NCBI GenBank assembly: GCA_951406725.2
Contig: OX597838.1
Span: 27,652,001 to 27,716,000 of the forward strand
Source of the DNA: Octopus vulgaris
Taxonomy: Eukaryota
Length of the DNA stretch: 64,000 bases
Direction of reading: 5' to 3'
Shown here: in pieces, positions 1 to 64,000 of the stretch
Numbering within the stretch: the stretch's first letter is position 1
How the letters are laid out: every line of letters starts with the position of its first letter
The notes under the pieces: model-generated
The model's database searches: none
What the model was told of the DNA's origin: nothing
The model's input: the letters and a program-made list of their open reading frames with translations, nothing else
Program-made: the position numbers and the translations under genes

Positions 1-179
1 CTCGGTAAACTTCCCGTACATAACTCGTGCTTCATTTATTAATCCTGTAGTGATGAAAGGTAAATGTATTCAGTGTACACATGGATGACATAAAACACTG
101 CACAGTGACCCCACAACCACCACCACTAAATCTCTCTCCAATCAGGAATGAACCTGTGTCTGTACTGTCTGAGTTCACT

Positions 180-640
180 GATTGGATGAATTTGACATTG
201 ATGAACTTTGGTGATTGGTTGAGATTGACTGTGACTGCAGTGGTTTGTTGTGATTAATTGTGAATGGTTGAGATTGACTTTGATGCTTGGTTAGATTAAT
301 TGTAATTAACTGCTGTGATTGACTATAATTCACCATGGTTTGGTTGAGAGTGATTATGACTAATTTCAGTGATTAGTTGAAATTCATTGTGATTAGTTTC
401 AGTGATTGACTGTGATTGATTGCGATTAACTTCGGTGTTTGATCATGATTGATTGTGATTAATTTAAGTAATTGGTTAAAGTTTGTGTTTCACTTCAGTG
501 ATTTAGTTGCGATTGACTGCAGTTAAGCTTAGAAATTGCTTGAGATTGATAATGATTAGCTTTGGTAAATGACTGTAATTAACTTCAGTGACTAGATGAG
601 ATTGACTGTGATTGGCTGAGATTAATTGTGCTTAACTTTG
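180..640. repeat. Degenerate minisatellite (GATTGACTGT / GATTAACTTCAGT-type units)
   Basis: Recurrent tgatt(g/a) motifs about every 10-12 nt, with a higher-order unit of roughly 30-35 nt. Confidence 0.65.
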
Positions 641-1014
641 GACCTCCCTCAAGGACTTAGTATTAGTTTCGTTAAAAAATCTGAATTCCTTTTAACAGCT
701 GAAAGTAGTTTGTATGAAAACTTTTTAATGATGGTGAGTCATTAGACTGGAGTTTTTGTAAGTCAATAATCTTAATGATAATGACTCATTAGACATGAGT
801 TTTTGTAAGTCAATATTCTTCTGCAACACTAATTAGTAATCTGGGTTGTGGCAGCAGTGTTAACAATACTTTGGTAATTAATGTTTGTTGGTCAAAGCGG
901 TGTTGTTCTATGGCTAGTACAACTGTTGTGGGATTTGAACCCATGGTGTATTTCCCTTAAGGGCCAGCATTTTTTTAAAGATACAGACACTACTACACAT
1001 TGTATTGCTAAGCA

Positions 1015-1545
1015 TCTCTCTCTCTCTCTCCCTCTCTGCCACTTGCTTTGTCCATCTGTTTCTCTCCCCCCCTCTCTCTCTCCCACTTGCTTTGTCTGTT
1101 TCTTCATCCATCTTTCTCTTTGTCCATCTGTTTCTCTATTCATTTTTCTCTCCCTTCCTTCTCTCTGTTTCTTTTTTTTTCTCTCTCTCTCACTCACATC
1201 CCTTTCTTTCTCTCTCTCTCTCTCTCCCTCTTCCCTGCCCTCTCAGTCTCTCTCTCCCTTTCTGTCCTTTCTCTCTGTCCCTTGCTGTCCCCTTCTCTTT
1301 CTCCATCTCTCTCTCTCTCTCACTCACACCCCTTTCTCTCTCCCTCTTCCCTGCCCTCTCTGTCTCTCTCCCTTTCTGTCCTTTCTCTCTGTCCCTTGTT
1401 GTCCCCTTCTCTTTCTCCATCTGTTTTTCTATCCATCTCGCCTTCTCCTTTCTCTTGCTCTACCTCCTTCCCCTGTCCCCCTCCTCATGCCTTTCACTCT
1501 CTCTCTCATACCCTCACACACATTCACTCCCCCCCCCGTCCACCC
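1015..1545. repeat. CT-rich polypyrimidine low-complexity tract
   Basis: Mostly C/T on +, with an internal duplication (1250-1310 vs 1365-1420). Confidence 0.9.
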
Positions 1546-2639
1546 TTCTCTGTTATCTGCAAGAAATACAAATCCCAAGAACCAGATATTCAAACTATCC
1601 CATTGTTCGGAACCAAACAGTATTTTGATCTCATAGGATCAACGTTCAGGAAATAAGCTCCAGCAACAGTGAAAACCCTGACCGGTGATGGGGCAGCCAC
1701 GTTTCCTTATGTAACTTAGACAAATCTTCGGTTTGTCTTTATGTGGTTAAGATTCAACTTGACGACAAACTGACTACACTTTTTTTTCCTTCCTCCTCCC
1801 CATTTTCTTCTTCCTTTTCTTTCCTTTTCCGTTCCTCTTCCTCCCCCCCGCCTCCTCCTCCTCCCTTCTGTGGGTTGTATTTACAAAAATATACCATCAT
1901 AAATGTCAGTGTTTATAATTTGATAATGCCATTCAAATGTATTAGTAAATATCACAACCGAGAAATTGCTTTGAAGCACGTCTGGCTCTCTGTGAATGAC
2001 TACGATGACAACAACAACAATAACAACAGCAACATCACTAGGCAGAGGAGACGATGTTCACCTCCCTTTCCCTCCAATACTTTCAAGGTTTTCTAATATT
2101 TTTTTAATTATTTATTTATTTTCTTATTTTGTTTTTTTTACTTGCTTTAGTCATTGGACTGCAGCCATGCAGCGACCCCCACCTTGAAGGGTTTTAGGTC
2201 GAACATGTTTCGTTGCCAGTATCTGCTTTCTGAGACTGGTACTTAGTCTTATCAATTCTTTTGCTGAGCTGCTAAGTTACAACTGGGATGTAAACAAACC
2301 AAACACCTGTTGTCAAGTGGTGGTTGCAGACAAACACAAAAACATGCATATATCATCATCATCATCATCATCATTTACTGTCTGCTCTCCATGCTGGCAT
2401 GGGTTGGACAGTTTGACTGGAGCTGATGAGCCGGAGAGCTGCAGCAGGTTCCCGTCTGATCTAGCATGGTTTCTATAGCTGGATGCCCTTCATCACGCCA
2501 ACCCCTCCAAGAGTGTAATGGGTGCTTTTACATGCCACCGGCATGGGTGTCATTTACCTGACGCCTGCCAACGACTACGATTCACGGGTAGGTGCCATTT
2601 ACATAGCACCAGCAACAACCACAACTACAGTGTACGATG

Positions 2640-2975
2640 AGTCCCCCTTTGGTCATGACACAGACCATGGGATTGCACCTAGAAAGTTACCCTCCCAGGC
2701 ACAAGTCCGCGCAAGGTTGTTTATGGAAGACCAGCAGTCGCCCATGCATACCGGCCTCCTCTTCTCTCCATGCCACCAGTGTTATCCAAAGGAAAGGCAA
2801 AGGGGCCGATACAGCTTGGCACATGTGACGTCGCAACTCATTTCTACAGCTGAGTGAACTGGAGCAACGTGAAATAAAGTGTCTTGCTCAAGAACACAAC
2901 ATGCAGCCCGGTCTGGGATTCGAGCTCACAACCTCACGATTGCAAGCCCGACGCTCTAACCACTGAGGCATGCAT
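2640..2975 (-). mobile_element. tRNA/CORE-type SINE family D
   Basis: Minus strand has a tRNA head (cagtggttagagcg...cgaatccc) and CORE-like gtgttcttgagcaagacacttta. Second copy at ~31860-32190. A related head lies on + at ~3047-3360. Confidence 0.8.
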
Positions 2976-3004
2976 ATACATATATATATATAAACTATAT
3001 ATGT

Positions 3005-3043
<39 letters not shown>

Positions 3044-4055
3044 GTGAAGGCGCGTGGCTTAGTGGTTAGGGTGTTTGGTTATGATCGTAAGGCCATGTGT
3101 TCAATACCTGGTGGCACATTGTGATCTTGAGCAAGACGCTTTATTTCACATTGCCCCAGTCCACTCATCTGGCAAATATGAGTTATACCTGTAATATTCA
3201 AAGGGCCAGCCTTGTCGCATTCTGTATCACGCTGAATCTCCCTGAGAACTACATTAAGGGTATGTGCGTATGTGGAGTATTCAGCCACACAAGCAGAAGA
3301 CTGTCCCATTGATCGGATCACTTGGAACTCTTTGTTGTTGTAACCAATGGAGCACCACTTATAAATCCATGCGTATAAGTTGGGCTTCCCCATGGTTTCC
3401 ATCTGCCAGATTCACTCATAAGGCATTAGTCTGCCCAGGGCTATACTAGAAGACACTTGCCCAAGTTGCTGAGCTGTGGGTTTGAACCCAACACCACCTG
3501 GTTGCAAAACAAGCTTCGAAAGCACACAACTGATAGTTTTGAAAATACTAAAGACTTTCAGTGAGATAACCTTTTTCATTATGAAACTGATGTCCAGAAC
3601 ATAAAATTAAGACAAAATCTTTATGGAATATTTTAATTATGATCATTTTTTTAAAAAATAAGGTTTATTATACCATAAAACCAAAAGCGTTTTTTTTTCT
3701 CCCTCTTCTCCACTCCCCCTCTCTTTCGCTCTCCCTCTTCAATTTCTCCAACTCTCTTTACTCCACCTTTCTCTCTTCTACTTCCTCTCTTCTCCAAGTC
3801 TCTCTTCACCTCTTTCTCGCTACTCCGTATCTCTTCTCCATCTCTCTCTCTCCCTCCCTCTAGGCTGATTGGTGTCAAAAGTATTGAATATTATTCTTCA
3901 GGAAATCATTGGCACTCATGGTTAGATGCATATAAAACATGTTTTATGCTAATCACCTGATTCTTGGCGAATTTGTTGCAAAAGTACAGAAGGGGATTAT
4001 CACAATTTTAGGGAACTTTTTCTTTGTATCAATTGACATAATAAAAAAAAAACAC

Positions 4056-4210
4056 GAGTGGCTGTGTGGTAAGCAGCTTGCTTACCAACCACATGGTTCC
4101 GGGTTCAGTCCCACTGCATGGCACCTTGGGCAAGTGTCCTCTGCTATAGCCCCAGGCCGACCAAAGCCTTGTGAGTGGATTTGGTAGACGGAAACTGAAA
4201 GAAGCCCATC

Positions 4211-4270
<60 letters not shown>

Positions 4271-4492
4271 GTGTGCGTGTATGTTTGTGTCTGTGTTTGT
4301 CCCCCTAGCATTGCTTGACAACCAATGCTGGTGTGTTTATGTCCCCGTCACTTAGCGGTTCGGCAAAAGAGACCGATAGAATAAGTACTGGGCTTACAAA
4401 GAATAAGTCCTGGGGGTCGAGTTGCTTGATTAAAGGCGGTGCTCCAGCATGGCCCGCAGTCAAATGACTGAAACAAGTAAAAGATAAAAGAA
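4056..4492 (+). mobile_element. SINE family A copy
   Basis: Collinear with 28784-29192. Confidence 0.85.
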
Positions 4493-5104
4493 GATTTTTT
4501 TTTTTTTTTTTTTGCTTTTCTACTGTCAGTTTAATTTTAAAAGGGGAAAGCCCTCCCCCCACTGGTCTGAATTTGCCAATTTGTCATCAGGGTTTAATCA
4601 ATCTTTGTTCTGATTAGCCACATCTTTTCTTCGAATGCCTGGCAGGATTGAAAAAAACTAACAACTAACAGAAGGAAAGTGGCTTGGAATTTCAGTATTT
4701 TTCATTAGAGATTAAAACCAAATATGTTACAATTATTGTTTCAAAGCCCCTACACACACCCACCGACCCACCCACACATGCGCGCACACATTTGGAAAAG
4801 CACAAGGCAACAACGGTTATTGATTTGTCTTGAAATTGGCCTGGATTGATGTCACCAGAACCGTTTCATTTGATTGCCAGATTTATCTGGAAGATGTCAT
4901 TAAGAAATCTCTGTTGGAATAAAGGCACAAAATCTCAGTGGAATATATTGGAATACACTGGAATATATTTCCGCTGGTAATCAATCTATCTTGGAGGATC
5001 TGTTCATCATAGTAATCTGTTAAAGTACTTTGCCCCCTTTTTTTTTTTTTCTTTTGTCCATTATTTTATCATTTCAATTAAAGCTGCCGGTGTATGTCTG
5101 TGTA

Positions 5105-5630
5105 TGTCTCTCTCTCTCTTCCCTCATTTTCTCTTTCCTTCCTTTTCTCTCTCCTTCCTTTTTTCTCTCTCTTTCCTTTTCTTTCTTCCTTCTCTCTCCT
5201 CTTTCTTTTCTCTCTCTCTCCTTTTCTCTCTCCCCCTCCTTTTCTCTCTCCCTCTCCTTTTCTCTCTCTCCTTTTCTCTCTCCTTCCTTTCTCTCTCCTT
5301 CCTTCTTCTCTCTCTCCTTCCTTTTCTCTCTCTCCCCCTCCTTTTCTCTCTCCTTCCTTCTCTCTCTCCCTCTTCTCCTTCCTTCTCTCTCTCCCCTTCT
5401 CCTTCCTTCTCTCTCTCCTTCCTTTTCTCTCTCTCTCCTTCCTTCTCTCTCTCCCTCCTTTTCTCTCTCCCCTCCTTTTCTCTCTCACCCTCCTTTTCTC
5501 TCTCCCTCCTTTTCTCTCCTCTCTCTCCCTACTTCTGCTTCTCAATTTCACTGTCCCTGCTATCGACTTTCAATTCTTCTCTTAGCTCTCCCTGTATCTC
5601 TCTTTTACTCCCTCTCCCCCCTCTCTCTCT
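5105..5630. repeat. CT-rich polypyrimidine tract (CCTTTTCTCTCT-type units)
   Basis: About 400 nt almost free of purines, followed by a more mixed CT-rich tail. Confidence 0.9.
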
Positions 5631-5860
5631 ATACAATGTCAAGCGTTACTGTAGAAACCATCCAAGCAACATTATTTACACCAGCTTTTATTATACAGAG
5701 TGGTTATTATAAAAGCAGCGAGCTAGCAGAATCATTAGCACACAAGACAAAATGCTTAGTGGCATTTCTTCTGGTTTTATGTTCTGAGTTCAAATATCAC
5801 CAAGGTCGATTGGTCTTCTGTTCTTTCTCTGCTGCCAAAATTTCAGGCCTTGTTCCTATA

Positions 5861-6037
5861 TCTATCTATCCGCTCAGTCGAAGTCGACTCTCCGTTACTT
5901 GTTGGATCAGTGTCCTCCAGTCAGTTCTATCCTGGGCCGTTTCTTTCAGATTAGCTATGTCCATTCCGGTATCCCTCTTGATGGTGTCAAGCCAGCGGGT
6001 TCTTGGTTGGCCTCTTCCTCTCTTGCCAATGACCATG
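5861..6037 (-). mobile_element. RTE/BovB-like LINE 3' end, 5'-truncated
   Basis: Minus strand reads MVIGKRGRGQPRTRWLDTIKRDTGMDIANLKETAQDRTDWRTLIQQVTESRLRLSG*, the typical RTE C-terminus. (GATA)n tail. TSD GT(T/G)CCTATA at 5852-5860 and 6038-6046, inside a SINE tail. Confidence 0.85.
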
Positions 6038-6504
6038 GTGCCTATAGTAGAAAGAATTATTATATAGAGATATATGTATGAATGTATGTGTATATCAGCA
6101 TCATTTAATGTTGTCCGTGCTAGCGTGGGCTGGATGGGTTGGCTAGGGTTGGTAAGCTGAGGGGCTGCACCAGAGTTCAGTCTGATTTGGCATGGTTTCT
6201 ACAGCTGGATGCCCTTCCTAACACCAACTGCTTTGAAAGTGTAATGGGTACTTTTACATGCCAGCAGCACATAAGTATAAACTGCTGTAAACATATCCAT
6301 AAACACACAATGTGTGTGTGTGTGTGTGATTTTATGTTTGTGTATGTATATATATATATATAGATAGATAGATAGATGTGTGTGTGTGTGAACTCTCTAT
6401 CTTTCTATTTATCTATATATCTATATATATATATATATATATAGATAGATAGATAAATAGATGTGTGTGTGTGTGTACTCTCTATCTTTCTATTTATCTA
6501 TATA

Positions 6505-6538
<34 letters not shown>

Positions 6539-6605
6539 TAGATAAATAGATGTGTGTGTGTGTGTACTCTCTATCTATCTCTCTCTCTCTATATATATAT
6601 ATATA

Positions 6606-6787
6606 CCGGAGTAAACACATAAATGTGAAACAGGGTGGAAAAAAGAGTACTCAAATACCAGTGGTAGAGTAATATGCTTTATTTAAAGCAGCAGAAAATT
6701 CAACAAAACCTGTTACTCTGAGTTTCACGTTGCAACGTGAAACTCAGAGTAACAGGTTTTGTTGAATTTTCTCCTGCTTTAAATAAA

Positions 6788-6790
<3 letters not shown>
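6606..6790. mobile_element. Spacer-less palindromic insertion with a half hammerhead (probable inverted PLE pLTR fragment)
   Basis: 6677-6732 and 6733-6788 are reverse complements (55/56 nt). GAAACTCAGAGTA at 6739-6751 is a hammerhead 3' half. A unique tail (6606-6676) is on one side. Embedded in (TA)n. Confidence 0.7.
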
Positions 6791-6847
<57 letters not shown>

Positions 6848-8245
6848 GTGTGTGTGAACTCTCTATCTATATATATGTATATAGATAGATAGATAGATAG
6901 ATAGCTGTGTGTGTGAACTCTCTATTGATTTTATATGTATATGTTGATTGTAAGAGAAAGTGAACTCATTCATACAAATAATGACATTTGTTTGCAGTCC
7001 TCTGTGAAAACATGTCCTGTCTGTTTGTTGTTGAATAGACAAGGAGAAATATATGAATATGTTGCTTAAAAATGGGTGATGAGCATTCAGTCCAGCTGTT
7101 GAAAATTCTATCTCAACCGAGTCTCATTTGATCCGTGCCAGCCTGGAAAAGTAGGCATTAGCCCTTTAGGATTTCAACTGGTCCATGTCCGGCCCAAATA
7201 TCTTACCTGTTTTACGCTCAGACTTGACCCAGTTTCTCACATCTGCGCTTACAATGTCGTTTTGAAAATATACAATCACGTCATCAAAATCTCAAAGCTG
7301 CAAGTTGATGCATGATCGATTCAAAATGTGGAAAAAGAAGAAAAAAGAAAAAGAAGAAAAAGAATTCCATTTGACTAAAGAGTTCAAATAGGAATGGTCA
7401 CATGATGATGATGATGAAGAAGACGGTGATGACAACTTCAATGCTTTATGCCTAATTAGCAAATTATTTTAGTGCCAAAATAAAATATAGCGCCCTTTTG
7501 AAAAGTGAAATACGAAAAATACATTAATTACGCATATTTTCAGACAATCTTGTAAATAAATATCTCTGGTGTTGGCGAGTGAGGCTTGTAGTTTTACTTA
7601 TCTTTATTTTTGTTTTACATCAACAAAACTAATGTATGATATTATTAGATAACTTGATTTCGCAACTAGTCATATTAAATTCTGCAGTATTTCTGTTATT
7701 TCTATTCCTGCTTGACTCTGAGCTGTGCACTTAATCAAATGGAAGAGCTGTCAGTGTTAGTAACGTTTCAGAAACTACCAACGGTGATCCCTACAGCTAC
7801 AGCTAGATTTTTAAGTAACACTGGCACCAGAAGAAAATTACCCCGAATAATAATAATTATTATTATATTATTTTTATGGATGGTTTTAAAATTTTGACAC
7901 AAGGCCAGCAATCTCCATCCTCCAGTGTTCAACTAGTAATTGTTTTATCAAACACACACTCTTTTTCCCCTGAAAGGATGAAAGGCGAAGTCAATCTCAG
8001 CAGAATTTGAACTCAGACAGTAAAGGCTGACGAAATGCTACTAAGCATTGCCACAAGAGCAGCTTGGAGGAGGGGATTAAGTCGATTGCACTGACCCCAG
8101 TGCATAACTGGTATTTATTTTATTGACCCTGAAAGGATGAAAGGCGAAGTCAACCTCAGTAGAATTTGAACTCAGACAGTAATGGCTGACGAAATGCTAC
8201 TAAGCATTTTGCCCAGCATGCTAATGAGTCTGCCAGCTCACCACT

Positions 8246-8280
<35 letters not shown>

Positions 8281-8887
8281 TAATTCTTTTTATTGGCCAC
8301 AAGGGCTGACAAACATGATTGGAAAACATAAAGGGACAAAACAGGACGAAAGGTTACAAAAGGTTTTGTCCGTTTTTCGAAAGAAAAAAGTCTGTGTAAA
8401 CAAGCTTTACAACAACGAAAATAATAATAATTAATTTCAAATTTTTGCCACAAGAGCAGCTTGGAGGAGGGGATTAAGTCGATTGCACTGAACCCAGTGT
8501 ATAACTGGTATTTATTTTATTGACCCTGAAAGGATGAAAGGCGAAGTCGACCTCAGTAGAATTTGAACTCAGAACTTAAAAACGGACAAAATGCCATGAA
8601 GCATTTTGCCCAGAATAATAATAAGGAGCACTCTTTTTTGTTTTGTTATGTTCAAGCTTGGTCGTGTGGTTTAGAACTTTGCTTCCCAACCATATGGTTT
8701 TGGGTTCAGTCCCACTGTGTGGTGCTTTGAGCAAGCATTTTCTACTAAAACTGCAGACTGACCAAAACCTTATAAGTAGATTTGATTGACAGAAACTGGA
8801 AGAAGCCCATCGTGCATGTGTGTATGTATGCACATGTGTGTGTATACATGTCCTGATGTCCATGTGATGGTTATAAGCAAACACCAC

Positions 8888-9121
8888 CAAAGTGGCGAGC
8901 TGGCAGAAACGTTAGCACACCGGGCGAAATGCTTACCGGTATTTCATCTGCCGTTACATTCTGAGTTCAAATTTCACCGAGGTCGACTTTGTCTTTCATC
9001 CTTTCGGGGTCGATTAAATAAGTACCTTATACGCACTGGGGTCGATGTAATCGACTTAATCCGTTTGTCTGTCCTTGTTTGTCCCCTCTGTGTTTAGCCC
9101 CTTGTGGGTAGTAAAGAAATA
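8888..9121 (+). mobile_element. tRNA-derived SINE family B with 16-bp TSD
   Basis: Head ggcgagctggcagaaacgttagc...gagttcaaatt and central ctttcatcctttcggggtcgat. TATAAGCAAACACCAC is duplicated at 8872-8887 and 9122-9137. Other copies at ~5717-5850, 7900-8615 (-), 34404-34620, 40321-40548 and 59103-59333 (-). Confidence 0.87.
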
Positions 9122-9487
9122 TATAAGCAAACACCACTGTCATTTTCAGTCCCTTGTCTCGGTTACGAACGAAATATTACCTTGTTTGGAAACAGTTAAG
9201 GGTTGACTATAGGAAGGACATCTTGTCTCAGAAAATTTGCTTCATAAAATTCCATCTGATCCATACAAACACCAAGAAATAGACCCTAAAGCTCTGGTGA
9301 TGATGATGTTTGTAGAGTGTGATTTGAGGGAATTTGCCTGCTATTTCTAGCTGATAAAAGGCTCACTCAGGTTTATCTGGTGATGAGTTATGTCCTGTTG
9401 TTTGGATTCTGTGGACTATTTTTGTTATTTGTCTTTATTTGTAATTGACTTACATGAAGGATAATCAAATAAAATAATAATGTTCTT

Positions 9488-9944
9488 ACATTTGATGGAT
9501 ATTTGTCCTCATCTTGTTTTTTGTTAACACAACGTTTCAGCTGATATACCCTCCAGCCGTCATCATGTGTCTTGGGGAAATTTCAAACCTGGGTTCTCAT
9601 TCCTAAGGTATTTTTTGATATTATTATTATTATCATCATCATTGTCGTCGTCGTCGTCATCATTCAGATCACTACCTGGAATCGAACTCGGAATCTTGGG
9701 GTTAGTAGCCATATAGCATAGTGATTAAGAGCGTGGGCTACTAACCCCAAGATTCCGAGTTTGATTCTAGGTAGTGACCTGAATAATAATAATAGTAATA
9801 ATGATAATAATATTGAAAAATACCTTAGGAATGAGAACCCAGGTTCGAAATTTCCCCAAGATACCTGATGAAGGCTGGTGGGTGTATCAGCCGACATGTA
9901 GTGTTAACAACAAACAAGACGAGGACAAATATCCGTCAAATGTA
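9488..9944. mobile_element. Fold-back non-autonomous element with tRNA-like head and minimal hammerhead, 12-bp TSD
   Basis: Arms 9488-9710 and 9736-9943 are imperfect reverse complements. AATAATGTTCTT is duplicated at 9476-9487 and 9945-9956. tRNA-like segment at ~9708-9779. Hammerhead-like motifs at 9861-9904 (+) and 9527-9570 (-). Confidence 0.8.
9861..9904 (+). ncRNA. Degenerate minimal hammerhead ribozyme (GAAA changed to GACA)
   Basis: ATAC-CTGATGA-A-GGCTG-gtgggtgtat-CAGCC-GACA-TGTA-GTGT. The mirror copy at 9527-9570 keeps GAAACGTT but has ATGATGA in place of CTGATGA. Confidence 0.65.
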
Positions 9945-10002
9945 AATAATGTTCTTGTTTTTGTTATTGTCTCTCATTTGTTGTTTTTGTTTTATTTTCC
10001 AG

Positions 10003-10080
10003 CAATGTAAAGGCAAATATCAACGGGCAATATTATACGTATCAGGGGACGCTCTTCGAGTTGTAGATGAAATAAGCAAG
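10003..10080 (+). CDS. numb: Numb PTB-domain internal exon (QCKGKYQRAILYVSGDALRVVDEISK)
   Basis: Pyrimidine tract plus ttccAG at 10001-10002, and AAG|GTAAGG donor at 10081. 78 nt, phase 0/0. The peptide matches the Numb motif KAVLWVSADGLRVVDEKTK and joins in frame to the next exon. Confidence 0.92.
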
Positions 10081-11136
10081 GTAAGGAATCTTTTTGGTCA
10101 CTCTGGGAAAAACAAAAAAAAGAGATGCAATCCTGGCTGAGAGTAAATTAAAGACAAATTCTTCATTGACAGTCTTGCTCAGGCAGCTGGGTGAGTGGCA
10201 GTTGGATAAGTGCAACTCGGGTGAGTGTAACGGCTGAGTGGCAGCTGGTTGTATGGTAATGGGTGAGAGGTAAAGGGTGAATGACAGATAGGTAAGTGGT
10301 ATTCATAAAAAAAAATTTTTTTAAACTGTTAAATATTTAACCCTTTAGCATTTATACTGACTATATCCAGCCCAAATATTCTACTTGTTTTATGTTCAAA
10401 CCAGCCAGATCTGGCCTGTCACACCTATCCTGCAATGTCATTCTAAAGATAAACAATCACTTCATAGCTATACGATAATGCATGGCTAATTCCGTCTTCC
10501 ATGCTGGCATAGTTTGGATGGTTTGACAGGAGCTGACGAGCCAGGGGACTGAACTAGGTTCCAATCATTTCTTTTGATATGGTTTCTGTGGCTGGATGTC
10601 CTTCCTAACACCAACCACTTTACAGAAGGTGGGTACTGGATGCTTTTTAAACTGATGTTTGGAACAATGGGAATAAATAAGCATTATTATTATTATCATT
10701 ATTCTCTGGCTGGTTGCCCTTCCTAAGACCAGTCACTTGGGTCCTTCTTATGCTGCCGTTTAGAACATAAATAAATGTGGAAGTTTGATAGGGTTTAGTT
10801 TCAGTTCCTTTAAAACAGAAAGTTTATATAAAATAGACTCAAGGGTGGACTCAGATGGGTTGATAACAAAAGAATGAATTTATATGGGTGAGATATTCAC
10901 TTCCCAACCAGATGGTTTCAGGTTCAGTCCTACTGTGTGGTCCTCTGAACAGTGTATCTGCTACTACAGCCCCAGGTCAACAAAAGCTTTCTCAGCGGAT
11001 TTGGTAGACAGAAACTGAGAGAATCCTGTACCCATCATCATTGTCGTTGTTTAACGTCTCCTTCCCATCCTGGCATGGATTGGATGGTTTGATTGAGGAC
11101 TGGTAAGCCAGAAGGCTGTACCAGGCTCCAATATAA

Positions 11137-11180
<44 letters not shown>

Positions 11181-11183
<3 letters not shown>

Positions 11184-11353
11184 CACGTAAAAAGCACCCA
11201 CTACACTCACGGAGTGGTTGGCGTTAGGAAGTGCATCCAGCTGTAGAAACACTGCCAGATCAGACTGGGCCTGGCGCAGCCTTCTGGCTTTCCAGACCCC
11301 AGTTGAACCGTCCAACCCATGCTAGCATGGAAAGCGGATGTTAAACGATGATG

Positions 11354-11356
<3 letters not shown>
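11181..11356 (+). mobile_element. SINE family C 3' portion with (GAT)n tail
   Basis: tggcacgtaaaaagcaccc...ggttggcgttaggaag.gcatccagc...catgctagcatggaaa...(gat)n. Copies at 27467-27649, 43380-43753, 14150-14560 (-), 2352-2600 (-) and 18410-18710. Confidence 0.8.
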
Positions 11357-11405
<49 letters not shown>

Positions 11406-14400
11406 GGTGGGGGGTTGTATTGCCTTGTCTAGACGTCTCATTGCGGCTATAGACAAGTGGTATCCTGTGTCTCCAGTCTTCCATGAAAATGTACAGTTGT
11501 GCAGAAATATTACCTGGGAAATAAGTGAGGATTGGTGACAGGAAGGGCATCTGGCTGTAGAAAATCTGCCTCAACCAATTCTGTCTGACCCATGCAAGCA
11601 TGGAAAGGTGGTCATTAAAACAATTATCATGATGGCTGAATGAATTATTTTTCTAGTCAGTGAATTTTTCTCAATGTCTTTTGTAGTAATAAGGTAGGGT
11701 ACATAATATTCTTGTTTTTGGTCAGGAGCTAAAAAGAACAAATTTCATCAAAAGTCATGTAGCTTATGATCTCCTCCACATGAAAAGATGTACCCATATG
11801 TCAAAACTCAGCTACCTACGTGTAAAACTCTCATCTACAATGTGGAACATTGCATGGATTGACTTTTATATGTCAAAATATCAATTGTGTATCCCACTCT
11901 CAGATTGAACTTAAGACCTCTCTCCTTCAAATCCAACATTATAACCTACCTACTAATCTAATTAGCCACTGTCTCTGGCAATAACACTGATTTGACATTT
12001 CAAAAGATGAGAGGATTAAACAGAGTGGAGTGAGGGGTGCCTATAAAAATCCTGAATATAGATTATTTATGTAATTAAAATGCATTGTCCATAATTACAA
12101 TATTCAGTAGCATATTTTTATTTCTTCTGCTAACAGAGCTTTTGCCTGGCCTCAGAATTAGGCTGTTGGGCTCTTGATTGTGAGTGTGACTCCTAGACTT
12201 GGCGGCACGTGTCTTCATGAGAGGCAGAGGCACTTTAGCTTGTGTTGGCTCTAGCCTTCCTTTTGTAAAGTTACTAGGATGGGATTTTTTAGGGAGATTT
12301 CATGGCTATTTCTGCATGGCACTTACTCTAGTTCTAGGCCGACCAGTGCCCTGTAAGTGAATTAGGGTGTGTGGGGAAACTGAAAGAAGCCCATCGTGTA
12401 TATATGCTTGTGTATGCATGCACGTATGTGTGCTCTTTGTCTTAACATTGCGTGATAGTTGTAAATGATTGCCATGTCATACAAGCAGTGTCATTCATTT
12501 CTAATGTTCTGTGGAAGCACGCCTGGCCATCAGGAAATATCACCTTGCTTGGAAACAGGCGAAGGTTGGTGACAGAGAGAGCATCCAGCTACGGAAAATC
12601 TACTTCAACAAATTCCATCTGATCCATGCAAGCATGGAAAAGTGGACGTTAATACAATACTACAGCTATTGCTTCTGATGATGATGGTGGTGATGGTGAT
12701 GATGATGAGGATTATGCTGATAATTCAAACTTGTAGTACATTGCAGAGTGAGAAACTAACCAGTTATATGAATCAGAACCCAATTCTAGAATTACCTTAC
12801 TGTTCTCATAATTTGAAATAGCTTCAACCTGTATGCATGTGGGTGGGTGTGTGGGCGTTTGCATTGCTCATTTCTAGCGGCCTGTAAATGCTGTATTGTC
12901 TTTCCTGTCCACAGAAACAGATCCGAATGTTGAGAAGGAAATATCAAAGGTCTTTGGACTTAAGTGGAGAAATAATTAATTCATTTACTGTTTTGTTTTG
13001 TTTTTTTCTCTACTTAAGTAGAGGAAATACGAGAACAAAGCCTGCTTCCCAACCACATGGTTTCAGGTTCAATCCTTCCGTGTGGCACCTTGGAGCCAGT
13101 GTCTTCTACTATAGTTCCTGGTCAACCAAAGCTTAGGAGTGGATTTGGTTGATGGAAACTGAAAGCAGCTCATTGTGTGTATGTATATGTGTGCATATAT
13201 GGGTACAGGACGTCACTAACTGTGTAAACAACATGAAATATGTAGACAAAGGAGTTAAATACATAAACAAGAGAAAAAAAAGGAAAACAAGTAAACACAG
13301 AGAAATGTCCCTTCATCAGTTGTCAGCTGTCTATCTACTCTTCATTTCGAGCATTCAATGACAATATGAATCTTCAAAGACAGTTGCTCCCATAAATTCT
13401 AAAATGAAATTAAGGATTTATGGAGGGTCAAAGTTGAGAACAAAAACAGGACAGTGGAGACATACAAGGAAACCGAAGGAAAACAAACATGAAGGGTCGT
13501 TAGACCAGAATGAGAGGAAGATAGTGATGTCTGGGAGAAATATTTTCTTTGAAAAGAGAAAAGATAGAAGAGAGAGAAAAAAGACATCAAGTCCTTTGAA
13601 TGTGTGTGTGTGTGTGTGTGTGTGTTAAGCTTAACACTTCGAAGCAGTGCTCCAGTATGGCTGCCACCCAATGACTGAAACAAGTAACGGATAAAAGATG
13701 AACTGAAGTTCAAATACTGCCAGAGTCAACCCTGCTTGTCATCTCTTTGGGGTTGAGAAACACCCACATGGGGAAAATTAATGGGGTTCAGAATATACTG
13801 TAAAGCAAATTTTTCTGGGACCTCCTCTTTTCACAGAGTGTCCTATTTACTGAGGTCAGTGGAGTCTTTTCTGGGGTGGGGTGGCAGTGGTGGGTGGGGG
13901 CGGTTCTTAGCATTCTGCAACTCATTCATCTTTCATCACCTGTATTGTGGCTGTCTTCCCCTCTCGAAGCCCCACTCTGCTCACTTTGCCCTTCCAGAAT
14001 TAACTTTCTGCTCCTGTTTATCCTGCAGCCATTAACTATTCAACGGCAAATGTTTACCACAGGAATCTCACCCATCTTGGGAAAAATACTACAAAAGCTA
14101 TGGGCATAGCTTCTTCTTCCAGATCAATCCAATAAGGAAATATCATCATCATTATCATCGTTTAATGTCCGTTTTCCATGCTGGCATGGGTTGGACGATT
14201 CAACTGGGGTCTGGAAAGCCAGGAGACTGCAACTGACTCCAGTCTGATCTGGCAATGTTTCTACAGCTGGATGCCCTTCCTAACATCAACTACTCTGATA
14301 GTGTAGTGGGTGCTTTTTACGTGCCACCAGCACAGGGGCCAGAGTGGGTTGGCATTGACCATGATCAGATGGTGCTTTTTTACGTGCCACCGGCACGGGA

Positions 14401-14975
14401 GCCAGCTAAGATGGTGCTGGTATCTGCCACGTTTGGATGGTGCTTTTCACATGCCACTGACACAGAAGCCAGTCAGGGCAAGGGGGCTGGCATTGACCAT
14501 ATTCGGATGGTGCTTTTTACGTGCCACAAACACAGGGACCACAACTACAATTTCCATTTGATTGTGACAAAAGAAAATCATGCTAACAACTTGTTAATTA
14601 TGACCACTGAAGGTAGTTTACTTAATTTTCTGAACCAACTTTTCAGGTAGCTTGGCCAGCTAGAAATAGCAGTCAAATCAGTCACAAACAAAGACGGACA
14701 CAATGGATAACACACCCAGTAATTAAGCTTGGCTGGTCGTACGTGGTTGGATTCACCTGAATATCAGTATTTTATTTTTATTTTTATTTTTTTATCTAGT
14801 AGCCTTCACATACACACACTCAAGTATGTGGATGTATGTGTGTCCAACCTATGGAAGGCAGACGTTAAAGGATGGTGATAATTGTGTGTGTGTGTGAATC
14901 CAAACTTGAATGTTGGTTTACGTTCTTTGTCAGCTTCTAAACATTTTATTTCTCTAATTCTTTCTCCAAATCCAG

Positions 14976-15116
14976 AGCATGATTGTTGACCAAACTATAG
15001 AGAAAGTTTCTTTTTGCGCTCCTGATCGAAATCACGATAAAGGTTTTGCTTACATCTGCCGAGATGGTACGACGAGGCGGTGGATATGCCATGGTTTCAT
15101 GGCTATCAAAGAATCA
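14976..15116 (+). CDS. numb: Numb PTB-domain internal exon ([47 protein letters not shown])
   Basis: tccAG acceptor at 14974-14975 and GTAAGT donor at 15117. 141 nt, phase 0/0. Near-identical to the diagnostic Numb/Numblike PTB sequence [17 protein letters not shown]...[14 protein letters not shown]. Confidence 0.97.
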
Positions 15117-16219
15117 GTAAGTGTCAGTAAATTTTTTATTGTTCTTTTTTTTTTCCTAATCTTTTCTCTTTGTTTTTTTTTTTTTTTTTGCAACCAATTT
15201 TTAATTTTTAATTTCTAATACTAATTTTTACAGAAAGCATAATTACTAACAAAATTACATCATTTTCCATTTTCACCTTTTTCCTTTCATCCCTCTGGCT
15301 TATAATTTCCCCCCCGACAGCTACTTCTCCGTATGTCTATGAATGTAGGAAAACAGATCTTCGAAACTAAATGTTTACATACAAAATATTTAAACACATT
15401 AATAACAATCATTATAATAAACGAAATAATAAGTAAATAAATAAATGATAATAAATTAATTAATTAAAAGCTACTCAACTGAAAATTAGAGCTCAGACAA
15501 TTTTATTGTTCAATTTGTTATTTGTAACGAGCTGAATATTATTTTCTTTCAAATTACATTTTGTTGGGGACAGACTGTGGAACAGTTAAATGTTATTAGT
15601 ATTTTTCTCTGCTTTTAATTAGAATGTATGTGTGTGTATATGTGTCTGTCAGTACATGGGTATCTGTGTGTGTGTGAGTCTGTCTATCTGCTCTGTTGTA
15701 TATCTGTGTGTGTGTCTGTCTGCTCTGTTGTATATCTTTGTGTGTGTGACTGTGTGAATGTGTTTGCATTCATTTTCATTCCTCGTTATATCGAAGTCTG
15801 CTTGTCTATCTCCATGCGAAATATCATTGGCGGCAATTTAGTTATGATGCCTAAAATAAAACGGTTTTGTTTTTTTTTCCCCCCCACCAAAACGTCTTTG
15901 TTTCACCAATCTAGTTTGAGAGAGTGTGAAGTTTGAACCAGAAGGCAAGTCTTCCATTCCTGCCACACTCCCACCCCCACCACCATCATCACCTGCTGCC
16001 ACCCCCCCCCCCTTCCCATTGGCCAGTGATGCCTCATTACCATATATCTTCCACAAATTATTCAGAAAGTAATTACAGTTTTAAAACACTGTTAATTATT
16101 TAGTCAACAAGAACTTGACCTGCATTTTGCTCTGTATTCCAATTATCTCTTTCTCACCACCACCACCACCCTCTCTCTCTCTCTCCAACTCTATCTCTGT
16201 GTCTGTCTGTCTGTCTGCT

Positions 16220-16265
<46 letters not shown>

Positions 16266-16301
16266 CACACACATGTCTGTCTGTCTCTCTCTCTCTCTCT
16301 G

Positions 16302-16337
<36 letters not shown>

Positions 16338-16828
16338 CACACATGTCTGTCTCTCTTTCTCTCTCTAAACATATACATGTGTCTGTCTCTCTCTCTCTCT
16401 CCTCTGCTTCTTTATCTCTTTTTCTCCCTCCTTCACTGTATTCTTTTTTCTCTATCTCTCTCCTCTCACTCACCCTATCTCCCTCCCACCCCTCATTCTC
16501 TCTCTCTCTCATTACTTCAAATCACATTCTTGTGTGTATTTTCCTTCAAGGACCGTTAACAGGTAATGAAGCTTTCATTTGCAGACCAATACTAATGTCA
16601 CAGACATATCAATATAGCTAAACTGCCACTCCATGCAAAAATAGTTTCCAGGCAAAATAAAATGTGTGCAGTTTTGCAGGTCATGGCTGTGTGGATGAGA
16701 ATCATGCTTTGCAACCACATGGTTCCAGGTCCAGTCTCACTCTGCAGCACCATGGGCATGCACCTTCTTCTAAGGTCCTGTGCTAAACAATGCCATGTGA
16801 GTGAATTTTGTCAACAGAAACTGTAAAC

Positions 16829-16877
<49 letters not shown>

Positions 16878-17869
16878 CAGGTTTAGTCCCACTGCATGGC
16901 ACCTTGGGCAAGTGTCTTCTACTATAGCCTCGGGCCAACAAAAGGCTTGCGAATGGATTTGGTAGACGGAAACTGAAAGAAGCCCGTCGTTTATATGTGT
17001 GTGTGTGTGTTTTTATGTGTATGTCTTTGTGTTTCCACCACCACTAGCACCATCGTTTGACAACTGATGCTGGTGTGTTTATGTCCCCGAAACTTTAGCA
17101 GTTCAGCAAAAGAAACCGATAACATAAGTACTCGGCTTACAAAGAATAAGTCCTGGGGTCGATTTCTTCAACTAAAGGCGGTGCTCCAGCATGGCCACAG
17201 TGAAATGACTGAAACATATAAAAAAAAAAAGAGTAGATATACATACATACATACAAACATACATACATACATACAGTCTGGCTTGTTCAAGCAAGGAAAA
17301 GTAAATGTTAAAATGATGATGTATGTGTGAATTCGTATTTGTCTCTTCTCTGCCCTCACCACTTAATAACCAATGCTGGTTTATTTATGTCCTAAAACAC
17401 AGGCAAGTTTTTTTTTCAAAGAAACCCCTCAGAGTGCTGCCCAAACATGGCAACTATCCAACACCTGAAAATATAAATGAAGAAAAATGATAAATAAAAG
17501 TCCATAATATGCTGCAGACAAGAGATCAGAGTACAAGACGGAGTACAGATTCAAACTCATGTTAAACTGGACCTCTTAAGCCCAGCAGTTTACTTGCTTA
17601 CTATTCCTGTTTTAAATTGCACCCACTGCATATTGCACTGTTCGCTAATTAATAGGAAGAAAGTTATTCAGTTTGGAAATGCATCTTCATTGTCGTTTTA
17701 CATCTCCTTTCCATACTGACATCGGATGGACATGTTGCTACAGCTGGGCTCAGTACATATTCAGAAGTACTGTTCACCCAGACATGTCAGATGATCATAT
17801 CTTGCTTGCATATTTCATTTTCGGCTTTGTTTCCATAACTGGATGTCCTTCCTAACTCTAACAGTACAC

Positions 17870-18290
17870 AAAGTGTACTGGGTGCATTTTACTTTTTTAT
17901 TTTTATTTTTTTTTTTGCACTAGCCCTATATAGCTGTCATGTCCTCAACAAGACTAAAGGGCTCTGGCAACCTTACACTTTACAGTGTATTTGGTGCTAT
18001 GTTCATTGCACAAGCACTAGAGAGGTAAGCATGTCCTTGAGACAATCAGTCCTTATAAGCTTACACTTTACAATGTCTACAAGGTGCTTTTCATGTGGTA
18101 CCAGTACTAAAGTTGGAACTATGTTCTTGACAAGATTATAGGGTTCTTACACTTTATAGAATGTATACTAGGTGCTTTTCTCATGGCACCAGCCCTGGAG
18201 AGATAACCATGCCCCTCACATGGTTACAGGATCCTCATCCCCTTACACTTTACAGTGTGTTCACAGGGTTCTTCCATTGTGGCACCAGCA
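17870..18290. repeat. Diverged ~90-bp tandem repeat
   Basis: TTACACTTTA recurs at 17973, 18061, 18147 and 18243. The array continues from a minus-strand family C SINE end. Confidence 0.65.
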
Positions 18291-18933
18291 GATGAGGGGG
18301 TATGACTAAACTTAGCCCCAGCACCCCTGCTCATCCACCAGCCTCTTTACAGAGTGATAGACACATGAATGATAGTCATAAGTGATATTTATAAATATAT
18401 CTTGCAAGCACTTGGTGACCTTGTCTGTGCAGGCACCACTTAAAAGCACCCAGTCCACACTGTAAAGTGGTTCGTGTTCGGAAGGGCATCCAGCTGTAAA
18501 AACCTTGCCAAAACTGGCCTCACCCGTGCTTGTGCCATGTGAAAAACACTAAGTCCACTCTGCTGGATGGTTGGTGTCAGGAAGGGCATCCAGCTGTAAA
18601 AATCCTTCCAAAACAGTCACAGAAGTCTGTTGCAGACTTTGGCCTGGCTGGCTTTTGTGGTAGCATTCCTACCCATGGTAGCATGGAACACGGATGTTGG
18701 TGGTGACGATATTTGCAAATTAATCATAACTGTTTTAGTAACAGCAGAAAACAATATATATATATATTTTTTTTTTTTAAAGCCAATGTTTCAATTTAAA
18801 AAAATGAAAAATTATGTAAACTCTATTTTATTACCCTACACACTTTGACTCATTTAATTAATTCAAAATGTCTTAATTTTTATGACCACAACTATACAAA
18901 ATTAACAAGGCAAGAAATCATTTTTATGTTATA

Positions 18934-19295
18934 CTAGCAGTATCGCCCGGCGTTGCTCGGGTTTGTAAGGGAAATAACTATATAAGCATTTTTAGAGATG
19001 TAAAGTATAATAGCCATCTCAATATGGCTAACCACAAAGGGGGGTTACTGTAGCTTTTTACGTCCTGAGATTTAATAATACATTTTTAGAGAGTTACTTC
19101 CCTTATATAATAGCAAAAAAATGCATTAAAAATGGGAAAAATTGATGGTAAATTTTTTTTTAAATCGTAGACTCAGCGTAGACGCACGCTAATACCCAGA
19201 AGTTTTGGTTAAACTGTACCGCAAAATGTGGGAGTAGTTAGGAATCTAAATCATAGGAGACAGACAGCACACAACCTCACTTTTATATATAAAGA
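18934..19295 (-). mobile_element. Non-autonomous Helitron
   Basis: On the minus strand it starts TCTTTATATATAAAA and ends ACAAACCCGAGCAACGCCGGGCGATACTGCTAG, with A|TC...CTAG|T junctions. The 3' end matches the element at 47420-47815. Confidence 0.85.
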
Positions 19296-20397
19296 TATCA
19301 ATAATTACCATAAATCCTATGTTTTCCTACAGTCTGTATATGGATTAGCAGTTGCTATCAGAATATTGCATCGTTAGTGATTATTGGGTTTACCGATGGT
19401 TTCATATGGAGTCTTGTAATTTCTAATTAACACAGAAGAAACCTAATTAATTTCACATCAAGTAACTATTAACCTGTTTACTAACTGCATTTTTGTGTAT
19501 TCATATTTGCTTTCTACACACCTCGCTTGTATATTATTGGATTTCGTATGTGTATATAAACTTATAAACTTAGCAAATGTCTCTTTATCAGCTGAGGTTT
19601 GTTTGTATGTGTTGTGGGCGAAATTACATGTGGCTTGTTGGTATGTGTGTCTGTGCTTGCATGTCATGGGTGTTTGAATGTATATGTGTGTGCATTTGTA
19701 TGTGTATATATATATGTGTGTGTATGCATTTATGTGTGCATATGTGTTTGTGTATGTATAGATGTATATGTGTATATGTATGAATGTATGTAGATGTACA
19801 TGATGTAAATATGTACATGCATATATGTATGTGTATTATAAGTGTATGCATGTATATATGTATAATTTATTATACATATACGAATTTCTCCAATGGTGGT
19901 GCCCCAGCATGGCCACAGCTCGTGAGCTGAAACTAGATAAAATAAAATAAAATAAAAAATATTTACATACAAACACATCTTTTATGTGTGTGTGTGTATA
20001 CATATATATATATATGTATACACACACACATCTACGTACACACACACATCTACGTATACACACACACACACACACACACACACAATTGATTTTTGCGTAA
20101 TATAAAAATATAAGTGCACATTCCAGTTATAATAAATGTAATTTTTTTTCTCAATGGGGATTAAAGCTTTTTTTTATTTTAGTTACGGTTTTGTTTATTG
20201 TTTTAACACATAAACTTAGTTATATCATTTGTCCATTTATTTATCAATCCAAATCATTATCTGTTGAAGTGTAAGTTGGTGTGTCAACCCACCTCTTCAT
20301 TTCTTCAGACTCTCGCGACTAACTCAGGCATTTCATGAGAACCATCATTCAACTCTTGTTACCTGAGTTCTCATCTCCATCACGAAAAGCCCCTTAA

Positions 20398-20601
20398 TCC
20401 TTTGTCGTTTAGACCAGCCATGTCAGTCAGGTCCTATATTCTACCTAACTTGTGTTCAAACCAGCCAGATCTAACCTCTCATACCTACCCTACAATGTCA
20501 TTCTGAAAATAAACAGAGCTACGAGATAATGCATGATTAATGCAAAACAATGTGAATAAATAAGCATTACATGAGATAAGAGTAATCTGAATGTTAAAGG
20601 G
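20398..20601. mobile_element. TTAA-flanked MITE, older copy
   Basis: TTAA flanks with decayed TIRs and the same internal sequence. Further partial copies at ~7160-7385, ~10340-10490 and ~27655-27825. Confidence 0.7.
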
Positions 20602-20837
20602 TTAAAACTGTCCCCAAGAAAACAAACCAGTTTACTTGTAGATTTTTCTGTTTCTTTGAAAAACCTGCTAAAATTTATTTCAAATTTGTTATACCAATGA
20701 TTTCTTCAGTGAGTTACAAGCTAACCCCTTCTGTTCTGCCGGGGTTTATAGTCAGTTGCTTTAGATCAACGGTGCTGAAACATCCCCGCTTTCTAAAATA
20801 TCGCCATTTTAGTTCCATAAACCAAATCTTTGTTGCC

Positions 20838-20869
<32 letters not shown>

Positions 20870-20871
<2 letters not shown>

Positions 20872-21130
20872 TTTTTTTCTTCTTTCAAATTTGCTTCCAT
20901 TTCTTGCCGAGTGTCTTCCCGACTCCTAGGGCAAAGAAACTCATAGTATACATTGGTAGGCCATTAAACTAAACTCACTACTTCGTTCATTTTTTTTTTT
21001 TTAAGTTAAATTAAAATACATGGGTAGTAATAGTTCTCACATCGACAATGCTCTTCTCAATACGTGTGATGTACCAGTTAAGACAATCTTTTGCACTTCT
21101 TGCTGGGATGGTAAGCCAGGGATCATTCTC
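20870..21130 (-). mobile_element. R4/Dong-like (restriction-like endonuclease) LINE 3' end
   Basis: Minus strand reads IPGLPSQQEVQKIVLTGTSHVLRRALSM* (stop at 21037-21039), matching the QK..LLGT.HILR C-terminal motif. The 3' UTR ends at a (TAA)n tract. Confidence 0.7.
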
Positions 21131-21328
21131 ATATAATTTTCGGTTCCCTTATTATTATCATTATGATTATTATTATTATTATTATCATTATTATATTTTA
21201 CTTCTCAGAGCTCTTGATCTTACTAGCTCTGGTTAACAGCATCCTTTTGTCAAAGTTCTCACAGGGTCTTTTTCCACGTATTATAAGACTTGGTACTTAG
21301 GTGTTATGTAACGTAGAAGATACTGTGT

Positions 21329-21362
<34 letters not shown>

Positions 21363-21940
21363 GCTGCTGCTGCTATTGCTACTACTCTCATTGTTTTTAT
21401 GTTTTGGCATGTCTTTAATTTTGGGGTAATATATTAGTCACCCATGAAACCAGAATTTACAACAATTGTTAGGAAAACATCAGATGTTATTAAAACTAGA
21501 ATAAATAGGCTTTATAGTTCTTTGAAATTGTTCTTCAATGCATTAAAGCTTCTCACAGATTCTGTTTCCATTCTGTAACTCTTCAATTTGCTTCCAAAAT
21601 AAATAAACTCTTTCTAATCACTGTTCTGTAGCCTAAACTCTGCTGCTTGCTTAATTAGACATCCTAAATCATAGGCAATTAATTAGATTAAAGCGTCTTG
21701 TGTTTGTTTTCACTCATTAAGCGTAAAGTCTTTCTCCAAAGGCAAAGTAGAGGAGATCTCTTCTTGCAGAGATGATCCACATTGCACTGCCTTGAAGGAG
21801 ATGAGAGGCAAAATCACAAACCATCAGCTAAAAGTTCAGTAAATCATTGTCCTTCATTAAAATTCACCTCACCACACGTCCTGACGATGCATTTCGGCAA
21901 ATGATTTGATAATCTTATTCATTAAGTAGATTACTACTAG

Positions 21941-22515
21941 CTGGCAGAATCATTAGCACGCTGGCGAGAGGCTTAGCGGTATTTTGTCTGCCACTACGTT
22001 CTGAGTTCAAATTCCGCCGAGGTCGACTTTGCCTTTCATCCTTCAGGGGTTGATAAATTAAGTACCAGTTATGCACTGGGGTCGATGTAGTCAACTTAAT
22101 CCGTTTGTCTGTCCTTATTTGTCCCCTCTGTGTTTAGCCCCTTGTGGGTAGTAAAGAAATAGGTATTTCGTCTGCTGCTATGTTCTGAGTTCAAATTCCA
22201 CCGAGGTCGACTTTGCCTTTCATCCTTCAGGGGTCGATAAATTAAGTACCAGTTACGCACTGGGGTCAATGTAATCAACTTAATCCGTTTGTCCCCTCTG
22301 TGTTTAGCCCCTTGTGGGTAGTAAAGAAATAGGTATTTTGTCTGCCACTACGTTCTGAGTTAAAATTCCGCCGAGGTTGACTTTGCCTTTCATCCTTTCG
22401 GGGTCGATTTAAATAAGTACCAGTTATGCACTGGGGTCGATATAATCGACTTAATCCATTTGACTGTCCTTGTTTGTCCCTTCTGTGTGTAGCCCCTTGT
22501 GGGCAGTAAAGAAAC
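21941..22515 (+). mobile_element. Tandem trimer of SINE family B
   Basis: Three ~170-220-bp units; only the first has the 5' head. AGATTA(C/T)TACTAG flanks the whole array at 21928-21940 and 22516-22528. Confidence 0.85.
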
Positions 22516-23415
22516 AGATTATTACTAGAATTAGCAGGTTGAGTATTGATGCTCTGAACTGGTAGGAATGAAACAAACTAGGTAGTGGGGAGGCAGAAGA
22601 GGAGCAATTGAAGAAGAGAAGTGAGGAAATTGAAGGGAACACTTGAGTCAAAATCCTTTGTCATTTCTCTTCTCAAAAACAAAAAAACAGTTGATTTTTA
22701 TTATAGATTTCATTACAGGCAGTTAAGTAACAGCAGGGGTAATCCAAAGGAGAGTGGGGGTTCCATACTTTACAGCATCGAGTTTGGTATCTCAGTTTAT
22801 CTGCATCGAAGTTCCTCAGATTTTTTTGCTGATTCTCTTATTTCTTTGGATGACAAACATCAGTCGCATCGTAAGATAATTTATTGGTTTCAGAACAAGC
22901 ATCTTGGTGGCTTAGATAAAAACATGTTTGTGATTTAGGACAAGCATTGGGGAAGGTATTTTTTTTTTTTTTTCTAGCAGCTGGTTTTATGAGATATCAT
23001 TGTCGACATTACTTGAAAGAATAACTCAACAAACATTTATACGGCGTAGAAAACGGCATACATTATTAGGCAGAGCAGGCTCTGGCATGGCTGTGTGATT
23101 AAAAGACTTGCTTGGCAGCCACATGATTTTGGGTTCAGTCTCACTGCACAGCACCTTGGGCAAGAGTTTTGAGCTGAATCAATGTCGTGTGAATAAAATT
23201 GGGAGATGGAAACTGTGCAGAAGCTCATTGTGTATGTGTGTGTGTGTCTATGTATATATATATATGTATATATGTATGTATGTATATATATATGTATGTA
23301 TATGCATCGCTTAGCCAGCGGGGTGGCGTCATTTGAAGGCTAAAACAATGCGAACGCATTGTGACCAGCGATGTGTAACAACATCTGATGGTCTGGTCGG
23401 TCACGTGATCACATG

Positions 23416-23461
<46 letters not shown>

Positions 23462-24504
23462 GTATGTTTATGTATAATATATGTGTATGTATATATATAC
23501 ACACACACATACATAAGCATACATACACACAGACACATGTGTATGTATATGTGTGAGCTCTTAACACTTGAGAGCCAGTGTTGATTTCTTTGTCTCTGTA
23601 ACTTAGTGGTCTGGCAAAAAGAGATTGATATATTCAAACTTCAGTCATTTATTGACTTCTTCCCCTCTATACCACACTCATGATTGCATCAAAACACACT
23701 TTTTTTATGTGTGTGTTGGTTTTTTAAAATCTTTACCAAACTCTCTCTTTAACACACATTTTCTTTATATTCATTTCCATAGTAAAATCTATTTTTTAAT
23801 TTCCAAAGCGCTCTTACACGGTAAATTTTTGTTTTTGTTATTCGTGTTTTAAATATCAAAACCTAAAACTAATTTTTTTCGTTAATTATGTGGAATGTCA
23901 TGGCTTCTTAGAATGTTGTAGCATTTTGTTTAATTAACTTGAAATGCAGCTTTTATAATTCATAAATTTTGAAATTTTTTTTTTTTTACGTCTCTGGACT
24001 ATAACAGCTAATTAGGTTTTATTTATCTCCTAATTCTATGTCAGCACCTTCTTTTGTTATATATTGCTTGACAAGACATTCATTTTACTTGGAAAATTTT
24101 TTTCTGGTGTAACATACTTTCCTTTGTTTACTAATTTCCATATCAGAACAAAAGTTTTTAGCTAGCTTTAAATGACTGAGGCAATGTTTTTCTCTGAGGA
24201 GGCAAAATTATATTGAAACACAGGTGTCAGACACTTTGCTAATGCTATTTCAAGCATGTTGTGTATTTTTAACACACTTGGCCTCTTAAAAGAATATGTT
24301 CTCCTGGACTAAATTTCCATGGCGATCTCTCTTTTATGTTTCTGAGTACATGAATATGGTGTAAATGATGTACATGCCATTGTTTACTGGTGGTTTTGTA
24401 GCTGCTTGTGATACAAAATGCTTTAGGTCAGTAACAATGTTATTGGTTATAAATCTTATTACTATTAGTTAATATACCAATATGTGTGTATAGAGAGACA
24501 TATT

Positions 24505-24893
24505 CGCAGGAGTGGCTGTGTGGTAAGTAGCTTGCTAACCAACCACATGGTTCTGGGTTCAGTCCCACTGCGTGGCATCTTGGGCAAGTGTCTTCTGCTA
24601 TAGCCCCGGGCCGACCAATGCCTTGTGAGTGGATTTGGTAGACGGAAACTGAAAGAAGCCTGTCGTATATATATATATGTGTGTGTGTGTCTGTATTTGT
24701 CCCCCAGCATTGCTTGACAACCGATGCTGGTGTGTTTACGTCCCCGTCACTTAGCGGTTCGGCAAAAGAGACTGATAGAATAAGTACTGGGACTTACAAA
24801 GAATAAGTCCCGGGGTCGATTTGCTCAACTAAAGGCGGTGCTCCAGCATGGCCACAGTCAAATGACTGAAACAAGTAAAAGAGAGTAAAAGAG
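24505..24893 (+). mobile_element. SINE family A copy
   Basis: Collinear with 28784-29192. Confidence 0.87.
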
Positions 24894-25679
24894 TATTCTT
24901 TTATCTTCCACATCTGGTTTAAACCTTATCTAGATGTATTTTTGATCAGATGTTGTTTTCAACTATTTGAACTTGGGTCTCTCATAACCCTATAGAACCA
25001 TTAGGCCAGAACTTAACCGAGTTTCCATAAATTATAAGGAATTGAAAGTACAATGCTTTCTACTCCTAAATGGGACACCAGTCTGTCATAGAATTTAACA
25101 TCCAGTATAATTACTTGTGTTCGCTTTTGCCAGACTGGAGCAACATAAAATGAAGTGTTTTGCTCAAGAACACAACATGCCATCTAATCTGGGAATTGAA
25201 ACTATAACCTTATGATTGTGAGTCCAACACCCTAACCACTTGGTCACATGCCTTTTTAACCTTTTGCTCATCTAAAGCATTTTGATAAGTTTGTCCTAAA
25301 TGTCGTTGCTTGCTTTCAAACTTTAGTTAGTCTTTGTTTCATACACTGCGAATAATATAAAGCTTTCCTTACATAAGTCCCAAGTTACACTAATAGTTTA
25401 AAAAATCGGGAATGTGAGCCATATATGGTGTATGGATGCTAAGGAAATATGTCCTACCGGTCCAAAGCATTTTCTTAAGTTTTACTTAACCCTTGTTTTT
25501 TTATACGTTCGGAGTAATATGAAGTTTTTCTTTCATAATTCCCAAGTTATTCTGGTGGTTGGAAAAAATTGGGAACATGCTTCATACATGATGCATGGCA
25601 GCCAGGGAATTGTGCCAGGGAAAAGCAAAAAGGTTAAGGATAAAGGGGAAACAAATATTTTTAAAAAATAGTAAAGATA

Positions 25680-25842
25680 GGCTCAGGAGTGGCTGTGTGA
25701 TAAGTAGCTTGCTTGCCAACCACATGATTCCATGTTCAATCCCACTGCGTGGCACCTTGGGCAAGTGTCTTCTACTATAGCCTCAGGCCAACCAAAGCCT
25801 TATGAGTGGATTGATTTGGTAGACAGAAACTGAAAGAGGTCC

Positions 25843-25902
<60 letters not shown>

Positions 25903-26055
25903 ATTTGTCCCTGTAATTTAGCAGTTCGGCAAAAGAGACTGATAGAATAAGTACTAGGCTTACAAAGAATAAGTCCTGGGGTTGATTTGTTCAACTAAAA
26001 GGCAGTGCTCCAGCATGGCCGCTGTCAGATGACTGAAACAATAACAGAATAAAGA
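25680..26055 (+). mobile_element. SINE family A copy with internal deletion
   Basis: Collinear with 28784-29192 but lacks the segment that follows the microsatellite. Confidence 0.82.
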
Positions 26056-26274
26056 TATTTTCTCCCTCTACAAATGATGTATAAAAAAAACAAACTTTGA
26101 GATCATCTTATATATTGATCTACCTAAACATGTTAATAATAAATCATACTTAATGGGACACTGATAAATTATTTGATACAAGGATATTCGATATCCTTGT
26201 AGTTTATTATTTTTCTCAAAAAATAGTGGTTGTTCTGAGGATAAGTTTTTTATAGGTTTGACAGTATTAACATA

Positions 26275-26415
26275 TAAGGTTGTCCCAAAAGTTCGTAGAA
26301 AGTCTTGGAAAATAATGGTCTTTATTTTGAGGAATAATTTTTGTTGTTTTTGTTAGTACTTGGCGAGTAAAAATTCAATTTTCGCAAGTGTTTACGAATT
26401 TTTGGGACAACCTAA
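26275..26415. mobile_element. Tc1/mariner-type MITE
   Basis: TIRs TAAGGTTGTCCCAAAAGTTCGTA and TACGAATTTTTGGGACAACCTAA, with TA on both sides (26273-26274 and 26416-26417). 141 bp. Confidence 0.82.
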
Positions 26416-28543
26416 TATTTAATGCATGTGGCACTAAAACACTAACTGTAACCAAAAATGCAATGAGGAAGAAAATAATTGTTAAAGAATAATGCTATTT
26501 TTTTTCACTTTCTAATCAATCATGGGAGATAAGACTGGACAGGTTTCCATCTGGTTCTAACCTCCTCAGCAAAGCATAGCCTTCAGCATACTTGCTAAAG
26601 TAGTGATAAAGGAGCCACTAAGTCAATAGACTCAATGATGCATGTATTTACATCCGGGAAACGGAATTGTTTACAGATTTTTAATAATTCAGCTGATATC
26701 TTGTATAATGCCGCACTGCAAAAAAACCGCATTATTAATTAATTATTGCATATCTGATACTTTGTTTTCTTTTTTTTTTTCAAAAGAATGTGGGTTGTGT
26801 TGCAAAAACAGTGGAGGGCCAAGCTATAAAATACCATCCTGTATTCTGTTTCGACTCTGATTCATCTGAGTTCAAATGTTGATAAAAACCAACGAAATGC
26901 TAGAGGGTCGAACAAAAAATAGTGTCCTGTAATCATATATTTGGACTTTTCACTCTCAAGTTCAAATACTGACAAAGTCAGGTCATTGAAACAATCAACC
27001 GCAACGTCTTTGGGCTGATAATATCAATGTGTCGTCCTTATACAATTTAGTTTTGTGATAGGTGCAGGCATGGTTTTGTAGAAATAACTTTGTTTCCCAG
27101 TCACATTGTTTTGGGTTCAATCCCACTCAGTGGCACCTTGGGTAACTATCTTCTACTATCTTCTAACCCTGTTTGACTCGAGTCTTATGATTGGATTTGG
27201 CAGGTGGAAACTGAAAGAAGCCTGTCGTGTTTGTGAGTGTGTGTGCGCATGTTTAAAAAAAAAAATGTAAAGTTACCTTCTCAAGTCATGCTGACTCATA
27301 AGGACTGGTTTCCGTGGCGTATAAATTCCCCTCCTGGATGGTTTGCCAGTCCATCGCAGGATTGCTCATTTTGCCAGTTATGGGGACTGGATCAACGTGA
27401 AATGAAGTGTCTTGCTCAAGAACACATTGCATTGCCTGGACCACAAATCAATACCACAATCTTGGGTGGCACGTAAAAAGCACCCACTACACTCACGGAG
27501 TGGTTGGCGTTAGGAAGGGCATCCAGCCGTAGAAACACTGCCAGATTTGACTGGGCCTGATGAAGCCTTCTGGCTTCACAGACCCCAGTAGAACTGTCCA
27601 AGCCATGCTAGCATGGAAAACGGACGCTAAACGATGATGATGATGATGATTGCTTTGAATTAATCTGGCACTAATCTCGTAGCTTTGAGATTTTGAGGAT
27701 GAGATGATTTTCTTTTTGATTTTTTTTTTTAAGAAGGACATTGTAGGTTAGGTGTGAGAGGCCGGATCTGGCCCAAGCAGGTGGAATATTTGGGCCAGAT
27801 GTGCCCAATTTAGATGCTAAATGGTTAAGGGTTCATCTTAGAAATTTGCTTCTATCCACAAACACACACACACACTCACCAAATGTCAGGTAAACTACTT
27901 AAATATGTAGAATCAGAGACAAAACCAACTGTTTCATTATCCTGTGAGATTCTTTAAACTAAGTATTGAACAATTTAAAGATCTTCCATGGGAATTTTAA
28001 GTTGATTGATAAAATTTTAACTTCTTTAGATATTTTCGTTTTTGGTGATTTTTGTGTGCAATTTTTATGTAGTCCCTACCCCACCCTCATTTTTTTTTTC
28101 TTTGCCTTTATCATTTATTATTTTTTATCACCTTTTTGTGTGGGGTAGGGATTGGCGGTGAGGTTCCGTCTTCATGAAAGCAAAAGAAGTAAAAAAAAAA
28201 AGTGTAAGAGCAGCAGAGAAAAAAAACACACACACACAAAAAAAAAATTAATCATTAAACAACGAGTTTGAGTATGGAAGTATGGAAGTTCGGTAGAATG
28301 AAATTTGCTCGAAGCAAATATTTTTATCTGTTAACATTTCAAATTAAGCAGAGGGGAAAAACAAATTGATTTTCCTTCTTTGCCTCCATTCCCTCTCTCT
28401 TATTTTCTTTTTTCGCATTTTCTGGTATTTTAAAAAAAAAAAATTTGTAGGCTCTAATTATCAATTTTCACTTATAGTCTTTATACATTTGGTTATGTGA
28501 GAGGCTTAGCAATTCAGAGACATAAACAATTAGACAATAGGAA

Positions 28544-28599
<56 letters not shown>

Positions 28600-28694
28600 A
28601 AAGGGAAAGTTTACGAAAATAAACAAAAGACAAAGGCTGGTGGAGTACAAACAAACAAATGTATTATTAGTATAGCGCTCAGGAATAGAAAAAG

Positions 28695-28732
28695 TCTTTT
28701 ACGTTTCGAGCCTACACTCTTCGACAGAAAGA
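28695..28732 (-). ncRNA. Minimal hammerhead-like motif with variant core (CUGUCGA)
   Basis: Minus strand TCTTT-CTGTCGA-A-GAGT-gtag-GCTC-GAAACGTA-AAAGA. Stem I is 5 bp, stem II is 4 bp, and stem III is the palindromic ACGT. It lies in a ~170-nt unique insert (~28600-28765) between microsatellites. Confidence 0.6.
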
Positions 28733-28783
28733 TACACAGAAAAAAACAAGGAGAGAAACAAGGAATATATATATATATATATA

Positions 28784-28954
28784 GGCGCAGGAGTGGCTGT
28801 GTGGTAAGTAGCTTGCTAACCAAGCACATGGTTCCGGGTTCAGTCCCACTGCGTGGCATCTTGGGCAAGTGTCTTCTGCTATAGCCCCGGGCCAACCAAT
28901 GCCTTGTGAGTGGATTTGGTAGACGGAAACTGAAAGAAGCCTGTCGTATATATG

Positions 28955-28985
<31 letters not shown>

Positions 28986-29192
28986 GTGTCTGTGTTTGTC
29001 CCCCTAGCATTGCTTGACAACCGATGCTGGTGTGTTTATGTCCCCGTCACTTAGCGGTTCGGCAAAAGAGACTGATAGAATAAGTACTGGGCTTACAAAG
29101 AATAAGTCCTGGGGTCGATTTGCTCGACTAAAGGCGGTGCTCCAGCATGGCCGCAGTCAAAATGACTGAAACAAGTAAAAGAGTAAAAGAGT
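28784..29192 (+). mobile_element. tRNA-derived SINE family A (with internal microsatellite), full length
   Basis: Head ggcgcaggagtggctgtgtggtaag...ggttcagtccc with A/B-box-like motifs, CORE-like cttgggcaagt, internal (TA)n(TG)n and an (AGTAAAAG)n tail. Many near-identical copies in the window. Confidence 0.88.
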
Positions 29193-29193
29193 A

Positions 29194-29226
<33 letters not shown>

Positions 29227-29368
29227 CATACATACATACATATATCTATGAATGCTTGTTTGTTTTTATGTAAAGTTACATATAAAAACAATTTAACATT
29301 ACATTGAAGAATTGTTCAATACTTTTTAGTAAAGTACATTTAGCAAGCTTTTATGAGGAGAATGTTGA

Positions 29369-29410
29369 CAGTAACTTTGAAGTTTCGGCTTGCTCGTCTT
29401 CATCAGATTG
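29369..29410 (-). ncRNA. Minimal hammerhead ribozyme motif
   Basis: Minus strand CAAT-CTGATGA-A-GAC-gagcaa-GCC-GAA-ACTT-ca-AAGT-T-ACTG. The core is intact, with single mismatches in stems I and II. Confidence 0.62.
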
Positions 29411-30420
29411 TATTATACATGTGTGGTGTGGTGTGGTGTGATCTGTGAGTATACGTGCTGTAAAGGTGAATGGAACTGAGAAGTCCTACCATGTGCAAGC
29501 AATGTTGGACTGAGCAAAACTGTAAAGTCAGAGCAATCCGTGCAATAAGCACAACAGGATGATGATGGTAGCTGAATGGTTAAGAAGTTCGTTTTGCAAT
29601 CTTGATGTCCCAGGTTCTAGCCCCCTGTGTGGCATCTTTGGAAAAAGCCTTTTTCAGTAGCCCTCGAGTCGACCCATACTTTGTGAGTGAAAGTGCTTTT
29701 ACTAATGTCCCCATTGGTGGTTGACGTTGCCGATGTTATTGGTTGGCCACAACCCCAGACAGAAGTGTCGCTGTTTTTTGGTGATAGGGGTGGGATTTGA
29801 ACTCAGAACATGCGGAGCTGGAGCAGACATCACAAGGCAGCCTGTCTGACACACTAACAATTCTGACTCTCCGTTTTCATGGACTGTTGCATTTTTTGTT
29901 AACGATCCCAAAAGCATGAAAGACAAAATTGACCCCGATTGGATTTGATCTCAGTACACAAGGAGTCAGAGCAACTACTGCAGGCATTCCATTCAACATG
30001 CTAACAACTTTACCAATTAATGTTTTTTTCTTTCATTTTTTTGATATAATCAAATAATTATTAAATGTTTGTCTCGGAATATAATACTGAATATCAAATT
30101 ATAAATACTAAGTTTTTTGGGTTTTTTTGGTGTTTTTCTTAAAATATCCTTAAATTAAATTATGTGCATTTTTGTTGGTGGCGGGGAATTTAACGCTGTC
30201 ATTAATTACGTTATTCTAATTAAAATGTCTGTGTTTAAACTTACATCATTTAAACGAATATAAATTTGTCTATATATTTGTGCACAGTTTAATTGTATGT
30301 TATTGACGAAACAAAAATAATTAATTCTCTCTTCACTATGCTCTCATCTTTCAACTTGCTCCACTCTGTATATAGAGTATATCATATGTATCCCTATATA
30401 TATATATATATATGTGTGTG

Positions 30421-30464
<44 letters not shown>

Positions 30465-31859
30465 CATACACACACAAATTTATGTGAATGTATATATACA
30501 TACACACACACACACACGTGCGCGTATATTATATATACGTGTATACAAACATACATTTGCACTAACACACACACACACATACACTCTATCCCTCTCTTTC
30601 TCTCTCTCCAATAATTACATCCACATCATCTCAGCAACACTGACCCTCTTCTCCCCCCCCTCTCTCTCTCTCTCTCCCTCTCCTTTATTAGCCCCCATCA
30701 TTTTACAATCTCCTTATATTTTTTTTTTATTTTTTCCTGCTGTTTGCCATTTTTTTTTAATATCTCTTTTTCACAAACTGCTCTCCAGGAAAAATCAGAC
30801 TTGGTAAGCCACTCTTTAATTCCGTTTCTTTTAATGTATTCAACATGTGTTTGCTTCTTCTTCTTCTTCTTCTTCTCCTCCTCCTCCTTCTTCTCATTCT
30901 TTCTTTCTTTCTTCCTGATCTTGATCGTGTCTTTTGCTTCTTGGAATTTGGAAAAACTCAACCAGTATTTGTTTGAGGCTGGTCTGAAGTAGATTGCACT
31001 TGTTCCAGTAACCGGTCATTTCCGTCCGTTTGTTTTGTTTTGTTTTTGATAAGTCATGATGTGTGTTTGTATGTTTTTCTTTTGTAAACCATTAACCACT
31101 GGTGTTAATTAATTAATTAGTGCTCTTCATACTCTAATACTTTGTGGTCAGTTTATTGGATAGTATTTTGGCCACCCCCTAATAAAACTGCCCTTCGTCT
31201 AATAACAGCTTCCATTACATTCAAAAACAGAGTCTGAGTGTATGCGTGTGTGTATATACAGTGTGTACACACACACACATACTTACGTACACACACATAC
31301 ACACAAACAATCATACAACACACATGCATGTACATACACACATACTGAAAACTATGTCTTCAGCATCTTGCTGTTTAACATGCAAATATTTGTCCCCTTA
31401 ACTTAACCCTAGCTGTCCCTTCTTGGTGGCATGTACCATGCTTTCACTAGTTTTTTTAGGGGCCTGTGTAGTCACAAGCAAACACAGATAACCCCATCCT
31501 CTCACGGCTTTCCTACCCTTGACAGCAAACCATGAAGATAAAAATGAAATCTTGTTCTGACAATGTTACAATGCAAAACTGTGTGCACAACTGTCGAGAA
31601 CCCAGTTTTTCCACTGTTGTTGCTTTTGTTATTATAATTACTCCATGTTCTGGATTAATTACCATAGAAACCATAGCCATTGCTGGTGAACAGATATGAC
31701 TTGGGAGAATGTATCATGGTTTTGCTGATTGTTTTAAGGGGTCTATGTAATTATACAATCCTAAATAGACAAAGACATGCTCTCAGCTTCCTATCCTTCG
31801 TGCAACAGAATATCAACGATATAACATTTTATTTATATATAGAGGGTAAAGATACACCC

Positions 31860-32190
31860 TGCCCAGTCATGAATGACCATGGGGACATACCTAGAAAGTT
31901 CCCCTCTGAGGCACAAGTCTAGGCAAGATTGTTTATGGAAGACCAGCAGTCGCCTTTGCATACCAGCCTCCTCTTCTGTCCATGCCACTAATGTTATTGA
32001 AGGGAAAAGCAAAGGGACCAATACAGCTTGGCACCAGTAACATCACAGCTCATTTCTACAGCTGAGTGACCTGGAGCAACGTGAAATAAAGTGTCTTGCT
32101 CAAGAACACAACACACAGACTGGTCTGGGAATCAAACTCACTACCTCGTGACTGTGAGCCTGACACTCTAACCACTACGCCATGTGCCTT
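31860..32190 (-). mobile_element. tRNA/CORE-type SINE family D copy
   Basis: Collinear with 2640-2975. Confidence 0.8.
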
Positions 32191-34357
32191 CACACACACA
32201 CACACACACATACATACATACATACATAAAAGACAGTGCAGTATGTTGTGAAGGAGATTTGACTGTTGTTTCTAGGCCTTTGCACCCATAAGCAGATACA
32301 GAAATGCTCTCAGCCTTGGCCCAATAGAATATTGAAGATGTGACATCTGGTGAGGGGCTGGGGTTAGGTCTGCTCTAGTACTCAGTAGATTGTAGCAACA
32401 TGAAATGAACTGCTTTGCTCAAGGCCACAACATACCACCCAATCCTACTGATCAGGAACCTAACACGCTAATCCCTAGGCTATGCACCTGTTCCCTTGTT
32501 GAGTGCAAAGTTGATATTTAAAACAACTTGACGTATAGGCTTAGGCATGGCTGTATGCTGAAGAAGGTTACTCCACAGCCCCAGGATTTCAGGATCAATT
32601 TCACTGCATGGCATCTTGGGCCAATAACTTCTCATTTAACCTCAGCCTAGTGAGTGAAATTTGGTGAATGGAAACTGTGCAGAAACCTGTCATATCTTAT
32701 ATGTGTGTGCGATAGAAATCATATCTATACACATGAGTGTTTGATAGAGATCAATAAAATAAGAACCAGGATGGCTATGATTGACCAATACAGTTCAATA
32801 TCGTGCTTCAGCATGGCCACAGTCGAATTTACTAACACCTGTAAAAGTCTAACAAAATGCCTGCATTTGTATTGGTCATATTTTGATAGGGTCTGGGGAC
32901 CTGTAAAAGGCTACTAAATAAGCCCTTAGTCCATAATTCCATTACACATACACACACACACACTAGCTGAGCTGCCCGCCCTCCCTCCCCCTCTCTTTCT
33001 GTCTCTCTCTCTCTCTCTCTCCCCTTTTTCTTTTCTCCTTTACAAGAACTCGTTATCAGGATCAAAGTCATCTCTATTCTGTACTCCTCAATTCATTACA
33101 AAAACTACCTTTACCCCCACCCCCATTATAACACCACCACACATTAACAAACAACCCTCTTCTCATTAATATAATAACTCATCAGGAGGTTTTTTTTGTT
33201 GCTGCTGCTGCTGTTGTTGTTGTTGTCTTTTTTGAAACAGTAGGAAACATTAACAATGCCTGCCATTAAATATAGCATGGATATCTTGCTTTTATTCCAA
33301 ATTCTCCTCATTGTTGATGTTGTTGTTATTATCATCGTCATCATCATTATTATTATTATTATTATTATTAATTTCACCCTCATCTCCACTGAATGCCTCT
33401 TCTTTGCATGACTGTTGTTTGTAACTGCTAGATCTGTAGTGTTTGTAACATTTCTTAGTTGTAACCTAGTATGAATGCCATTCCTTTCCCATTCCTCTTG
33501 AAGGAACCATAATGTTTTTTTTTGTGTGTATTGTCTTACATGTTTCAGCCCCTAAGGCTGTGGCACGGCCAGTGACCCCGTGAGTTGTTTTTAATTGGCA
33601 CCTATCAAACTGACTGCTCAGTTTGATAAATGCCATGCATGAAACTCTCAGCTCTCGAGTAACTTTTTGTGACTTTCTGCCAATTTAAAAATAATCAAAA
33701 AAAAGTTAAGACGGCTACAGCTAGAATGCCCTTAATTGCAGGTCTGTTAAATCAGGGTTGCTCCAGGGTTAACATATCTGGATTAATGGTTACAGATGTT
33801 GAAGGGCATAAGCTTGAAACATCAATGACTTTTCCATTGTTCTCAAGCGTCAAACTAATACACCTGCTTGTTGTTCTCTCAACTGTCTCTGTCTTTTGTT
33901 TTCTGTACGTTTGAACAAGAATAACCCTTTGGTGAAGTCAAGTGAAGAAAGTTGGTTCCAAGGAACACCTCAACAATGTGCTGGGAGTCCTGGATTATAT
34001 CAGGGTCTTTTAGCATCAGATCCCCTTTTCCTTCCCAGTTGACCCCTGTTGGGTTGTCCAAGCCCCAGCTTACAGCACCAATGGGTCTGCTTTTCCTTAT
34101 ATATATATATATATATATATAGGTAAGAAAGTTGGTATATATATATATATATATAAAGAGTTATTGATGTTCAACATTAACTGAATGGAAGAAGGGGTGA
34201 CTGCTGCAGAATAAAGAATTCCCATGGTGGGGCTGGGTATATATTCCATTTGAAGAAATAACCCCCAGAAGTCACCACTTACTTTTGTCGATAACCTCTC
34301 TCTCTCTCTTTCATTTCTATGGAACTTCTTTCACAACTTCAGCAGCTGAATAACTGG

Positions 34358-34397
<40 letters not shown>

Positions 34398-34618
34398 TAT
34401 TAGGGTGGTAAGCTGGCAGAATTGTTAGCATGCTGGGCAAACTGCTTAGCAGCATTTTGTCTGTCTTTACATTCTGAGTTCAAATTCCACCGAGGTCAAC
34501 TTTGCCTTTCATCCTTTCAGGGGGTTGATAAAATAAGTACCAGTTGAGCACTGGGGTTAATGTAATTGACTTACCCCCCCAACCCTAAAATTGCAGGCCT
34601 TGTGCTAAAATTTGAAGC

Positions 34619-34658
<40 letters not shown>

Positions 34659-34711
34659 GCCCTGGTGGCAAATAAAAGAAATCAACATCATCATTATTAT
34701 TATTATTCCTT

Positions 34712-34850
34712 TTAAGTAAGGTTTTGTTGAAACTCCTGGGGTCTTGTATCCATGGTGTCACTTGCTGCCTACGGTACCATGTTACGTGTTCTTTTCAACT
34801 ATCTCATATTTTCCTGATTATTCTGGCTGTGTCAAAGGAGGAAACCTTTT
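34712..34850 (-). mobile_element. Degenerate RLE-LINE 3' fragment
   Basis: Minus strand ...DTARIIRKI* resembles the GTARIIRKVL terminus, and it lies next to (TAA)n. A similar decayed fragment lies at ~21195-21330. Confidence 0.4.
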
Positions 34851-35248
34851 ATAACAGTTCTATTGGGCACTTTATTCCAATTTACTTTATATTCCTCTTA
34901 ATGCCTTTGATATTATTATTATTATTATTATTTATTTATTTATTTTTTGTCATAATCTGTTCCATGAATTTTTTTTTTTTTTTTTAAATTCAAACTTCAA
35001 ACATTATAAATAGTTGACATTTAAACAGGTTGTTTTCAGCTTCAACCCCAATCTCCCCTAAAATAATCAACCAATACCGCGAAACAAGCTTTTTGTGTAA
35101 ACTCGAACCCTTCAAGGGTAATTTTAGTGTACCCTGCCATCCCTATATCTCACAAAATGAGTTGACCCTGACTTGTTAATAATTCTGTCTGCCCTTGTAT
35201 TTCTTGGGTAGCTTGTCCTCTTAACGGTGCTCTTTCTCAGAGATCAGC

Positions 35249-35312
<64 letters not shown>

Positions 35313-35313
35313 A

Positions 35314-35524
35314 TGGTGAGCTGGCAGAATCATTAGCACGCTGGGTAGAATACTTAATGGTATTTCATCTGGTTTAATATTCTGAGTTCAAATTCTGCAG
35401 ATGTTGACTTTGCCATTCATCCTTTCAGGGTCAATAAATTAAGTACCAGTTGAGTACTGGGGTTGATGTAATCGACTTGACCCCTCCCTGCAAAATTTCA
35501 AGCCTTGTGCCTATAGTAAAAAGG

Positions 35525-35556
<32 letters not shown>

Positions 35557-36400
35557 CATTATTAAGTTGATGTGTTGGCAGAATCATTAGTACCCTGGAC
35601 AAAATGCTTGCCAGTATTTCATCCGTCTTTGTGTTCTGAGTTCAAATTTCACCAAAGTCGACTTTGCCTTTCATCCTTTTATGGTTGATAAAATAAGTAC
35701 CAGTTGAGCACAAGGGTTGATGTAATCAACTGATCTCCCTTTTCCCCAAAATTGCTGGCCTTGCACCAAAACTCAAAACCATTATTATTATTATTATTAC
35801 TACTACTATTTATTAAGGTGGCGAGCTGGCAGAAATCGTTAGCACGCTGGACGAAATGCTTAGCGCGTCCCTATGTTCTGAGTTCAAATTCCGCTGAGGT
35901 CGACTTTGCCTTTCATCCTTTCGGGGTTGATAAATTAAGTACCAGCTGAACACTGGCGTCGATGTAATCAACTCATCCCCACGCTACCCTTGTGGCAAAA
36001 ATTTGAAATAATTATCATGAAGTGTGCAAGCTGGCAGAATCGTTAAGGCATCGGTCAAAATGCTTAGTCGCATTTCCTCTAAAATTTCTTCTTACACTGC
36101 GTTAAAATTTCTCCAATGTTGACTTTGCCTTTCATCCTCTTGGGGCCGATGAGCTACAAACCAGTTGTGCACTGGGACCTTGCCTTGTGCCTATGGTAGA
36201 AAGGATGATGATAATGAGGTTTATGGGCTGGGAGAATCGTTAATGCATCAGATAATATGCCTAGTGGTATTTCTTCTGGCTTATTACAGCCTGGGTCCAC
36301 ATTACTTGGCCTTTCTTTTGGAGTTGATAAAATAATGTACAAGTCAAGTACTGGGGTTGTTGCAATTGGCTTGCCGCCTCCCCTTCAGTTCTGTACGAGC
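35314..36400 (+). mobile_element. Cluster of 4-5 head-to-tail SINE family B copies separated by (ATT)n
   Basis: Repeated ctggcagaatc.ttag heads at ~35320, 35575, 35825, 36030 and 36227. Each follows an ATT-rich tract. Confidence 0.8.
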
Positions 36401-37415
36401 CCTGTGTATGTAAAAAAAGTGAAAAAAAGGTCTGGATAGCCAGTTCTGGAATGTTGTTGATATTACATCTATTCGGTTAAAGCTGACTTCGGGGTGGGAA
36501 AAGGGTATTAGCCACAACAATAACTCAAAGCAATATTACAGAATTATGTTTCAACATCACTTTGTTACTTAACGATCGCTATTATAAACACAGCAAATAT
36601 TTACCATTATATACATTTGCTTTATTGAATTGTGTTTGTGGAACGGTAATGGGTGCACACAGATTTTTTTTTTTTTTTCAAATTTGCGTATATAATATTA
36701 TTATAGTGTTGTGTTTGATTGAAGGTTTAACTAAAGCCAAGTTAACTGTCGAGTACAATGATCAATGCCATTAGTGTGAGAAACAATCTCGTTAATGTCT
36801 CTAACCTTTTGCTGGATTCCTGACAAGATTTCTGGTAATTTGTTCTTAATGTTTCCTATACAGCCTTTCCGAAAGAAGTAATATTGGTTTCATTATTGTT
36901 CATTATTGTTGTAGATGTTCATCGACATTGCCCGGCCTTTTATACGGCTCATTATGGATATTCATTTCGACAATTCTGTTTCATCTTCCCTTGTCTTCTA
37001 CCTCCGTCGTTCACCTTTAAATAGACATTTGCGTTTCTAAATAGATAAGCCGAGTATGTCAGATGGTCTTATCTCCTACTTTGTTCCCGGAAAATCACCA
37101 GAGAATTATCTTTTGATTATTGATTTCAAATATGATAGCTAATCACTCTTCCTTTTTCTGTTTGGTCTTAGAAGTGAGGAAAAAGAAAATAGTTCGCCAC
37201 ACACCTTGCAGGACTCTAAATGGCTGTGTAGTTAAAAAGTTTGCTTTCTGATCATGGGGTTACAAATTCCGTTCAATAATTTATAACAGAAGACACTTAG
37301 GGTGTGTTACACAGTGGCACCATAGGCAAGTGTCTTCTATAATAACTTTGATCCAATCAAAGCTTTGCATGTGGATTTAATAGATGGAAACTGAAAGAAG
37401 CCCTTCATATATATA

Positions 37416-37577
37416 GGCACAGGAGTGGCTGTGTGGTAAGTAGTTTGCTTACCAACTACATGGTTCCCGGTTCAATCTCACTGCGTGACATCTTGGGCAA
37501 ATGTCTTCTACTATAGCCTCGGGCCGACCAAAGCCTTGTGAGTGGATTTGGTAGATGGAAACTGAAAGAAGCCCGTC

Positions 37578-37619
<42 letters not shown>

Positions 37620-37825
37620 TTGTGTGCCTGTGTTTGTTCCCCTAGCACTGCTTGACAACCGATGCTGGTGTGTTTACGTCCCCGTAACTTAGCGGTTCGG
37701 CAAAAGAGACCGATAGAATAAGTACTAGGCTTACAAATAATAAGTCGCGGGGTCGATTTGCTCGACTAAAGGCGGTGCTCCAGCATGGCCGCAGTCAAAT
37801 GAGTGAGACAAGTAAAAAGGAAAGA
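37416..37825 (+). mobile_element. SINE family A copy
   Basis: Collinear with 28784-29192. 5'-truncated copies also occur at ~16877-17232 and ~38372-38670. Confidence 0.85.
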
Positions 37826-40800
37826 AAAAAAGAAAGAAATATGTGTGTAGGGTGTGTGTGTGTGTGTATGTGCATTTCCTTGCCCTGACAACATGTGATG
37901 ATTGGAAACAAACTTCCAATGTTTTGTGAAAAAAGTATCTGGCCATAAAGGGAAATATTACACTGTTTGCAAACAGGTATGGGTCGGTGACTGGAAGAGC
38001 ATCCGGCTGAAGGAAATTGTCTCAGTGAATTCTGTCTGTCCCATAAAAGCATGGAAAAGTAGATGTTAAGTCGATAAGGACGATAGTGTGTATGTGTAGT
38101 ATTTCCCGTGTGTACAGTTAGAGTGTACGACTGCCATTGGTGAACTTAGGGCTCCCGGTTGAGTGTCCTCAAGCAGCCTGCTTCCAGTAAAGGGATGTGG
38201 TTACTACCATACTTTTGCATTGTCACTAGTTATGATATGCAGAGCAAATACAGGAAGAAGTATGACAAACACAAGACACAGTTTGTACCGTTTGTTTCCT
38301 GTCTACATTCCTAATTAATCACATGCAGGCACAGACATGTTCTTGGCATTCCTACACATGACTGAAAACAATAGCCCTAGGCTGACCAATGCCTTGTGAG
38401 TGGATTTGGTAGACGGAAACTGAAAGAAGCTTGTCGTATATATGTATATATGTGTGTTTGTGTGTGTGTGTGTCCCCCTAGCATTGCTTGACAACCGATG
38501 CTGGTGTGTTTACGTCCCCGTCACTTAGCGGTTTGGCAAAAGAGAACGATAGAATAAGTACTGGGCTTACAAAAAATAAGTCCCGGGGTCGATTTGCTCG
38601 ACTAAAGGCGGTGCTCCAGCATGGCCACAGTCAAATGACTGAAACAAGTAAAAGAGTAAAGAGTAAAGAGATGTGACAGTGTATACACATGTTCTGTTTG
38701 AAGGATGAGATTTGGTTGTTGTTTCTAGTAAGTTTAGCAACCATCTAGTGACTTTACAATTGTATGCGTAACGTGCAGCTGCACTGATTAGATTTTTGCA
38801 TGCTAACATGGAGACAGTGTGTAAATTTAGAATAAAAATAAAAGGCACATACCACATCGTGTATAGTGCAGAGAATTTAGTGGACTTAGTTCTCGTGTCT
38901 CAAGTGCAGATGCACGGAACCAAGTACACTCGGTTCCGGCACAGTAAGGGTTACAATTGTTGACCTTTATTTATATCTTTATGTTTCAACGAGGCCAAAA
39001 TATGAATTGATAATCAGGTCAGTCTCGCTTTTACATAATTGATTATTGGCTGAACTATTTAGCTAAGCCAGCTTATCCGCTGCATAGATTTAGCAGCTTA
39101 GAGCCAAGACTGTTTAGCTGTTATGACTGCACTCTTCTACTTGCGCTAATAATCTTGCAGTGGTGGATAAACGTAGCGGATTGGCTGAACCGGTGGAGCA
39201 TCGGTGAAAATGCTTTGCAGTATTTGTTCCAGCGCTTCAGGTTCTGAACTTAAATTCTGCCAAGGCTTAACTTTTCATCTTTCCAGGAAGTGTATTTAAT
39301 ATAGTACCAGTCATATACTGAGGACTGATTTCCTCAGATATATCTTTTTCACTCTCTTGATCAGGTTTACTTGATCAAGACTAGCCTAGGGCTAAACAAC
39401 AGCAGAGATTGGAAGGCTTGGCAATGGCTCAATATGGCCCTTTGTTTTCTTTGATGACTTGCAAATGGTGGAATTCACCAAATTTTATAATCAGTCTTTA
39501 TTCATTATTCTTCTTCCTTTCAAACTTTATTTCAGATCTTTAGTCATCTCAAAACTTACCAAACTGCATTACGGTTTATAAAATTACTGTTCTTGGAACA
39601 ATTAACTTAATTTTTTTTTTTTTTTTGTTTGAACAGTTTTCATTCACCCACCTCTCTTATAAGTTCTGAGTAGCCATGTAGCTTCCCTGCAGCAAGAAAC
39701 TGCTCTTCTTCCTCCTCACATATTCTCTTGTACTCTAACCACTTATCCCCTAGCATAAAAGGCCTCTTCATTGGGGTCTATAGTCTTTCAAGCAGCATGG
39801 TAACCTCACTAGTGCTAGTGGTATGAAAGAAAGCACCAAATACATGCTGTAAAGTGATTGGTGTTATGAAGGACATCCAACTGTAGAAACCATGCCAAAG
39901 CAGACACTGGAGTACAGTGCAGTCCATGCACCCATCAGATCCCGTCAAACTGTCCAACTCATGTCAACATTAAATATGCACGCTAAATGACGGGGGTTTA
40001 CCTCTCCTCTTCATTTCAATTTGTTTGATCTCTGATCATCATTTTAGGCGTTTTATTCCTTGGTTCATATAAGATACAGTCTGAACTTGAACTAAGAACC
40101 TTGATTTCTAAACTGAATGTTAATTCCTCCATCCAGTGTTGCGTCTACACTTTGTTTAACTAAGGGAGATTAAAAAAAAATAGTGGTGATGAAGTGTCAG
40201 GGTGGATCTTCAAAGTGTGAGGTGGGTAGAAGTGAATGGCGGAAGGAGGGTAAGAATCTGAGAGAGTGAGAGATGGTTAGAGTCAAGGAATGGGTGAGGG
40301 AGTGAATATAATGAAAAACAGCTGGCAGAAACCTCAGTACGCCGGGCGAAATGCTTAGCGGTATTTCATCTGCCATTACGTTCTGAGTTCAAATTCCGCC
40401 ATGGTTGACTTTGCCTTTCATCCTTTCGGGGTTGATAAATTAAGTACCAGTTACGCACTGGGGTCGATCTAATCGACTTAATCCCTTTGTCTGTCCTTGT
40501 TTGTCCCCGTCTATGTTTAGCCCCTTGTGGATAGTAAAGAAATAGGTATATAGGAAACAGGGGAGAGTAGGTGACAACTGTAGAGTCCGCAAATTTATAA
40601 AGTCTTAATAAATTTCGGAAACCTTGTCATCTTGGCAAGTAACAGCATGTTAGTTTAAATTCTCCTTTATGTTCTTCCTTTTATGCATCAGCACTCGGCA
40701 CTGAAAATGATAATCAATAACCAATTACTATTGGTACGTAACTAAAAATTCTGATGTAACTTCAATACACAAGACATGCTCTTCTCTGTTGACAGACGTT

Positions 40801-41175
40801 GTCTACCATTAAATTTTATTTGACAAATACAGTATTACATTAGCATTTGATCGAGATGTTTGATAATACAAGGAAGGATATAGTAGCTTAACAAAAGCAT
40901 GACATGATATGTATTCTAAACAAAAAATGATTTTATTCACCTCTTTGCTTCAAATATTTTCCCTCTCCTTGGCTGCTTGTATATTTATTTTTACCTCATT
41001 TTGGAATGATACAGAATGCCACAGTTTTTTTCTGCATGATGTCAATGAGATTGGAGACGTGTGGTTCAATTGTTTGCATACCGTAGAGTTATGAAGCAAC
41101 TTGATGTTAGATTCATGGTTGGTGTTGTTCCTTTCTGTTCTGTAGTGTTGTTGGGTGGGCAGGTGAACCTTATAT

Positions 41176-41222
<47 letters not shown>

Positions 41223-41594
41223 TGCATATATGTTATGTGGTTTGTATATGTATACTGTAGATATATTTTTTGTCTGTATTAATATACATAAAAATACATT
41301 TACTGTTGTGTGTGTATATATATATATGTATATATATATGCGCATGCATTTATGCAATAAAGTAATAGTCCTTAACTAATGTTATTTTCAGTTTTCCAGC
41401 AAGCACACGAGACAACTTCCAACAAGTTTTGGTCTTATACTGACCTCCTCAGTGAGGCATAGTTTTCACAATGTGTGTCTGTATATAAATCTATAAACAT
41501 GTGTATACATATATATATATCATTTGTTCCATTGCTAGTCAAAGTTTTTGCTGTCTGTGGTCATTCAGACACTGAGAAGATGAATTCTCTTTTG

Positions 41595-41636
41595 TTGCCT
41601 GAAGAGTTGTACACAGTGAGAAACTCTGAGTAGCAG
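41595..41636 (+). ncRNA. Minimal hammerhead ribozyme motif
   Basis: TTGC-CTGAAGA-gttgtacacagtga-GAA-ACTC-t-GAGT-A-GCAG. The core is intact and stem II is weak. Stem III has a 1-nt loop and resembles the half-motif at 6739-6751. Confidence 0.6.
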
Positions 41637-41732
41637 TGGAGAAAATCACCAGCTTCATACAATTAAATTCATTCTACATGTTTTGAGTACCATTTGTCCA
41701 TCCAAATGTGTGTGTATATCTATGTATGTATA

Positions 41733-41772
<40 letters not shown>

Positions 41773-42912
41773 GATACTACCATCACTACTACTACTAATA
41801 ATAATAAAAATTCAAGTCGGTCATACCTTCCTGTTTTGCATGTGCAGAGGTTGACTTTCATTCCCACCCAGGTATGTTTCAATGATATTTTTTCAGTTTT
41901 CCATACCAGTGGCTACTGGCAACATTTATAATCTCAGATGTTGTAAAATCAACCCTGCTGGAAATAGCAGCCAAATATCTATCTGCTGCATCAGAACACC
42001 TGTTCTCGTTAAAACTTTGAATATGTCGATTTAAGCATATCTTTACGAATTTTTATGAATTCCAAAAAATAATGTTTCTATACGCTCTTTTCTATCTACC
42101 TGTCTCTCTACCTAGTTATATTGACCTGTCTTTTTAATGTATCAATTTACCTGTCTATCTCTTTACTTACACAGCTACCTGTCTATCTACGTATATATCT
42201 ATCTACCTCGTTATTTATCTGTCTGCTTAAGTATGTATCTGTTTATGCCTACCTTTCTGTCTATATCACAGATAGACTACCCCTCCCTCACAACAAATGG
42301 AGTGGTCATTACTGGAATGACTATCAACAAAACATTGAATCACCTGAGAGGTTCAACAAGAACAGTCCATCTATCTGTTTGTCTGTCTACCTGTCTATTG
42401 ATTATCTGTTTATCTATACTACTACCATCCTCTCTCTGTGGCTATGGCCAGGAAGCATTTCGCCATAGGTCTGCTCAATCAGGGTTCATCTACAACAAAT
42501 ACACATTGACACATACATACAACGTATGTTGTGTTGTGGCATAATATTTGCACAAAAATCTGACAAAATTAGTCGTAAATGATTATCTGCCCCTTTCACC
42601 ATTTCGCTATCTCTCCCCCCCCCTCTCTCTCTCTCACACACACAGAGCTAAATACATGCTTTATATAGATATAGCTATAGATATATTTATGCATGTATGT
42701 ATTTAATGGAAGTACACACAATAATTAATCATCGTAAATAAATTCCACTTTCATAAATGAATATGCTTTCTTTAAAACAGCATGTTCAGTTCTCTGGCTT
42801 GACACAGTCTTCAGGATTGTCAAACCCTCCCAAACCATTCTATCCATGCCAGCATGGAAGCCAGGCATTAAATGATGTGTATGAATATTTATATATACAT
42901 ACATATACATAT

Positions 42913-42966
<54 letters not shown>

Positions 42967-42968
<2 letters not shown>

Positions 42969-43358
42969 TCTTTTACTTGTTTCAGTCATTTGACTGTGGC
43001 CATGCTGAAGCACCACCTTTAGTCGAGAAAATCAATCCCGGGACTTATTCTTTGTAAGCCTAGTACTTACTCTATCGGTCTCTTAAGTTACGTGGACGTA
43101 AACGCACCAGTATCGGTTGTCAGGCGATGTTGGAGGGGCAGACACAGACACACAAACATATACACACACATCCATATATATACATACATACATATGATGG
43201 GCTTCTTTCAGTTGCTGTCTACCAAATCCACTCACAAGGCTTTGGTTGACCCGAGGCTATAGTAGAAGACACTTGCCCAAGGTGCCACGCAGTGGGACTG
43301 AACCCGGAACCATGTGGTTGGTAAGCAAGCTACTTACCACACAGCCACTCCTGCACCT
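42967..43358 (-). mobile_element. SINE family A copy, reverse orientation
   Basis: Reverse complement of the family A consensus. Confidence 0.85.
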
Positions 43359-44268
43359 ATATATATATATATATATATAGCCAAGTGAAATTGTTGTGGC
43401 CATTGCTGGTGTCGTGTAAATGGCACCCATGGAATCATAATCATGGCCGTTGAAGGTTGCAGGATCTTTGAATGTTGGGCCTCACAGAGGTGATAACAAG
43501 TGACTGAGACCTTGACAATATGCTGTGCTTGAGAAGACCTGCCAAGCCAAGTGAAACCATAGTGGTTGCCATTGCCGGTGTCGGTGTCACATAAAAAGCA
43601 TACTTGGTGTGGTTGGCATTAGGAGGGGCATCCAGTTGTAGAAACCGTGCCAGATCAGACTGGAACCCCTGCTGCAGCTCTCTGGCTCAGCAGTTTCCAG
43701 TCAAACCACCTAACCCATGCCAGAATGGAAAGCAGATGTCGAATGATGATGATATCTATGTATGTATGTAGGTATGTATATGTATGTATATATTAGCTGT
43801 AATGCCAATTAGTATTGACAATTGAAGCAAATGACATTATTAAAGTATACAGGTATATACACCGACAGTGAGAAAGAGAGCAACAGTTCAATGAATAAAA
43901 CAACAACAAGGTTACATTCGACCAACTATAAACAGAAACACATAAGTAATCCAATTAAGAAGCAAGAAACAGAAGGGTGAGCGTGGGGGAAAGAGGGTGT
44001 TGTTGTTGGGGGTAACGTTGAGCTGTGAATCAGTTTCAGTTCAGTTCAAATGCTAATGATGTCCATGGGAAAACTTAGAGGGGAGAGACTTCTGTTGCAG
44101 CACAAGCCTCTTGTTCTTTACTTTACCTGAAGTACACGGGGCACTGGCCTAACTATTCATCAGTGGTGGAGGTCACTGACCGTTAGCAGTCGGACAAAAA
44201 AAATGTTTCAGATATTCGACTGAGATTATTTCGTGTGCATGAAAGAAGTGTGTGTATCTATCTATCTA

Positions 44269-44340
<72 letters not shown>

Positions 44341-44551
44341 TATATATATATATAGATCATATAGATATATATATATATACATATAGATACATACATAAAT
44401 ATATATATACATACATACATAAATATATATATACATACATATATATACGTATATATATATACATACATATACATACATATATATATATATATACACATAT
44501 ATATATACACACACACACATATATACACACACACACACAACACATATATAT

Positions 44552-44670
<119 letters not shown>

Positions 44671-45381
44671 ATATATAATAAGAAGAAGAATCCTTGGATG
44701 GAATTTATAAACATTTAATGCATCGCTACACATGTTTCCACAAATCATGTGTTTCTTAAGATTACAATCTGTATTCCTGAGATGATTACGGTGCAGCCCA
44801 TAGCATCCATGGGTATTGGGCTGATCATCTTTATGGATTCGTTTCTTCAAGCGATATCGTAAACAAATTTAAAAGATATCTATCTATATATGTATACACA
44901 CATGCACATGTGTGCATGTGCACTTATATATATGCACGCATACATGCATCATTATTTAATGTCCACATTTGATGCTGGCAAATCAGCAAGACACAGCACC
45001 AAGCTTTGCAGCCTCTTTCGGTGTGGTTTCTATGACAATATGCGTTTCTTAACTCCAACGCATTACTTACATACCTACATGCATGCATATATATGTATAT
45101 ATCTTTGTCTATGCACATGTGTCTATATGTGTGTGTGTGTGTGTATTTATATGTAATATATACATATGTTGGCCTGCTCGCTTAGCCAGCGGGGTGGCGT
45201 CATTGAAGGCTAAAACAATGCAAAACGCATTGTGACCAGCGACGTGCAGCAACAATACTGCTTCACAACCAGTGTTGGTGTGTTTATGTCCCTGTAACTT
45301 AGCAGTTCAGCAAAAAAGATTGATAGAATAAGCACCACTTTAAAAAAAAAAAAAAAGTAGTAATACTGGGGTTGATTCATT

Positions 45382-45549
45382 TCCATATTTAAGAGATGGG
45401 GAATTATGTATATCATTTACATTTGACAGATATTTGTCCTCATCTTGTCGGCTGATACACCCCCCCAGTCTTCATCAGGTGATTTGGGGAAATTTTGAAC
45501 CTTAGGCTGGAGGGTGTATCAGCCAAATCATTGTGTTAACAACAAACAA
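45382..45549. mobile_element. Second, rearranged fold-back copy of the 9488-9944 hammerhead family, nested in a SINE
   Basis: Shares ttacatttga.gatatttgtcctcatcttg, cttcatcaggt and ggctggagggtgtatcagcc in opposite orientations. Flanked by TGGG(G/A)TTGATTCATT at 45367-45381 and 45550-45564, interrupting the SINE 3' segment. Confidence 0.7.
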
Positions 45550-45803
45550 TGGGATTGATTCATTCGACTAAAATTTCAAGGTGGTGCCCCAGCATGGCCA
45601 CAGTCTAGTGACTAAAGCAAGTAAAAGATAAAAGATATATATGTATATGTGTGTATATATATTGTATGTATATATATATATATATATATATAATAAGAGA
45701 TGAAAACACATTAGCAATATTATGAGTGTGTGTATATAAATACATATACACAGATGCCTCTCCACACACACAAACATATATACACACACATCTCCCAATA
45801 GTA

Positions 45804-45865
<62 letters not shown>

Positions 45866-45949
45866 AGGTCCCGGGTTGATTCGGGGTTAACCACAGTAAG
45901 TAAGGTACTCAATACATAGCAGAGTAAAATTAATTTATTATATAGAAGG

Positions 45950-46000
45950 AGCTTCTACAGGACTAGTACTGTTTCATTCAAGAGAAATCTTCAGGAAGCT
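45950..46000 (-). ncRNA. Minimal type I hammerhead ribozyme motif (PLE pLTR, left arm)
   Basis: Exact reverse complement of 51746-51796. Confidence 0.8.
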
Positions 46001-46327
46001 ATTTAACAAGAATTGTCAAGGAGTCAGTGGTAAGTTAGATGAAAGAATAGATAAATAAAAAAATAGATAAATAAAAAAATAAAAAAATAAAAAAATAAAA
46101 ATGAAAAATAAAAAAAAAAAAAAAAATAAAATAAAATAAAAAATATAAAAAAATATAAAAAATATAAAAAATATATATAAAAAAATATATATATAAAATA
46201 TATATATAAAAAAATATATATATAAAAAAAGGGGGATAGAGTTATAGGTAAATAAGGAGATTCTTACTTATACCTATACACACATGTATACGTATCTACA
46301 CACACATACACACATACACATATATAT

Positions 46328-46372
<45 letters not shown>

Positions 46373-46823
46373 CCTACACATACACACATACATACATACA
46401 AATATACATATACATATATATATATACAATCCAATACAGGCCCATTCCCTAATTTTAATTTTATTATCTTCATTTATTACTTTTGTTATCTTTGATCGCT
46501 AGGGCTAAGAATCCTGGCAGTGGCTGCCTGTCCATTTGTCTGTCTACTAGAAGGCAAGTACTCATTCCCGCACGCACACTCATTAGCACGTACATTCACC
46601 CATTCGTACACTCATACACATACACGTACGCACGCGTTATATTCATACATACAAACATCTACATACGTTCACGTTTATACACATACGTACTCGTACCTAC
46701 AGATTCGTGTCTACACTTTAGGAGGCTAGTCTATACATATACACCAATAAATATACATATATATATATATACCCGCACATACATACACACACACACATAT
46801 ATACTCCTACATACAGATACATA

Positions 46824-46869
<46 letters not shown>

Positions 46870-47053
46870 CATACACCTACACACATACATATACACACAC
46901 ATACATACACATATATATACATACACAAACATATATACACACACATATATATACATACACACATACACACATACATACGTATACATACATACATACATCC
47001 ATACATCCATACTTACATGCATTTATGCGCATACACACACCCATCTATATATA

Positions 47054-47090
<37 letters not shown>

Positions 47091-47419
47091 TCACACATAC
47101 ATATACAAATCTACGCACACACATACATACATACACGTATACGCATACACGCACATACACATATACATGCGTGCATACACGCACATACACATATACATGC
47201 GTACCCATACACGTGCACACACGCACGCGCATCCATATATATACACACACACACATATATATATACACACGTGTGCAAGCATACATACATACTCATACGC
47301 GCACACATACTTACAAATACATATATGCACACACTTACACACATATATATACATACACATATACATGCATACATACATATATGCATACATACACACACGC
47401 ACTCATATATATATATATA

Positions 47420-47815
47420 TCTATATATATATAAAGCTGAAGTTGTCTGTGTGTGTGCGTGTGGCAGGTTTGGTAGCCTTTAACTAACACTATCTCCTCC
47501 GAGATCCTGCGGCGCAAGTTGACCAAAATTGGAAGTATGATGGAAGAAGGATTGTTCTTCATTCCGTAGAAGAAAAAATTTAAATTGAACCATGTTAAGA
47601 CCAAAAATTATTTACATAAAAAAGGTGCTTTTTTAGTATGAAAATCCCTACTTTTTTGACAGCTGTTTCGCCATTTTTTTGTGTATTTCAACCAGGAAGT
47701 TGTTCACTTAAAGAGAATAACAAGCTACATAATGCAAAATTTTTACTTTTCAAAACTTCCATCCTAATGGGTCAAAAAGAAAACAAACCCGAGCAACGCC
47801 GGGCTATACTGCTAG
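47420..47815 (+). mobile_element. Non-autonomous Helitron
   Basis: 5' TCTATATATATATAAA. 3' hairpin CCCGAGCAACGCCGGG at 47788-47803, then terminal CTAG. Inserted between A (47419) and T (47816) with no TSD. Absent from the mirror position in the other inverted arm. Confidence 0.88.
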
Positions 47816-47836
47816 TATATATATATATACATACAT

Positions 47837-47869
<33 letters not shown>

Positions 47870-48507
47870 CATACATATATATATACACATACACATATAT
47901 ATACATATATAGACATACATACACATACATACACATACACATACGTACACACATATACACACATATATATATATACATATATATATATACACATATACAC
48001 ATACATATATACACATATACATACATATACATACACACACACATACATATATACATATACACTGATACACATACCCATACATACACATGCATATACTTAT
48101 ATTACTACATACTCACATATATAAACATATATACATATACACACATACATATATACCTGTACATACACATACGTATGCATATATATATATATACATACAC
48201 ATATATACACATATATATATATATATATATATACATACACACACACACACACATACATATACACATATACATGTATACATACGCAAAAATGATACGCATA
48301 TATACACATACACACACACAGACAGATGCATATACATACATATATATATATAAATAAACTACATATCTATATAAATACATACATAATACACATATACACA
48401 CACATATATATACATTCATGCATATACATATACAAGTATACATACACAAACATACACACACACGCGCACACATACATATACACACACACATATACAAATA
48501 CATACAT

Positions 48508-48566
<59 letters not shown>

Positions 48567-48957
48567 CATGTACACATATACATATGTATATATATATCAA
48601 CAAGGGAGGGTAAAGTTAATTAGTTATTAATCAATTTCATCAAGTGTTCAGTATGTAAAGGGACCATTATTATTTTGAGTAAACAATGTTAGAGGGAAAA
48701 AAATTCTCTAAGTAGTGGAAGAGGCTAAAAAACTTTATTGGCTGCTATTTCTAGAAAGTTTAGTATGTGGCAAAGTAATTTATTTTATTTTCCTAAGCCC
48801 TAATTATATAATATTTTATACATACATACACATACATAAGCACATACATTTACACATACATATGCATATACATATATACACATATACATACAAACCCATA
48901 TACACATATACACACACACACACATACGAGCACATACATATATATATACATACATAC

Positions 48958-49000
<43 letters not shown>

Positions 49001-49230
49001 AATATATATACATATATATTTTTTTACATGCATACATACACACACACACACATAATACATGCGTATATTCCTACTGTACCCATGCATTTCTATACATATA
49101 TACATACATACATACGATACACATATACAAGCGTGCACATATAATATGTGAAAGGTCTTAGGAGAAAAGGTAATCGGGGGTGCTAGGGGAACAGTGGGGT
49201 TGGGGGGGGGGTTGTAGGGGGGGTTTGTCA

Positions 49231-49632
49231 TCAATCAGGTTGCCGGGTAGGTCTATAGTTCTTGTAGTTCGCATACTTCTTATGCATACAATTTGGGGAG
49301 TGTTCTGAAAATTTGTTAAGGAGAGGGCCTTTGGCGACCAAGATCTCTAGGCTCTCTGATATGCATAGGTCACAGCAGGTATGTCCTCCTGTGTACGAGC
49401 GCGCCTTCTGTAGTAGTTTCCACTTGGTCTTGAAGGGGATTGAGTTCCTTTTAAGGTACCAGATGTGGGCGGCGAGGGTAGTTTGGTTGGATTTATCCTG
49501 TCGCCGGAACGAGTGTGTATGTGCATACCAGCGGGTCTTAAAGCTGTTTGACGTCATTCCAATGTAGGATTTACTTTTATCGTCAAGGCCTGATCTTACC
49601 TCGCATTAATATACTAGGTCCCTCTGTAGGCA
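49231..49632 (-). pseudogene. C-terminal GIY-YIG endonuclease domain of a Penelope-like element, truncated and with an in-frame stop
   Basis: Extending ORF 49231..49557 upstream gives CLQRDLVY*CEVRSGLDDKSKSYIGMTSNSFKTRWYAHTHSF...CDLCISE...LLNK...CMH. This is the LVY...YIG-T--FK-R--H pattern with the CxLC-E / LLN / CxH tail typical of PLE endonucleases. TAA stop at 49606-49608. Confidence 0.9.
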
Positions 49633-50300
49633 TATATATATATATATGTGTGTGTGTATGTGTGTATGTATGTATTTGTATATGTGTGTGTGTATATGTA
49701 TGTGTGCGCGTGTGTGTGTATGTTTGTGTATGTATACTTGTATATGTATATGCATGAATGTATATATATGTGTGTGTATATGTGTATTATGTATGTATTT
49801 ATATAGATATGTAGTTTATTTATATATATATATGTATGTATATGCATCTGTCTGTGTGTGTGTATGTGTATATATGCGTATCATTTTTGCGTATGTATAC
49901 ATGTATATGTGTATATGTATGTGTGTGTGTGTGTGTATGTATATATATATATATATATATGTGTATATATGTGTATGTATATATATATATATGCATACAT
50001 ATGTGTATGTACAGGTATATATGTATGTGTGTATATGTATATATGTTTATATATGTGAGTATGTAGTAATATAAGTATATGCATGTGTATGTATGGGTAT
50101 GTGTATCAGTGTATATGTATATATGTATGTGTGTGTGTATGTATATGTATGTATATGTGTATATATGTATGTGTATATGTGTATATATATATATGTATAT
50201 ATATATATGTGTGTATATGTGTGTACGTATGTGTATGTGTATGTATGTGTATGTATGTCTATATATGTATATGTATATGTATGTGTATATATATATGTAT

Positions 50301-50332
<32 letters not shown>

Positions 50333-50335
50333 ATG

Positions 50336-50366
<31 letters not shown>

Positions 50367-50680
50367 GAGTGCGTGTGTGTATGTATGCATATATGTATGT
50401 ATGCATGTATATGTGTATGTATATATATGTGTGTAAGTGTGTGCATATATGTATTTGTAAGTATGTGTGCGCGTATGAGTATGTATGTATGCTTGCACAC
50501 GTGTGTATATATATATGTGTGTGTGTGTATATATATGGATGCGCGTGCGTGTGTGCACGTGTATGGGTACGCATGTATATGTGTATGTGCGTGTATGCAC
50601 GCATGTATATGTGTATGTGCGTGTATGCGTATACGTGTATGTATGTATGTGTGTGCGTAGATTTGTATATGTATGTGTGA

Positions 50681-50717
<37 letters not shown>

Positions 50718-50901
50718 TATATATAGATGGGTGTGTGTATGCGCATAAATGCATGTAAGTATGGATGTATGGATGTATGTATGTATGTATACGTATGTAT
50801 GTGTGTATGTGTGTATGTATATATATGTGTGTGTATATATGTTTGTGTATGTATATATATGTGTATGTATGTGTGTGTATATGTATGTGTGTAGGTGTAT
50901 G

Positions 50902-50945
<44 letters not shown>

Positions 50946-51396
50946 TATGTATCTGTATGTAGGAGTATATATGTGTGTGTGTGTATGTATGTGCGGGTAT
51001 ATATATATATATGTATATTTATTGGTGTATATGTATAGACTAGCCTCCTAAAGTGTAGACACGAATCTGTAGGTACGAGTACGTATGTGTATAAACGTGA
51101 ACGTATGTAGATGTTTGTATGTATGAATATAACGCGTGCGTACGTGTATGTGTATGAGTGTACGAATGGGTGAATGTACGTGCTAATGAGTGTGCGTGCG
51201 GGAATGAGTACTTGCCTTCTAGTAGACAGACAAATGGACAGGCAGCCACTGCCAGGATTCTTAGCCCTAGCGATCAAAGATAACAAAAGTAATAAATGAA
51301 GATAATAAAATTAAAATTAGGGAATGGGCCTGTATTGGATTGTATATATATATATGTATATGTATATTTGTATGTATGTATGTGTGTATGTGTAGG

Positions 51397-51441
<45 letters not shown>

Positions 51442-51745
51442 ATATATATGTGTATGTGTGTGTAGATACGTATACATGTGTGTATAGGTATAAGTAAGAA
51501 TCTCCTTATTTACCTATAACTCTATCCCCCTTTTTTTATATATATATTTTTTTATATATATATATTTTATATATATATTTTTTTATATATATTTTTTATA
51601 TTTTTTATATTTTTTTATATTTTTTATTTTATTTTATTTTTTTTATTTTTCATTTTTATTTTTTTATTTTTTTATTTATCTATTTTTTTATTTATCTATT
51701 CTTTCATCTAACTTACCACTGACTCCTTGACAATTCTTGTTAAAT

Positions 51746-51796
51746 AGCTTCCTGAAGATTTCTCTTGAATGAAACAGTACTAGTCCTGTAGAAGCT
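51746..51796 (+). ncRNA. Minimal type I hammerhead ribozyme motif (PLE pLTR, right arm)
   Basis: AGCTTC-CTGAAGA-tTTCtcttGAAt-GAA-ACAG-tactagtc-CTGT-A-GAAGCT. Stem I is 6 bp, the CUGANGA/GAAA core is intact, stem II is weak, and stem III is 4 bp with a palindromic ACTAGT loop. The predicted GUA cleavage site is after 51790. Confidence 0.8.
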
Positions 51797-52084
51797 CCTT
51801 CTATATAATAAATATATATATATATATATATATTTATTATATAAGGTATCTTGGGAGGGTAGACAGATAGGGTATTCCCAATGTAGCACTCAACTTGAGT
51901 TTTAGGCTATCTATGCTGTTGGATGCCAGACAAATATTGAAATTCTTCAGGTGTAGAAAATCCAGACTTTACAAAGGTAAAATTGTTGTGTGGGTTTAGC
52001 AAAGAGGGAAATATAATCCAAATAAAGAAGACAAAAGAAGACTTTAAAACATTTGGAGACTTCCTTTGTCTTCTTATTTGGATT

Positions 52085-52123
<39 letters not shown>

Positions 52124-52576
52124 CGTACGTACTATATATATATATATATATATAGTAATATCAATAAAAGGTGTGAAGTGATCTTGCTGTGAGGAGTGGA
52201 AAATCTAATGTTTTGGACGCAACAGCCCTTCTTCAATGGTAAAATTGAAAGGAGAGAAATTAATGACAGACAGCAGAGTTTAAGGTCCTTTAAGTTATTT
52301 AAAAAAAAAAACTGGTTGCAACATATTTTTTTTAAACTTAAAGGATGTAAAACTTTGCTTTGTCTCATTTATTTTTTTTTCTTTTACATTTTTCCCCCGG
52401 GGAATGAACGTATCTGAAGAGTTGGATTGTTCACTCCTCATGGCAAGTTCACTATACTTTTTTTTTTATTGATTTTCTTCCATAATTGAAGTCTTGCCAA
52501 TGCAAAACAACACCCACTGCTTTGGAGCTTGTGTTATCATATATATGCATATATATAATATATATATATATATAAT

Positions 52577-52610
<34 letters not shown>

Positions 52611-52612
52611 AT

Positions 52613-52646
<34 letters not shown>

Positions 52647-52682
52647 ATATATATATAATATATATATATAATATATATATAT

Positions 52683-52754
<72 letters not shown>

Positions 52755-53339
52755 ATATTTTAAAATTGAACGTTTCATCATTTATCTAACTTTTTCGTTT
52801 TTCTTAATGCTTTCATTGTTTGTTCGTTTTGATTTTTTTTTTCTTTTTCTTTTTTCCCCTTCTGTCCCACTTTTTTTCATGTTAAATACATGTTTCACCA
52901 TCTTTGTCGCTCTCTGTGATTTTCCCCTGCCAACATGGAACCATCGTTAAGACTTGCGAAGAACACAGATTATTTTCAGATATCTTTTAAACAGTTTCCA
53001 GTTTTTTTTTCTGACTGTTCCAAAGAACAATATCTTTTATGTGTTTTCTCAACGTGTGGAAAATAACGAATATTCTGTATTTCATTTCTTTTTTTTTTTT
53101 TTTGTGTGTGTGTGTGTGTGTGTGTGATGGAAGATTTAGAAGGATGTTAAACATCACTTCCTCACCTCACAATGCAGATATATATCTGTGTGTGTGTGTG
53201 TGTCATATTAATGATCAGAATGTGTTAAAAATAGCATCTATAAATAGAAGCATAATCGATCTTTTTGTGTCTGTGTGTTTATAACACACATACACACACA
53301 CATATATACATAAACACTATGTGAATATATATATAAACG

Positions 53340-53810
<471 letters not shown>

Positions 53811-54693
53811 TGTGTGTGTTACTATTGGGAGATGTGTGTGTGTGGAGAGGTATATGTGCCTGTATATATATTTATATACACACACACTCATAATATTGCT
53901 AATGTGTTTTCATCTCTTATTGTTCTCCATTTCTTTCAGCTTCCCTAAACACTTATATTTACAATGTTGTGTGTGTTTTATCGAAATATATCAATATAAA
54001 AGACACACAGACAGACAGTCAATGTTCACACTGCCACGTTTCAAAGAAAGCATGATGATAATATTATTAATGGCATTCCATTCTACTACAGACACAAGGC
54101 CTGAAATTTTGGTGGAGGGACCCAGTGGATTACATTGACCCCAGTTCAACTGGTACTTAATTTCATCGGCCCCATAAGGATGAAAGCCATAGTCAACCAT
54201 AGTGGAATTTGCTCTCAGATCAAATTCCGCTGAGGTTGACTTTGCCTTTCATTCTTTCAGGGGTCAATGTAATTGACTAGTTCCCTTCCCCCAAAATTTC
54301 AGGCCTTGTGCCTATTGTAGAAAGGAAAATAATAGCAATAATAATAATAATCCTGGTTGCAGCTCCCCAGCTTACCAGTTTTCAGTCAAACCATCCAACC
54401 CATGCCAGCATGGAAGACTGACATCAAATGATGATGATATGTGCGTGTGTGTGTATATGTATATATATATATGTATGTATGTATATATATGTATGTATGT
54501 ATATATATGTATGTATGTGTATATATATGTATGTATGTATGTATATATATGCATGTATGTATATATGTATGTATATATATATATATATGTATGTATATAC
54601 ATGTATGTATATGTATGTATGTATATATATGAATGTATGTATATCTATGCATGTATATGTATGTATATATATGTGTGTGTATATGTATGTGTA

Positions 54694-54736
<43 letters not shown>

Positions 54737-55667
54737 TTTGTGTGTGTATATCATGTGTGTACAGTTAGATGTACAACTGCTACTTGTGAGTTTAGAGCTC
54801 CACGTAGATTATCTTCATCCGGCCTGCTTCCCGTATTGTGGTGTGGTTACTTATATACATTGTCGTATTACTGGTTATGATGTACAGAGCAAAGGCAGGA
54901 GAAATTGCAATAAACACAAGTTCATATCATTTGTTCCCTACACACGTTTCACCACTGTGGCTATTTGCAACCCCTGCACTGGATGTTCCAAGTGCAAAAC
55001 TGCAATTTGATGTTGAACCATGACAGAGCGTCAGGAGAATGCTTTATTGCATTGCATTACACAGAGCAAATGCCTTGTGTGTGTGTGTTAGTTGTCCATA
55101 AGTCAGGATAAAATCCAGACTCTTAAAGAAATTTTGAGGAGTTATACTTTTATGTATCCAAGTAGTAAATCCTTGGTTATGGCATATAACCAGTAGAAAG
55201 TTACCATTGGTTTCAGGTCTACTATAGAGGACTCATCAGACATACTGGCCAAGAAGCACACACCCTATTTTACTGATGGAGGTAAATATACAGTCTTGTT
55301 CTTGTTTGGTTCTTTCAGTTTCTTTCTCCACCAAACTGACCAAGACTATATTTACCTCCATATCAGCAAAGAGGTTATTGTACTTCTGGTCAGATTATGG
55401 AAATAAGGGAATAAGGAATTATGTCATGAACTCCATTGGCTCACAGCTGTTTCTGCTACAAGATGCAACGCACTCATAGTTGTGTGCTACAGCTTCATCA
55501 GAGCTTCAAAAAGGAACAGCTGTAAGCTAATAAAGTTCATGGCATGATCTCTTATTTCCCTGTCATTTATTTTATTTCTTATTACTGCTCTGTACGCGAC
55601 TGATACTTTGTTCTGAAGTGTTTGTATAATGAGTTCTAACACAATTAGTATTGCTATGCTTAAGCAA

Positions 55668-55698
<31 letters not shown>

Positions 55699-56280
55699 TA
55701 ATATATACTACTGGTCTCTGTTGATTGACTTGGCTTGTATATTATCTGGTATTTTTTTTTTCTTTTGCTTCTTTCTGTATTGAATCAACAGTTTATTAAC
55801 CCTCTTCCAATAAAACAATTTATCATCTTTTTAACTAATGCTTTGTATTATAATCAACAACTTTTTTTTTTTGTTACATATTTTCTTTTATATTAATCCC
55901 ACATGCAAGCATATTTTTGTATATTAATTTGTTTTGTTTTTTTAATTGTCGAATGTTAATAACAACAACAACAACAACAACATTTAGACAACCTGTTAAT
56001 TGATATATCCAAGAGTTATGTATACCGTTTCCATGCAGCATGGGTGTATATATGTGGTGTACATGTGAATGTATATTTGCGCCTGTGTATATATAAATAT
56101 ATATAGCATGTATGTATGTATGTGTATATATGTGTTGATGGGTTTAAATATCTTAAAAACCAATATCAATCCAGGGTTATAACAATCAGTATTTTAAAGC
56201 TTTTTTTTTGTGTATGTCGGATACAAAACCACACTCTCCAGACTTGTTATGGGGCATGGTTCTACACAAACAGCACTTTG

Positions 56281-56385
56281 AATTTTTTTTTTCTTCTCTT
56301 TCAAAATTTTTTTTTTCTCCTCTTTCAAAATTTTTTTTTTCTTCTCTTTCAAAATCTTTTTTTTTTTTCAAAATTTTTTTTTTTC
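56281..56385. repeat. ~24-bp tandem repeat (AAAATTTTTTTTTCTTCTCTTTC)
   Basis: Three to four consecutive units. Confidence 0.8.
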
Positions 56386-56565
56386 CATCTTTTAAAATTT
56401 CGAATAAAATAATCTAACCTCTTAATATGTGCATATTTATATAAACTGATTTTAATTAATTTATTTTACCTTGCTAATTGCTTGCTGCCTTCGTGATTAA
56501 CATTTTTTTTGTTTTGTTTGTTTTAATATCACCTAATATTTGTATAAATGTGTGTGTGTTAAATA

Positions 56566-56605
<40 letters not shown>

Positions 56606-56646
56606 CATACATACATATATATATATATGTGTGTGTGTGTGTGTAT

Positions 56647-56863
56647 GTGAGATGGGGAGGCTGAAAGGTTCCCGGCTTTAAGAGTATCGTGAAAGGCCTG
56701 GTTGGAGGCCTAACCGAAGTCCTTTTACAGGGCTTCAAAAAACTAAAGGACCACTGCAATAAGTGTGTGAATCTGAGAAGGGAATATGTTGAATAAAATC
56801 ATAATTAACTGATCTTCCTGTATTTTCTTTTACCCAAAGCCAGGAACTTTTCAACACCCCTTG
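56647..56863 (+). mobile_element. Internally deleted mariner transposon
   Basis: Encodes the mariner transposase C-terminus GFKKLKDHCNKCVNLRREYVE*. Right TIR aaagccaggaacttttcaacaccccttg followed by TA. Decayed left TIR ggggaggctgaaaggttcccggcttt. Confidence 0.72.
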
Positions 56864-57640
56864 TATATATTTTATATATGTGTATATATATATATAGGGA
56901 GAGGGAGAGAGAGAGTGTGTTAATACCTATTATGTTATTATGCACTAACCCTTTGTGTTTGTTAGTATTTTATTGTAATGTTTTTCTATTATTGTTGCAA
57001 AACTTAATTGCTGTCAACATTTTCTTTGTTATTTAATGTATCTTCTGATTTGCCTCCTCCTCATCCTCCTCCATTTTTCCCCATCCTCCTCTGCCCGTTG
57101 GTACCTACTGACTGTCATTGGCCCTTAAACCGAAAACTCCTTCCGACATCACAAGCTAATAAGAAGAAAGGACCTCTATACAGCAGACATTTGAGCTGTT
57201 AGAAATGGTAACCAAATAACCGCCTTCAAATCACTCATCCTATAGTCTGCGAAGGGCACATTAGATAATGTTGTCCTACATGTAAAATGTCTAAAACAAA
57301 AAAAGGAAACAAAATGACATTTAATAATGTAGTCCTAAAATTAAGGTGGGATGGTCACAGCTGGAATGTCTTTGATCAATGGTCTTATCAGTCCAAACTG
57401 ATCTTGCATTGAACAAGCTCAACAGCTACCTGCACATTAAATCTGCCTTTGATCTCTTTCCTTACTTTGTATTGAGAATTAAAGAAATGTTTCAATGAAG
57501 AGAGTTACTCCAAGGTAAACCATGACCACCACCGACCAATTTTGATTCCTTATTCAAATTACTTATGCGCCAAAACAATGTTATGACGAATGATAAGCAT
57601 CACAACCTCATACTGTCTCTTATTTCCTTCACACACACAC

Positions 57641-57676
<36 letters not shown>

Positions 57677-57677
<1 letters not shown>

Positions 57678-58000
57678 TGTTGTGTCTGGGGAGATTCATT
57701 TTTTTTTGTGCCTTATAATTTAACACACTCACCGGTAAAATTTCCATTTATTTCTTTTTTTTATTTTCCTAAAATTTTCATTGCGTCTTACAACCTTTTC
57801 AGTAGTCTTGACTCTGTCCGTTATTTACACTGTATTCCTTTTGAAAAGGTTGCAAGACGCAACGAAAATTTTAGGAAAATAAAAATAAGAAATAAGTGGA
57901 AATTTTACCGGTGAGTGTGTTAAATCATAAGGCACAAAAAGAAAATGACTCTCCCCAGACACAACAGAATATGCTTCAACACACAAACTCATATAAAGAA
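57677..58000. mobile_element. Fold-back element: ~125-bp inverted arms with a one-sided tail
   Basis: 57677-57801 and 57842-57967 are imperfect reverse complements with a 40-nt spacer. Extra unique sequence lies on the right only. The left end abuts (TA)n. Confidence 0.75.
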
Positions 58001-60009
58001 TATATACACCCTTGTTATATTATTATTATATATTATTATGCACCAACCCACCTGAGAACTACTCCTGATTCTGTGATACAAACTTCTTGTTTTAAGGTGA
58101 TCTGAATCAAAACAGCTGCCATCAAAACTCCATGGTAATTTATGTGCCAAACACCTAGTTAATAATGATAAAGTTACTTTATCAAATTCTTCATGATTCT
58201 CAAAATTTGTTGAAACAAAGGCAGAGTATTTCAACTATGATATTGTAACAAAAGGGTTAAAGTTTTTGATACAAACCTTTCTGGAACTGCCACTGGTTCC
58301 ATGATAAATGAAAAAAAAAGATTCTTGTTTTAAAATAATCTAAATTAGAAACCTTCTGTTAAAATTTCATGTTCCTGTTCCAAACACCAGCTTGGTGACA
58401 ACGATTATTTTACTTAATTCCTTCGTTATTTTCAAAAAATAATTGTGATTAAAGGCTGTGTACGTTAACGGAAATGTGGTAACAGAAGAACTACGGAAAA
58501 CATCCTGCATCGTGTGTGTTTGTGTGTGTGTGTGTATCTCTTTTCAGTTGACTTCCAACTTCAAGTATGTCGATGCATCGGGACAGATGTACTCAGCTGT
58601 ACCAGCTTTAAAGGTTTCGTACTTTTCCATCAACAAACATTTCTCTCGGTGATCAAATGATTTTATAAACTGAACTGGAAGATCAGTGAGATATTCAACA
58701 ACTAAACAAAAAACACTAAATAAATAAATACATATAAAAAAAAATAAATTAAGAAATATCCTCAATTCCTATCATGTTTCATATAAATAGATTCTTAATT
58801 AAGCACCTTGACATTTATGGAAATTAAAAGAAGTCTTCATCATAAGTTTACTTTGCCACAACATGGAATTCTAAAATTCAGTTTTAATATTTTTATTTGT
58901 TATTACATTTGTATATCTGTTTAGTTTATTTTCGTTTGATTTACAATATTAGTTGACGAGGTAAATTAATATGTTTTTGATAAAGAAGATTTTGAACTTC
59001 AGAGTTTCCTTTCAAATTAATATCGTTTGTGTGTGTGTGTGTGTGTAGATTTTATGTTTTGACAATTATCTAAATCTATCATTTCTGTATCTTGTTAATA
59101 TTTATTTCTTTATTGCCCACAGGGGGCTAAACATAGAGGGAACAAACAAGGACAGACAAAGAGATTAAGTCGATTACATTCAACCCCAGTGCGTAACTGG
59201 TACTTATTTAATCGACCCCAAAAGGACGAAAGGCAAAGTTGACCTCGGCGGATTTAAACTCAGAATGTAATGGCAGACGAAATACCGCTAAGCATTTCAC
59301 CTGGTGTGCTAACGATTCTGCTAGCTTGCCGCCCTTGTCTTAGCTAACAGAGGAGCCTATATAAGATCACTCCATCATCATCACCATTATTAAACCCCTA
59401 GACATTACTGTCATGAGTCTTCAGAATCATAGGGTCAGTTACCAGGTTTCTATGGTGTATTAGTGACCGAGACAATGATATCCCCCCTGGATGAGATACC
59501 AGTCTGTTGCGGGGTTACTCACAGTTGAGTGGACTGAGCAGTGTGAAATGAAGTGTTTTGCTCAAGAATACAACACACCACCCACTTTGGGAATTGAAAC
59601 TGCAACCTCAAGTTTCTGAATGCGACACTAACCACTAAGCCATAAATAAGTCTTCACTATAGTCACTTGACATGCTAGAAATAATAGTGAAATCTCCATC
59701 AAATTAAAATTACAACCCATCATCTTAAAAAAGACAATGTAGTGTAATTTGACAGTGTAGTATGAGATTCACAATATCAAAGAGAAAGACAGGATGGTCG
59801 TGGCTGGAATACCTTTTATCATGGATCTGCTGGGCCAAGGCTAACACATGCAGGAAAAACAGCTCCAACACCGATTCCTCGTTATAAAGTCTTATAACCA
59901 CTTCCGTATTTCCTGTTCCTGTCCCAAGGCGATCTTTCTCAGAATGTTGATTAAGTTCTGGCATTAGTCCATAATGACTAAATATTTCTGACCACTACAG
60001 TAGGTTTAA

Positions 60010-60230
60010 CCCTTTAGTGTTTAAACTGGCCAAATCCGGCCCAATATATTCCATATGTTTTATATTCAAACTGGCAATATCTAGCCTCTCACACCTAACC
60101 TACAATGCCATTCTAAAAATAAGTAATCACATCATTGAAACCTCAAAGCTGTAAGATGATCCAGGATTAATTCAAAACAATTTGAGTGAAAAAGTATTAC
60201 ATTTAACATAGTAATCTGAACACTAAAGGG
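60010..60230. mobile_element. TTAA-flanked (piggyBac-type) MITE
   Basis: TTAA|CCCTTTAGTGTT...AACACTAAAGGG|TTAA. Closely similar copy at 63454-63673. Confidence 0.82.
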
Positions 60231-60380
60231 TTAAAACATGGACAATCTCTGGTCAGCTGTTCAACTGCAGCAACAGCTGATTCAAGAGTTGTATTCTCTC
60301 AGGATAAGTGTGTGTGTGTGTGTACTAATGTTTGTCTTTATGTCAGGCTCAATATCTTTTAGTGATATAAGTGTTTATTA

Positions 60381-60490
60381 AATATTTACAAGGAAGACGT
60401 TGACAGCAACTTCAAGAGTTTCCGGCTTGCTGTCGTCAGACAGTTTGACAAAACTTCAAAGTTACAGTCAACATTTTCCTCGTTAAATAT
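60381..60490. mobile_element. Degenerate fold-back of the 29369 hammerhead family
   Basis: The left part (-) reads ctgacga-cagcaagccg-gaaactcttgaagttgctgtcaac. The right part (+) reads aaacttcaaagttacagtcaacattttcctc. Both match 29355-29410. Confidence 0.55.
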
Positions 60491-60846
60491 ACATATAGAT
60501 AGAAAGAGAGACAGATTGATTGGTGCAGCCTTGTGGATAAGTGGTTAGCTTTGGGACCATGTGGTTCTGGGTTTGATCATAGACTTTGGGGGTATCTTTA
60601 GGCAAATGAGTATTTTGAAGCTCTCTAAGGGAAATTGGGGAGGTAGAAACTCAGTGTGAGCCCTTCATATACATATATATATCTATCTATATATATTGTT
60701 AAGCAACAATCTAATTATTGAACCCTACGCTCATCATCGGCCACCTCTGATATAATTCTGTACACTTCAGATAATATACCTACTCTATAGACAGATATAC
60801 AGGTGCATCTCTTTCCTGACATATGGACTTTTAGATGACCTACACA

Positions 60847-60904
<58 letters not shown>

Positions 60905-60905
<1 letters not shown>

Positions 60906-61196
60906 TTAAAATTAAATAAGGGTAGAAATTGATATTAATCAGTTAAAAACCAGTGGCCTAGCATATTTTTAAAAAATCCGAAGATTAAAAAATATTTTTA
61001 CATACAAAATTTAGAGGACTGACCACTAAAAGTAGACAGCCTATATGCTAGATATAGACGTCAAAATCGCCATTTCCACGAAGAATGTGTTATCAAGAAA
61101 AAAACTCAGCAAAAATCCAAAGTGTAAAAATTTTTGACATCTATATCTAGCATATAGGCTGTCTACTTTTAGTGGTCAGTCTTCTAAATTTTGTAT
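60905..61196. mobile_element. Fold-back element: ~65-bp inverted arms with a one-sided tail
   Basis: 61002-61066 and ~61132-61196 are near-perfect reverse complements. A ~95-nt unique tail lies on the left. (TA)n on both flanks. Confidence 0.72.
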
Positions 61197-63453
61197 ATAT
61201 ATATATCCTTTCTGAATCCCCTATCATTATTTCTTCTCTTATATTGACTTTGTACATTCAGGATATGCTCTCACCATCTCTTTTCTCTCTTTCCAGCTGG
61301 GGAAGCTACGTATCTCCTCTTCAGCAAGATACCTGTTCCTGTTCCTCTATCATGTTTTCACCTCTCATCACCTGACATAAAGCCACCTCAACTCAATACT
61401 TCACCCACCCACCCCTGCTCAGTTGAGGTGGGGCGGGGCGGGTCTTGTCTTGTGAATATTTTGTGAATTTTTGGGACTAAATGAAATCGAGAGGATGTAT
61501 TTCAATATAAATCAGCATCCTCATCATCATCATCCTCATTTACCGTCTCTTTTTTCCATACTGGAATGTATCAAAGGTTTGACATGAATTGACAAACCGG
61601 AGGACTGCACCCAGCTCCAATATCTGCTTTGACATGGTATTTTTTTTTTGCAGTTGGATGTCCTTCCTAATGCCAACCACTTCACTTTTTTTTTTTTTGT
61701 GGATCCATCATTAGTGAGTCACCATATAACTCAGAAGACAAGACCCCCATCCCCTTCAACTGAGCTGGGTGAACTATTGAAGGATCTGAAAGTATGGTAG
61801 AGGGACATGAGTTGATGTCTTGCTGAAGGTGAATGCACGGCTCCCCCATTTGGAAAGAAAGTGGGATGTGAGGTTTAGGTACAAACATGGGAGAATAAGG
61901 ATAGAGAAACAGAAAAGGTGAGTGTTTTAGGGTGCATAAAGTGTAACAGACGATTAGAGATGGGGACTAAGCTGGATGCAGTGAACACCAGTTTGGGGCT
62001 GGTGTTAACGAACATTCATTCCAGGAAAAGCATTTATTGTCTTCCTCTCTTCCTCTCTCTTCTCTTAAATCTAACGAAGACTCAAGCTAAACCGGGTTTT
62101 TTCTTTTGTCTTTTTTTCTTTAATAATTGGTTTTAAAGATCTAATTTCATATCGTTAAACTTATATGAGATAACTCTCCACCTGGATGGCATGCCACGCC
62201 ACTCTGACACTGCCATATATGCTGGTAGGTATTTCCAACAATCTGATGGACAGAGAAAACAGGGGAAAAAATGAGACCTGCTCAGATAAATAACAGACAG
62301 CATGCACTGGATTTGAACCCTTATCCTATCTACTTGGCGCACCTTACCTTCACACTATTCTCTTTTCCTAACCATTCTAATGAAACTCTTGCACTTCAAG
62401 ACATGCTAACTGCACACCATTTCCATTCAGACATAACCACTGCACCTGGCTCTCCACAGCTCTCTACTCAAATGCATTCTTACATCTCAAGGTCTTTAGT
62501 CGTGTCTGTTTGTTTAAGTATCTTCTCTCTCCCGCTGTATGTTAATTACAATAATTAATATTGCTCTTACAACTTTTCATACTTTAATATTGATTTCTAA
62601 CACAAGCACGAGGTCATGCATTTTTGGAAGGAGAGGTGTGGTTGATTAAATCAACCCCAGTACTTCACTGGCACTTACATTATACTGTTCCCTCTGGAGA
62701 GGAAAAGCAAAACTGACCTTGGCAAATTAACAGCATGAGTCTAATTAAGGAAAGAAAGCCACAAGTGTTTTATGCATGCATGTTCAGGAAATGAAAGACA
62801 GAGGTGGAAACTCTTGAATTTGATGGCCAGTTTTAGAGAAATTTATCTCTTTTGAAAACATTTAAAAGATGCATCTATGCATCATTTGGTTAACAGAGAA
62901 GTTTCATATATGAAATCACACTATGGTTGTTTCTTGGAGAGAAAGCTTATCCATTCCTATTGATTAGCGAAGTATTCCTTTCCATGAATTACTACAAACT
63001 CTGATTCACAAAATATTTTTAAGACCACACCTAATGTTGTCATATGAGCCAAGAAAGAAGTCGCTGTCATGGTTAATCCATCTGCTAGAAATAACAGCCA
63101 AATCTCAAATGGACACCCTGCCATCTTAAAAAGGCATATTTGAAATGGCATCTTTAAATATATCTGAAGAAAAAGGAAAATATACAACAAGCATAGCTGG
63201 AACATTTTTGATCTTAAGATTAGGGTCTTCCCAAGGCGAAAGGACAGTAACAGCAACAACTGATGTCACATGGTCTTCATGTTTAGCCAACCATCATTTC
63301 CTCCTTCTTTTAACCTGCACTTAATGTCTACCAAGGACCATTCATATTGACATGAATAGTTTATGTGAAACTGCAGTCTGGATGTAACAGGCATAGCAAA
63401 AGATACACACACTCGCACACAAGCCTACATTGGTTGTACACAATGCTTTTTAA

Positions 63454-63673
63454 CCCTTTAGTGTTTAAACCGGCCATATCTGGCCCAGATATTCTACATG
63501 TTTTACATTCAAACAGGCGATATCTAGCCTCTCACACCTAACCTACATTGATATGCTAAAAACAAACAATCACATCATTGAAACCTCAAAGCTATAAGAT
63601 AATGTATGATTAATTCAAAACAAATTGAGTGAAAAAGTATTACATTTAACAGAGTAATCTGAACACTAAAGGG
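63454..63673. mobile_element. TTAA-flanked (piggyBac-type) MITE
   Basis: Same TIRs, TTAA flanks and internal sequence as 60010-60230. Confidence 0.82.
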
Positions 63674-64000
63674 TTAAGCTTCTGTTCCAAAAAGCTAGAA
63701 TAAGATGATATAAAATAAATAGGATTACCAAAAATCTTTTGAACATATAATGCCGCAACTGAAGTTGTTAAATGGAACGAACATACTTGGTTCCTCTCCA
63801 TCCTGGTTTCTTGGAATGAACAAACCCACCAACGGAAAGCTTTAACAAAACAAAACAAAACAAATAAATAAATAAAAATCTTGGCCTTTGACAGTCATAG
63901 ATATCATCCTCTCCTCTGTTTTCATTACCCATAATCCCACAGCACTTGTTACTGCTACCACCTCATTTGATTTGTCTCCCTTATTGTTTTAAAGACGAGC

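What the first reader, a model, noticed from the sequence alone, without database searches (positions are those of the whole stretch)
45862..51813. 6-kb Penelope element forming a giant hairpin (2.2-kb arms) with a hammerhead at each end, inside a Numb intron
Seen: 45933-~48540 and 49633-51813 are reverse complements. They differ only by a few substitutions, microsatellite lengths and one Helitron. The right arm begins exactly where the minus-strand GIY-YIG ORF is 5'-truncated (49632), and only the left side carries the ~70-nt terminal tail. Known: PLEs often integrate with an inverted pLTR at the truncation point. Unusual here: the duplicated region is over 2 kb and mostly complex (CA/TA) microsatellite, so the element appears to carry and spread microsatellite DNA. 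Inference: the Numb pre-mRNA would contain a ~2-kb near-perfect duplex.
Basis: partly seen in the sequence, partly recalled or inferred. Interest (0 to 1): 0.72.

Follow-up and report, generated by a model that had tools for sequence, protein, structure and literature searches.

The report
Microsatellite-laden Penelope hairpin in Numb intron
A young, truncated Penelope-type jumping gene sits in a Numb intron as a 6-kb mirror-image insertion with 2.2-kb arms, a known layout that is unusually large here because this family carries about 3 kb of microsatellite-rich tail; it likely arose when one RNA was copied onto both strands of the cut, and it is predicted to fold the Numb pre-mRNA into a long duplex.

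Summary
Confirmed. 45933-48541 and 49632-51813 are reverse complements (2,176 matches, 4 substitutions, 7 small indels, one Helitron); only the left arm has the 70-nt tail; it lies in a 77-kb Numb intron. It is a dead, 5'-truncated copy of a young Hydra-clade Penelope-like family (motifs compared by eye; hammerhead and (TA)n target fit). The inverted arm plus one-sided tail is published PLE architecture, and this scan has noted it before on other DNA of this genome. The hairpin is routine for the family: 34 of 34 scored pairs carry the tail on exactly one arm, 15 of 34 have arms of 2 kb or more. What differs from published Hydra elements is a 2.8-3.7-kb 3' region, about 59% TA/TG mosaic, collinear in 36 of 37 copies, so the family does spread microsatellite DNA. 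Both arms share a 95-nt deletion found nowhere else in the genome, and 694 mini-palindromes stop at the hammerhead's 5' border: footprints that favour two primings on one RNA. An RT-EN frameshift was an assembly error; no A-to-I footprint was found. The pre-mRNA duplex is predicted, not shown.

The parts
14970..15116 (+). Numb PTB/PID exon upstream of the host intron (start approximate; donor GT at 15117; intron ends near window-equivalent 92293, outside the window)
45824..45861 (.). left part of the (TA)n target
   Evidence: (TA)n at both ends of family copies
45863..45932 (-). 70-nt PLE tail (long 3' end), left arm only
45933..48541 (-). left arm: 3' part of the long copy (TA/TG mosaic 3' region with unique blocks)
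45950..46000 (-). type I hammerhead motif, Hydra-type core; predicted cut after 45956 on the minus strand
   Evidence: format from the table
46013..46014 (-). approximate site of a 95-nt deletion shared by both arms (mirror site near 51732); it removes a TATA-like box that other copies have
47420..47815 (+). non-autonomous Helitron-like insert (TC...CTAG, 3' hairpin), left arm only
48542..49631 (-). 1,090-nt loop: unpaired continuation of the long copy
49231..49632 (-). 5'-truncated C-terminal GIY-YIG endonuclease fragment with one in-frame stop
   Evidence: no Pfam hit
49632..51813 (+). right arm: inverted second copy, 5'-truncated in a (TA)n run, ending at the short 3' site
51746..51796 (+). 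hammerhead motif in the Numb sense orientation; predicted cut after 51790
51814..51833 (.). right part of the (TA)n target

Best explanation
This is one dead, 5'-truncated insertion of a young Hydra-type Penelope-like retrotransposon in a (TA)n run of a Numb intron, and its two arms were likely made when the element's enzyme primed reverse transcription on both strands of the cut from one RNA. Shown: a full unit is 5.2 kb (RT plus C-terminal GIY-YIG ORF, then a 3-kb TA/TG-rich region, hammerhead, tail); copies end at two fixed sites 70 nt apart, one per arm. Inferred: a dimeric RT-EN nicks both strands of (TA)n; one 3'-OH starts at the long site (here 3.8 kb, reaching the endonuclease), the other at the short site (2.2 kb); the two cDNAs stop independently and are joined head to head; arm length equals the shorter cDNA, so the long 3' region makes kilobase arms routine. 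A Helitron later entered the left arm. The microsatellite is cargo copied with the element and changes by slippage. Predicted: nascent Numb RNA pairs the arms into about 2.2 kb of duplex, a likely ADAR substrate, which would also mask the one sense hammerhead.
For: 34 of 34 inverted pairs scored have the tail on exactly one arm (chance 6e-11 if the ends were independent). The tail is on the shorter arm in 14, the longer in 15, unclear in 5; in the 14, each arm holds sequence that the other lacks, so neither is a plain copy of the other. Both arms belong to the same subfamily in 33 of 33 typed pairs (1 untyped), and the sister arm is nearer than any other locus in 21 of 22. The window's 95-nt deletion junction occurs exactly twice in 2.8 Gb, once per arm, and three more variants are shared by the arms and absent from the other loci sampled. 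Of 100 listed ends, 72 are in head-to-head pairs and none tail-to-tail (64 of 100, none). Both end types join (TA)n in public short-read contigs (loose ends). Frangieh et al. show that a PLE protein cuts and extends both strands, starts at two internal sites that bound the tail, and is modelled as a dimer. 3' region 2,817-3,685 nt, median 59% mosaic, in 36 copies, against 9% in the rest of the window.
Against: At this locus the tail is on the long arm and the short arm lies wholly inside it, so fold-back copying of one cDNA fits equally well; shared-private variants are somewhat more frequent in that class (17 per 4,756 against 11 per 6,731 k-mers, p=0.03). No second copy with the deletion was found, so the source element that the model needs is not in this assembly. 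Frangieh et al. saw no strand difference in start site in vitro, so the one-site-per-strand coupling is not shown. No read evidence for this locus's own junctions was obtained. The loci were chosen by likeness to the endonuclease fragment (37) or to one exact motif (13) and are not a random sample.
Confidence: 0.72

Rival explanations
1. The second arm was copied from the first cDNA by fold-back or template switch (or by self-priming on an antisense template, as Arkhipova et al. proposed for rotifer PLEs), and the endonuclease then resolved it 70 nt short.
For: It explains at once why a deletion unique in the genome is in both arms; here the short arm is contained in the long one; mild excess of shared-private variants where the tail is on the long arm; proposed in PMC3846280.
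Against: 14 of 29 resolvable pairs have the tail on the shorter arm, which one cDNA cannot template; the loop here is 1,090 nt with a 1-nt overlap, not a palindromic snap-back junction.
Confidence: 0.2
2. An ordinary single insertion was later duplicated in inverted form by host repair, or the arms were homogenised by gene conversion.
For: (TA)n-rich DNA is unstable (established knowledge); conversion could spread the deletion to both arms.
Against: The right arm ends exactly at the family's short site and starts exactly at the truncation point; the same pattern holds in 34 of 34 pairs; no host flank is duplicated.
Confidence: 0.04
3. Assembly fold-back artefact.
For: The assembly has systematic homopolymer errors in this family; I have no read support for this locus.
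Against: The flanks are unique and unmirrored; tail and Helitron are on one arm only; the arms differ at 4 sites; the break falls on a biological end site; the layout is published for PLEs.
Confidence: 0.03
4. The centre (endonuclease fragment) is a separate insertion into an older microsatellite palindrome.
For: None found.
Against: Blocks G-F-E-C-B-A are collinear at 88-100% identity in 36 of 37 other copies.
Confidence: 0.01

Closest known systems
Hydra clade of Penelope-like elements (Craig et al. 2021, PMC8557442), e.g. Hydra-1_Obim, Hydra-1_Ajap, Penelope-13_HM
   Same: C-terminal GIY-YIG, DKT, CxCX5C linker, CxxC and CxH motifs, no CCHH, canonical 3' hammerhead, (TA)n target, partial tandems; Penelope-13_HM is listed with a 966-nt inverted 5' copy.
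   Different: Listed Hydra elements are 1.1-3.0 kb; this unit is 5.2 kb because of a 3-kb microsatellite region between stop codon and hammerhead. RWR in place of RWK. Its hammerhead differs from that of Hydra-1_Obim, so it is another family. The tail is 70 nt, not 30-40.
PAc, Poseidon element of Anolis (Frangieh et al. 2024, PMC11167929)
   Same: Two internal start sites that bound the tail, AT-rich targets, both strands extended, hammerhead upstream of the start sites.
   Different: Other clade; the ORF starts inside the hammerhead there and 180 nt below its 5' border here; the one-tail-per-pair coupling and kilobase arms are not described in the parts I read.
Adineta vaga Penelope families (Arkhipova et al. 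2013, PMC3846280)
   Same: Inverted pLTR with optional tail; Pen1_Av carries a 0.9-1.5-kb captured spacer before its 3' pLTR; TATA-like box in the pLTR.
   Different: pLTRs are about 200 bp, copy number is very low, and spacers differ between copies, whereas here one microsatellite-rich region is shared by hundreds of copies.
SSR-carrying Penelope copies of penaeid shrimp (PMC7878876)
   Same: Recent Penelope copies moved together with their internal simple repeats.
   Different: No clade, hairpin or hammerhead analysis in the passages I saw.

Membership tests
Hydra-clade PLE | Single ORF, RT followed by C-terminal GIY-YIG EN | tested here: met
   Full-length copies L038, L044, L059; the apparent frameshift is an assembly error and L062 is in frame; Atlas look-alikes are GIY-YIG and RVT_1-bearing clusters; Pfam itself gives no hit.
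Hydra-clade PLE | RWK motif in place of GxKF/Y; DKT in place of DKG | tested here: met
   RWR (conservative variant) and DKT, read by eye against the sequences.
Hydra-clade PLE | CxCX5C linker, no CCHH, CxxC and CxH around the conserved E and N | tested here: met
   Read directly in the translation against the definition.
Hydra-clade PLE | Canonical type I hammerhead near the 3' end | tested here: met
   Stems I-III and core parse as in File S2 (-7.3 kcal/mol against an MFE of -8.5 for the 51-mer); in a longer context the MFE is another fold; no Rfam hit.
Hydra-clade PLE | Insertion into (TA)n | tested here: met
   Outer ends printed run into (TA)n.
Hydra-clade PLE | Generally short (<3 kb); descriptive in the paper, not diagnostic | tested here: not met
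   Unit 5,191 nt; listed Hydra lengths 1,080-3,045.
Hydra-clade PLE | RT phylogeny inside the Hydra clade | not tested
   No tree was built; the comparison is by eye.
EN+ PLE insertion architecture | 5' truncation, partial tandems, inverted 5' copy, tail on one end | tested here: met
   described
EN+ PLE insertion architecture | Hammerhead self-cleavage and TPRT activity | not testable with these tools
   Needs in vitro assays.
Naiad/Chlamys PLE | N-terminal EN, no canonical hammerhead | tested here: not met
   EN is C-terminal and a hammerhead is present.
Helitron (nested insert) | 5' TC, 3' CTAG with subterminal hairpin, inserted between A and T, no TSD (criteria recalled) | tested here: met
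   no Rep/Hel partner was sought

The most novel reading that the evidence does not exclude
One Penelope-like family, by copying a single microsatellite-laden RNA onto both strands of each cut, has recently planted a few hundred multi-kilobase near-perfect hairpins and about 700 tiny hammerhead palindromes across this genome, so that it is at once a vehicle for TA/TG microsatellites and a source of intronic ADAR substrates in genes such as Numb; the minis mark the RNA's 5' end, and the deletion shared by both arms is direct genomic evidence for one-RNA, two-primer insertion.
Probability: 0.3. Interest if true: 0.65.

Novelty: new variant of a known kind. Interest (0 to 1): 0.38.

Why it matters
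How PLEs make their inverted, one-tailed insertions is still called open in the papers read. This family gives countable footprints: a strict one-tail rule with the tail on either arm, same-source arms, a genome-unique deletion in both arms, and 694 minis with a common 5' stop. They separate double priming from fold-back and can be tested in the existing in vitro system. The family also shows a way to spread complex microsatellite and long hairpins (about 290 pairs spanning 2 kb or more, extrapolated from 100 of 1,071 ends) in an animal group where young repeats are main editing targets. The Numb copy itself is probably a neutral, recent scar, but its private variants make it mappable for an editing test.

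Tried and rejected
(1) RT-EN frameshift: 29 of 31 copies had a C6 run that breaks the frame, but contigs of all 4 runs laid add a base there, so it is an assembly homopolymer error, not programmed frameshifting. (2) A-to-I footprint in retrocopies: arm differences are A/G-rich (99 of 196) and 15 A/G against 3 T/C in pure TA context, but the alignments show TA/TG slippage and the G state is already present in other copies at 12 of the 15 sites; unique sequence shows no excess (3' region A>G 4, T>C 15; ORF 14 against 5, p=0.25). Of the window's 4 substitutions, three have A as the derived-looking or shifted state and one is a derived G. Rejected as unsupported. (3) The 95-nt deletion as a spliced intron: its ends are not GT-AG on either strand (read). 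(4) Naiad membership: rejected. (5) Rfam: no hammerhead hit; miRNA hits are low-complexity noise. (6) Expression: no RNA holder listed on record; nothing is concluded. (7) No read-level test of this locus's junctions or of an empty allele was obtained; both stay open. (8) The orthologous intron in related species could not be compared: the genome has no relatives held. (9) crashed part-way and was redone. Rows left out of the 34 pairs, from 51 long loci: L032 and L061 (outer end outside the stretch), L059 (nested mini), L056 (49-nt inverted tail piece only), and loci with no inverted hammerhead end in view. (10) Literature searches listed no paper on a long microsatellite-bearing Hydra element or on PLE double priming in cephalopods; the library is partial, and supplements other than that of PMC8557442 were not read.
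Full report
Observation. Self-comparison finds one long inverted pair in the window. Alignment gives arms 45933-48541 and 49632-51813 with 2,176 matches, 4 substitutions, 7 indels of 2-9 nt and a 398-nt left-only gap; the loop is 1,090 nt. The gap is a TC...CTAG insert at 47420-47815 with a 98% copy elsewhere and thousands of older candidates; it was not seen in the other 37 and 13 long loci, so it came after the insertion. The tail (45863-45932) is on the left only, and hammerhead motifs sit at 45950-46000 (-) and 51746-51796 (+). The host gene is Numb on the plus strand: PID exon, next exon 77,177 nt on, NumbF beyond.

The family. The endonuclease fragment has 505 first-look candidates; the 40 scored are 97-100% identical. 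In 37 copies with 10 kb of context the blocks of the arm follow the ORF in the same order in 36, and through block C in all 37. A complete tandem unit is 5,191 nt with 3,007 nt after the stop. Across 36 copies this region is 2,817-3,685 nt and 54-62% TA/TG mosaic, against 9% for the window outside the element; subfamilies differ by extra or duplicated mosaic segments. The exact hammerhead core occurs 1,726 times; 1,071 ends keep the sequence upstream of it. The protein shows RWR, DKT, YRDD, CxCX5C, CxxC and CxH and no CCHH, the diagnosis of the Hydra clade in Craig et al. (PMC8557442; main text parts 1-6 of 10 and supplement passages read). Pfam gives no hit; Atlas look-alikes are GIY-YIG and RT-bearing clusters. 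No tree was built. A frameshift between RT and EN in 29 of 31 copies is absent from public contigs of all 4 runs laid and is an assembly error.

The hairpin is the family's normal product. Of 51 long loci, 34 had a scorable inverted pair; all 34 have the tail on exactly one arm, the median shorter arm is 1.87 kb and 15 reach 2 kb. Among the first 100 of 1,071 listed ends, 72 form head-to-head pairs, 27 pairs span 2 kb or more, and none is tail-to-tail; scaled, this is about 385 pairs and 1.4 Mb (an extrapolation from two contigs). The layout of inverted 5' copy and one-sided tail is published for PLEs (PMC3846280, passages and Discussion), Penelope copies that move with their simple repeats are reported in shrimp (PMC7878876, passages), and earlier notes of this scan describe the same short-end/long-end rule in other families of this genome.

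Mechanism. Frangieh et al. (PMC11167929, parts 1-2 of 4) show both strands cut and extended and two internal start sites that bound the tail. The genomic data fit a coupled version. The tail is on the shorter arm in 14 pairs, on the longer in 15, unclear in 5; in the 14 neither arm contains the other, which calls for two RNA-templated cDNAs. The arms share a source: same subfamily in 33 of 33 typed pairs, sister arm nearest in 21 of 22. In this window both arms lack 95 nt just upstream of the hammerhead, and that junction exists only here, twice, in the genome. This needs either one RNA from a source not in the assembly, or copying of the first cDNA. For this locus fold-back cannot be excluded, and a weak excess of shared-private variants in the tail-on-long class points that way (p=0.03). 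I put double priming on one RNA at about 0.7 and fold-back at 0.2.

Minis. 694 palindromes of about 205 nt consist of two hammerheads joined at the 5' strand of stem I, with varied junctions; the 7 read in full (6 minis, one slightly longer) each have one tail. A TATA-like box lies 31 nt upstream of that point in normal copies. The simplest inference is that the RNA starts there and that the minis are run-off cDNAs primed on the 5' copy; a strong stop at the ribozyme stem is the alternative. The window's deletion removes this box from both arms, so this copy probably lacks its own promoter (inference).

Age and effect. Four substitutions in 2,180 nt give about 0.25 million years on the octopus calibration quoted in PMC13282606 (part 1 of 3); two of the four look like one slippage event and assembly errors may add, so this is rough. 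In Numb pre-mRNA the arms can form 1,458 and 719 base pairs (-2,476 and -1,159 kcal/mol). The antisense arm is transcribed first, so the one sense hammerhead would be paired as it appears. Young repeats are the main A-to-I targets in most animals (PMC9989829, passages), so editing is plausible but untested. I looked for editing fixed in retrocopies and found only slippage. The strong TG-on-sense bias of the 3' region remains unexplained. The retrozyme preprint 10.64898/2026.07.22.740005 (part 1 of 5) concerns tandem non-coding units and does not describe this element in the part read.

Verdict. Real; known architecture; a Hydra-type family that is about twice the published length because of microsatellite cargo, with useful mechanistic footprints. 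Interest 0.38.

Noticed in passing
genome-wide; examples L085-L090, and nested in L055 and L059: 694 mini-palindromes (about 205 nt) of two hammerheads whose arms both stop at the 5' strand of stem I, 31 nt below a TATA-like box; candidate marker of the transcription start.
   Followed up: partly
L038:5247 and equivalent sites: A systematic one-base homopolymer error makes 29 of 31 copies look frameshifted between RT and EN; public contigs carry the extra base.
   Followed up: yes
L058 (G000:C8:3326609-3336608): A tandem whose upstream and downstream units carry markers of different subfamilies.
   Followed up: no
L059, about 5.7 kb into the oriented locus: A mini-palindrome inserted in a (TA)n run of the element's own 3' region: the family targets its own cargo.
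   Followed up: no
3' region of all copies: The mosaic is strongly TG on the element's sense strand (TG 16,684 against CA 2,582 over 36 related copies; host flanks balanced); unexplained.
   Followed up: partly
normal copies, about 115 nt upstream of the hammerhead (deleted in part in the window): A donor-like GT, a branch-point-like motif and an AG just before stem I could define a pLTR intron as in Penelope; not tested.
   Followed up: no
L052 junction; L040, L035: Some junctions carry extra inverted or duplicated ORF pieces, which suggests repeated template jumps.
   Followed up: no
L038:5900-6110 in runs X1, X3, X12, X16: A diverged sister subfamily (about 90% alike) appears in public contigs; its 3' region was not examined.
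   Followed up: no
window 6672-6793, 9486-9945, 57672-57972, 60992-61206: Other self-palindromic repeats in the window; not checked for PLE ends.
   Followed up: no
window 4053-4491, 24489-24895, 28770-29193, 37407-37817, 42905-43376: A dispersed repeat of about 410 nt, 78-91% alike, in both orientations within the Numb gene; further possible pairing partners in the pre-mRNA.
   Followed up: no
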